Origin: Eledone cirrhosa
Taxonomy: Eukaryota
Length of the DNA stretch: 64,000 nucleotides
NCBI GenBank assembly: GCA_964016885.1
Contig: OZ024754.1
Coordinates: 10,106,001 to 10,170,000, forward strand
Direction of reading: 5' to 3'
Below, one piece after another: positions 1 through 64,000 of this stretch (its first letter is position 1; each line of letters starts with the position of its first letter). The notes beneath the pieces are model-generated. The model had not been told where the DNA came from. It worked only from the letters and a program-made list of their open reading frames with translations, and ran no database searches. A program made the position numbers and the translations under genes.

Positions 1-290
1 GATAGTACGAATGCTGACCTCCTCAACTAAAATTCTTTGTCTTACCAAGAGTGATATGCAACACAAGAACCATTCACTTGAAAGCTTTAGGTGAGATATT
101 TACTGAGACATATGCATAAAGATACAGGATGTCTATGTGTGTATAACTGTGCAGTTATCACTTACTGAATGAATATAATTTAGTTTTAATAGATAGGCAG
201 TTGATATAAAATTAATGTTTGGAAGTGATATAATACATCAACCAGTATGTATACATATATATATATATATATATATACATATACACATAC

Positions 291-325
<35 letters not shown>

Positions 326-809
326 TGCCAAACTTGTCTATACCTGAGAGTAGATTAATATATTTATTTGACAGAAAATTCATTATGAACAGAATTCAAT
401 GAAATGAACATTAGCTACTCTCCAACACACTCCAGAAAACTGATCACTTTAGTGTAAACAATCTAGAGAAGACCGAGACAAAAACGTTACCCCATTGGGG
501 GAACAAGACTAACAAGAATGACTGCCGACAGTTTAAGACTAACAATGAACAACATGAGTTAGAACATAAGTTTTGCTTTTGGCTTCTAAAACAGGCAAAC
601 AATATTTTATAAAAATTAAGGTAAGGTAGATGGATGTACAGTTTATATAAAAAATATATAGCATTACAGATCCTTCAAACCTAACACCCTGTGAACAAAT
701 AAATACAAAAAAAATAGATAAAGAAAGAGATTTATGAAGTAAAAATAGGAACATAATCTAACACATGCTAGCTGAAACTCAGAAGAAGATTAGTTAAATT
801 TTATGATAT

Positions 810-1050
810 CATCATTTCATGATCATTTTCGTTTAGCATCAATTTTTCCATGCTTGCATGGATTAGACCGGTTGTCCATGCCAGGAGGTAAGTCTGGCCA
901 TGATTTGCCATGTCGCACCTTGCTCTGGTGAGGAATGTAAATGTGGCCAGGTATTTTACAGTTGGATGCCCTTCCTAACACCAACCACATTTACAGTGTG
1001 GGACTGGATGGCTCCTTCATGAGGTGGGACAGGCCAGTTCTTGTAAGTTC
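810..1050 (-). mobile_element. SINE 3' portion with (GAT)n tail
   Basis: GGATGCCCTTCCTAACACCAACC and TTCCATGCTTGCATGG blocks next to (CAT)n; same blocks recur at about 11.8, 18.2, 37.7, 41.5, 51.8 and 54.0 kb. Confidence 0.7.
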
Positions 1051-1652
1051 TTTGATTGAGCAAAAGTAATCTACAGCAACTGATTCAAAAGTTTAAATAC
1101 AATAGAAACATCAACAATTCATGTATATAGTCCTAAGACCAGGCAATACCAAACTTCTGTCACTGTGTCCAATATACTGCGGAATTTGTTAGTATCATGA
1201 ATTACAGAACCAAAATTCTAAAGTGTAAACTTCACTTCTTCTTCCCAGACCAGAACAATTACTTGATTGTAAACAATGGTCATTTTTGGACAGAATATAT
1301 AATAAAAAGTGTATAAAGAATGCAGACCAACAATAGAGACAGCATGTATTGATAAATACAAATAAAGAAAGAAAGAGGACAAAAAAGAAAAGTAGAGAGA
1401 AAGGAAAGGAAGAGAAGGTGGCAAGGTAAAGAAGCTAAACTAACAAAGGGAATATATATATTCTAAGAAGAAGCTAAAGCTATCATGGAATAACAAGAGA
1501 AAACATTTTGGTTCTTATATTTTCAGAAAAAAAGACAAGCTTTGTGGATTTATTTTAGTTTTAGATTAGACTTTATACAAACTACACTTCTAAAAATAAA
1601 ATAAAATAAGATAAAATAAAAAAAATAAAAAATAAATAATAATAATAATAAA

Positions 1653-2049
1653 CACAATAGACCTGACCTGGTGGTTTTGGACAAGGAAAAAAGATCGTGC
1701 TTGATTGTGGATGTGGCCTGCCCATTCGACACGAGAGTGCAAGAGGAGGAGAGGGAGAAAATTAACTGATACCAGGACTTAAAGTGGGAGGTAAAAAGGA
1801 TTTGGAAATGCCATGAAGTCATAGTGGTCCCGATTGTCATAGGCGCACTAGGTACTATCTCAAAGAGTTTCCAGGGATGGTTAAAGAAAATTGGCCCCGC
1901 CCCACTTTTTGGAACACTTCAAAAGGCATCCTTGCTGGGAACAGCAAGAACTCTCCGATACGTCCTGAACATCTGAGGCTGCAGGTAGTGGGTTGATATT
2001 CATTTCAACAAACTTTCCAGTTAACTAACATCAATGACTGAGACTCAAA

Positions 2050-2089
<40 letters not shown>
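1653..2089 (+). mobile_element. 5'-truncated R4/Dong-clade non-LTR retrotransposon (restriction-like endonuclease domain, pseudogenised) in (TAA)n
   Basis: 1653-1976 translates HNRPDLVVLDKEKRSCLIVDVACPFD...EKIN*YQDLKWEVKRIW...VVPIVIGALGTISK...LQKASLLGTARTLRYVLNI*, an RLE signature (RPD, DVACP, K..Y, PIVIGALG); internal stop 1767-1769; (TAA)n on both flanks. Confidence 0.9.
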
Positions 2090-2090
<1 letters not shown>

Positions 2091-2433
2091 GAAAGAAAAT
2101 GAATAAATAAATAAATAAAAAGATTGAGAGCCCGTGTCTCACACTCAAAATCAATTATCTGACCACTATTGTGCTGGACTTTAGAAAAGAACTTATTCTC
2201 ATCATTAATATAGTGTTAAGAAAGACATGGTGCTGTGGCCGTTTATAGCAAAATAAGTTTACAATGGAATCAGTTTCTTCACTAACATCACTGACTCTGT
2301 TCCTATTATCCTATAAATCTAAAATATTATTCTTATGTAAGAAAAAAATAATATTTTCTTGTGTAGGTATGAGGCCATACATAGTTTTGGCGGAAGGATA
2401 CAGTTAAAGATATCCTCCATAATTTAACTGGCA

Positions 2434-2640
2434 GTTGATTGGCAGAATCAGGAGAGAGTCGGACAACATGCTTTGCAGCATAGAGTTGCAGCCCTTTATG
2501 ATCTGAGTTCAAATACCACCAAGGTTAGCTTTGCCTTTCATCTTTACGGAGTCGATAAAATAAAGCACCAGTAATGTACTGGAGTTGATTTAATTGACTT
2601 TCTCTTCTCCCAAAATTGCTGGCCTAAAGTAGAACCCATT
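2434..2640 (+). mobile_element. tRNA-derived SINE with Nin-like domain
   Basis: GAGTTCAAAT B-box, GCCTTTCATC...GTCGATAAAATAAAG core, AATTGCTGGCC...GTAGAA 3' end. Confidence 0.75.
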
Positions 2641-2794
2641 ATTTAAATGGTACCATATTTTATCAACCTAGGAAGGAAGAATGGAAAGGTTGATTATAAT
2701 AGAATTTGATCTCAAAACGTAAACAGAAGCAACTAAATGCAGCAAGTTATTTTAACCAAAGTTTTACCAATTCTCACCTCTACTTCACTCCCAT

Positions 2795-3010
2795 TAAACC
2801 CTTTAGTATTTAAACTGGCCATATCCAACCAGAATTCTCTCTCCTCTTTCTGTTCAAACCAGCTATAACTGGCCATTCATACTGATGTTAAGGTATTGTC
2901 CTCAAAATAAATAATATCAAAATCTCATAGATTCAATATTATGTGAGGTAAAGCCTTTTCCGTGAAAATATAATAGTAAATATAGAGTAATGTAAATGCT
3001 AATGGGTTAA
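2795..3010. mobile_element. piggyBac-type MITE
   Basis: TTAA-flanked CCCTTTAG...GGG termini; internal GAATTCTCTCACCTCTTTCTGTTCAAAC block shared by many copies. Confidence 0.75.
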
Positions 3011-3020
3011 GAAATAATAA

Positions 3021-3350
3021 TTGTTTCTACTTTAGGCACAAGGCCAGCAATTACCCAGTGCCTTACTGGTACTTTATTTTATCGACCCCGTAAGGATGAA
3101 AGGCAAAGTCAACCTCGGCGGGATTTGAACTCAGATCGTAAAGGGAGGCAACTATGCTGGAAAGCATGGCGTCCGACCCTCTACTGATACTGCCAATCCA
3201 CCGCCCTTTAAGAAATAATAATGACTTCTAGTATAAGCACAAGGCCAGTTATTACCCCAGTGCATTACTGGTACTTTATTTTATTGACCCCGTAAGCATG
3301 AAAGGTAAGGTTGACCTCAGCAGGATTTGAACTCCGAGAGTAGAAAGCAG
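3021..3350 (-). mobile_element. Two tandem Nin-like SINE copies
   Basis: GGCACAAGGCCAGCAATTAC...GGATGAAAGGCAAAG...GATTTGAACTC; TTAAGAAATAATAAT duplicated at about 3007 and 3208 (TSD-like). Confidence 0.8.
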
Positions 3351-3439
3351 TTAAGAAATAATTATATCATCATAAAGGTGTTTTTGTAATCCCTCTTTGT
3401 TTCAATACTTGTGATAATAACCATTGTGATAATAACTCA

Positions 3440-3632
3440 TCCACTTAATCATATCCATTGCACCCTGGTATGGGTGACTGACTAGTGCAAGGCCTTGCCA
3501 ATATACCTCAGTTGCCAGGATACCATAGACACTGAAATTGACAAGGAAGACCTACAAAACTTGAGGTGAAATAGAGACTATTGGCATGAAGTTGTGCTTG
3601 ATGTCTCGCCTAAGGCTGATGGATAAGGTAAG
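3440..3632 (+). mobile_element. Degenerate RTE-like LINE 3' fragment
   Basis: Residual similarity to the RTE C-terminus at 12.8 kb (NRDYWHEVV-like motif) followed by a TAAGG tail. Confidence 0.4.
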
Positions 3633-3770
3633 ATTGTTTCAATTTACTATTTCAATTTCATCATCATCATCATCATCATCATCATTTAATCTCCATTTTC
3701 CACACTAGCATCTAAATTAGAATCTCTTCATTCGAGCAAGTTATGATAAAATAACCTTTCTTCATTTGGT

Positions 3771-3974
3771 TTAACCCTTTAGCATTTAAACCGGCCATAT
3801 CTGGCCAAAATTCTCTCATCTCTTTCTGTTCAAACTGGCCATAACCAGTTGCTCATAATTATGTTAAGGTATTGTTCTCAATATAAATGATATCAAAATC
3901 TCGTAAATTCGTGAGATATTATGTAAGATAAAAACTTTACTATAAAAATACAATAATAAATGCTAAAGGGTTAA
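3771..3974. mobile_element. piggyBac-type MITE, intact
   Basis: TTAA CCCTTTAGCATT ... AATGCTAAAGGG TTAA perfect terminal inverted repeats. Confidence 0.85.
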
Positions 3975-4954
3975 ACATGTTTACCCTTCTGAAAGCATAT
4001 TTCTAACAAGATCACTGCCATTATTGAAATGATTCAAAATAACCAAGAATTATGATAGATTTAGTGAAATAATTCATTTTACCCTTTTGCTATGAAACTA
4101 TGATACAAAATAGTTTGTTTTAAATTGTTTATATTTATCTAAAACCCTTCCAGTATAATTTTGTGTAAGAACCAGCTACATAACAAGAAAGTTAGTTATA
4201 TTACTAAATTGCTCAAAACTATTAGATATTTTCAAAATTATTTGAAAACCATAGGCAATGTCTTTCAAAAGAAAGGAATGATGGAAGAGAGGTGTTTACC
4301 TACTGACTCTTAAACCTAACATTTGTGTAATAATGAAATTAGTTTCCAAAATCTGAATTAAAATTTGAAACACTTAGAGATTGTTTCAGGGTGTTGAAAG
4401 ATATTTCTAATTTTTGCTATCAATCTAAGATTCCCTATAAGTTTCTCTACACTGTTAAAGGCATAGATTTATACATTATCAAAGCAAATATTTTTGATTT
4501 CTCTGAATTCCAAAGAAGAAAAATAAAAAGCCTCATTGCTACATGATGGACTGAGGCTATATAATCCAGTTTTCCTTTTTGGTTGATTCCAAAAGCCCTT
4601 CGGTAATGCAGCAGGTTAGTCAGGAGGCAGAGGTGATGGAGAGAGAGAATAAGATGAGACAAGCTAATATGAATGTATGTAGTAAATTTATTTTTACTTC
4701 AAAAGTTATCAACTGCCTAAAGTAACAATAACTGTTGAGGATTCCCATGTGCAGAATATGTTCGTTAAAAAATAACAAAAACTGGAAGAAAAAAACCCAG
4801 AAACCCTCATAGCCTGCAGATACTGTATTTGACTCACGATATGCAGTCACAAAATTGATGGCTGACAAGAAAGATCCCCACCACTACCACCATTTCAATT
4901 GTACTCTATGTTTGTTTGTTTTTAATATTCTATTCTTTTTTTTTATATATATTA

Positions 4955-5226
4955 ACTCTCACCCCCTTCTTTTCTCTCTCTCCCTTCTTTTCTATCTTTC
5001 TCTCTCCCTCCTTTCTTTTATCTCTCTCTCCTTTCATTTCTCATTCCCTCTCTCCTTTCATCCCTCTCTCCCTCCATTTCTCACGCTCCCTTCGTTTCTA
5101 TATCTCCCTTCTTTCTTTTATCTCTCTCTCCTTTCATTTCTCATTCCCTCTCTCCCTTCATCTCTCTCTCTCTCCCTCCATTTCTCTCTCTCCTCTCTAT
5201 CTATCTAGCTATCTATCTCTCTCTCC
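4955..5226. repeat. CT-rich low-complexity tract
   Basis: Polypyrimidine (CT/CTT) sequence. Confidence 0.9.
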
Positions 5227-5709
5227 TTGGCTTCCAGAAAGATCTCCCCTAAAAATACCAGTTCATAACACCAGCAAAATTGGCTTCTTAGTTGGAACAT
5301 CCATAGCAGATTGGCCTTGCTACTTAAACTTGAATAACATTTAATGCTGCAATGAATGTATGCTTGCCCAGAATACATAAAATATGTAGGATTTAACCAA
5401 CATGTTTTGGTTATATCCTCATAAAATTAACACAAGTTTATGCTATATTTGCATTTTGTTTTGTTTGTGTTCTTTTTAAAAGGAAATAACAACAAAAACA
5501 ACTGCAACAACAATAATATTAAGAAAAAATTGGCTTAGTATTTTGCATCCATTATTTATTCTGAATAAAAGATATTAAAAAAAAAAGTTATTCTATAATC
5601 AAATCTCTGCTTGCAAAAGTTATAAACAAAATTGTCTATGTATTGTTTTATCTTAATAGCATCTATCTTTTGCTCTCCGACTTTCCTCATCTGTTGATGC
5701 CTTTGTTCC

Positions 5710-5711
<2 letters not shown>

Positions 5712-5759
<48 letters not shown>

Positions 5760-5990
5760 ACTGTGTGTATGTATGTGTATACATGACTGTGTTTATGTAT
5801 GTGTGCGCTTGACTGTGTGTGTACATGACTGCGTGTTTATGTATGTGTGTGTGCTTGACTCTGTGTGTACATGACTGCATGTTTATGTATGTGTGTGCTT
5901 GACTGTGTCTGTATGTGTACATTACTTTGTGTGCATGTGAATCTGCTTGACTGTGTGAGTGTACATGACTGTGTGTGTCTGTGTGTATTG
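5712..5990. repeat. (GT)n plus derived GT-rich minisatellite
   Basis: (TG)n then repeats of GTGTACATGACTG...TGCTTGACT. Confidence 0.85.
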
Positions 5991-7418
5991 TTAATTTTTT
6001 TTTTGTTCTGTTTCCTATTATTTCTCTTCTAAATTCTCTCTAACCTTTTATCCCGATGTTTTGCTTCACTTTACTGCCTCGTTGCATTTTAACGCTCATT
6101 TATTGAAATCTGCTGCTTCCATTTTTTTTTTGGATTTTATTGTTTTCATTAGGATAACCAAACAAGCGTTTGTTTGGGAGGCTATTTTTTTTTTTGGTTT
6201 TCGTTTGTTTGTTTGTCTGTTTGTATTTTTAATGAATTTATTTCAACAAAACTTTTAATCTTGTGTGATTAGTCACTGCACAATTTTGCTATTTTCATTT
6301 TAAAAGTCAACTGTCCTATAGTCGAGAGCTTTAGCTCATTGCAGTTGCTAATCTACTAATTCTATTTGAACAAAAATAGCCAGTCATTAAAAGCTAGTGA
6401 ATGCTCATTGCTAAAGTGCTGTTTAATTTTCTAATTAAACTTCAATTTAATTGATGAATTAGAACAAAAGCAAAAATAATCTAATTAATTCAAACATTGT
6501 TTTCCTTCAACTGCCCCCACCCCAACACCCCATCTACAATCTTTTCAATATTATTTTCCCCCTCCATTAATGATTTTAAGTCTATTTCTGTTCCACGTCA
6601 AAAGATGGCTACAATTTCCTGATGTTTGTTGCTAAACTTAAGTTCACCATTAATTTAAAACAGTTTTCGGCTTGTTTTTTTTTTCCCAAAACCATCCTTT
6701 ATCTATAAAATTGTTTCTAAATCAGACGTAAATCTCTTTATATGCGTTTGTTTAAAATTTGATGTGACATTGTATAAGCTTAGTCACTTTTCATATAGTA
6801 TTTCTTTGATGTTAGTTATAAAAGCAGTTTGGTTTCTCAGTTCGTAATGTTTTATGTAAACAAACACATCTTACTAGCATCCAACTTTTACTATAAACTA
6901 ACAAAATATCCCTTGTGGCCCTGGTAGGTAAATATGGATTATCGTGTTTTGAATTCTACAAAATACAGCACCAGTTGAATACTGAGGTGAATTCAACTGA
7001 CAAACCCCTCCCTATAAATTTCTGGATTCCTGTCTGAATTAGAAACCATTATTTTTGCCCAAGATATTTTGATGTTAGAAGGATTGTAAGCTACTAAGCT
7101 AGACTTTAGTTTCAATTCTGTTTGCATCTCTCTCTCTCTCTCACATTTTGAAGTCAAATAAATAATGTTTAGCTGTTCTTTAATGAACGCTAACAATTGC
7201 CAAGCACTATTGCTTAAAATAAAATATAAGATTAATGATTTGTCAATTGGGTGAAAATCATTGTTTCCCTATTATTTAATGCAGAGTGGTGGGTTGGTAG
7301 TATCAGTAGGGTGTCGGACAAAATGCTTTGCGGCAAAACACTTACAACCCTTTACATTCAATTTTGCCTTTCATCCTTCTAAGGTCAGTAAAACATAAGT
7401 ACCAACCAAAAACTGGAG

Positions 7419-10231
7419 GGCACTCCATCGGTTCTGATGGCAAGGGTTCCAGTTGATCCGATCAACAGAACAGCCTGCTTGTGAAATTAACATGCAAGTG
7501 ACTGAGCATTCCACAAACACAAGTACCATTAACGTAGTTCTCAGGGACATTCGGCATGACACAGAATGTGACAAGGCTGTCCCTTAGAATTACAGGTACA
7601 ACTCATTTTTGCCAGCTGAGTAAACTGGAGCAGCATGAAATAAAGTGTCTTGCTCAAGGATCAGCAGTAAACTGGAGCAGCATGAAATAAAGTGTCTTGC
7701 TCAATGATCAGCAGTAAACTGGAGCAACGTGAAATAAAGTGTCTTGCTCAAGGATCAGCAGTAAACTGGAGCAACGTGAAATAAAGTATCTTGCTCAAGG
7801 ATCAGCAGTAAACTGGAGCAGCATGAAATAAAGTATCTTGCTCAAGGATCAGCAGTAAACTGGAGCAACATGAAATAAAGTGTCTTGCTCAAGGATCAGC
7901 AGTAAACTGGAGCAACGTGAAATAAAGTGTCTTGCTCAAGGATCAGCAGTAAACTGGAGCAACATGAAATAAAGTGTCTTGCTCAAGGATCAGCAATAAA
8001 CTGGAGCAACGTGAAATAAAGTGTCTTGCTCAAGGATCAGCAGTAAACTGGAGCAACATGAAATAAAGTGTCTTGCTCAAGGATCAGCAATAAACTGGAG
8101 CAACGTGAAATAAAGTGTCTTGCTCAAGGATCAGCAGTAAACTGGAGCAACATGAAATAAAGTGTCTTGCTCAAGGATCAGCAATAAACTGGAGCAACAT
8201 GAAATAAAGTGTCTTGCTCAAGGATCAGCAGTAAACTGGAGCAACATGAAATAAAGTGTCTTGCTCAAGGATCAGCAATAAACTGGAGCAACATGAAATA
8301 AAGTGTCTTGCTCAAGGATCAGCAGTAAACTGGAGCAACATGAAATAAAGTGTCTTGCTCAAGGATCAGCAATAAACTGGAGCAACGTGAAATAAAGTGT
8401 CTTGCTCAAGGATCAGCAGTAAACTGGAGCAACATGAAATAAAGTGTCTTGCTCAAGGATCAGCAATAAACTGGAGCAACGTGAAATAAAGTGTCTTGCT
8501 CAAGGATCAGCAGTAAACTGGAGCAACATGAAATAAAGTATCTTGCTCAAGGATCAGCAGTAAACTGGAGCAACATGAAATAAAGTGTCTTGCTCAAGGA
8601 TCAGCAATAAACTGGAGCAACGTGAAATAAAGTGTCTTGCTCAAGGATCAGCAGTAAACTGGAGCAACATGAAATAAAGTGTCTTGCTCAAGGATCAGCA
8701 ATAAACTGGAGCAACGTGAAATAAAGTGTCTTGCTCAAGGATCAGCAGTAAACTGGAGCAACATGAAATAAAGTATCTTGCTCAAGGATCAGCAGTAAAC
8801 TGGAGCAACATGAAATAAAGTGTCTTGCTCAAGGATCAGCAATAAACTGGAGCAACGTGAAATAAAGTGTCTTGCTCAAGGATCAGCAGTAAACTGGAGC
8901 AACATGAAATAAAGTGTCTTGCTCAAGGATCAGCAATAAACTGGAGCAACGTGAAATAAAGTGTCTTGCTCAAGGATCAGCAGTAAACTGGAGCAACATG
9001 AAATAAAGTGTCTTGCTCAAGGATCAGCAATAAACTGGAGCAACATGAAATAAAGTGTCTTGCTCAAGGATCAGCAGTAAACTGGAGCAACATGAAATAA
9101 AGTGTCTTGCTCAAGGATCAGCAATAAACTGGAGCAACATGAAATAAAGTGTCTTGCTCAAGGATCAGCAATAAACTGGAGCAACGTGAAATAAAGTGTC
9201 TTGCTCAAGGATCAGCAGTAAACTGGAGCAACATGAAATAAAGTGTCTTGCTCAAGGATCAGCAATAAACTGGAGCAACATGAAATAAAGTGTCTTGCTC
9301 AAGGATCAGCAGTAAACTGGAGCAACATGAAATAAAGTGTCTTGCTCAAGGATCAGCAATAAACTGGAGCAACATGAAATAAAGTGTCTTGCTCAAGGAT
9401 CAGCAGTAAACTGGAGCAACATGAAATAAAGTGTCTTGCTCAAGGATCAGCAGTAAACTGGAGCAACATGAAATAAAGTGTCTTGCTCAAGGATCAGCAA
9501 TAAACTGGAGCAACATGAAATAAAGTGTCTTGCTCAAGGATCAGCAGTAAACTGGAGCAACATGAAATAAAGTGTCTTGCTCAAGGATCAGCAGTAAACT
9601 GGAGCAACATGAAATAAAGTGTCTTGCTCAAGGATCAGCAGTAAACTGGAGCAACATGAAATAAAGTGTCTTGCTCAAGGATCAGCAGTAAACTGGAGCA
9701 ACATGAAATAAAGTGTCTTGCTCAAGGATCAGCAATAAACTGGAGCAACATGAAATAAAGTGTCTTGCTCAAGGATCAGCAGTAAACTGGAGCAACGTGA
9801 AATAAAGTATCTTGCTCAAGGATCAGCAATAAACTGGAGCAACATGAAATAAAGTGTCTTGCTCAAGGATCAGCAGTAAACTGGAGCAACATGAAATAAA
9901 GTGTCTTGCTCAAGGATCAGCAGTAAACTGGAGCAACATGAAATAAAGTGTCTTGCTCAAGGATCAGCAGTAAACTGGAGCAACATGAAATAAAGTGTCT
10001 TGCTCAAGGATCAGCAATAAACTGGAGCAACATGAAATAAAGTGTCTTGCTCAAGGATCAGCAGTAAACTGGAGCAACGTGAAATAAAGTATCTTGCTCA
10101 AGGATCAGCAGTAAACTGGAGCAACATGAAATAAAGTGTCTTGCTCAAGGATCAGCTTGCCACCGGGAATCAAACTCATGACCTTATGATTGTGAACTGA
10201 ATTCGCTAACCACAAAGCCATGCACCTTCAC
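7419..10231 (-). mobile_element. tRNA/CORE-type SINE expanded by an internal tandem array
   Basis: tRNA-like head at 10160-10231 (minus), CCTTGAGCAAGACACTT core, SINE body 7419-7618. Confidence 0.85.
7619..10156. repeat. 47-bp minisatellite, about 54 copies
   Basis: Unit AGTAAACTGGAGCAACATGAAATAAAGTGTCTTGCTCAAGGATCAGC with few variable sites and no spacers. Confidence 0.97.
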
Positions 10232-10798
10232 CAGCCAAATACTAGGTTTCATTTAATCAACTTGGTGCTACTTCTAAATTCGGTAACATGTCTAAACTAT
10301 TTCATGTTTATCCACTGTTTAACGAAAACTAATAACTGCCAAATACTATTGATAGAAATATAGAAAATAGAATGGAACATTAATGGTTTTCAGTTATGCC
10401 AAACTTAGTGAAGAAGCAGCTCAGTCAATTGGATCAACTACAGGTAATTATTTTATTGATCACAGTACATCCCTGGCATCATATTATTAAATACAAACTA
10501 GTAAGTGCTTTGAAACATCCATTCCACTGTTCTGCTGTTCTGACCATCTGTTCTGTTGCAACAATATCAAACATAATAAGCAACATTGACAATAATAAAA
10601 TAATAAAAGTGTTCCCATGTTTTCAAATAGAATCCAATAGTAGAATTGGATTGTATAGAAAATAACCAGCAGGATATACATTTTCTGCATGTTTACATGG
10701 AACAAATCAATCATGAAAGAGTTTTAGTTGGTTGTGCTTCACCTCAACTAATCAATACCTGTGTGTGTGTGTAGGTGTGTGTTGTGCCTGCGTGTGTG

Positions 10799-10867
<69 letters not shown>

Positions 10868-11414
10868 GTGTGTGTGTGTGTGCGCGCGTGTAGGTGTGTG
10901 TTGTGCCTGCGTGCTAACAATTTTGCACGCAATGAATGAATTTAGACATCTAGCTAGATTTGAGAAATAAATATTTGTTTGTTTTTTTTTTTCTTTGTTC
11001 TGTCAAGCAGGTAAGCATGTTAGTATTGGAAGAGAAAGGTGGGCAACTGCAATTAGCTGTTAATAGCTTAATATATATATATATATATATATATATAACA
11101 CAATTAATAAAGGTGAAATTTTTGCAAGTCACTACAAACGGAAGATCTAGAAAATACTCTGTTGAATACTCTGTTGCAGGTTTTCAGAGATGGATTGGTT
11201 TCATCGTAACCCATCTGTCCGTTCTACATGGTTATTGCTGTTCTATGAACGAATCCATATGATATGCTCCAAACCTTTCCACGTGTGGTTCAGTCTGTTG
11301 TAGAGCAGCTGCATAGGAAGCAAAATCTATAATTCACACCGGCCTCTGCGCCTATGTCAACAAATTGATCTAAATTCCACACTATACATATATATATTAT
11401 GTATATTTATTTAA

Positions 11415-11603
11415 GGGCGGTGGATTGGCAGTATCGGTAGAGAGCCGGATACCATGATTTGCAGCATTGAGTTACGTCCCTTTAGGTTCTGAGTTCAAAT
11501 CCCGCCAAGGTTAATTTTGCCTTTCATCCTTACCGGGTCGATAAAATAAAGTACCAGTAATGTACTAGGTGATTGCTGGCCTTGTGCCAAAAATAGAAAC
11601 AAT
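11415..11603 (+). mobile_element. Nin-like SINE, full length
   Basis: GGGCGGTGGATTGGCAG head, GAGTTCAAATCC B-box, Nin-like core, GTAGAAACAATT-like end. Confidence 0.85.
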
Positions 11604-11608
11604 TATAT

Positions 11609-11685
11609 ATATTTATTATAAGTACAAATTAAAGTTTAAGCAAAGATTCTTTGCTTAAACTTTAATTTGTACTCATAATAAATAT
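11609..11685. repeat. 38-bp-arm palindrome beside (TA)n
   Basis: ...AAGTTTAAGCAAAGA T TCTTTGCTTAAACTT..., one mismatch; related sequence near 40.43 kb. Confidence 0.85.
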
Positions 11686-11694
11686 TTACTCTAC

Positions 11695-12179
<485 letters not shown>

Positions 12180-12303
12180 AAAGTTTTATTTAAAATTGTT
12201 GGGTTACGAGTAAATATTTTATAACTGATATAAAAGCACTCAACAGGTTTTGGAGTATTTTACGATATAAAACAAATGGAAACTACATTTATAAAACCAT
12301 ATT

Positions 12304-12369
12304 TATTTCATTATATATATTTCAGGGATATCATATTAAAAATATGGTATGCCCTCTTCAGATAAAATA
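12304..12369 (-). ncRNA. Minimal type I hammerhead ribozyme (mirror copy)
   Basis: Exact reverse complement of 12395-12460. Confidence 0.8.
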
Positions 12370-12394
12370 CAATATATAAACTGTTTATATATTG

Positions 12395-12460
12395 TATTTT
12401 ATCTGAAGAGGGCATACCATATTTTTAATATGATATCCCTGAAATATATATAATGAAATA
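12395..12460 (+). ncRNA. Minimal type I hammerhead ribozyme
   Basis: Stem I TATTTTAT/ATGAAATA, core CTGAAGA (12403), 31-nt stem II, GAAA (12441), palindromic ATATATAT stem III, predicted cut after 12452. Confidence 0.8.
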
Positions 12461-12497
12461 AATATGGTTTTATAAATGTAGTTTCCATTTGTTTTAT

Positions 12498-12555
<58 letters not shown>

Positions 12556-12812
12556 CCTTATCAAGCCCTCTTCGGATCTTAGTCTTCACATTTATTATTA
12601 CTATGCGTGTGTGTGTATTTAATACTTGATATTGTAGGTTAAGAGCATTGATGTTTCAAGCAATAGTCCTTTATCACAAGATAGAAAAAGGGAGGGGAGA
12701 GAAGAAAAAATAGAAAGATAGACGAGAGTATGATTAGAAAGAAAAAATGCACACATCTCTCTCTCTCTCTTTACCATTATGTCTATGTGTGTGTGTATAT
12801 ATATCTATCTAT

Positions 12813-13067
12813 CTAAGGCGGGTAAAATTCCCGAGATCCATGGACGAGTTCTCTCCAGCGGTCTCTGTCCCTCATTATCGCTGCCATATCCTGCATCTCC
12901 AACAGACCAGTGTCTGTCCTTAGGGCATCAACATATGTTAACCTTGGTCTTCCTCTTCTAGTGTGTCCATGTAGGGGCTCCCAAAGGAGCACTGAGTGCA
13001 ATGTCATCTCTGGATGTCGGTGAGCATGTCCAGCTAACCTCAGTCTCCTCTGTGTCACTTTTGAGCT

Positions 13068-13070
<3 letters not shown>
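12813..13070 (-). mobile_element. RTE-clade LINE 3' fragment
   Basis: RRLRLAGH...LLWEP...RRGRPRLTYVD...RDRDRWR, a typical RTE ORF C-terminus. Confidence 0.88.
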
Positions 13071-13161
<91 letters not shown>

Positions 13162-13922
13162 ATATATATATAAACACTCTACTTGCCTGCATTGAGTGCT
13201 ATCTGCGTAATGTTTGAATATATTCAACACACCGATATTTATAACACCTACTTCAGTGTACACACATTCCCACATGTTTCATTTTTTCTGAAATCCATCA
13301 GGACCCAATAAAATAAGTACCAGTAATACGAAACAGTCAATCCAATCAGATGTACCGTCTAATAAACATGTTCTTTGCATACTTCAGTGATCCCAAAGGC
13401 TTTGTCCTCCCATATAAAAATCAATTCCATATATATGTTCCAATAGAACATCACAATGTTAGAGATGGGAAACGAAATTAACACTTTTATTATATTTTGT
13501 AGCGTCTCACATCTCACAAGTGACACAAAATGAAATATCATTCGCCAATCAACATTGAACCTAGATCAATAATACTCTAGAGGTCAATACCTTATCCATA
13601 ATACATCTGTAACACCCTTTTTTTCTTCCTAGATTTTCAGATAAACACATTCAAAATATTATGTCAAACTTAATGGAAATATAGTGAAAAGCTATGAATA
13701 AATAACAATATGATAGTAACAAGCAATCAATGATGAAAATAGCAACTATAATTAAGAAAACTATCCAAGGGTACAGAGCAGTGCGTAGGCTGGAGATTGT
13801 GGCACACAAACTATCAGTATGTGTTTATTTTTAACAACTAAGAGATTTTTGCATATTTATAGAAATATGCTATCTTTCACATGGACACAGACATGTTTTT
13901 TTCAATTATAATGGTACAATAA

Positions 13923-14256
13923 TGGTTTCTACTAATGGCACAAGGCCAGCAATTACCCCCAGTGCATTACTGGTGCTTTATGTTATCGACTCCGAAAGGA
14001 TGAAAGGCAAAGTACACCTCGGCGCGATTTGAACTCAGACTGTAAAAGGCCATAACTCTATGCTGCTAAGCATGGCGTCTGACCCTCTACCGACACTGCC
14101 AACCCACTGCCCTGTATATAATGATAATAATAATTGTTTCTACTTTTGGCACAAGGCCACCAATTACTCAGTGTATTACTGGTACTTTATTTTATCAACC
14201 CCGTAAGGATGAAAGGCAAAGTTAACCTCGGCGGGATAATAATAATAATAATAATG
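13923..14256 (-). mobile_element. Tandem Nin-like SINE copies
   Basis: Same blocks as 3021-3350, separated by (AAT)n. Confidence 0.8.
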
Positions 14257-15018
14257 AGGTTATAATGGTACAATAATAAGAGATAGCAAACAATAGCAGA
14301 CTACTGTTGTTGTTGTTGTTGCTGCTTCAACTGCCGAAAACTAAGAGAATTACTAATTACTCAACTGTACAATACAGCTTAAGTTTCAGTAGAAGTATTG
14401 ATAGCTTTGAGTATTTCTTTATCTAAAACTGAACCACTAAATCTAAGTTAAAACATCTATTGATGGTGATATGGAATACTTGAGAGATACTGAAATACTT
14501 CAGTAGAATATTTGTAACTTTTAGTAGACTTAATCCTATTTATTTTTATCCTATGAGCATCAAAGGTACTGCACATTTTGTTTCTCAAAGAATTGATATG
14601 GAAAAATATGGAGGTTAATGTTATAAAAATAGTGCATGGTCTTTCTGAGTTGATAGAATGTTCTTGATGAACCAAACCAACAGGTTAGATTGCTTAGCAA
14701 TCACTTTACAATTTTACTAATACTAACTCTGACGTCATACATACACATACATCACACATGTACATACATCACACACACAAAGTGGACAATTTAATGATTA
14801 TTACTAGACATTAATATTAATAATTTATTAGTAGACATTAATATTAATAATTTTGTTAATGCATTTAAAAGAGGATAATCAGAACTTCCTCCTCTGATTC
14901 CCTGAAATGTTTCAGCCTTTAGACCTTATGTAGAAGAAAAATAGTTATTTGAAAAAGAAGCAACATAGTTACAAAACATTGGGAGCTTCCAATTGTAGTC
15001 CAACTATTTTATTATAGT

Positions 15019-15455
15019 TAACCCTTTAGTATTTAAACTGATCATATCCGCCAGAATTTTCTCACCTCTTTCTGTTCAAACTGGCCATATCCAGCCAGAA
15101 TTCTCTCACCTCTTTCTGTTCAAAGTGGCCATATCTGGCCAGAATTCTCTCACCCCTTTCTGTTCAAAGTGGCCATATCTGGCCAGAATTCTCTCACCTC
15201 TTTCTGTTCAAAGTGGCCATATCCAGCCAGAATTCTCTCACCTCTTTCTGTTCAAAGTGGCCATATCCAGCCAGAATTCTCTCACCTCTTTCTGTTCAAA
15301 CTGACCATAACCGGCTGCTCATATTTATGTTAAACTATTGTTATTATAATAAATAATATCAAAATCTCACAGATTCGATATTATGTGTGATATCTATGTA
15401 AAGTGAAGCCTTTAGAAATACAATAGTAAATATAGAGTAATGTAAATGCTAAAGA
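15019..15455. mobile_element. piggyBac-type MITE with internal 44-bp tandem array (about 6 copies)
   Basis: TTAACCCTTTAG start; GGCCATATCCAGCCAGAATTCTCTCACCTCTTTCTGTTCAAA(C/G)T at 44-bp period over about 15039-15310. Confidence 0.85.
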
Positions 15456-15574
15456 GACAAACATTATAAGTAACATCCATAAGAGGAAAATAAATAATAA
15501 AACATCTTCATAGTAAAGAAGAGCACAGATTGGGGGGGGGGGGGGGGGGGGGTTCAAAGGTTGAAGTGTCTATC

Positions 15575-15790
15575 TTAACCCTTTAGCATTTAAACCGTCG
15601 ACCATATCCGACCAGAATCCTCTCACCTCTTTCTGTTCAAACTGACTGAAACTGGCCGCTGATACTTATATTAAGGTATTGTTCTCAAAATAAATATCAA
15701 AATCTCATAGATTCTATATTATGTGAGATAAAGTGTTTACTGTGAAAATACAATAGTATATATAAATTGATATAAATGTTAAAGGGTTAA
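15575..15790. mobile_element. piggyBac-type MITE
   Basis: TTAACCCTTTAGCATTTA ... TAAATGTTAAAGGGTTAA. Confidence 0.85.
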
Positions 15791-15792
15791 AT

Positions 15793-16060
15793 AATTGTTT
15801 CTAGTACAGGCCAGCGCATTACTGGTACATTATTTTATCGACCCCGTAAGGATGAAAGGCAAAGCTAACCTCGGCAGGATATGAACTCAGAACATAAAGG
15901 GTTGTAACTCTATGCTGTAAAGCATGTTTTCTAACATTCTACCAATTCTGCCAATCCACCTCTATTTATTGATAATAATTGTTTCTACTTTAGGCACAAG
16001 GCCAGCAATTACCCAGTTCATTACTGGTACTTTATTTATTGATAATAATAATAATAATTT
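15793..16060 (-). mobile_element. Nin-like SINE plus truncated second copy
   Basis: Family blocks as above. Confidence 0.75.
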
Positions 16061-16182
16061 ATAGATTTAGCTAAGTCACAAGCAACTTTAAACACCAAAT
16101 CTTGAATATAGAGAATATTAGAAGCCAGAGTAATCCAACAATATAAATAAAAACAAATTAAATAACTCTGAATATACTATTT

Positions 16183-16247
<65 letters not shown>

Positions 16248-16535
16248 GATGGCTGCCCCCTCGTTATCGAGTATGGCCATTGCACGATATACCATTATTA
16301 ATAATTATTAATTAATTCTATCGTGCAATGCCTGTGTGTGAAGATTTTTTTTAAAGTGAGGAAAGACTGTGCACTGAGCCAATCCCACTCTCTGAGCGAC
16401 AGAAGCTATAACCCGAAAAGAAGAAAAGATCAACATCATCGGTAACTACTGAGTCGCAGGTTTTATATCGGAGTTATTCCAGTTTCCTGAGTTGTCTTCT
16501 CCTAGAAGAATGGCCTGACAAGGGCTAGGGGTTCT
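16248..16535 (-). mobile_element. Probable RTE-related 5'-UTR or SINE fragment between microsatellites
   Basis: GC-richer island; CTAGGAGAAG and GGGGGCAGCC blocks recalled from RTE 5' regions; inverted repeat CATTGCACGATA/TATCGTGCAATG. Confidence 0.4.
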
Positions 16536-16616
16536 TACATACACACACACATACATACATATATATATATATATATACATATACATTCATACACACACAT
16601 ATATATATATATTCAT

Positions 16617-16648
<32 letters not shown>

Positions 16649-16652
16649 TCAT

Positions 16653-16686
<34 letters not shown>

Positions 16687-16690
16687 TCAT

Positions 16691-16747
<57 letters not shown>

Positions 16748-16805
16748 TACATATATATATATACATACATACAGATATACATACATACATACATACATAC
16801 ATACA

Positions 16806-16841
<36 letters not shown>

Positions 16842-17830
16842 CATGCATGCAGATATATACATACATACATATATACATACCTACATATACATACATACAG
16901 ATATATACATACATACATACATATATATATACACACACATATATATATATATATATACATTTTCTTTTTCATCCTCCATTTTCTCCTTCTAACATTCATG
17001 ATTGACTGAAGCAAGTAAAGTAGAACAGAGTCTTGTAGAAGAGTTTTTGTAGTAAGGTGTTAATGCTGTTAGCAGTGAAGCACATTAAACCCCAAAGCCT
17101 CTAGGTTTCATACACTCTACATTTCCTGTGGATAAACTTAATATTTTGTATAAAGACTTGTGAGATATTGGTGCAACAGAGTTCCACTTGACAAACTATG
17201 AGAACATTTCAATAAAAAACAAAATGGAATTTACTCAAAAGCTGGAGCTAATCTAATCTATTATACATTACTTTACTAAAAATCGCATCAACAACTTTTC
17301 GGAGTAACTTAATATGTTCACAAAGATATATGTGAATATGAGATTAAGACAATGCATTTTTGCAAAAAATATTTATGTAAGTAATAATACAAGTATAGGA
17401 TTTCTCATTTATACAGGATCTAAGTTAAATTTCTGGTTGAAAAAAGCTATAAGTCTTAATGACTGAATGATGTAAAGTTAACAAAAATCATTCACAGGAA
17501 ACTAATAAATGAGAATTTTGTAGTAAAAACGTACTGTTGTGTGGCTGAGTGAGTGGGTGGCAGTAATTCTAGCGTTAGTAAGACAATAGATCACCATAAC
17601 AATAGATCAGCCTGAAAACTCATTATCTTTAGCAGAAGGAGCTTAAAGAGGAAACTTCTCCATAAAAACAAAGAAAGTTAAATAAATGAACAAAACCCCT
17701 CCTAATAATGAGTGTTTAAAGGTTATAGAAAAATCATAAAAAGCTCTATTAATCTACTTCCAACCCCCAAGACTGCTTTTGGTTCGTCTGTTACATTAAA
17801 CCAACCATTTTGAAGTGTTTATATTTAAGT

Positions 17831-18369
17831 TTAACCTTTTAGCATTTAAACTGGCCAGAATTCTCTCACCTCTTCTGTTCAAACTGGCCGTAACTGGCCA
17901 CTCATATTAATGTTAAGGTATTGTTCACAAAATAAATACTATCAAAATCTCATAGATTCGATATTAAGTGAGAGAATTATGTCAGGTAAAGCCTTTACCA
18001 CAAAAATACAATAAACCCCCATCCACACCGCCCCTTTCAATGTAAAGTTATGTTGGTACCACAACACCCAGGCCGAAACAAATGGGATCGTGTCGGTGTC
18101 ACGACAAAAAAAAACACACAGTCCACGCTGTAATGTGGCCGTGTAGGTAACACGGTAAAAACCTCCCAGTCCCACACTGTAAATGTGGTTGGTGTTAGGA
18201 AGGGCATCCAGCTGTAGAAAACCCGCCAGACAGTCCTATGCGAGCAAGACAACCACTCTTGCCTCAAGTGGGAAAACTCCCGTCCAAACCCATGCAAGCG
18301 TGGAACATGGACGTTAAACGATGATGATGATGATGATGATGAGAGTAATGTAAATGCTAAAGGGTTAAA
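17831..18369. mobile_element. MITE interrupted by a (GAT)n-tailed SINE (about 18015-18340, +)
   Basis: MITE left part ends AATACAATA; right end GAGTAATGTAAATGCTAAAGGGTTAA resumes after (GAT)n. Confidence 0.8.
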
Positions 18370-19360
18370 GTTTGATCTTCTGTGTATATAGCTATTGTAT
18401 GTGGATGTCAAGATGATACAATAGTGTAAAAAGAGGATTTTTTTTTTGTTGAAAAACCAAACATTTCTAAAGTAAAATTGTGAGATGATGTGTGAAAGTG
18501 CACTAGTCACACCTTTCACAAGTTTAAAAATAAGAAATCAACTAAACTTGAAATCAATTTAAAAAATTAAAGGGTGTATAGATAATTCCAAGTGGGAAAA
18601 AAAATAGTAGCGTTTTATATACCATAGATTAGGGTGAAAAGGAAGATGAAATATAATTGATTGAAGTTCTTTACTCATTAAATTACATTAATTAAGTTTG
18701 TTAATGAATGAAAAGAATATTCTAGATTGGAGTTTAAAAGAGATGGATGGGTGGGGGTTGTGTGGGGGTTGGGTGGGGTAAAGGAACAAGACTGTGTTTA
18801 GTTCATTTTGGATTAAAATCACCACACATACATGCATACACACACACTAACACATGCACACACACACTAACACATGCACACACACACAAACACATACACT
18901 AACACATGCACACACACACACACTAACACATGTAGATACATACACATATTATCTTGCAAGGAAACAATTCCTTTTCAGTTTTTATCCAAGACGTGATAAA
19001 TGTAAGGTTGTTGAAAACAATATATAAATTTAAAAAAAAACTGTTATGTAGATAAATACTGAAGTGTCTTTTTTTGTTGATTCACTTTCATTTTAAGAAA
19101 GAAAGTGGAGAGAGAATCTTCCTTCCTAACCAAAAACATGACTTTATGTATATAAATATGCAATCGCCCCCCCCCCCCAAATCCACCACCAACTACAAAA
19201 AACACGTATACACATATATATATATGTCATATATACATATATATATATTATATATAATATATATATAATATATAATATATAATATATATATAATATATAA
19301 ATGAAAGGTATAGAAAGTATTGTAGCAAGAAGCCAACAGTATTCCATATATATGTAATAT

Positions 19361-19391
<31 letters not shown>

Positions 19392-19604
19392 TAATATATA
19401 TATGTATATAATCATCAAATTTTTCTCCCTTTCTTTTCTGTCAAGTTGGAAATATGGTAGACAGATATAAAAGAGATTTCAAAATTAACCTTATGTCTGT
19501 GCAATGAAGAAGTGTTATCAAGTCAGAAGATTTACTTGTGAAAGATAAGACTTTTTTTTACTTCAGCAACTCTTACTTTTCATTATATGTGAAAGAAGAA
19601 GACG

Positions 19605-20405
19605 AGATGGTAGAATGTCAGAATTGTTCTTTATGTTCGGAGTTAAATTCCTGATGAGGTCAATTTTGCCCTCCATCTTTTTGAGGTTAATAAAATAAAG
19701 TACCAGATAAAAAGCTAACCTCAACGGGATTTAAATTCGGAACGTAAAGGGACGAAACACTATGTCACAAAAGCATGTTGTCTGGCGCTCTACCAATACT
19801 GCTGTTCCACCACCCAAAATGGTTTCTGATTTAGGCACAAGGCCGGCAATTTTGGGGGAGGGGAAAAAAAAATCAATTAAATCGACCCCAGTACATTACT
19901 GGTACTTTATGTTATCGACCCCGTAAGGATGAAAGGCCAAGCTAACCTCGGCGGGATTTAAACACAGAACGTAAGGGGACGTAACTCCATGCTGCATAGC
20001 ATGTTGTCTGACTATACTGATACTGCCATTTCCACCACCCAAATTCAATATAAATAATAATAATAATTGTTTCTACTTTAGGCACAAGGCCAGCAATTAC
20101 CCCGTGCATTACTGGTACTTTATTTTATCGACCCCGTAAGGATGAAAGGCAAAGTCAACCTCGGCGGGATTAATAATAATAATTGTTTCTACTTTAGGCA
20201 CAAGGCCAGCAATTTGAAGGGGAAGGGGAAAGTCAATTAAATCGACCCCCAGTACATTACTGGTGCTTTATTTATCAACTCTGTAAGGATGAAAGGCAAA
20301 GTAAACCTTGGCAGGATTTGAACCCAGAACGTAAAGGGCCATAACTTTATGCTGCATAGCATGTTGACTGATACTCTACCAATACTGCCATTCCACCACC
20401 CAAAT
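19605..20405 (-). mobile_element. Pile-up of 4-5 Nin-like SINE copies
   Basis: Repeated GGCACAAGGCC...GGATGAAAGGC blocks head-to-tail; first fragment is on +. Confidence 0.8.
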
Positions 20406-20642
20406 TCAATATAAATAATAATACTCATAATAGATCAATGAAACGGGCAATATTGAACTGCTTTCCTGCTTCACTTTCTCTCTAGCAAACTATAGAAGCT
20501 TCCATTGTGAATCTCTATTGAAAAAACTCTTCTGTTTTGGGAAGAAAAAAAAACAACAAAAATAAAATACATAAACTAAAAAAAATGTGTGTGCATGTGC
20601 ATACAACCCTCCCCCAAAACATGCATGCATGCATGCATATAA

Positions 20643-20687
<45 letters not shown>

Positions 20688-20824
20688 TGTGTATAAATAT
20701 ATATATATATACATATATGCATGTGTATATACATAAATATATATATGCATGTGTATATATATAAATATATACACACACACATATGCATGCCTATATATAC
20801 ATACAGAGAGAGAGAGAGAGAGAG

Positions 20825-21008
20825 AGATGAGATTCTACAGGACTAGAACTGTTTCATTCTTTAGAAATCATCAGAGATTCCTGATGATTTCTAAAGAATG
20901 AAACAGTTCTAGTCCTGTAGAATCTCATCTATATTAAAACTGTTATACTCTGCTATGTATTGAGTACCTTACTTACTGTGGTTACCTCCGATTCAACCCG
21001 GAATAACG
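20825..21008 (+). mobile_element. Fold-back HHR element: 50-bp perfect arms, about 78-nt tail, then (TA)n
   Basis: Arms 20825-20874 and 20881-20930. Confidence 0.8.
20874..20926 (+). ncRNA. Type I hammerhead ribozyme
   Basis: Stem I GAGATTC/GAATCTC, CTGATGA (20881), stem II TTTCTAAAGAAT, GAAA (20900), stem III ACAG/CTGT, GUA cut after 20919. Confidence 0.85.
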
Positions 21009-21062
21009 TATATATATATATATATGCATGTATGTATGTATGTATATATATATATGCATGTA

Positions 21063-21115
<53 letters not shown>

Positions 21116-21120
<5 letters not shown>

Positions 21121-21324
21121 GAAGGAAATGTGGTAAGGAACCAGATGGACCATAACGCACCAAAGTACTCAATACTTAGGGTAGTAGAGTGGGTGATAGG
21201 AATGTGTAGGACCCCGACGGCTGAGCTCAAGCCGTTTCGACGGCTAATTCCGGACTAAAATTTAGTCCAGAATTAGCCGTCGAAACAGCTTGAGCTCAGC
21301 CGTCGGGGTCCTACTCGTTCCTAT
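21116..21324 (-). mobile_element. Fold-back element, same family as 40.1 and 51.0 kb (HHR 3' half only)
   Basis: Palindrome about 21196-21324 centred near 21260; tail 21116-21195; (TA)n on both sides. Confidence 0.8.
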
Positions 21325-21378
21325 AGATATATATATATATATAGATATATATATATATATAGATATATATATATATAT

Positions 21379-21427
<49 letters not shown>

Positions 21428-22119
21428 TATATATATATATAGAGATATATATATCATACATGACAGAGGAAAAAGGCAGATTTCTATAACTCTACATGAC
21501 TCACAGAGAGGAGAACAGAGAAAATACTAATTAGATATGGTAGGAAGATGTTAATCCAATTACTTAGAAACAACTAAAGCCAGTTATCAGATCAACTACA
21601 CCCTCACCCCCAACACCACCATCATCATCATCACCATCTTGTACATTATTACTTAAAATAGAAATGGAGAGGAGAAGAAGGAAGAATTTGTAAGAGGGTG
21701 AGTGAGAGAAAGAGAAAAAAATTTATTAAATTAACAATTAAAATTGTCTCTCTGCAACTAATATTATTTCCTATAATACCTAACACCCAGTTTCTATCCT
21801 GATTTTCATACAAGTTGTCGCTGCCAAGTTGAAATATAACCAAAAGAAGCTTAAAAGAAAAATATATGCTGCAAATTTTATGTCACAACATAACAAAATA
21901 TCAAAGAATTGGTTGCTGCTGTTGTTGTTGGAGTTTTAATGTGTTTGTTTGTTGGGTTTTCAATGGTGAAACTTTAGTGCTGAGTGGTGGGAGTGAATGG
22001 AAATATCAGGTTGTTGTAAATTTATAAATGGAAGCTGAGTATATGATGTGGATATGAGGGAGGGGGATGGGGGGGGGGTAGAAGGCAGAGGTTGATAGCT
22101 GAGTATATCATGTGGGTGG

Positions 22120-22650
22120 TAGAGAGAGAAAGAGGTAGGGTGAGAGAGAGATGGGGGAGGGGAGAGAGAGAGGAGAGAAAGAAATAATATAGAAGAGAGT
22201 GGGGAGAGAGAGAGGAGAGAGGGATAGAATGCAGAGATTGAGAGCTGAGTATATGAGAGAGAGTGACAGGAGAGAAAGGAGAGAGAGTGACAGGAGAGAA
22301 AGGAGAGAGAGACAGGTGAGAAAGGAGAGAGAGAGAGACAGGAGAGAAAGAGAGGAGAGACAGGAGAGAGAGAGACAGGAGAGAAAGGAGAGAGAGAGAG
22401 ACAGGAGAGAAAGAGAGGAGAGACAGGAGAGAGAGAGACAGGAGAGAAAGGAGAGAGAGAGACAGGAGAGAAAGGAGAGAGAGAGACAGGAGAGAAAGGA
22501 GAGAGAGAGACAGGAGAGAAAGGAGAGAGAGAGAGAGGAGAGAAAGGAGAGGAGAGAGAGGAGAGAAAGGAGAGGAGAGAGAGGAGAGAAAAAAGAGAGA
22601 GGAGAGAGAGGAGAGAAAGAAGAGAGAGGAGAGAGAGGGTAGGAGGGATA
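22120..22650. repeat. GA-rich compound repeat
   Basis: GAGACAGGAGAGAAAG units within (GA)n. Confidence 0.9.
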
Positions 22651-22767
22651 GAAGGCAGAGGTTGATCTCATCAAAACCAACGCCTCAAACAGCATTACGA
22701 AACTGGATATAAAAGCATAAATAATGCCTAGCAGGAAACTGTAGTTATAAACATCAAATATATTATG

Positions 22768-23310
22768 TATGGAATAAGGGGGTAACTGTATATAAATGGA
22801 ATAAGGGGGTAACTGTATATAAATGGAATAAGGGGGTAACTGTATATAAATGGAATAAGGGGGTAACTGTATATAAATGGAATAAGGGGGTAACTGTATA
22901 TAAATGGAATAAGGGGGTAACTGTATATAAATGGAATAAGGGGGTAACTGTATATAAATGGAATAAGGGGGTAACTGTATATAAATGGAATAAGGGGGTA
23001 ACTGTATATAAAGGAATAAGGGGGTAACTGTATATAAATGGAATAAGGGGGTAACTGTATATAAATGGAATAAGGGGGTAACTGTATATAAAGGAATAAG
23101 GGGGTAACTGTATATAAATGGAATAAGGGGGTAACTGTATATAAATGGAATAAGGGGGTAACTGTATATAAATGGAATAAGGGGGTAACTGTATATAAAT
23201 GGAATAAGGGGGTAACTGTATATAAATGGAATAAGGGGGTAACTGTATATAAATGGAATAAGGGGGTAACTGTATATAAATGGAATAAGGGGGTAACTGT
23301 ATATAAATGG
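22768..23310. repeat. 27-bp minisatellite, about 20 copies
   Basis: GGAATAAGGGGGTAACTGTATATAAAT. Confidence 0.95.
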
Positions 23311-23393
23311 AAGCACCAAACACTACCCTGGAAGTAGCATTAGCAGAGGAGAAGATACAGCTTCTTTTAATGATTGGAGATGGATGAGAGCTC

Positions 23394-24040
23394 CACCACT
23401 GCCAACATCATAGTAATAACACCACTGCCACCACCACCACCACCAATAGCACTACCATCATCAACAGTAACATCACCACTGCCACCACCACCACCACCAC
23501 CATCAGTAATACCACAACCACCACCACCACCACCACCACCACTAACATCACTAGCAGGAACACCACCACCATCACCACCACTAGTAATATCACCACCCCC
23601 ACCACCAACAGTAACACCACCATCACCACCACCACCACCACCACCAGTAATACCAACACCACCAACAGTAACAGCACCACCAACACCACTGCCACCACCA
23701 CCAGTAATACCAACACCACCAACACCACCACCACCAACAGTAACAGCAACAGCAACAGTACCACCACCACTGCCACCATCACCACCACCAACAGTAATAC
23801 CAACACCACTAACACCACCACCACCACTGCCACCATCACCAACAGTAACAGTACCACCACCACTGCCACCACCACCAACAGTAATACCAACACCACCAAC
23901 AGTAACAGCACCACCACCACCACTGCCACCACCACTGCCACCACCACCAGTAATACCAACACCACCACCAACAACACCACCACTGCCACCACCACCAACA
24001 GTAATACCACCAAAGCCACCAACACCACCACCAACAGTAT
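23394..24040. repeat. (CCA)n-derived degenerate triplet repeat
   Basis: CCA/ACA/GTA triplets; open in several frames on both strands. Confidence 0.9.
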
Positions 24041-24244
24041 GCACTACTAACATTGCCATCCACATTATCTTGTGGTGATTTGCTAAAGTAGTTTGTAAAA
24101 GATCTATTGAAAACATAAAATGGCAGAAGCCAAATAAGCAAATAAGTGTGTCATGTGGTAATGTTGGTTTTGTGACAGATGTGACAGATGACAGATGAGA
24201 GAGAGAGAGAGTCATCTGTAATATTCTAGAGAGAGTCAGCTGCC

Positions 24245-24780
24245 ATATTGAGAGAGAAGAAAGTCAGCTGCAATACAGAGGAGAGTTGGCTGTAATATTG
24301 AGAGAGTGAGAGAGAGAGGGGGGGGGAGAGTTGGCTGTAATACAGAGGAGAGTTGGCTGTAATATTGAGAGAGAGAGAGAGAGGGGGGGGGGGAGAGTTG
24401 GCTGTAATACAGAGGAGAGTTGGCTGTAATATTGAGAGAGAGAGAGGGGGGGGGAGAGAGTTGGCTGTAATACTGAGAGAGAGTTGGCTGTAATACTGAG
24501 AGAGAGTTGGCTGTAATACTGAGAGAGTGAGTGAGAGAGAGGGGGAAGAGAGTTGGCTGTAATACTGAGAGAGAGTTGGCTGTAATACTGAGAGAGTGAG
24601 TGAGAGAGAGAGAGAGAGAGTTGGCTGTAATACTGAAAGAGAGAGAGAGTTGGCTGTAATACTGAGAGAGAGAGAGAGTTGGCTGTAATACTGAAAGAGA
24701 GAGAGAGTTGGCTGTAATATTGTAGAGAGAGAGAGAGAGAGAGAGAGTCAGTGCAATACTGAGAGAGAGTTGGCAGCCAT
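24245..24780. repeat. GAGAGTTGGCTGTAATACT minisatellite with variable (GA)n linkers
   Basis: Constant core repeated between GA runs. Confidence 0.9.
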
Positions 24781-24899
24781 GTTGTAGAGAGAAGCTCATC
24801 ATATATGATGGCAAATAAACAGAAAGTTGAGCTGTTATTTCAACTGATATTTAAAGTACAGAGACTTGAGTTGACAGTAGTGAGAGGGGGAGGTAAGGT

Positions 24900-25530
24900 A
24901 ATGTCACTGTACATATACACACATACATATACATACCATCATATATACACACACATACATACACACATACATATACATACCATCATACATACACACACAG
25001 ATATACACACATACATATACATACCATCATACATACACACACACATACATACATTTAAATACATACCATCATACATACACACACAGAAGCACATACATAC
25101 ATATACATACCATCATACATACATACACACATACATATACCATCATACATACACACACACATACACATATAAATACATGCCATCATAAATACATACACAC
25201 ACATATAGATATATATACACACACACAGAGATACATACACATACATATACATACCATCATACATACACACATACATATAAATACATACCATCATACATAC
25301 ATACACACACAGAAACACACACATACATATAAATACATACCATCATACATACATACACATATATAGATATATATACACACACACACATAGATACATACAC
25401 ATACACATACATACACAGATACATACACATAGTAAGGTACAATGTCACTGTATATATACACACATACATATACATACCATCATACATACACACACAGAAA
25501 CATACACACATACATATAAATACATACCAT

Positions 25531-25564
<34 letters not shown>

Positions 25565-26360
25565 GATACATACACACTTACATATAAATACATACCATCA
25601 TACATACATACACATATATAGATATATATACACACACACACATAGATACATACACATACACATACATACAATCATACATACACAGATACATACACATAGT
25701 AAGGTACAATGTCACTGTATATATACACACATACATATACATACCATCATACATACACACACAGAAACATACACACATACATATAAATACATACCATCAT
25801 ACATACACATACACAAACATACAATCATATATACACAGATACATACACATAGTAAGGTACAATGTCACTGTATATATACACACATACATATACATACCAT
25901 CATACATACACACACAGAAACATACACACATACATATAAATACATACCATCATACATACATACACACACAGATATATATACACACACACAGAAACACAGA
26001 TACATACACATACAATCATACATACCCAGATACATACACACACACAGAAAAATACATACCATCATACATACACACACACACACATAGATACATACACATA
26101 CATATACATACAATCATACATACACAGATACATACACACACAGATACATACACATACATACGATCATACATACATACACACACGCATATAGATACATACA
26201 CACACGCATATAGATACATACACACATACATATACATACATACATACATACGATCATTCATACATACACACACACATAGATAGTTACACACATACATATA
26301 CATACACACACATATAGATACATACACACATATACATACATACCATCATATATACACATG
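24900..26360. repeat. CA/TA compound satellite with higher-order block
   Basis: ATACCATCATACATAC units; GTAAGGTACAATGTCACTGTA block recurs at about 24893, 25432, 25699, 25852. Confidence 0.85.
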
Positions 26361-26532
26361 GGAACACATATTTAACACTCATTTATTAACAGTGTGTCCC
26401 CCAAAAATGTATACACACATTTATTAGAATGTTGTTGAAGTCTGTATATAGTTTTGGGGAACACCCTGTGTGTGTACCGGTGTGTGAGTGTATATAGAGA
26501 CGGGCGGGGTAGATAGATAGATAGATAGATAG

Positions 26533-26884
26533 ATTTCTTTATTAGCCACAAGGGCACAACAAGAAAGGGGACAATACAAAGACATGCCGGGGATTTTACA
26601 TACAGTCGTGTAAAAAATATAAAAACAAACAATTTCAACAATCGAAATCCCCAATAGGGGGGAGGCGCCACAAATGGGTTGTTTAATACCCCGTCGATAG
26701 AACAACCCTCAACTCAAGGAGCGTGTTGTGCAAGTGCTCCTTTCTTCCTTTTGCTCTCTTCCTCAACCTACAGGCTTATAAACAGAGAAGGCCCAATCAC
26801 TCGGGCCATTTTCGCTTCATTCACCCACCTTTCAGTAAATTTACTGGGGTGCAGTGCCTCTCTCTCCACCCTGATTCTCCTTCT

Positions 26885-26885
<1 letters not shown>
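26533..26885 (-). mobile_element. 5'-truncated Tx1/L1-clade LINE 3' end within (CTAT)n
   Basis: Minus strand RRRIRVEREALHPSKFTERWVNEAKMAR matches the 46.5 kb copy; shared 3' UTR; (GATA)n on both flanks. Confidence 0.85.
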
Positions 26886-26920
<35 letters not shown>

Positions 26921-27674
26921 GTTGGCACAGAAATATATTCAGTATGGATGGATGCTAAGAATATAAATATATATATATATATATATTTTAAGAAAAGCAA
27001 TTTGCATGTTCTGGAATACATAATAGGAAAAGAAAATGGAATATTTAAATAGAATTCTAAATAATTCCACCACTTTACGTACTTAAGAAACATGTCAAAT
27101 TTTTATTAAAATAAATATCAAATTTGTTTGTACCACTTTGTAATTTCATTCAAATTGTTTTAAAAATAATCTTCAACACTACTTCCTTGCATCTTGTTTC
27201 AGGGGTTATTATTATTATTATTTAAAAAAAGCAAAAAAACCCTCTTTTCAAGACCACTCAACCTCCTATAGCCTAAAAATACTCTCCCACCGCTTTCACA
27301 CTCACATACCCGATTCTTCCTTCTTTCACCTAACCATTCTAGCATGGAAAGACAGATACAACCGACAATGTACAGAGAGAGTCATAAGTAACCAGGCAGT
27401 TCAGCATTTATATTCCAAATGATAATATTTACTAGAATTCTGGTCATAAAATAACTTTGATAGGTTTTGGCCAGTATTGGCCCAGGCATGTCTAACTTAA
27501 TAGTACCACTTGTCATATATTACGAAATTATAAATGCATAAAAACAAAAGTAGTTAAAAATAAATATAATTAAAGTAAGTGTTCGAAAAGCTGGCCTGGT
27601 TCCTCACACATTGTGACCCTTGCTATGAAACTGCATCACTTATCCCGTACTGTCAGACAACTAACTCTCTTTAG

Positions 27675-28119
27675 ACCCTTAGCATTTAAACCAGCCATAT
27701 CTGGCCAGAATTCTCTCACCTCTTTCTATTCAAATTGGCTGTAACTAGCTGCTCATACTGACATTAAGGTACTGTTCTCAGAATAAATAACATCAAAATC
27801 TCATAGATTTGATATTTTGTGAGATAATTATGTGAAATAAAGCCTTTACCACAAAAATACAATAGTAAATATATATAGAGTAATGTAATTGTTAACCCTT
27901 TAACATTTAAACCAGCCACATTTGGCCAGAATTCTCTCAGTTCTTTCAGTTCAAACCAGCCATAACTGGCCACTCATATTGATGTTAAGGTATTGTTCTC
28001 AAAATAAATAACATCAAAATCTCATAGATTCAATACTATGTGAGATATTATGCACGGTAAAGCCTTTATCACGGAAATACAATAGTATATACAGAGTAAT
28101 GTAAATGTTAAAGGATTAA
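27675..28119. mobile_element. Two tandem piggyBac-type MITE copies
   Basis: MITE internal blocks occur twice, junction TTAACCCTTTA near 27892. Confidence 0.8.
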
Positions 28120-28874
28120 CACACATAAATTCAAGCCATTTCATTTCAATAGGATGATATTCTATTTTTAAGTACCACCCACCCAACCCCACTCACCCAC
28201 CTTACTCTAATTGACTAAGTCTACCAAAGTAAAAAAAAAAAAAAAAATAGATGGTACTCACAGTTTTAAAAAATGCCTCAAAAATTTATGACTCCAAAAT
28301 TTACACAAAATTACCTAAATTTGTAGACACAAGAGACCCATACTGACAAAAAAAAAAAAAAAAAAAAAATTAGAAGAAAATACCCCACCGCCTCAGTTCC
28401 CCAGCAGAATCCCTTGCAGTGAAATGAGATACAACACACAATATGTGGATACTTAAGAAACAATCTTCGACCTACCAACCTAACCCTTCTTCTATTTTCA
28501 TTTCTTCGCTAATGACTACTGGTGGCTGTGGAATTATAACCTCCTTGCATGATATGTGCCAGTTTAAAGTGGCAAACAAAAATACTCAATTGCTTTTCAC
28601 CTTTTCCACCTGTCACATTAAACTCACTCAGTAAACAGGTAAGGCAAGATAGATGGAGCAAGAGAGAGGGGAGGGAGAGAAAGAGAGAGAGAGATGGGGA
28701 AAGAGAAAAGGGAGAGCGAAAAAGAGAAAGAGCGAGAGCGAAAGAGAGAGAGGGAGTGAGAGTGGGGAAAGAAAGAGAGGGGATAAGGGAAAAGAAAGAG
28801 AGCATGAGAGAAAGAGGGAGTGAGAGTGGGGAAAGAAAAAAGAGAGAGGGGGTAAAGAAAGAGAAAGAGAGCAT

Positions 28875-28907
<33 letters not shown>

Positions 28908-29092
28908 CGAGAGAGAGCGAGAGAGAGAGAAAAGTAGAGAATTAGCTTGAAGATTGAAGACAATTTAATCACACCAAAGAGAACAGTCAGAGATTTTTCT
29001 AATTTTCTTTTAAATCAACGAACCAGTAAAACTGAAGTGGAAGAGAGAGGGGTAGGTAGGGAGGAAGCAGAGTGTGTGTGTGTGATGTGTGA

Positions 29093-29133
<41 letters not shown>

Positions 29134-30609
29134 GTGTGTATGCGCGTGCGTGTGTGAAAAAAAGCTAACAAAGCAAGCAAATGATCTCCATTGACTCCAC
29201 TAAGCTACAATAAGAGGCAAGGTTCTTGTGGCATCAATCAATAAAATCTGGTCAGCTCCAAATGGGATTTGTTATGGTAAAAATAATGACACTTCATCAT
29301 GTATTTATTCTTAGTAGGATGAAAAGACAGAAAAAAAAAACTATTTCAATTTTGCAGACACATGCAAGAATGTTTGCTAATTGTCTACCAAGTTAATTGG
29401 TTAATTCTCTACTATTCTTTTTCTACAAAAGATCTGTTGATATAGAGAGAGAGAGAATGACAAGAGTTAAAACTCGACAATTTAAACAATACAAACACTC
29501 ACCACGTTAACTATAAACTCCAGCTTAAGAGAATTCATCAAACAGATTTAATCTTTTACAGATTATGTCAATGATTAGTGATCTTTAATTGAGAACTGAA
29601 GTATCAAAAACGAAAAAATCCCATTAAAATAATCAAACAGTTGGCATGCAATAGTAAAAATATACTAAAAGCTAAAGAGAGTAGAGAGAGAGAAGAATAC
29701 AGAAGAAAAGAGAGAGGAGTTAACACAAAATTGGATGTATTTCCCTTATTTAAGCACGTTTAAGGAAAACCATAGCAGTATATAGTTTGATCACTGCTAT
29801 AAAGTGATTTCACACCAAACAAACATCACAAGGTAGCTAAATATAATTTGCTATGCAGCCAAAAGCAACTAACAAGGTAAGTACAATATTTAGCACTTTT
29901 TCATTCTTCTCTGCAATGCTGAACACACAGCAATTGGTTCCATTTCAACAACACACATAATGTAGTAAAAGTAACAAAAAAAAAAAAAAAAAATTACTCA
30001 ATTTACTTAGCAATTTAGAGTTCAAGGAACAAAATATAAACGGTTCAAAAATCTCTAAAACTATCAGTCTTTTATCTTTAATCAAATCATGAAGAGCAAA
30101 GTTAAGGAAAAGTACAAAATTATATTAGATTAAGTGATCTTCAACTGTTATGTATTATATGTTGTACAAATATAATAATGATACTAGTTTGAAATTTGTA
30201 GCACAGTTGAGAAATGTGAGGAGAGGATATATATCTGAATTTTAAGTAGGTCTGCATAAATAATTTGATGAAAAATATATTGTAAAACTTATGACAGTAG
30301 TTGCTTTTAAAAGATGCTCATAAAAAGCAATTTCTGTGATGGTGGAAGCAATCTGTGTTTGGATTTAATTCAATATTTTCAGTGAAGATGAAAGGAAGAA
30401 GACGAGACAAGTGAACAGCAATAAGTTGTAATAATATTGGATACATATCAACAATATATATTTACATTAATGTTATATTTATTGCTTTGTGAAATGCCTA
30501 ATACAATGTGTGGCTGGTAGACTGAATTATAAGACAAAATACTGTTGAAAAATTTAAGTCTTAGTCAGTAAGAAAATAAACAATTCCATCAGTCACACTG
30601 AGGAAGTCA

Positions 30610-30935
30610 ATTTGGTAGAGTTGTTAGAACTTGGACAGAATGCTTCAAGGTATTCATATTAGCTCTCTGCCCTCTGATTTCAACTCCTGCCAAGGTCAAC
30701 TTTTTCCTATCATTTTTTTCGAGGTCAATAAAAAAAATAGGTACCAGTCTAATACTGAGGATGATTTTTTCCTCTATATCTCTTTCCCACTTCCATTCTC
30801 TCACTCTTTATCCTTTGCTAGAAGAAATCTGCTGTATTCAGACCCAGAGAGGAGATGGGTCCCACCAGGTTTTAAAATGCCCAAGGAATACTGTATGTCA
30901 CTACAACACCCCCTACGACTCACTCAGGAGTAATG
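30610..30935 (+). mobile_element. Old Nin-like SINE subfamily with long 3' tail
   Basis: Colinear with 34760-35056 (GTACCAGTCT, CAGACC, CACCAGGTT blocks). Confidence 0.65.
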
Positions 30936-32397
30936 GAACTATGATAACGTCTGTCACACTGCTTTCTAATTCTTACAATTTAATGTTTGCTGATGCAATT
31001 TTTCAGGTTAACACAGGAAGTATGGATGGAACATTTGGTGCTCTAAACATACCAAACAAATACAGTTCCCCATATACAGACACAAATATCTCAACAAGGA
31101 CTCAAACCTATACATACTAAACAGACACAGTTTAAATAAAATAAGAGTTGGTGGCTGTAATGGTATTTCAGTAAGTTAACACAAACATATATAAATATAT
31201 ATATTATAAAACTTAGTATTTCAACTTCTGCAATTCAGCCATATTTGATGAGTAAATGAATCTTTATATTGGTGATGATGATGGTAAAGAGGCATGTTCC
31301 ACAGAATTGATATATTAACTAACTAGAGAAAGACACATTTCTTATCTGTTTAAGAAGGAATCGGGAAGGAAGAGAGACCTTAATAACACAGCACTGGCAC
31401 CACCTTATTATGTAAGCTCTATCTGAGATTTCTACCTAACTTCTTCACTAACCAGATCATTATCAGCCTCAAGCAGATTGTCAGTCAATGAGAGAAGGAA
31501 CATCACCTTCACATTTCTGTATTAAGTACAGCATTTACTGCTGATGTAACCACCACCACCATCACCATCACCATTACCACGGTTATTGTTGTTGTTGTTG
31601 TTGGGCTCGTTTGCATTGATTTACTTTTATTTGATTTGCTATTTTGAATTTAGAGGCAACAAAAGTGAAAAAAATAATAAAAAGGACAAAAGCTCAAGAG
31701 AGAAAAAGGGACAGGTGGAAGGGAGAGGAGAGAGAAAAGGGGACAGGTGGAAGGGAGAGGAGAGAGGAAAGAGGGAGAATAACAGAAAGAAAAATCTTGG
31801 TAAAGGAGAAACGAGAGAGAGAGAGAGTGTAAATGTATGTAAGAGAGGGATAAAGTAGAGATAGTAAAAAAGGAAAAAGACCTTGTGTGTGGACCCTTGC
31901 AAGTGTGTGAAAAAGAAGGAACTAAGAAGATAGAAAAGAAGAGGTAGACATTTCAAGAGAGAATGTGCAGAATATAGGAAGAAGAAGAAGAAAAACCAAG
32001 GTGTCAATGAAGAGATTGAGTGAAAGCATGGTGAAGGTCTTTGTCACTATTAAGTTATCATTCACTACAGTGGAATGAAGGGAATTAAACTGAATCAGTT
32101 TGGTGCTGTATTTAACTCTGGTATAAACCGAAAATGACAGGAACAGTTTAAAAAAAATAGTGAAGAAAAAATAACATTTCCCTTATTTTTTTTTTAATTA
32201 AAAACTAACTAAATCACACACACACATATACACATATAAACACACACACACACACGATTTTATACATGTTAAAGTGTTTTCCTTCTTCTAAGGTCTAAAC
32301 ATCAGACAAGCTAGATCTGGTCTGTGAAAAGTTAAATCCTGCTCCAAAAGCTTGAGACAAAGTGAGAATCAGTTATTTAACTGTTTCTTTCTTTTCC

Positions 32398-32430
<33 letters not shown>

Positions 32431-34496
32431 AAAATACTCTATTATTTTTATGTAATTTTATCCTAGAAATATATTAAAGAATTTAATATTTAGTGAAACA
32501 TAAAAAAAGAACGTAATATTGGAAAGGACTATAAATGCTATGAGAGGAAAAGGAGGGAAAGAGTAACCAAATCAGAGAGGTGTTTCGGCTGCACCCTGCA
32601 GACAAAATGGCAAAGGCATTTTCGCGGACAATGGCCAGCAACACCCACTGCAACCGCCACCCCACTCCAGACAGGTTGTGATCATTCTGATTTTAGTCAG
32701 AATTATAATGGAAGAAGTGTCGCTGTCATAGATAAAAGAACACGAAGCAATACCAATATAAATAAATAAAATAAAACAGAAATTAAAAGTAGCATCACAT
32801 ATGTAGTTTGATGAGAATTGACTCCCGTATTACTACACCGGACACTAAACACTCCATTACTGAAGAAAACTGGACTACTTTCACAGAAAGACTAATCAAT
32901 TGATTAACATTTACATATATCTATAGTTGCTCATCAATACAGGGTCTAAATATTGATTATTTACCATTGGCTGTGTGTTCAATAAACTTAATGGAAGGAT
33001 ATAAAAATTTATCAGTTCAACTCCTCATGAATAACTAACTATATATATGAGGAAAAAGAAATTTGGGTTGGAACAAATTGGCACTGTTGTTTATTCAATA
33101 TCAGGAAGGTTCAATTAAGGTATGAATATATATATATTAGTAAAGGATAGCTTTCCTAATAAATACTGTATGCAAATATATTCTCTCAAACTATGTGATC
33201 ACACGAAACCTCAGTCTATGCTGTACATAGGTTATGGGACTTTCACTCACTGATCTAGCATCGCAGCCATTTGACGTGATTAGATTAGTCTATTAGTGAC
33301 AAGAATGATAAAAGTGAAAGTGGTAAATGTATTTATATAATAATTATCTAACTAATGTCAACACCTATATAGCTTCATTAACGAAAGTGACTTGGATTAA
33401 TCATATCAAAATTTGTGTTCTCTCAAAGGCCTTTCAGTAAGAATCAATGTCTCTCTCTCTGATCAAGAACAAAAATCAATAGGAATGTTGACCTTTTGGG
33501 TAAACTTTGTGATAATGTAGGTGAATTGAAACCCTTTGTAGTCATGCATTTAGCATCTGTAGTTATGTGTCCACATCATAAAATGAAACTAGCTGTAATG
33601 CCAGGAGACTTTCAAGTTGCTATTGTCTTCCATATCAGAATTATTAAGATACAGCCACACTGAACTTTAACTATGGATGATGTCTTCTCTCTTTCTCCTC
33701 CTACCCTTTCTCTCAAACTAACATTTATAATAACTAAGAAAAGATTTTACAAACAGCTTTTTTTTTTTTTTTGTATGTATGTATGTGTGTGTCTATGTGA
33801 GGAAAAATTCTACAATAGAATAACTGTACTGGTCTAGCAACTCAGTCTTCAACAAGCTAATGTATAATGGAAACCTGTTAGATTAGTTATTGACAAAGAA
33901 TGTACTGCATGTTGACAGAGGCAGTAAGTTCGGCTCCAACAAATATATATAAATCCAGGCATCGACACAGAAATCAATAGAGAATTCGCAGTCAGAGAAA
34001 ACTTAAATACTTCAGGTTATCCTATTGTAGAATGAAACTAGGATAACTATGCATTTACCAAACAGTAAATTATATCTGATAACTATTCAGAAAAGCAGGA
34101 AGAGTCTAGAATGAATGACATCTTGTATACGTAGCAATGGGATTTAGATGCTTTGTGTTACTATATAAACATGAATGAGAGCTTTGAGGATACAAAATGC
34201 AATATGAAATCTAGAATGCAAAGTTCAGTAATGAAAATAAAAAAAGAAGACTTTTGTGATTTTTCCTTCCAGTGTAGTCAACTGAAGGGAAGAAATATCT
34301 TCAGTACATAACTCCTCCATCTTTAGTACGTAACTCCTCCATATCTTCGCCCATGTTCTATCTAAAATAATCTCTACAACATCTATTCTAATTATAAATC
34401 CTGATATCAATGACTTCAAATAAACTGAGAGAGTATAAAATATAACAAAAACTGAATGGTTTTCGTAATAGACTTTTGTATACTACTAGTAAGTAA

Positions 34497-34745
34497 AGGT
34501 GCGAGGCTTAGTGGTTAGAGTTGGATTCACAATATTGAGATTGCGAGTTCGAGTCCCAGACCAGGCAATATGGTATGTCCTTGAGCAAGACACTTTATTT
34601 CATGTTGCTCTTTCTGCCAGGAGTTGCAACCGTTAGATAGTATCAGCAATGGAAAGACCAATGGCGACAATGTTTCCTTGGTCAGATTTAATGAGTTCCA
34701 CCCCAATCAGTAAGTGAATGAGGCCTGGGATCTTGTCAATCCTTT
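34497..34745 (+). mobile_element. tRNA/CORE SINE (unexpanded relative of the 61.2-62.4 kb copy)
   Basis: GGCTTAGTGGTTAGAG A-box, GAGTTCGAGTCC B-box, CCTTGAGCAAGACACTT core. Confidence 0.8.
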
Positions 34746-34759
34746 CCTGCCTGATAAAG

Positions 34760-35056
34760 TGGCAGAGACTTTAGAATGTTGGATAAAATGTTTTGTAGTT
34801 TTCATTCTAGTTCTCTGCACTCTGAGTTCAAATCCCAACAAAGTCAAATTTGCCTTTTATGATTTTGAGGTCAATAACTAAAGTACCAGTCTCATACTGG
34901 GGCTGAGTTTTTCCTCAATATCTCTTTCTCATTCTTCTCTCCTTCCCTCTGGCAGAAATTAGCTGTGATCAGACCTGGAGAAGGAATGAAATTCACCAGG
35001 TTGAAAGGGCAGAAGTATGTGTTACTTACTATGAAACCTCTACAACTCCATTAGGA
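34760..35056 (+). mobile_element. Old Nin-like SINE subfamily with long 3' tail
   Basis: Colinear with 30610-30935. Confidence 0.65.
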
Positions 35057-35795
35057 ATTTACAAATCAAAACAAATCCCAAAAAACATACTGCTAGTATA
35101 GATGATGTGTTTCCATAAAGAAAAGGTTAATGTAAATTGTGCAAAAAAATACAAGATACTTTTGAAAAGTTCCATTAAAATGTATTTTTAGCAAACTAAT
35201 AAAAAAAAAAAAAAATATTATTCTTTTGAATAAGATTGCAATGTAGTAGCTATTCATGAAAAGGTTTTAATTGGAACGTAAGTTTTTGGCCAGAAATTGT
35301 TCAAGAAGAAGTAACAGGTGAATAAAACTGCATCGAAATTTGTTCTATAACAAATCAGTAGGCAATAAAAAACAGCAAATTAAGATATTTCACATAAAAA
35401 CATCTGAGAATCCCCACTGACAGAAATGTTATAAGATAGCATAGAATTCTACAGATTACAATTTAACACATAATAATGTCACTGTGTATATATTGCATTG
35501 GATGGACGAAGAAAAGATATTAGCACTAGTTTTAATCATTTTTCTTTCAGTAATTTACTTTTTTGTCAAGAAATATTGAGTAGTTGACATAGACAGTGTT
35601 AGCAGTTCAAGTAAATTATGAAAGAAACAAAACAAAAACAAACAGAAAATACTACCACTACTACTACTACTACTGCTAATAATAATAATAATTGTTTCTA
35701 CTTTAGGCATAAATAATAATAATAATAATAATAATAATACAGTGTTAATAGCATAACGTGTGAATGTCTTACATTGAGAGAATATAAGAGAGACA

Positions 35796-35833
<38 letters not shown>

Positions 35834-36101
35834 TTGGGAGAGAGAGAGAGATTGGGAGAGGGAGAGAGAGAGAGAGATTGGGAGAGGGAGAGAGATTGGG
35901 AGAGAGAGAGAGAGATTGGGAGAGAGAGAGAGAGATTGGGAGAGAGAGAGAGATGCTCTTGGATAGATGCCAAAAGTGATGTATATCAATAATTTGTTTT
36001 CACAACTATTGGCATAATAACACAGAAACTGCAAAGAAGAACAGAAGAATAAACCGAGGAAAAAAAGACCAGAGAGAGAGAGACAGAGAGAGAGAGACAG
36101 A

Positions 36102-36189
<88 letters not shown>

Positions 36190-37275
36190 GTTTTCTTTCT
36201 GAACTGATATATAGCAGTTCATTTTACAATGGAGTCAAAGGTTCATGGTTTAGTGCAGAAATAATCAGGTTAGGAAGGCTAACAATCCTTATGAATCAAG
36301 TCAAGAAACAGCTAAAGATAAAATACAAACAAAGCTTTTATCTTAAAGGGACTGGAGAAATTATAATTCTTATCATTGTTATTAATGGTAATAAATATTT
36401 CATGTTTATATACATTAACATTGTCATTTACAACAGAAACAACACTACGCTTTTGCCTGGCTACAATACAATAAGTAGTTAAATTGTAAATACCATAAGA
36501 ATAATTCATTTCAATTTGTAAGAGTATATTACTTTCATGCCAGATTTATGATGCATTTAGACAAGACAATACACCTATGCTGACAATACCTTCTTGTCAT
36601 CTTTGTTACATTACAATAAAGATGTTAAAACAGCAACTGAATTACCACAGGAATTGTTCAAGATTCTTCCAAAGAAATTATACAAGCAACAACCAGAGCG
36701 ATAACATCAATATATCATAAACCTATACCAGTTGGCAGTGGATGCTTGGGTTCTCAAGCATGAACAATTCTAAGTAGAGAAGAAAGAGGTTTAGTTTAAG
36801 CTTATCATAGTTATAAGTTAGAGAGCAGCACTAACATATCACATAGTATGAAACAACAAAAACCACAGAGGTTTTGCATCATTGGTCAGATTGTTCAATG
36901 CCATTGGATGACACTTCAAAACATGAAAATCCTATTTACAATTTCTACTAGAACACTATGAAATAATTCAATGGCGAACATTTTACATAATGGTATCACT
37001 CATTTCCTGGTCTTTTTCTCAATGATTTTATAAATATACTTAACATGTGGGAAATGATGTGGGGTTTATTTGAAATACATAGCATTATTCAATAATAATA
37101 ATAAATATTTCTACCCTCCTTTTCACCATTACAGTAACATATTTTTTTTTTATTTTGGATCATTCTTGAATAATTACTGCCACCAACGCCACTACTACCA
37201 ACTGCTATATGAACAAACCACACCACCACCACCACCACCACCACCACTACCACCACCACAACCAGCACCACAAAC

Positions 37276-37842
37276 AGCACCCAGCCCTCACTGTAAAGTG
37301 GTCATGTAGGTGTCACGACAGAAAGCACCCAGTCCACACTGTAAAGTGGTCATGTAGGTGTCATGACAGAAAGCACCCAGTCCACACTGTAAAGTGGTCA
37401 TGTAGGTGTCATGACAGAAAGCACCCAGTCCACACTGTAAAGTGGTCATGTAGATGTCATGACAGAAAGCACCCAGTCCACACTGTAAAGTGGTCATGTA
37501 GGTGTCATGACAGAAAGCACCCAGTCCACACTGTAAAGTGGTCATGTAGATGTCATGACAGAAAGCACCCAGTCCACACTGTAAAGTGGTCATGTAGACG
37601 TCACGACAGAAAGCACCCAGTCCACACTGTTAAGTCGTCGTGTAGGAGTCACGACAGAAAGAACCCAGTGTCTGCTTAAATAGGTTGGTGTTAGGAAGGG
37701 CATCCAGCTAGAAACAGTTCTGTATGATGACGGTGACACAAGACACGGTCACCTAACCCAACTGCTTCAAATGGGACAACCCGTCTAACCCATGCTAGCG
37801 TGGAAGATAGATATTAACCGACAATGATGATAATTATGATGA
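37276..37842 (+). mobile_element. (GAT)n-tailed SINE with internal 48-bp array (8 copies, 37276-37670)
   Basis: Unit AGCACCCAGTCCACACTGTAAAGTGGTCATGTAGGTGTCATGACAGAA, then GGTTGGTGTTAGGAAGGGCATCCAGC. Confidence 0.88.
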
Positions 37843-39299
37843 ATGCAAAAATTAACACATGATCCAAGAAGCAGGGAATTAAAATACCAAAAGTAACAAT
37901 GGCATTTAAAGAGTTTAACTATCATACAGTTATTCAAGTGGTTAGATCTTAGTGCCAACATGCCAGTCCCATGAACAGTAAGTGTAGTGGAAGTTTAATA
38001 ATCTGAAATCTAAAGTCTCAAAGCAGGAGATTTATGCTTCCTTTGTGAGAGGAAATTTAATAAAAACAAAACTATCTTATTAAAATACTGTCACTAATAC
38101 AGTTAAAAATCAATAAAAGTTTCTTCTAAAAAATATATAATAAAAAAAAAAGGAAAGAAACTGTTTTGTTTGTTTGTTTGTTGTTATTGTTAAGTTTTTC
38201 CTCAACTGAAAAATAAAATAAAAATGCTGAGAAAAAAATATTTATGAATGGAAAAAAAAAAAGGAAAGAAAGTTTGCGAAAAGTAAGAAAATATTGCAAT
38301 GTAAAGCTGACAACATTATAAAATAGCATATAAGTGGCTATCTTAATATATATTATAACATGTTTCAAAGTAGAAAATATGTTCTGTTAATATTTAAGAG
38401 AAGTATTTATTTCCTGTTGCCATCTCTAGCTGTTGAAATATTAACAGCAATAACATCAACAAGAACAAGATAAGAGATGAAGATAAATTGATAGTGCAAC
38501 ATCAAAGATTTTAATCTATACTACATCTAAAGAAAAAAAAAAAATCCATTGATTTTTTGGGGGAGGAGGGAGGGGGGTTCTTTTTGTTTTGTTTTGTTTT
38601 GTTTCTTAGATACTGTAAAAAAGTTATTAGATTTTTAACAATGGCACTGCCGTAGCAGTTCACAGTAGAAATATATAGTACATACCAAAACTACTCAGAT
38701 TCAATGAAGACACACAAACATGCACACACACGCACACACAATCTCTTTCTCTCACACAGACACACACACACACAACCTCTTTTGCTATCTCAAACACACA
38801 CAGAAATACATACAATATATCTTTCTCTGTCCTTATCTATAACTCTTAATCACAAACAGTATAGTAAAATATATAATACAGAATTCTTCAATGCACCACA
38901 CATACTCGCATGTCACCATGCATCAAAAGTGCACGTTAACCGAAAGTGAAAGTAGACTTTTAAAAGTCATTGCAATTTCTATTTCCGCAACTAAAAGAGA
39001 TTTTAGTTTTCGATAGAAAGCTATCACATTTGTAATACATTTGATGAAATGGGAAAACTCAGAGATTGGGGCAAAGTAATATATAAACAGCACTGTCAAA
39101 GCAGCCACAAAGTCAGAAATTGAATAGCATTTTCAATCATCATCATCATCATCATCATCTTTTAATGTCAATTTTTCCACGCTAGCATGGGTTAGATGAG
39201 TTATCCTGTTGTGAGCAATGCGAGGTCAGGTGACCATGTCATGCTCATACAGACAGTTTTTTTTTTTTATGTGGTGTACATTATATATGTTATACATAA

Positions 39300-39440
39300 A
39301 CTTCATCTTCGGCCTGTACCTGTAGGAAGTCAGGTTTTCTGTATGACTGCGTAATGCCAGAGATCCCGATTCTGTGTCATCGATTTTGAGAGGTACAAAG
39401 CATTTATCGCCTCATCCCAAGTCTTCCTGGGTCTCCCCAC
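39300..39440 (-). mobile_element. RTE-clade LINE 3' fragment
   Basis: Minus strand GRPRKTWDEAI...MTQNRDLWHYAV. Confidence 0.75.
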
Positions 39441-39444
39441 TTCT

Positions 39445-39845
39445 TCATCACCACCATCACCAACATCATTCTCACCATCACCAACATCATACTCACCACC
39501 ACCATCACCCTCACTATCATCAACACCACATCCTCACCATCACCATCACCACCAACACCATCACCACCATTACCATAATCAACATCACCATCACCATCCT
39601 CACCATCATCAACACCACCACCATTACCATAATCAACATCACCATAATCAACATCACCATCACCATCCTCACCATCACCACCATTACCATAATCAACATC
39701 AGCATCACCACCCTCACCACCACCACCACCCTCACCACCCTCACCATCATCACCACCATTACCATAATCAACATCATCATCCTCACCAACACCATCACCA
39801 CCACCCTCACCACCCTCACCATCACCACCATCACCGCCACCAACA
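39445..39845. repeat. (CAC/CAT)n degenerate triplet repeat
   Basis: Direct inspection. Confidence 0.9.
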
Positions 39846-40111
39846 CTTACTTTCTCTGAGTTGCTCAGTTATCATATTGACCATCATGCAATTTACTTTC
39901 TCCAATCAACTCATTTCACTGAAAACATCTGATTTATTCTTAAAAAATCACGATGACAGCATAATCAATAATATTAAATCAGAAAAGAAATATGTAGAAA
40001 GACTTTAAATATGTTAGAGAGATGGAAGTACAAGGGGGGGGGGGATACAGAAGTGGTGGGTGGAGGAGAGTGACAGACAATGAGGGAGGAACAGTTTATA
40101 TATATATATAT

Positions 40112-40299
40112 ATAGGAGAAAGTATGACCCCGACGGCAGAGCTCAAGCTGTTTTGACGGCTATTTCTGGAATAAAGTCGAAACGGCTTGAGCTCTGCCGT
40201 CGGGGTCATACTTTCTCCTATTACCCACTCTACTACCCTAAGTATTGAGTACTCTGGTGCGTTATGGTCCATCTGGTTCCTTACCACACCTCCTTCGTT
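40112..40299 (+). mobile_element. Fold-back element, same family as 21.2 and 51.0 kb
   Basis: Inverted arms about 40112-40157 and 40176-40221, tail, (TA)n on both sides. Confidence 0.8.
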
Positions 40300-40306
40300 A
40301 TATATA

Positions 40307-40348
<42 letters not shown>

Positions 40349-40696
40349 AATAATAATAAATGTGAAGACTAAAATCCAAAGAGGGCTCGATAAGCATAAT
40401 ATATATATATAAGGGTGAAAGCAGCAATTCTTTGCTTAAACTTAATCTGTTATTTTAATATATATATATATATAATATTAATAAATGGAAAATATGTTTA
40501 TAAAACCATATTTATAAAACCATAAAATAAATATGGTTTTATACAGATATTTTCCATTTATTAATATTATTTTTCCTTCATTCTTCTACACATCTTATAC
40601 ACACCACGCATCTCAACGTACACCCACTTACATCTCTCTCTCCACCACCGGATCTTGTTACCTGGAGATTTACCCATTTGCATTGTCGAGGCTTCC

Positions 40697-40879
40697 GGAT
40701 TGGCAGTATCGGTAGAGGGTCGGACGCCATGCTTTGACGCATAGAGTTACGGCCCTTGCCATACTGAGTTCAAATCCCGCCGAGGTCAACTTTGCCTTTC
40801 ATCCTTAAGGGGTCGATAAAATAAAGTACCAGTAATGTACTGGGTAATTGCTGGCCTTGTGCCAAAAGTAGAAACAATT
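40697..40879 (+). mobile_element. Nin-like SINE
   Basis: Near-consensus copy. Confidence 0.85.
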
Positions 40880-40977
40880 ATTGATATTAATAATACTCCG
40901 GAAAAATACCGTTGAGTGCTTCTAATCTGTTGTAAATTAACTTAGTTGAATAATCAACAAACCAAATAACTCATTGT

Positions 40978-41191
40978 TTAACCCTTTAGCATTCCCATTA
41001 CTCTATACATACTATTGTATTTTTGCGGTAAAGGCTTTATTTTACATAATATCTCACATAATATCGAATCTATGAGATTTTGATATCCTTTATTTTAAGA
41101 ACAATACCTTAATATAAGTATGAGTGGTTGGTTATGGCTGGTTTGAACAGAAAGAGGTGAGAGAATTCTGGTCGGATATGGCCGGTTTAAA

Positions 41192-41192
<1 letters not shown>
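40978..41192. mobile_element. piggyBac-type MITE, reverse orientation
   Basis: TTAACCCTTTAGCATT start; reverse-complement internal block. Confidence 0.8.
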
Positions 41193-41256
<64 letters not shown>

Positions 41257-41258
<2 letters not shown>

Positions 41259-41558
41259 GGGCTTGCAATCAAAAGGTTGTGAGTTCAATTCTCGGACCGG
41301 GTGAAATGTTGCTTCCTTTATTTCACATTGCTCCAGTTTATTCAGCTGTATAAATGAGATGATAGGGACTGGGGTCCCTATCATTCCACTGCAGAGTGGT
41401 GGTGAAGGTGCCACAGCAAAAAAGCACCCAGCACTCACTGTAAATGAGGTTGGTGTTAGGAAGGGCATCCAGCTGTAGAAATCAAGCCAGAATCAGTTCC
41501 CGCCCCACCCTTGCAAGCAGGGAAAAGCAGACGTAAAATGATGATGGTGATGATGATG
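41257..41558 (+). mobile_element. Young tRNA/CORE SINE with (GAT)n tail
   Basis: Reverse complement of the 11.7 and 51.7 kb copies with small deletions. Confidence 0.85.
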
Positions 41559-41611
41559 AACTGTTAAGGTATCTTTTCTTGGTTATGTCAAAATTTATAA
41601 AACAAACTTTG

Positions 41612-41672
41612 TATTTTATCTGATGAAAGCGTACCAAAGTTTTGGTGCCCTTGAAATATATATAATAAAATA
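41612..41672 (+). ncRNA. Minimal type I hammerhead ribozyme, 12.4-kb family
   Basis: Stem I TATTTTAT/ATAAAATA, CTGATGA (41620), stem II AAGCGTACCAA..TTGGTGCCCTT, GAAA, ATATATAT, cut after 41664; downstream sequence matches 12460-12500, then (TA)n. Confidence 0.82.
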
Positions 41673-41716
41673 AATATGGTTTTATAAATATAGTTTCCAT
41701 TTATTTAATATCATTG

Positions 41717-41768
<52 letters not shown>

Positions 41769-43253
41769 AATGTATATATAAATATATATGTATGTAAAAG
41801 GTAAACAAAAATAACAACACAATCAGTACAGTATATGGAAGGAATATGGAAGGTTAATGCTTGAAATAGCAGGAAGAGGGTCTTAACGTTTCAGATGCTA
41901 GTCTTTCATTTGAAGAAAGAATGAGAAATTACAAAGATTGAAGGGACAGGCAGGGTATTAGCACCTGAGGAAAGGTCACTATTTTGATGCCTCTTGTTCT
42001 ATGGAGCTAGGGTCAAATTTGGATCTTGAAACCTGCAGCATTATCTTCAAGAGTTTATTGTTGATAATATTATCCCCAGTACTTATTCTAGTCTGACATT
42101 TATTTTATCAATCTCTGTGAACCACTATGTTACAGAACATGAAGAATGCACAACATAAACACAGGAATACACATAGACGGCATGGGAAAAAATGAATGTC
42201 AAACAACTACACTGATGTATATCTAACACAACAGATTTCTGTGCAGTTTCTGTCTGCCAAATTGTACTGAGAGAGAGAGAGAGAAGGGGGAGATGTATAG
42301 AGGGAGGGGGTAGAGAGATAGAGAGGGGGGGGATAGAGAGAGGAGAGAGAGAGATGGAAAGAGAGAGATGGGGAGAGAGACATGGATAGAGAGAGAGAGA
42401 GATACAGAAAGATACTAAGTGAGAGAGGGGGAGAGAGAGACAGAAAGAGACTAAGGAAGAGAGAGAAATTCTTAGAAAGATATGAAAGAAAACAGTTTCA
42501 AATCCTAATCTTTCTATTACTAATATTAATTACGACTATTATACAATCACAAACAGCAACAACAACAACAACATCATCTCTATAATATAGCAATTCAACT
42601 TCTTACACAACTGTAATGCATTTGCAAAAGAGCCGACAAAACTAATCTAATTCCGGAATGGTAAATTTTTATAAGAAGATTATTTAGTCAACAGGTTTTC
42701 CTGGTTAGCAATGGAAGATGATTTTAAAGACTATATTAACAAAGAAATGTGTAAAATATAATAAAACTAAAGGAAAAATCTAAGCAAATTATGCTAAAAT
42801 AGCAGAGGTAAAAGAAAAACATTGCTTTAAACCAGAGTCATTCAAATTTGCAACAAATGATATGAAATACCTAAACAATGTAACTATGTTTTTGTTGTTG
42901 CTGTTGTTGTTGTTGTTGTATTTGCCCAAGAATAAAGTTAAAATCGTTGAGTTTGTATAGAAATACAGTTCTAGTGACTTCATAGCGAGATATTACAAAT
43001 GCTAAGATATAGAGAGAATGTAAGCTGGGATGTTTTTGTGCCCAAGTATGAAGTTAAAATTATTGAGTACGTATGTATGGAAATGTAGTGTTGTAGTGAT
43101 TACATAGTGAGCTATTATATAGCATCAATGTAACAGCAGGTGTGGTGATGTTGAGTATTAATGTACACAGGTGTGTAACACAGGAGTGGGATAGCATGGA
43201 GAAGTGTGGAAAATAACTAAGTGAAAGAGAGAAGTATTGAAGAGAAATAAAAC

Positions 43254-43310
<57 letters not shown>

Positions 43311-43631
43311 AGATATATGTATATTTATATATATACATATATATACACACATATGTATATTTATATATACACACAGGTATATATATATATACACACACAC
43401 ACGTATATTTATATATATTTATATATATATTTATATATATATATATATATACATATAGATATAGATAGGTAAATATACACGGGTGTGTATGATTGTGTAT
43501 AGAAGATTATATTAATAAGAGGAATTCCAACTTTGTCTGATTTACTCGTTTTATTTACAATCCTTTAAAATATATATAATATGGTATTATAATGAAATAG
43601 TATGATAGAATATTAAATTCTAAGTGTTAAT

Positions 43632-43670
43632 TGAACAAGTACTTTCATGCTTTCGCAATCTTCAGGTTCA
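43632..43670 (-). ncRNA. Minimal type I hammerhead ribozyme (mirror copy)
   Basis: Reverse complement of 43726-43764. Confidence 0.78.
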
Positions 43671-43725
43671 TGATATGTGGTGACAGTCGAGTGAAAATTG
43701 CAAACTCGACTGTCACCACATATCA

Positions 43726-43764
43726 TGAACCTGAAGATTGCGAAAGCATGAAAGTACTTGTTCA
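43726..43764 (+). ncRNA. Minimal type I hammerhead ribozyme
   Basis: Stem I TGAAC/GTTCA, CTGAAGA (43731), stem II T-TGC-GAAA-GCA-T, GAAA, palindromic AGTACT stem III, cut after 43759. Confidence 0.78.
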
Positions 43765-44056
43765 ATTAACACTTAGAATTTAATATTCTATCATACTATT
43801 TCATTATAATACCATATTATATATATTTTAAAGGATTGTAAATAAAACGAGTAAATCAGACAAAGTTGGAATTCCTCTTATTAATATATATATACATATA
43901 TATACCACACATATGTATATTTATATATACACACACGTGTATATATATATATCTATATATACATATATATATATATATATTATATACACATATATATATA
44001 TATATATTATATACACACACATACACATAGATACAAATATATATACACTCATATAC

Positions 44057-44092
<36 letters not shown>

Positions 44093-44190
44093 ATATATAT
44101 ACACTCATATACATATATATATACACACACACACATACAAATATATATACACTCATATACATATATATATACACACACACATATATATAT

Positions 44191-44246
<56 letters not shown>

Positions 44247-44310
44247 GTATATGTAAACTGATTAACACCTTGAAAATGATAACATCTCCAGTACATTCAA
44301 ATAGTTAACA

Positions 44311-44524
44311 TTAACCCTTTACCATTTATATTACTCTAATATATATTATTATATTTTCACAGTAAAGGCTTCATCTCACATAATATCAAATCTATGAGAT
44401 TTTGATATTTATTTTGAAAACAATACCTTAACATAAGTATGAGTAGCCGGTTACGGCCAGTTTGAACAGAAAGAGGTGAGAGAATTCTGGCCAGATATGG
44501 CTGGTTTAAATACTAAATGGTTAA
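44311..44524. mobile_element. piggyBac-type MITE
   Basis: TTAACCCTTTA ... TAAATGGTTAA. Confidence 0.8.
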
Positions 44525-44551
44525 GGTGGCTGGGCAAAAATAAAAATAGTA

Positions 44552-44732
44552 ACTGTTTCTACGATTGGCACAAGGCCAGCAATTACTCAGTGCATTACTG
44601 GTACTTTATTTTATCGACCCCGTAAGGATGAAAGGCAAAGTTAACCCCGGCGGGATTTGAACTTGGAATGGCAAGGGCCGTAACTCTATGCGTCAAAGCA
44701 TGGTGTCCGACCCTCTACCGATACTGCCAAAC
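44552..44732 (-). mobile_element. Nin-like SINE
   Basis: Near-consensus copy. Confidence 0.85.
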
Positions 44733-44956
44733 CAAAAAGAAAAGTATTAATGTAAATAAATTATGTTCAATGAGTCTATCGACACTAAATATAAGGAATG
44801 GGAGGAAGTTGGCTTTTGGAAGAATCAAACTTCAAACCTAAAGTTTCCAGGCCTAAAGGTGTAATAACTGACTGTGTTTGATAGTTTTAATCTATGTGAG
44901 TGTGAAAGGGTGAGGGGTGTTCATTTTTGGCTTTGTCGTTAGTTTGTTATTTGTTT

Positions 44957-44989
<33 letters not shown>

Positions 44990-46071
44990 CTGAAGATTTT
45001 TTTTTTTTTTTTTAATCTGTGTGTGATGAGGGTGGTGGGGTTAGTTTTCGGCTTTGTCACTAGTTTGAATAAACACTCTGAAAACATTGTGTTCAATCAG
45101 CAAACTCTGACATTCAATTGTAAAGCTTTAGGTGATCACTGATCTGGCATTAAAGATGGATCGATAAATATGGTGGCGCACAACACGGAAGTTCTCTTAG
45201 CAAAGACGATAGTGTGTGAATAGAGAAGGACCAGAATTAACAATGAGAAAAGCATGCATAATTAGTATAAAACAATAACAATAAAGACAACAATAGCAAT
45301 AACATCCAAAAGAGATGGAATGTATCCGGTGATTAAATCATAATATAATTATTCTTCAGATATATTTATTAGTATTGATTGAAGGTTTCTTTAGTTATTT
45401 TTTCAAAATCAATGCCACTGAAGTAATGTCTCTAAATTACAGAGATTGAGTATGAAAGGAATGGTGCACAGTTGGTGAAAATTAAAAGCTGCTGTAGACT
45501 ATACTGACCATATTCTCATGTGAATGGAATTTTACACACAGGTGAACACATTTAGCTATATATATTGTGTGAACAAGTAAGGGATATAGTATTCTCTTCA
45601 TGTGAAAACCAAACAGCCAGATCGTTTGCAAAATTTATCGAAAGGATATGCATGTAAAAAGGGGTGATGGATTCTATTTGGACCTTTAGTGCCATATATG
45701 GTTTAAATTATTCTTATTATACTACATATAGCCTGAGAATGCTCAACCACAGACATTACGATTGTACCCTATATACTATGAGAGTGCTCAACAATATTGA
45801 GTACCAAAGTGGAGCTACTGACTTCACATACAGGCCAACAGTCTGCACCGTGCTTACGTATGCATGTTGTAAATTGTGCATATGCAACAGTGTAGCAAAT
45901 AAACAAACAAAATAAATAAAACAAAAACATCAAGATCTGTTCAGACCCAATGTGCATCACACATGCAGCAACATCTGCACTAAACTGCACCAGATATTGC
46001 ATCACATGACACATGGAGAATGAAGTAAATATATGAAGTCATCTAATATTTTAACAGTATTTCCTCTTCCT

Positions 46072-46235
46072 TTCTTCTTCTTCACCCACTTATTCCTGAG
46101 GGTCGGGGGGAAGAAGAGTCCTCAAACACTCCTAGCAGATCCTGTCAGAAGCAGCCGTCTCCAATTGATCCTGCTGGATCATCAACTGAGATCAGCCAAG
46201 CTCATGGATGTTATCCGGCCACCTTGCCTGGGGTC
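46072..46235 (-). mobile_element. RTE-like LINE 3' fragment with (AAG)n tail
   Basis: Minus strand RPQARWPDNI...; GGAGTGTTTGAGGACTC block also at about 62627 (+). Confidence 0.65.
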
Positions 46236-46249
46236 TATCTATTATGTAT

Positions 46250-46884
46250 ATGTGTCCCAGATGCGTGCGCGACGAGGAAACCGTTGCGCACGCATTGGTA
46301 CACAGCTCGGGCGTTGCTGATCTGTGGGGCTATGTCGAACGACTGCTGTCAAGGGCGGGACCAATCCGGTTGACCACTGAGTCCATTGTAATAATCAAGC
46401 CACCTCCCGCCTTCAAAAATGAAGGAGAGGCGGTCTTCCTCTGTGTAATAGCCATGGTGAAAGAGGTGATATGGTGGACACGTTTGAAAGGGTTGAGGTC
46501 GGACACCTTTCTCTCCGGCCAACAACTGGTCCTTTTCTTTAAATACCATTTTAAGAGAAGGATCAGAATGGAGAGGGAGGTGCTCTACCCCAGCAAGTTT
46601 TATGAAAGGTGGGTGAAAGTAGCGAGAATGGCCCATTCACACGGGCCTGTAAGTGGAAAGGTGGAAGTTCAAAGGAGCACCCCCTCACTGTGCTCCTAAG
46701 GAAAAGGGTTACACACTTCTTCGGGGGTGTGTGTAACCCCCAAAACGCCTCCTCCCTATTGAGGACTGTATTGTTAATTTTATATTTGTTATTTGTTTTT
46801 TACTCGTTCCTTTATGTAACCCCCCCCCCCCCCCCTTGTATTTGACCCCTTCTTATGTGCCCTCGTGGCAAATAAATAGAAACT
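46250..46884 (+). mobile_element. 5'-truncated Tx1/L1-clade LINE with zf-RVT-like C-terminus
   Basis: CPRC...ETVAHALVH...LWGYVE...IWWTR motif; 3' UTR with AATAAA; 14-bp TSD TATCTATTATGTAT at 46236-46249 and 46885-46898. Confidence 0.9.
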
Positions 46885-47637
46885 TATCTATTATGTATGT
46901 GTGTGTGTGAGTTTTCGGTCTGTTCTTCTCTGCATGGGACATGCAATATAATTTTTATCCTATGTTTGGTGAATGAACCATCTGTTATGGCTGTATCTAT
47001 TGTCTTTTTCTTCAACAGATTTCCTGCCTGTTTCCTACCCGTAAAACCTGTCCAGCAATTCTTTCCTAAGACATTCTAACCCCATGCCTGTAGTATCTAT
47101 GAGCTTTCATATAATTAGTTCAAAAGCTAGTTGATAAAAGTAAATCAGTAATAAGCTGGGTTCTGTCTTCTACATAACATTACAAGGTAAAATTAGAAAA
47201 ACAAATCACATTAATTGGCTGAAGAGTGGCGTTACTTTGGACACACAAATAAATGCAATTATATTCTAAGATTTCAGCACCTACAACTCAACTTTTACAA
47301 ATGAATACTTAGAAAATTTCCATTCTCTGAAAAATGAGTGACTTTAATATGGTGAACAGACTTTACTTAAATTAAGATCAATATATCTCAATTCTAGTAG
47401 GTCAGCTAATGACCTTTATATTGAATATTTATATATCGATGCTTAACAGGAGAAAGAATTAGACATTACATGGATTTTCAGCTATATATATATATATATA
47501 TATATAGGAAATCAACTGAAATACCGATATATATATATATATACACATACATACATATATGTAGGAAATCAACTCATATACTGAGATATATATATATATA
47601 CACATACATACATATATGTAGGAAATCAACTCATATA

Positions 47638-47678
<41 letters not shown>

Positions 47679-48286
47679 ATACATATATGTAGGAAATCAA
47701 CTGATATACCGATAAACCTAAAACAAGCCTGCTTTCTAGAAATAGCATGCATATAACCTTCTATTATATTGCTTTATAACAGCCCAGTTAGGGCTGAGAT
47801 ATTTAGTTAGAGAAAACTTCTATAGTTACAGAGATTTATGAAAAGGTATAAATTATAAATGCTAAAACTCTACATCACTAGGAATCAGAAAATTTAATGT
47901 TAAAGGAGGATATACAATACAAACATAATTCATACATCGTAATTTATGGAAATGATAATAAATCAAAAACCTATAAGTGAAAATAGATCAATATCTTGAG
48001 ATTTTCCATTGTATATCTGACACAGTTCCATAGGAAATAGGCATATAACTAGTCTCGATGGCTATAATGATTCTTTTGGAAAACTTCTATAGTAAAGTTC
48101 TAAACTAAATACAGAGGAAGAATTATGACTTTGATAGCTACAAATTGTTTAGAAAATATTCCAGAGAAAAAGACAATAGATACAGCCATAACAGATGGTT
48201 CATTCACCAAACATAGGATAAAAATTATATTGTATGTCCCATGCAGAGAAGAACAGACCGAAAACACACACACACAATAGATAGAA
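46885..48286. mobile_element. Putative non-autonomous element with about 120-bp terminal inverted repeats
   Basis: About 46900-47010 is the reverse complement of about 48166-48277; non-coding interior. Confidence 0.6.
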
Positions 48287-48663
48287 ATTCAACCAAAAAT
48301 ATATTAGCATAAAATTTCCAAAATTCAATTCAGAAAATTCTAGAATGATGTTCTTATCAGGTAACATAGCAGGAAGCAAAGTGGTAGACTTGAAAACAAA
48401 ATATAATTAGCATCTTTGAAGCTTGTTTAATGGCAGAAAAATTAATAATTCTTTCAAGAGACTTGATGGAGAAGGTGTTAGGTGGAAGATAGAAACATGC
48501 ATTAAAATATTTCACCAGAAAGTAAACTTCTTCAATAGAAGCTAGAAAATCAAATATTATACAAAAATATCTGCTGGTGTTTTATTTCTGCAGAACGAAA
48601 AATGTAGGAAATAAAACATTAAAAACATGAAAAATAATTGTTTCTGATTTAGGCCAAACCATT

Positions 48664-49040
48664 TTAACCCTTTAGTAATTACAATACTCTATATATACTG
48701 TTGTATTTTTGTGGAAAAGGCTTTATCTCACATAATATCAAATCTACAAGATTTTGATAATATATTGTTCTCAAAATAAGTACTAACTTAAATGTGAGCA
48801 GCCAGATATGGCTGGTTTGAACAGAAAGAGATGAGAGAATTCTGGCTGGATATGGCCAGTTTAAATGGTAAAGGGGTAAGAGGGGAGTCTATTAAATTGA
48901 TCCCAGTGGGTTACAGGTACTTTATTTTATCAGCTACAAGTAAGGGTGAAAGGCAAAGCTAACCTCAAAGGGATTTGAACTCAGACCATAAAGGAATGTA
49001 ACTATATGCCTGTTGACCAACACTCTACCAATACTGCGAT
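48664..49040 (-). mobile_element. MITE nested in a Nin-like SINE
   Basis: TTAACCCTTTAG...TAAAGGGGTAA, then SINE body; SINE 3' end near 48637. Confidence 0.7.
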
Positions 49041-50000
49041 TTCACCTGTAGAGTGTATGCGTGAGAGAGAGAGAGAGAGAGAGATAGATAGAGAGATATT
49101 GAGAGAGAGATAGAGAGAGAGAGAGACAGAGAGACAGAGAATGTGTGTTTATTTCAGCTCTTACCTAAAATACCAACTGACCTTATTCAACTCTGGAAAT
49201 ATTTCTAATGATCTACTCCAGTCTTATGGTTTTAGATAAATGTGTATTAACAGTAAGAGAGAAAAAAAAAAAGTAGTAGAGACACAGAAGGCTGGAGGTG
49301 CAGCGGTAAATGGAGGAGGAGGAGAGGGGTATGAAGAGAGGGGGGTGCACATTCCATCTCATAATTTAGCAAATTAATATTGTAGTTTTGAAAAAGTAAG
49401 GTTAAAAGGTGAGTGTATGGGTCAGATGGTGGTGATGGTAGCAGTTAATGTTTGAAGGAAGCACATCTACATAGGAAAAGAGAGTTAAATTCAATGAACC
49501 ATACTTCTATATAAATATCGAAGTTCTTTACTGTCTTTATTTTGTTAGTTTATTTGTTAGTTTATTTTTTAGTTTCTGTGGTCAGGTGCACTGTCTGTTT
49601 GAAATAAAATTAATTTATAGCACCAGTGCAGTGCAGCATTCAAATTGATGTCCACTAATCCTGGAACTACACATATGAATGGTGGACAAGATAGCACTAA
49701 TGGATGGAAAGATTTGGATGTGTGTGTGTGTATAGACACATATACACAGAGAACCACACACAAACACACAGATACCTAGACACATATACACAAACAGAAC
49801 CACATACACACACACACACTCAGACCCCACCATCCACCCACATACAGAGAGAGAAAGACACACACACACACGGACACACAGAGTAGATAGGAGACTAGAT
49901 AGAGGAAAGCTGAGAGGGGTTGTGTGAGAGAGAGGGGGTGTGTATATAGAGAGGGACAGAGAGAGAGATGTGTGTGAGAGAGAGAGATGTGAGGGAGATG

Positions 50001-50109
<109 letters not shown>

Positions 50110-50516
50110 ATACCTCAGTGATACTAATGATAACACTAGAAATATAACCCACCATTAGTATTGTGTTTACGGTTTGTTTTCTGGTTTGTTTTTCCTGTTT
50201 TTTATATTGTTCTTTTTACCTTTAGTTTTGTTTTCCTTATCTTTATTGGTGGAACAAAATAACAAACAACAACAAAACAACAGCAAAACAACAACAAACA
50301 CAAATGAACAATATTTGTGAAACAAAGATATCAACATAAAATTCCAGTAACTCATTTGTTTGGGGTGTTGAAATCTCTTCCATTGATTACATTATCACAC
50401 TAGCAGCACCCTCACCATCATCATCATCACCATAATCATCATCGCAAACATCTTTGTCATCGCCATCATCATCATTGTAATCATCATCATCATCATCTCT
50501 CTCATATATATATATA

Positions 50517-50938
50517 TCGTTTCTGAATTTGTTTAGCAAGATTCTTTATCTGAAAACGTGTGTTGAAACCGATATTGTTATACTTTGGGAGGGTCATGTT
50601 GCCAATAAGAAACACACGCACCAGTTGCTGGGGATTCTTTTCTTTGTTTTTTGTGCCTCTCTTTTGTTCTGTCCTACGCCATCTTGATGGCGTAGGACAG
50701 AACAAAGGAGAGGCACAAAAAACCAAGAAAAGAATCCCCAGTCACTGAAGAGGTCACAGAATGTGTGACGAAAGAACTTTGACAATATATAAACAACCAT
50801 CTGATTGTGGAACCAACCAACCAACCGGATATTTATAAATTCCTCAATTTATAAATTTATTATAATAAATTGAAGTGAAAGCAACTGGTGCGTGTGTTTC
50901 TTATTGGCAACATGACCCCTCCCAAAGTATAACAATAT
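50517..50938. mobile_element. Nested fold-back element with degenerate HHR
   Basis: Outer IR 50572-50629 and 50880-50938; inner IR 50628-50683 and 50686-50741; (TA)n flanks. Confidence 0.75.
50741..50783 (+). ncRNA. Minimal hammerhead ribozyme, slightly degenerate
   Basis: Stem I GTCA/TGAC, CTGAAGA (50745), one extra G, stem II GTCACA/TGTGAC, GAAA, AGAACT, UU site. Confidence 0.6.
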
Positions 50939-51042
50939 ATATATATATATATATATAACAAAGGAAATGTGGTAAGGAACTAGATGGACCATAACGCACC
51001 AGAGTACTCAATACTTAGAGTAGTAGAGTGGGAAATAGGAAA

Positions 51043-51150
51043 AAGTATGACCCCGACGGCAGAGCTCAAGCCGTTTCGACGGCTATTTCTGGACTAAATT
51101 AGAATTTTTAGCCTGGTGAATAAATAGCCAAACATGTCAAGGGGGTACTT
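51043..51150 (-). ncRNA. Type I hammerhead with U3-A8 core and extended stem II (A9 mutated in this arm)
   Basis: CCCC-TTGACAT-long stem II-GAAACGGC-TTGAGCTCT-GCCGTC-GGGG. Confidence 0.6.
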
Positions 51151-51359
51151 CCTTATATGGGAAGATTGTAGTTGTCAAGAGGATTGGTTAAAATTTGTTG
51201 TAAACACAAATAAGTCTATCATGGCATTTGGTGGGGGGTAGGGGTGGCTGAACTTGCCTGTAGAACAATAGAGGGGGAGTGAGTGCCATGATAGACTTAT
51301 TTGTGTTTACAACAAATTTTAACCAATCCTCTTGACAACTACAATCTTCCCATATAAGG

Positions 51360-51466
51360 AAGTACCCCCTTGACAAGTTCGGCTATTTATTCACCAGGCT
51401 AAAAATTCTAATTTAGTCCAGAAATAGCCGTCGGAACGGCTTGAGCTCTGCATCGGGGTCATACTT
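51360..51466 (+). ncRNA. Type I hammerhead with U3-A8 core (GAAA and cleavage site mutated in this arm)
   Basis: CCCC-TTGACAA (51370)-CGGCTATTT/AAATAGCCG stem II-GGAACGGC...GCATC-GGGG. Confidence 0.55.
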
Positions 51467-51469
51467 TTT

Positions 51470-51532
<63 letters not shown>

Positions 51533-51640
51533 AATATAGATTCAGCGAGAATCGCATTTCGGCAGGTGGAAAAGGCAAAACGAAACGCAAAAATCAGATA
51601 TGATACTGGCAAGCACTCGATAGTTAAAAAACCAGAGCTA

Positions 51641-51676
<36 letters not shown>

Positions 51677-51680
<4 letters not shown>

Positions 51681-52011
51681 TCATCATCACCATCATCATT
51701 TTACGTCTGCTTTTCCCTGCTTGCAAGGGTGGGACGGGAACTGATTCTGGCTTGATTTCTACAGCTGGATGCCCTTCCTAACACCAACCTCATTTACAGT
51801 GAGTGCTGGGTGCTTTTTTGCCGTGGCACCTCCACGACCACTTTGCAGTGGAATGATAGGGACCCCAGTCCCTATCATCTCATTTCTACAGCTGAGTAAA
51901 CTGGAGCAATGTGAAATAAAGTGTCTTGCTCAAGGAAACAACACATCACCCGGTCTGAGAATTGAACTCGCAACCTTTCGATTGCAAGTCCAATGCTCTA
52001 ACCACTAAGCC
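51677..52011 (-). mobile_element. Young tRNA/CORE SINE with (GAT)n tail
   Basis: Near-identical to 11731-12042. Confidence 0.85.
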
Positions 52012-52109
52012 ACTAATTTTATACATATGCATATATATATAAATGTATGTATATATATGCCTATGTATATAAATGTATATGTATATGTATATATATGTTT
52101 GTGTATGTG

Positions 52110-52166
<57 letters not shown>

Positions 52167-52276
52167 CACTTTAGTTTCTGTTCTTTAATCAACATAACAC
52201 TGTAGCTTCCCTCCTCACACTCTCCTCTACAATATTTTCCCCTCTTATCTCCAAGAGAACCCCCCCTCCCTCTAAC

Positions 52277-52708
52277 AGTGAGTGTGTGTAAGAAAGATAG
52301 AGACAGGCAGATAGTGTGTGTGAGTGTGTGTGTGTATGTAAGACAGAGACAGGCAGATAGTGTGTGTGTGAGTGTGTGTGTGTATGTAAGACAGAGACAG
52401 GCAGATAGTGTGTGTGTGAGTGTGTGTGTGTATGTAAGACAGAGACAGGCAGATAGTGTGTGTGTGAGTGTGTGTGTGTAAGACAGAGACAGGCAGATAG
52501 TGTGTGTGTGAGTGTGTGTGTGTATGTAAGACAGAGACAGGCAGATAGTGTGTGTGAGTGTGTGTGTAAGACAGAGACAGGCAGATAGTGTGTGTGTATG
52601 TAAGACAGAGACAGGCAGATAGTGTGTGTGTGTGAGTGTGTGTGTGTGTATATAAGACAGAGACAGGCAGATAGTGTGTGTGTGAGTGTGTGGAAAGACA
52701 CAGGTAGA

Positions 52709-52743
<35 letters not shown>

Positions 52744-53080
52744 AAAGATAGCGACAGGCAGATAGAGTGTGTATGTGTGTGTGTGTGTGTAAGAGTGTGT
52801 GTGGATAGACACAGACAGTGTGTGTATATATAAGAAAAACAGAGATAGGCAAAGAGTGTGTGTAAGAAAGAGAAAGACAGATACAGAGAGGGAGAGAGAT
52901 AGATACAGAGATACAGAGAGAGAGAGGGATACAAAGAGAGAGAGAGAGACAGAGAGTGTATGTGTGTGTGTATGTGTGTGTGTGTGTATGTGTGTGTATG
53001 TGTGTGTGTGTGTGTATGTGTGTGTGCATGTGTGTGTGTGTGCATGTGTGTGTGTGTGTGCATGTGTGTGTGTATGTATG
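52277..53080. repeat. GT/GA compound minisatellite
   Basis: GTAAGACAGAGACAGGCAGATA core between (GT)n linkers. Confidence 0.9.
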
Positions 53081-53546
53081 TGCACTGAGATGCTACAGCT
53101 AAAACACCTGATAGCAGTTACAAATACTGTTTAATTCTCTCAACAAAACAAAAGAGAAAATGAAAAGTGAAGAGATCACAAAAGAATGACTGAGAAAGTG
53201 TGTTTTTATTTTGTTTTTCACTTTATTGCAGTTTCTTTTCTTTTAATTTTATTTTTTTACCTTTTAAGAAAAAAAAGAAAAGAAAAGACAATGATTTAAA
53301 AGACAATGAGGAGCATTCAGTAAAATTAATTGATATTAATTACCATGGTTGACAAAACATAACAGGTTCCTTTACATTGCTGTTGGCAAGCACCCCCTTC
53401 TACAGTTTGGATTCTATAGAAATGTCAGGTAGTCAGTCCTCATGAAATAACACAACTGAAACTTCCTAGTAAGTCTCCCAACAGGAACAACATTAGCAAC
53501 AAAACATAGGCCCTGGGATAGAAATCATGGATAAGGGTTTAGTCAA

Positions 53547-54282
53547 TTAACCCTTTAGCATTTACATTTCTCTATGTATACTATTGTATCTTCACAGAAA
53601 AGGCTTTATCCTACATAATCTCGAATCTATGATTTTGATATTATTTATTTTGAGAACAATACCTTAATGTCAGTATGAGTGGCTGGTTATGACCAGTTTG
53701 AACAGAAAGCTGTGAGAGAATTCTGGCTGGATATGGCTGGTTGAAATGCTAAAGGGTTAACGCGTGTTAATGTATTGTTCTCAAAATGAATATCAAAATC
53801 TCATAGATTTGATATTATGTGAGGTAAAGCCTTTACCATGAAAATATATTAGTATATGTAGAGTAATGTAAATGTTATGTGAGATATTATGTGAGGTAAA
53901 ACCTTTACCATGAAAATATATTAGTATCATCATCACTGTTTTACATCCATTCTTCCATGCTAGCATGGGTTAGACAGGTTGTCCTGTTATGGGCCGTGTC
54001 TGGTCGGCTGACTATGCCTTGCTCATACAGGAACTGATTTTGGCTTGATTTCTACAGCTGGATGCCTTTCCTAACACCAACCTCATTTACAGTGAGTGCT
54101 GGGTGCTTTTTCCGTGGCGCCTACATGTCCACTTTACAGTGTGGGCTAGGTGCTTTTTTTGCCGTGGCACCTCCACGACCACCTTGCAGTGGGAGGGTGT
54201 GGGGGCATATTGTCTATATGCTTCAGCTTGTACCCATGGGAGGTCGGGTAGTATATATAGAGTAATGTAAATGTTAAAAGGT
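53547..54282. mobile_element. MITE plus partial MITE interrupted by a SINE fragment (53928-54200, -)
   Basis: TTAACCCTTTAGCATT...AATGCTAAAGGGTTAA at 53547-53760; further MITE blocks flank the SINE. Confidence 0.75.
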
Positions 54283-54624
54283 GAAAACAACCTCAGTCAT
54301 CTTATTAATAATGTATTTCATCAACTTCAGAATGATGACAAACAAAGTTGCTTTCATGGAGATTTGAACATAACAAGTCAGAACAAATACTGCCAGTACA
54401 ACACTTAAATGGATTATACCAGTTCCAATAACAACAATAATTCCAACATAGGCATAAGGCAAGAGGGGAGGAGGAGATTATTTGGTTACACTGATCTCAG
54501 TATTTAACTGGTATGACATCAATCCTAAAAGGACTAATGACAATGTTGGTCTCAGAATATAAAGAACTGACACAAATACACCACATCATTTCATCTGACA
54601 CTAGCAAATCTGCCAGAAATAATA

Positions 54625-55240
54625 ATTGTTTCTACTTTTGGCACAAGGCCAGCAATTATCCCAGTGTATTACTGGTACTTTATTTTATCAAGCCCGTAAG
54701 GATGAAAGGCAAAGTAAACCTCGGCGGGATTTGAACTCAGAATGACAAGGACTGTAACTCTATGCGTCAAAGCATGGCGTCCGACCCTCTACCGATACTG
54801 CCAATCCACCGCCCTTCATAATGATAATAATTGTTTCTACTTTAGGCACAAGGCCAGAAATTTTTGGGGGAAGGGAAGTCAATAAAATCAACCCCAGTGC
54901 ATTACTGGTGCTAATGGTTTCTGATTTAGGCAAAAGACCAATAATTTAGGGGAAGGGAAAAGTCAATTAAATTGATCCCAATGCATGCATTACTGGTAGC
55001 TTATTTTATTCATCCCTTAAGAATGAAAGGCAAAGCTAACCATGTCAGGATCTGAACTCAGATCGTAAAGGGATGTAACTATATGCTACAAAGCATGTTG
55101 GCCAATGCTCTACCAATACTGTCAATGGTTTCTAATCTAGGCAGAATCCAGCAATTTTGGGGGAGTGAGGAAAGTTGACTAAATCAACCCCAGGAGGATG
55201 AAAAGTGAACTTGACCTCAGCAGGGTTTGGACTCAAAGCT
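54625..55240 (-). mobile_element. Pile-up of about 4 Nin-like SINE copies
   Basis: Head-to-tail family blocks. Confidence 0.8.
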
Positions 55241-55587
55241 GGAAGATTCTAAAATATCAAACCTGGCTTCACTAACTTCCTGACATATTTGTTCCAATGA
55301 TTCTGATGAATGAATAAATAAATATAAAGCTTAAAAATAGGAGGTACTACATATATTTCCTACCCAACAGATGTATCCAACACCACCACCCCTATCCACC
55401 ATCACCACCACCATCACCACCACCACCACGACTACCCCCCCCCCCCCATCCACCATCACCACCATCGCCTCTATAAACCTCCACCACCGCCGCCACCACC
55501 CCTATCCACCATCACCACCTCTATCCACCCCCCTATCTGCCACCACCACCACCATCACTACCACCACCTCTATCCATCACCCGATCA

Positions 55588-56748
55588 CCACACCATTTAC
55601 CCTACCTATACCACTATAACAAGTATTGATGGTATACCACACCATTTACCCTACCTATACCACTGTAACAAGTATTGGTGGTATACCACACCATTTACCC
55701 TACCTATACCACTATAACAAGTATCGATGGTATACCACACCATTTACCCTACCTATACCACTGTAACAAGTATTGGTGGTATACCACACCATTTACCCTA
55801 CCTATACCACTGTAACAAGTATTGGTGGTATACCACACCATTTACCCTACCTATACCACTATAACAAGTATTGATGGTATACCACACCATTTACCCTACC
55901 TATACCACTATAACAAGTATCGATGGTATACCACACCATTTACCCTACCTATACCACTGTAACAAGTATTGGTGGTATACCACACCATTTACCCTACCTA
56001 TACCACTGTAACAAGTATTGATGGTATACCACACCATTTACCCTACCTATACCACTGTAACAAGTATTGATGGTATACCACACCATTTACCCTACCTATA
56101 CCACTGTAACAAGTATTGATGGTATACCACACCATTTACCCTATTTATACCACTGTAACAAGTATTGATGGTATACCACACCATTTACCCTACCTATACC
56201 ACTGTAACAAGTATCAATGGTATACCACACCATTTACCCTACCTATACCACTGTAACAAGTATTGATGGTATACCACACCATTTACCCTACCTATACCAC
56301 TGTAACAAGTATCAATGGTATACCACACCATTTACCCTACCTATACCACTATAACAAGTATCAATGGTATACCACACCATTTACCCTACCTATACCACTG
56401 TAACAAGTATTGGTGGTATACCACACCATTTACCCTACCTATACCACTGTAACAAGTATCAATGGTATACCACACCATTTACCCTACCTATACCACTGTA
56501 ACAAGTATTGGTGGTATACCACACCATTTACCCTATTTATACCACTGTAACAAGTATTGATGGTATACCACACCATTTACCCTACCTATACCACTGTAAC
56601 AAGTATTGGTGGTATACCACACCATTTACCCTACCTATACCACGGTAACAAGTATCAATGGTATACCACACCATTTACCCTACCTATACCACTGTAACAA
56701 GTATTGGTGGTATACCACACCATTTACCCTACCTATACCACTGTAACA
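55588..56748. repeat. 49-bp minisatellite, about 23-24 copies
   Basis: ACCACACCATTTACCCTACCTATACCACTGTAACAAGTATTGATGGTAT. Confidence 0.95.
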
Positions 56749-57694
56749 GACATTGTTGAGGTCGGGATGAGATGCAATGCTAAATCACAAGATCTTTAAA
56801 AAGATTAAAAAATGGCCCATTTTTGTTTGTTTGTTTGTTTGTTGGAAATGTGGGAGAGGGTCAAATGACTAATTACTGTAAGAGAGGAAGATAAACATTT
56901 CAAGAGTGTTTAGAGCAGTAATTGATGTGTTAAGAAAAATATGAATTCTTTCTGGGCAGCTTGTCATCATTAAATAGGTGCATATATTTACTGATCATGC
57001 TGAACACATTTAGTATGACAAGGAAACAAGCTTAGTCACTTCAATAGCCATTCAATCAAGGTTGGTGATTTGGTTAAACACAGGGTAATATACACACACA
57101 GAGAAGCCAGTCAAATGGACTGTTTGGCAGATCAATATAAGTATCATAAGATGTGTGTATGTGAGTGTGAGTATGTGATCAGCCATCAATGACCAACACT
57201 CTTTCAATTGAACCATAACAACATGAGCTATGAGGTAGAAGGCAAGTTGAAGACAAGCAAAATAAGTTCACTAAATTACTAACACGGTGCCAAATAAAAG
57301 ATTTGGAACAAACATGGGTATTATTAGTATAGACAAGAAATGTCTTTTTTTTTCACCACTCTTCCCTATCTGTCTCTCACCCAAGCCATTTATCTATTAT
57401 TCTATCTTTCAAATATATAACTACCTATCAACCAATCAATAGTAGATAACCATATTCAAATTTGTTAAACCATATAACTGCTTCTCTCTCTCTTTTCTTC
57501 CTCAAACGCTATTCATTCAATTTGAACTGAACTTTGTGTGTGACTAAAGAAACAGACTCGTTAGCTCATACAGGTTAGAGTTTCGGGTCAACAGCGAAAA
57601 AAACAGAAATCTAGAATGGTTTATACTTTTCTATCTACATAATAGTCAACACAACATCAATATAGTAGGAAATAACTGGAGTCTGATAGAAGTG

Positions 57695-58370
57695 AAGGTA
57701 CATAGCTTAGTGGTTAGAGCATTGGGCTTGCAATTGTGAAGTTGTGAGTTTGATTCTTCGACCAGGTGATGTGTTATGTCCTTCAACAAGATACTTTATT
57801 TCATGTTGCTCCAGAGTACTCAGCTGTAGAAATGAGTTGTGACGTCACTGATACTAAACTGTATCGACCATTGCCCTTCCCTTGGACAATATCATATATA
57901 ATGTATATATAGTGTATATATCAGTTGTGATGTCACTGATGCCAAGCTGTATTGGCCATTGCCTTTCCCTTGGACATCATATTTAGTGTATATATAATGT
58001 ATATATATAGTGTATATATAGTGTATATACAATATATATCAGTTGTGATGTCACTGATGCCAAGCTGTATCAGCCATTGCCTTTCCCTTGGACATCATAT
58101 TTAGTGTATATATAATGTATATATATAGTGTATATATATAGTGTATATATATAGTGTATATATATAGTGTATATATCGTGTATATACAATATATATCAGT
58201 TGTGATGTCACTGATGCCAAGCTGTATCAGCCATTGCCTTTCCCTCGGACAACATCGGTGGCATGGAGAAAGGAGACTGGTATGGATGGACGACTGCTGG
58301 TCTCTACAAACAACCTTGCCCGGACATGTGCCTCGGAGGGAACTTCCTATGTGTAAATCCCATGGTCATG
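57695..58370 (+). mobile_element. tRNA/CORE SINE with an internal segment repeated 4 times between TA-rich linkers
   Basis: AGTTGTGATGTCACTGATGCCAAGCTGTAT...CCCTTGGACA at about 57835, 57923, 58041, 58198. Confidence 0.8.
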
Positions 58371-58617
58371 TGTTTACCCTTATTTTTACTTTGATAGAAG
58401 AGGAAGTGATTCCTCCTCCTCATCCATGGGTCTGTCTTGTCACTTTTTACTGGCCATCTTCAATAATTGGCTGCACTGCTCTCCCTTTTCATCTCTAACT
58501 CTCCAACCTTATTAACTCACTTCTTGTTCCTTCTCTAATGAAGTTCATTACCCAATATTTTAGAATCTATATTTCCTTATGGCACAGACTTTATTATATA
58601 TTTAGTGAAAAAGGACA

Positions 58618-58943
58618 GCGGATTGGCAGAATCTGAGTTCAAATCCTGCCGAGGTTAGCTTTGCTTTTCATCCTTACATGGTTTATAAAATAAAGTACCA
58701 GTAATGCACTGGCATCGATAAAATAAAGTACCAGTAATGCACTGGGATCGATAAAATAAAGTACCAGTAATGCACTGGGATCGATAAAATAAAGTACCAG
58801 TAATGCACTGGCATCGATAAAATAAAGTACCAGTAATGCACTGGGATCGATAAAATAAAGTACCAGTAATGCACTGGCGTCGATTTATTCAACTTTCCTC
58901 CCTTTCCTTAAAATTGCTGGCCTTGTGCCTAAATCAGAAACCA
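58618..58943 (+). mobile_element. Nin-like SINE with internal 33-bp array (about 6 copies)
   Basis: TCGATAAAATAAAGTACCAGTAATGCACTGGGA units over 58684-58884. Confidence 0.88.
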
Positions 58944-59424
58944 ATATATTTAGCGAACTACATCAATATATAACAGGCACACATCAACACCACCACCACA
59001 ACAACAACAACAACCACCACAACAACATACTGTTAATACACATTAACACACATATAACTTTAACACACGCCATTACGTTGCGATGCTAATGTCTACCACA
59101 TACTGCTTTCATCACCATTTAGTACCAAACCCTATTACTGCTACCACTACCGCCACATAATACGGTCAGACCACTGACCAACAACTCACAGCTCTAAATA
59201 ATTTAAATGAATGATGCTAGTCATCTATTTCAGTGTGTGTGTTGTGTGTGTGTGTGTGTTTCATGTAATAACATATGTATGTGTATGTGAGCTTTGTGTG
59301 TGCATTTGTATGTGTGGTTAAGTTTATATATTTGTGTGTGTTGACAGAGAGTGCGGATGTGTGAGCTAAGTTATCAATCTGCACGCATCACATACACTAA
59401 CACACACACACATACACATACACA

Positions 59425-59806
59425 CAGAGATGGAGGGGGAGATATATAAAGGAGGGGAGAAAGATAGCGAGAGGAGGGGAGAAAGATAGCGAGAGGAGGG
59501 GAGAAAGATAGCGAGAGGAGGGGAGAGAGACAGAGAGGAGTGAGCAAGGGGGGGAGAGAGACAGAGAGGAGTGAGCAAGTGAGAGTGAGAGAGAGAGCAG
59601 GAGAGTGAGAGAGAGAGCAGGAGAGAGAGAGAGAGAGCGAGAGAGAGAGAAGAGAGCGAGAGAGTGAGAAGAGAGAGAGAGAGCGAGAAGAGAGAGAGCG
59701 AGCGAGAAGAGAGAGAGAGAGAGCGAGAAGAGAGAGTGAGAAGTGAGAGAGTGAGAGAGAGAGAGCGAGAGAGAGAGAGAGCGAGAGAGAGAGAGAGCGA
59801 GAGAGC

Positions 59807-59838
<32 letters not shown>

Positions 59839-60460
59839 GAGCGAGAGAGAGAGTGAGAAGTGAGAAAGAGTGAGAAAGAGTGAGAAGTGAGAAAGAGTGA
59901 GAAAGAGTGAGAAGTGAGAAAGAGTGAGAAGTGAGAGAGAGTGAGAAGTGAGAGAGAGTGAGAAGTGAGAGAGAGTGAGAAGTGAGAGAGAGAGAGAGCA
60001 AGTGAGAGAGAGAGAGAGCAAGTGAGAGAGAGAGAGAGCAAGTGAGAGAGAGAGAGTGAGAAAGAGTGAGTAGTGAGAGAGAGTGAGAAGTGAGAGAGAG
60101 AGAGAAAGTGAGAGAGAGAGCAAGTGAGAGAGAGAGAGAGCGAGAGAGAGTGAGAAGTGAGAGAGAGCAAGTGAGAGAGAGAGAGAGAGCAAGTGAGAGA
60201 GAGAGAGAGAGCAAATGAGAGAGTGAGAAGTGAGAGCGATAGAGAGCAAGTGAGAGCGATAGAGAGCAAGTGAGAGAGATAGAGAGCAAGTGAGAGAGAG
60301 AGAGAGCAAGTGAGAGATAGAGAGCAAGTGAGAGAGATAGAGAGCAAGTGAGAGAGATAGAGAGCAAGTGAGAGAGATAGAGAGCAAGTGAGAGAGAGCG
60401 CGACAGAATGAGTTAAAGAGAGAGAGAGCGCGAGAGAGAGAGAGCGCGAGAGAGAGAGAA
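59425..60460. repeat. (GA)n compound repeat
   Basis: GAGAGCAAGT and GAGTGAGAAGT units. Confidence 0.92.
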
Positions 60461-61221
60461 AGCCAAGGTTGGGGATATTGTGATCTCTAGCAATGGTGAT
60501 TATTAGAGCAGTGATGATCAAGCTTCAGTTAACAAGCAATTGGCAGAAATTTCAAAACATAAAAGGCCACCTGACCATTTCAAAGTTGGATGGAGAAACC
60601 TAATCAATTCAATATTAGCCTGTTTTAATATATTTTATTCTTTAGAAATTAGCAGGATAGATAAAGAAAATAGGGGGCGAGGCGAGGTGAGGCGAGGGGG
60701 TGGGGTAGGGTGATGAGGTGGGGGTTGATGTCCTCCAGGATGTTCTTTGTTTTTCCTCATCCAGCTTTTCAACACCAACTGTTGAAGAATATGGTGTGGA
60801 AATTAATAGAATGATGTATTTGGAATCGATATGGAGGAGGGAGAGGTGAGAGGTGAGAGTGACATGTAGAGTAAAATTAAAGATTGTTCGGTGAGGGATG
60901 GCTGAGAGGAGGTGAGGGATGGCTGAGAGGAGGAGGGGGAGGGGGAGGTTAGGTGTGTGTGGAGGTGAGGGGTGGGAGGAGGGGGTTGAGTTGAGAAAAT
61001 CAATCTCACTACTTTTGCTGCTATTTAATTTATTAGTCTTACAAACATAAAAGGTAAAGTTGCCCTCCACTCCGTCCAACCCCACCCAAGCAATATTTGA
61101 ATTTGAAACAAGTGAGTTGCTAAGTTTAGAGTTGAGAAAGATTTTCTAAATTTAATTTTGTTTCATTCAAAAATGGCTTCTTTTTTAAAAAAAAAAAAAA
61201 AAAATATTTTGACATCGTTCT

Positions 61222-62432
61222 GATTGATCGACAAGATCCAAGACCTCATCATCCGTTTGCCGAGTGGGGTGGACCTCATCATCCGTTTGCCGAGTGGGGT
61301 GGACCTCATCATCCGTTTGCCGAGTGGGGTGGACCTCATCATCCGTTTGCCGAGTGGGGTGGACCTCATCAAATTGGACCGAGGAAATAATGTTTCTATT
61401 GGTCTTTCCATTGGTGATACCATCCAGTGGTGATACCATCCATTGGTGATACCATCCATTGGTGATACCATCCAACGGTGATACCATCCAATGGTGATAC
61501 CATCCATTGGTGATACCATCCATTGGTGATACCATCCATTGGTGATACCATCCATTGGTGATACCATCCAATGGTGATACCATCCAATGGTGATACCATC
61601 CATTGGTGATACCATCCATTGGTGATACCATCCAATGGTGATACCATCCAATGGTGATACCATCCAATGGTGATACCATCCATTGGTGATACCATCCAAT
61701 GGTGATACCATCCAATGGTGATACCATCCATTGGTGATACCATCCATTGGTGATACCATCCATTGGTGATACCATCCAATAGTGATACCATCCAATGGTG
61801 ATACCATCCAATGGTGATACCATCCAATGGTGATACCATCCATTGGTGATACCATCCATTGGTGATACCATCCAATGGTGATACCATCCAATGGTGATAC
61901 CATCCATTGGTGATACCATCCATTGGTGATACCATCCAATGGTGATACCATCCATTGGTGATACCATCCATTGGTGATACCATCCAATGGTGATACCATC
62001 CATTGGTGATACCATCCAATAGTGATACCATCCATTGGTGATACCATCCAATGGTGATACCATCCATTGGTGATACCATCCAATGGTTATACCATCCAAT
62101 GGTGATACCATCCATTGGTGATACCATCCATTGGTGATACCATCCATTGGTGATACCATCCATTGGTGATACCATCCAATGGTGATACCATCCATTGGTG
62201 ATACCATCCAACGGTGATACCATCCATTGGTGATACCATCCAATGGTGATACCATCCATTGGTGATACCATCCAATGGTGATACCATCCAATGGTTGCAA
62301 CTCCTGGCAGAAGATGCAACGTGAAATAAAGTGCCTTGCTCAAGGACACAACACATCAACAGGTCTGAGAATTGAACTTGCAACCTCACAATTGCAAATC
62401 CAACTCTGTAACCACTCAACCATGCACCTCCA
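61222..62432 (-). mobile_element. tRNA/CORE SINE with 30-bp (4 copies) and 16-bp (55 copies) internal arrays
   Basis: Colinear with 34497-34745; arrays at 61242-61370 and 61408-62294. Confidence 0.88.
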
Positions 62433-62569
62433 CCATTTGAGATGATAATTGCCAATTTTTGGTTGTTAACAGAAAACAATGAAGATAAATAATTATAAGC
62501 AGGAAAAAAAAAAGAAGAAAGAATGCAAAGAGGGAAATTTGGAGAGCAAGTAAAGAATCACTGGACAGA

Positions 62570-62680
62570 TTTTGGGGATCCAGCCGGATCAGTTGGAAAT
62601 GATTGATTCTTACAAGACCCACTGGAAGGAGTGTTTGAGGACTCTGCCCCCACAACCCTCTTAGGAAGAAGAAGAAATAG
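62570..62680 (+). mobile_element. RTE-like 3' fragment, family of 46072-46235
   Basis: GATCCAGCCGGATCAGTTGG...GGAGTGTTTGAGGACTC...(AAG)n. Confidence 0.6.
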
Positions 62681-63582
62681 AAGGAATGTAGAGAAGGTTA
62701 GAGAGAGGACATTTAAGAGGGAGAAGAAGTTGGGTTACATAAGAGAGGGACAACTAAAAGGTAGCAATAACATTATAGATGAGATCATTCTATCACTAAT
62801 TACGAACGATTTGTGATTATCCTGATATAACTATCTTCTTCACCATGGCCCACACAGCATCACTTTACAGTGCTGAAATGTACTGATGACTGGCAGACCA
62901 AGACAAGAACAGGACAAAGCTGGTTCTGAGTCAACCAGATGAGATCATTGATGACCTTAATGACACTAGAAATGAGATGGTGCAGCCAATCTCTCTGGAC
63001 CATTGGACATCAACTTGATAATAGAATCTACTTCAGGTGACCTTTACAAAATGAAACGGGTCATTGATTAATGTTAAAAGTGAAGAAATGGGAGATTGGA
63101 CATCGTAGAAGTATTACATCATCAGGAGAACTGATTGTATTTAAGAGAAATGTTAAAATGTTAGAATAAACCAACTACAGTGAAACCTCAGGTCATGAAC
63201 TTAATTCATTCCTGGAGGCTATTTGTCATCCGAAATGTTTGTAAAGCAAAACTATTTTTCCCATATGAAATGTTGAGAGAGAAATACAGTGAGCGAGAGA
63301 GAGAGTGACTGTGTGTGAGAGACAGATAAATATCACTAGAGTAACTAACTACACAGTAAGTGATGCTTTCCTGCTGATACTTCCAGCTTGTCACCAACCA
63401 TTATTGCCAGCTTGCATGTTTGTTACTCGAGACACTGTTCGTCATCTGAGACATTTTATATTTGGAAAAATTGTTCTATTAATGCAGATGATAAAAACAA
63501 ATATAAGGATTTCTAACAGAGGCCACAAGAACAGAAATTTAATGGGGAAGAGAAGAATATAAAGGAGGTCTAACTAAATATT

Positions 63583-63782
63583 CATTTCTAATTTAGGTAC
63601 AACACCAGCAAATTTTTTTTTTGGGGGGGGTGCAAAGTTGATTAAGTACTTGACTGGTACTGTATTTTATCAACCCTGGAAAAATTGAAAAGCAAAGTTG
63701 ACCTTGGCAGAATTTGAACTCAGAATTTAAAGAGCCCAGATAAATATTGCCTGGATAAATACCAATTCTGCCAATCCACTAC
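63583..63782 (-). mobile_element. Diverged Nin-like SINE
   Basis: CTGGTAC..TTTTATC, GCAAAGTTGACCTTGGC, ATTTGAACTCAG blocks. Confidence 0.7.
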
Positions 63783-64000
63783 CTAAATATTGCAAGGCTG
63801 TTGTACATATTTTGCCATTCCATCAAATATAATGAACTCATATGTTGAGAAACAAAGAAAGATATCAGATAATTCTCAATAATATAAATCTATTGATAGC
63901 TAACATTTATCAATGGATATAAGCCAATTCAATGAAAAATTTAAATTTTCCTATTGATACCACTCATTCCCAATCTCTCTCTCATTCTTAATTATCTGCC

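Follow-up and report, generated by a model that had tools for sequence, protein, structure and literature searches.

A hammerhead-shaped U3-A8 motif with a long stem II in an abundant, likely Penelope-like repeat family at a locus in Eledone cirrhosa

The window, i.e. the whole 64,000-nucleotide stretch of Eledone cirrhosa DNA that was analysed, holds at 50957-51474 an insertion which we regard as the likely end of a Penelope-like element (PLE), and which extends beyond the interval 51043-51466 described in an earlier note on this DNA. Two inverted arms of 192 and 191 nt, separated by a 57-nt spacer, cover 51035-51474; the right arm meets (TA)n directly, and the left arm is followed by a 78-nt tail before (TA)n is reached. 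The features of the insertion, and the two further copies of the same family in the window, are:

50957-51474, unstranded: whole insertion, likely a 5'-truncated Penelope-like end next to its inverted copy, bordered by (TA)n on both sides
50957-51283, minus: long arm; the template RNA sense is taken to be minus from the orientation of the hammerhead
50957-51034, minus: 78-nt tail, on one side only in 3/3 window copies
51043-51150, minus: left-arm copy of the type I hammerhead, with private lesions at 51134 (A9U) and 51130
51150-51146, minus: 5' strand of distal stem I, left arm
51145-51141, minus: CCCCC of proximal stem I, left arm
51134-51140, minus: core positions 3-9, UUGACAU in the left arm (A9U), UUGA(C/A)AA in the family
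51078-51133, minus: stem II, 56 nt, unbranched according to folding
51077-51074, minus: GAAA, left arm
51056-51074, minus: stem III, 5 bp (strands 51074-51070 and 51060-51056), with a 9-nt loop containing the palindrome GAGCUC
51057-51055, minus: GUC, with the predicted cut between 51055 and 51054
51054-51051, minus: GGGG, the partner of proximal stem I, left arm
51172-51178, minus: repeat of the UUGACAA heptamer 38 nt upstream of the core, which it is predicted to sequester by base pairing
51246-51258, minus: segment complementary to stem III (duplex -19.4 kcal/mol; 2/2000 shuffles as good, counted after the fact)
51227-51283, unstranded: spacer, a fold-back loop of 57 nt with 2-nt microhomology at the junction
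51284-51474, plus: inverted copy of 51035-51226, its hammerhead with UUGACAA intact, GGAA, and a broken stem III
21117-21325 (ends approximate), unstranded: second family copy, with tail and a fold-back in the stem II hairpin; core 5' half absent
40112-40290 (ends approximate), unstranded: third family copy, in opposite orientation, with a fold-back in stem II; core 5' half absent

The left-arm motif is predicted to have type I geometry with helix I open, in a manner that depends on context. Along stem II, the G10.1-C11.1 pair is followed by a 2x1 loop, a 9-bp helix, an 8x3 internal loop and a 7-bp hairpin. The pieces named in the earlier note (UUGACAA core, stem II of ∼56 nt, 5-bp stem III, GAGCTC loop, GUC and CCCC/GGGG) are all found in place and the type I geometry is supported, but folding gives an unbranched stem II where a branched one had been proposed. 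The right arm, on the plus strand, retains an intact UUGACAA at 51370-51376 and carries GGAA at 51433-51436; the 3' strand of its stem III has suffered one deletion and one substitution. Left arm (192 nt) and right arm (191 nt) differ at five places, two of them CpG sites, and all five lie inside the 78 nt of the ribozyme, a clustering with a chance of 0.01-0.03 for a question that was picked after the fact. The core set required of a hammerhead (U4 G5 A6, A9, G12 A13 A14, A15.1-U16.1 and H17) is complete in the majority letters of the family and is broken in both arms at 51035-51474, which are likely dead relics.

Given its majority letters, the 334-nt arm matches a hammerhead descriptor that accepts any Watson-Crick 3-8 pair and a stem II of 6-80 nt, and none of 20,000 dinucleotide shuffles of the arm does so; since the descriptor was composed after the motif had been seen, this figure somewhat overstates the surprise. 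The same descriptor found no match in 200 shuffled windows. A search with Rfam yielded no hammerhead match in the damaged arms, a null result that is uninformative because Rfam also missed the four canonical CUGANGA motifs of the window. A scan with the motif pattern returned 0 matches each in metagenomes, viral contigs and prokaryote genomes; a shorter pattern gave two matches in metagenomes, which lie in unrelated sequence devoid of the flanking motif and are attributed to chance.

The earlier note took the consensus of the two arms as evidence for an intact motif. The arms, however, are not independent witnesses, since the mirror arm likely derives from the same cDNA, as the 2-nt junction microhomology indicates, so that lesions shared by both would be invisible; the decision falls to reads from other copies. 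Four of 15 listed public sequencing runs (X1, X4, X8 and X13; three organisms, with two runs from organism A, one from B and one from E) were matched to 50950-51283 at 80% likeness, the RAD reads among them sampling the family unevenly. Position 9 is A in 40103 of 40214 depth units (X1), in 444 of 556 reads (X13) and in 2/2 contigs in each of X4 and X8. Position 7 is A rather than C in 26% (X1), 30% (X13), 0% (X4) and 51% (X8; one of two contigs), and C and A thus alternate at 26-51% in three of the four runs at what is the sole core position left free in hammerheads. G8 was unseen at 5% in all four runs and must lie below that level, provided that thresholds are equal, because every tallied T>C place is accounted for elsewhere. 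By the same reasoning C3 is absent from X8, where all A>G places are accounted for; this exclusion holds for X8 only, and minor core variants including C3 may occur in X1, X13 and X4. Among the 40 of 103 differences listed, none concerns U3, U4, G5, A6, A8, GAAA or GUC, and 18 of 668 X13 reads as well as one X4 contig lack one U of U3/U4. Record 13 of X4 covers 51050-51188 and differs in two letters, which are the two left-arm lesion sites; hence, an undamaged motif exists in one piece from core to cut site.

U3-A8 is therefore the state of the family, which reads UUGA(C/A)AA in three organisms, and the UUGANAA consensus proposed earlier agrees with it. The reads likewise support that A9U and GGAA are private lesions of the arms of this insertion. 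The note had assigned a different lesion to each arm (A9U on the left; GGAA and a damaged site on the right), and this is confirmed, except that its list for the left arm overlooked the second private change at 51130.

In the stems, no two-sided compensatory change is found among the 40 of 103 differences listed, in reads that are unphased, and a frequent change at 51086 disrupts a stem II pair with no partner change among the same differences. The 3' strand of distal stem I is variable (51042-51048). A consensus of loose ends (82 contigs, 1234 reads) reveals a subfamily that retains GAGCUC, GUC and GGGG, with altered distal stem I and altered loop letters flanking GAGCUC. The low variation of the family may reflect its youth and not selection. 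It is a very abundant family, with 24,439 of 12.5 million reads matching in one run. Depth falls between stem III and the core, within stem II, by 49-, 21-, 22- and 8-fold in the four runs, from which we infer that most copies are devoid of the 5' half of the core. Joints to the opposite strand occur at 51091-51095, and family copies mostly end or fold back at about 51091-51100; a separately amplified short subfamily could be an alternative source of the drop in depth. On the far side, loose ends behind 51268-51271 in X4 and X13 indicate that the family runs on upstream of 51283 in other copies.

The earlier note made no mention of a PLE context. PLE insertions are described as 5' truncated, with an adjacent inverted copy, a tail and a (TA)n target, in passages of PMC8557442 (Craig et al. 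2021). All three window copies (i) show 5' truncation with an adjacent inverted copy and a one-sided tail, a layout that recurs in the opposite-strand joints of the reads, (ii) lie in (TA)n, as do the read joints, which connect position 51035 to (TA)n in 279 X1 contigs and 3812 X13 reads, and (iii) retain the 98 nt past the predicted cut site, the copy ends sitting 20 and 98 nt beyond it. Fold-back points differ among the three, and those of the two other copies both fall inside stem II. The head-to-tail tandem repeats typical of non-LTR retrozymes are not seen among the window copies, which are single and inverted. The PLE identity rests on this layout, because inspection by eye of the window's open frames of at least 80 residues revealed no PLE protein; the copies are heavily truncated.

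The four canonical CUGANGA minimal hammerheads of the window lie within similar (TA)n-flanked stubs. The stub at 12200-12503, of another family, folds back beside (TA)n with a one-sided extension, and both of its arms (12403, plus; 12361, minus) bear a minimal hammerhead with the canonical CUGAAGA. A related single-arm stub at 41560-41715, inside the boundary of a (CAT)n/SINE-like repeat, has a canonical CUGAUGA minimal hammerhead at 41620. A third inverted-repeat stub at 50570-50940 adjoins 50957-51474; it contains a hairpin of 126 nt (50622-50747) and, at 50745, a hammerhead-like motif with the canonical CUGAAGA.

In a 126-nt RNA spanning the motif, most pairs of stems II and III are predicted with probabilities exceeding 0.8, and the active-like fold lies 1.1 kcal/mol above the best one; in a competing fold, U3-C7 are mispaired with the GAAA side (predicted probability 0.3-0.5). 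With at least 40 nt of upstream RNA, the active-like fold is predicted 5.4 kcal/mol above the best (3.0 with A7) and proximal stem I has a probability of 0.02-0.03 (0.22 with A7), because the UUGACAA heptamer at 51172-51178 is predicted to pair with the core. The segment at 51246-51258 abolished stem III (probability below 0.1) in a fold with only two majority letters, and did not with more of them. These predictions for long RNA weigh against free activity as a monomer in long transcripts or, alternatively, point to an off-switch, in that upstream segments may hold the ribozyme mostly off. Folding predicts that two copies of stem III can pair in a dimer duplex at -26.9 kcal/mol, or at -30.7 kcal/mol for the common loop variant, vs -6.5 to -7.1 kcal/mol per hairpin; the palindromic loop would permit dimerisation, as known from other PLE hammerheads, and 5 bp would permit a monomer as well. 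For a tertiary contact between stems I and II, the sole candidate is a 6-bp complement between the stem II internal loop at 51113-51118 and the tail at 50997-51002 (chance 0.02, assessed after the fact), in which both common variants would keep G-U pairs. An alternative hairpin, GCCGU-CGAA-ACGGC, was dismissed with a probability of at most 0.03. The tail also contains an 8-nt perfect palindrome at 51001-51009, 45 nt beyond the predicted cut.

Taken together, we consider it probable that the motif is a U3-A8 hammerhead of an abundant, likely Penelope-like family that would cut its own RNA after GUC, and likely does so conditionally. The letters U3 and A8 can form a Watson-Crick pair and would, by analogy with the literature from which the pairing is deduced, stand in for C3-G8 as the tertiary pair. 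From the layout of the insertion and from work on the Poseidon element of Anolis carolinensis (PMC11167929, Frangieh et al. 2024), one may envisage that the element's endonuclease nicks AT-rich (TA)n DNA, and that its reverse transcriptase initiates at this nick within the tail of an uncut RNA, two start points defining the tail. It would copy through the ribozyme and then stop early, most often at the long stem II, whereupon the cDNA might snap back on itself and build the mirror arm. The ribozyme itself would then likely serve at some other stage, in the processing of tandem transcripts.

It is less probable, though the most serious competitor, that the motif is a silent structure derived from a hammerhead, whose fold would be retained as a signal in the RNA that the element's protein reads, or merely inherited, and which does not cut. 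The competing folds of the longer RNA and the retention of sequence beyond the cut site in 3/3 window copies would both be expected of such a structure; moreover, according to passages of PMC11167929, the Poseidon hammerhead is dispensable in vitro and no reads end at its cut, and minimal PLE hammerheads are weak in vitro according to passages of PMC4209133 (Cervera and De la Pena 2014). Uncut templates, however, are also the rule for Poseidon, whose hammerhead was shown to cut (passages of PMC11167929), and in the present family all core letters fit, the 3-8 pair is compensated, and common core variation falls only at position 7 among the differences listed. We therefore regard a silent structure as unlikely.

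Two further readings are far less credible. The inverted 192-nt arms bordered by TA are reminiscent of a miniature inverted-repeat DNA transposon with a TA target, whose terminal repeats would resemble a hammerhead by chance; the one-sided tail, fold-back points that vary from copy to copy, family sequence that continues past the fold-back and the failure of every shuffle to fit the descriptor make this very improbable. The remaining reading, to which we give less credence still, is that U3-A8 arose by local decay of a CUGACGA core, through CpG loss at positions 7-8 and a change at position 3, and was copied to both arms. C7-G8 would indeed be a CpG, a single template lies behind both arms, and two of the arm differences are at CpG sites. 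Yet G8 went unseen at 5% in four of four runs from three organisms, and A8 also stands beside A7, a non-CpG; decay as the source of A8 is already largely refuted by the reads.

The core swap itself adds nothing new. U3-A8 is a published natural covariation, stated to be active in vitro in passages of PMC3088659 (Perreault et al. 2011), and ∼1,300 PLE hammerheads with U3-A8 are given for Schistosoma mansoni in passages of PMC4209133; the view in the earlier note that U3-A8 is a tolerated swap is thereby borne out; novelty of the core swap is not supported. Only the very long stem II looks unusual. No report that combines U3-A8 with a stem II of 56 nt and a palindrome-looped stem III of 5 bp, and none of the family, was found in the literature in the parts covered; the supplements of PMC4209133, PMC3088659 and 10.64898/2026.07.22.740005, as well as subscription papers, may hold similar forms. 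Among natural U3-A8 variants, which share the 3-8 covariation, stem II is commonly short, compared with 56 nt here, and a long stem II with a U3-A8 core is not described in the passages of PMC3088659 considered. The Cercyon-type PLE hammerheads of S. mansoni (passages of PMC4209133) share type I geometry, location in a PLE terminal repeat, U3-A8, G10.1-C11.1, a helix I of 4-5 bp and motif pairs on opposite strands 100-700 bp apart, but have a helix II of 7-8 bp and little or no helix III, whereas in the present motif stem II, with its internal loop, spans 56 nt and stem III consists of 5 bp capped by a 9-nt loop. Variants of dimeric PLE hammerheads are reportedly described in a separate paper, which may hold similar forms.

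Hydra-clade and Chlamys/PLE-X hammerheads, according to passages of PMC8557442, share the (TA)n target, a helix III of 3-5 bp, an inverted truncated copy and a tail. The cores listed there are, however, all C3-G8, including two starred PLE hammerheads with a loop 2 of 29-35 nt, and tails measure 30-40 nt, as opposed to U3-A8 and a tail of 78 nt. When six motifs from the window were compared with the consensus sequences of the PMC8557442 supplement, five were absent or gave unrelated matches and the sixth matched only unrelated 3' ends; hence, the family was not found among the consensus sequences listed. Poseidon (passages of PMC11167929) likewise has an uncut hammerhead in inserted copies, an AT-rich target, copy ends about 90-100 nt beyond the cut and two end points that define a tail, and it differs by its C3-G8 core, its known ORF and its demonstrated protein-assisted cleavage, whereas cleavage is predicted here. 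According to the same passages, the 3-8 pair of the Poseidon hammerhead is needed, the hammerhead is not required for insertion in vitro, the RNA serves as template mainly in its uncut form, and reverse transcription initiates 85-92 nt beyond the cleavage site, compared with a tail end 98 nt past it here.

Motif searches in the 5 kb supplement to a paper on Octopus vulgaris repeats (PMC13282606), which does not include the repeat library, found nothing. The 3' ends of Naiad_Obim and Naiad_Ovul in the PMC8557442 supplement contain short motifs in similar order and may represent a decayed or a different three-way junction. A link to Naiad was dropped: by eye, the two octopus ends do not conform at A9 and H17, and no such motif is apparent by eye at the ends of three further cephalopod Naiad elements from this partly covered source.

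It is tempting to speculate, as a wider reading that we hold to be doubtful, that the family represents a class of long-armed U3-A8 hammerheads, capable of acting as monomers and held off by upstream decoys (the anti-stem-III segment and the duplicate core heptamer), in which stem II is the main site of reverse-transcription stops and snap-back, seeding near-perfect hairpins throughout the genome. Such a ribozyme would evade both CUGANGA and short-stem descriptors, and PLE families reported to be without hammerheads would merit a new search allowing for 3-8 covariation and a long stem II; that standard CUGANGA searches miss the UUGA(C/A)AA family, as the earlier note had maintained, is supported. 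If the motif cuts, the hammerhead descriptor would be widened by a covaried core and a 56-nt stem II occurring together in an abundant family. The retention of the ribozyme even where uncut RNA is inserted is a puzzle in the PLE papers, and the C7 and A7 forms, the two forms of loop III and the upstream decoys would provide a natural set with which to address why PLEs keep it.

The window is rich in other repeats. A homogeneous 47-bp tandem array with copies about 96% alike occupies approximately 7480-10200, and a second array, of about 20-bp units with long open frames on the minus strand, lies at 61166-62557. A perfect 185-nt inverted repeat with an 11-nt spacer is present at 43508-43888. 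A SINE-like dispersed repeat at 41316-41559 recurs at 51678-51921 with 97% identity, and a tRNA-like segment at 51952-52013 (Rfam tRNA, 29.2 bits) ends this dispersed repeat. Finally, the open frames at 46190-46696 and 12816-13000 resemble what we take to be C-terminal fragments of LINE proteins.
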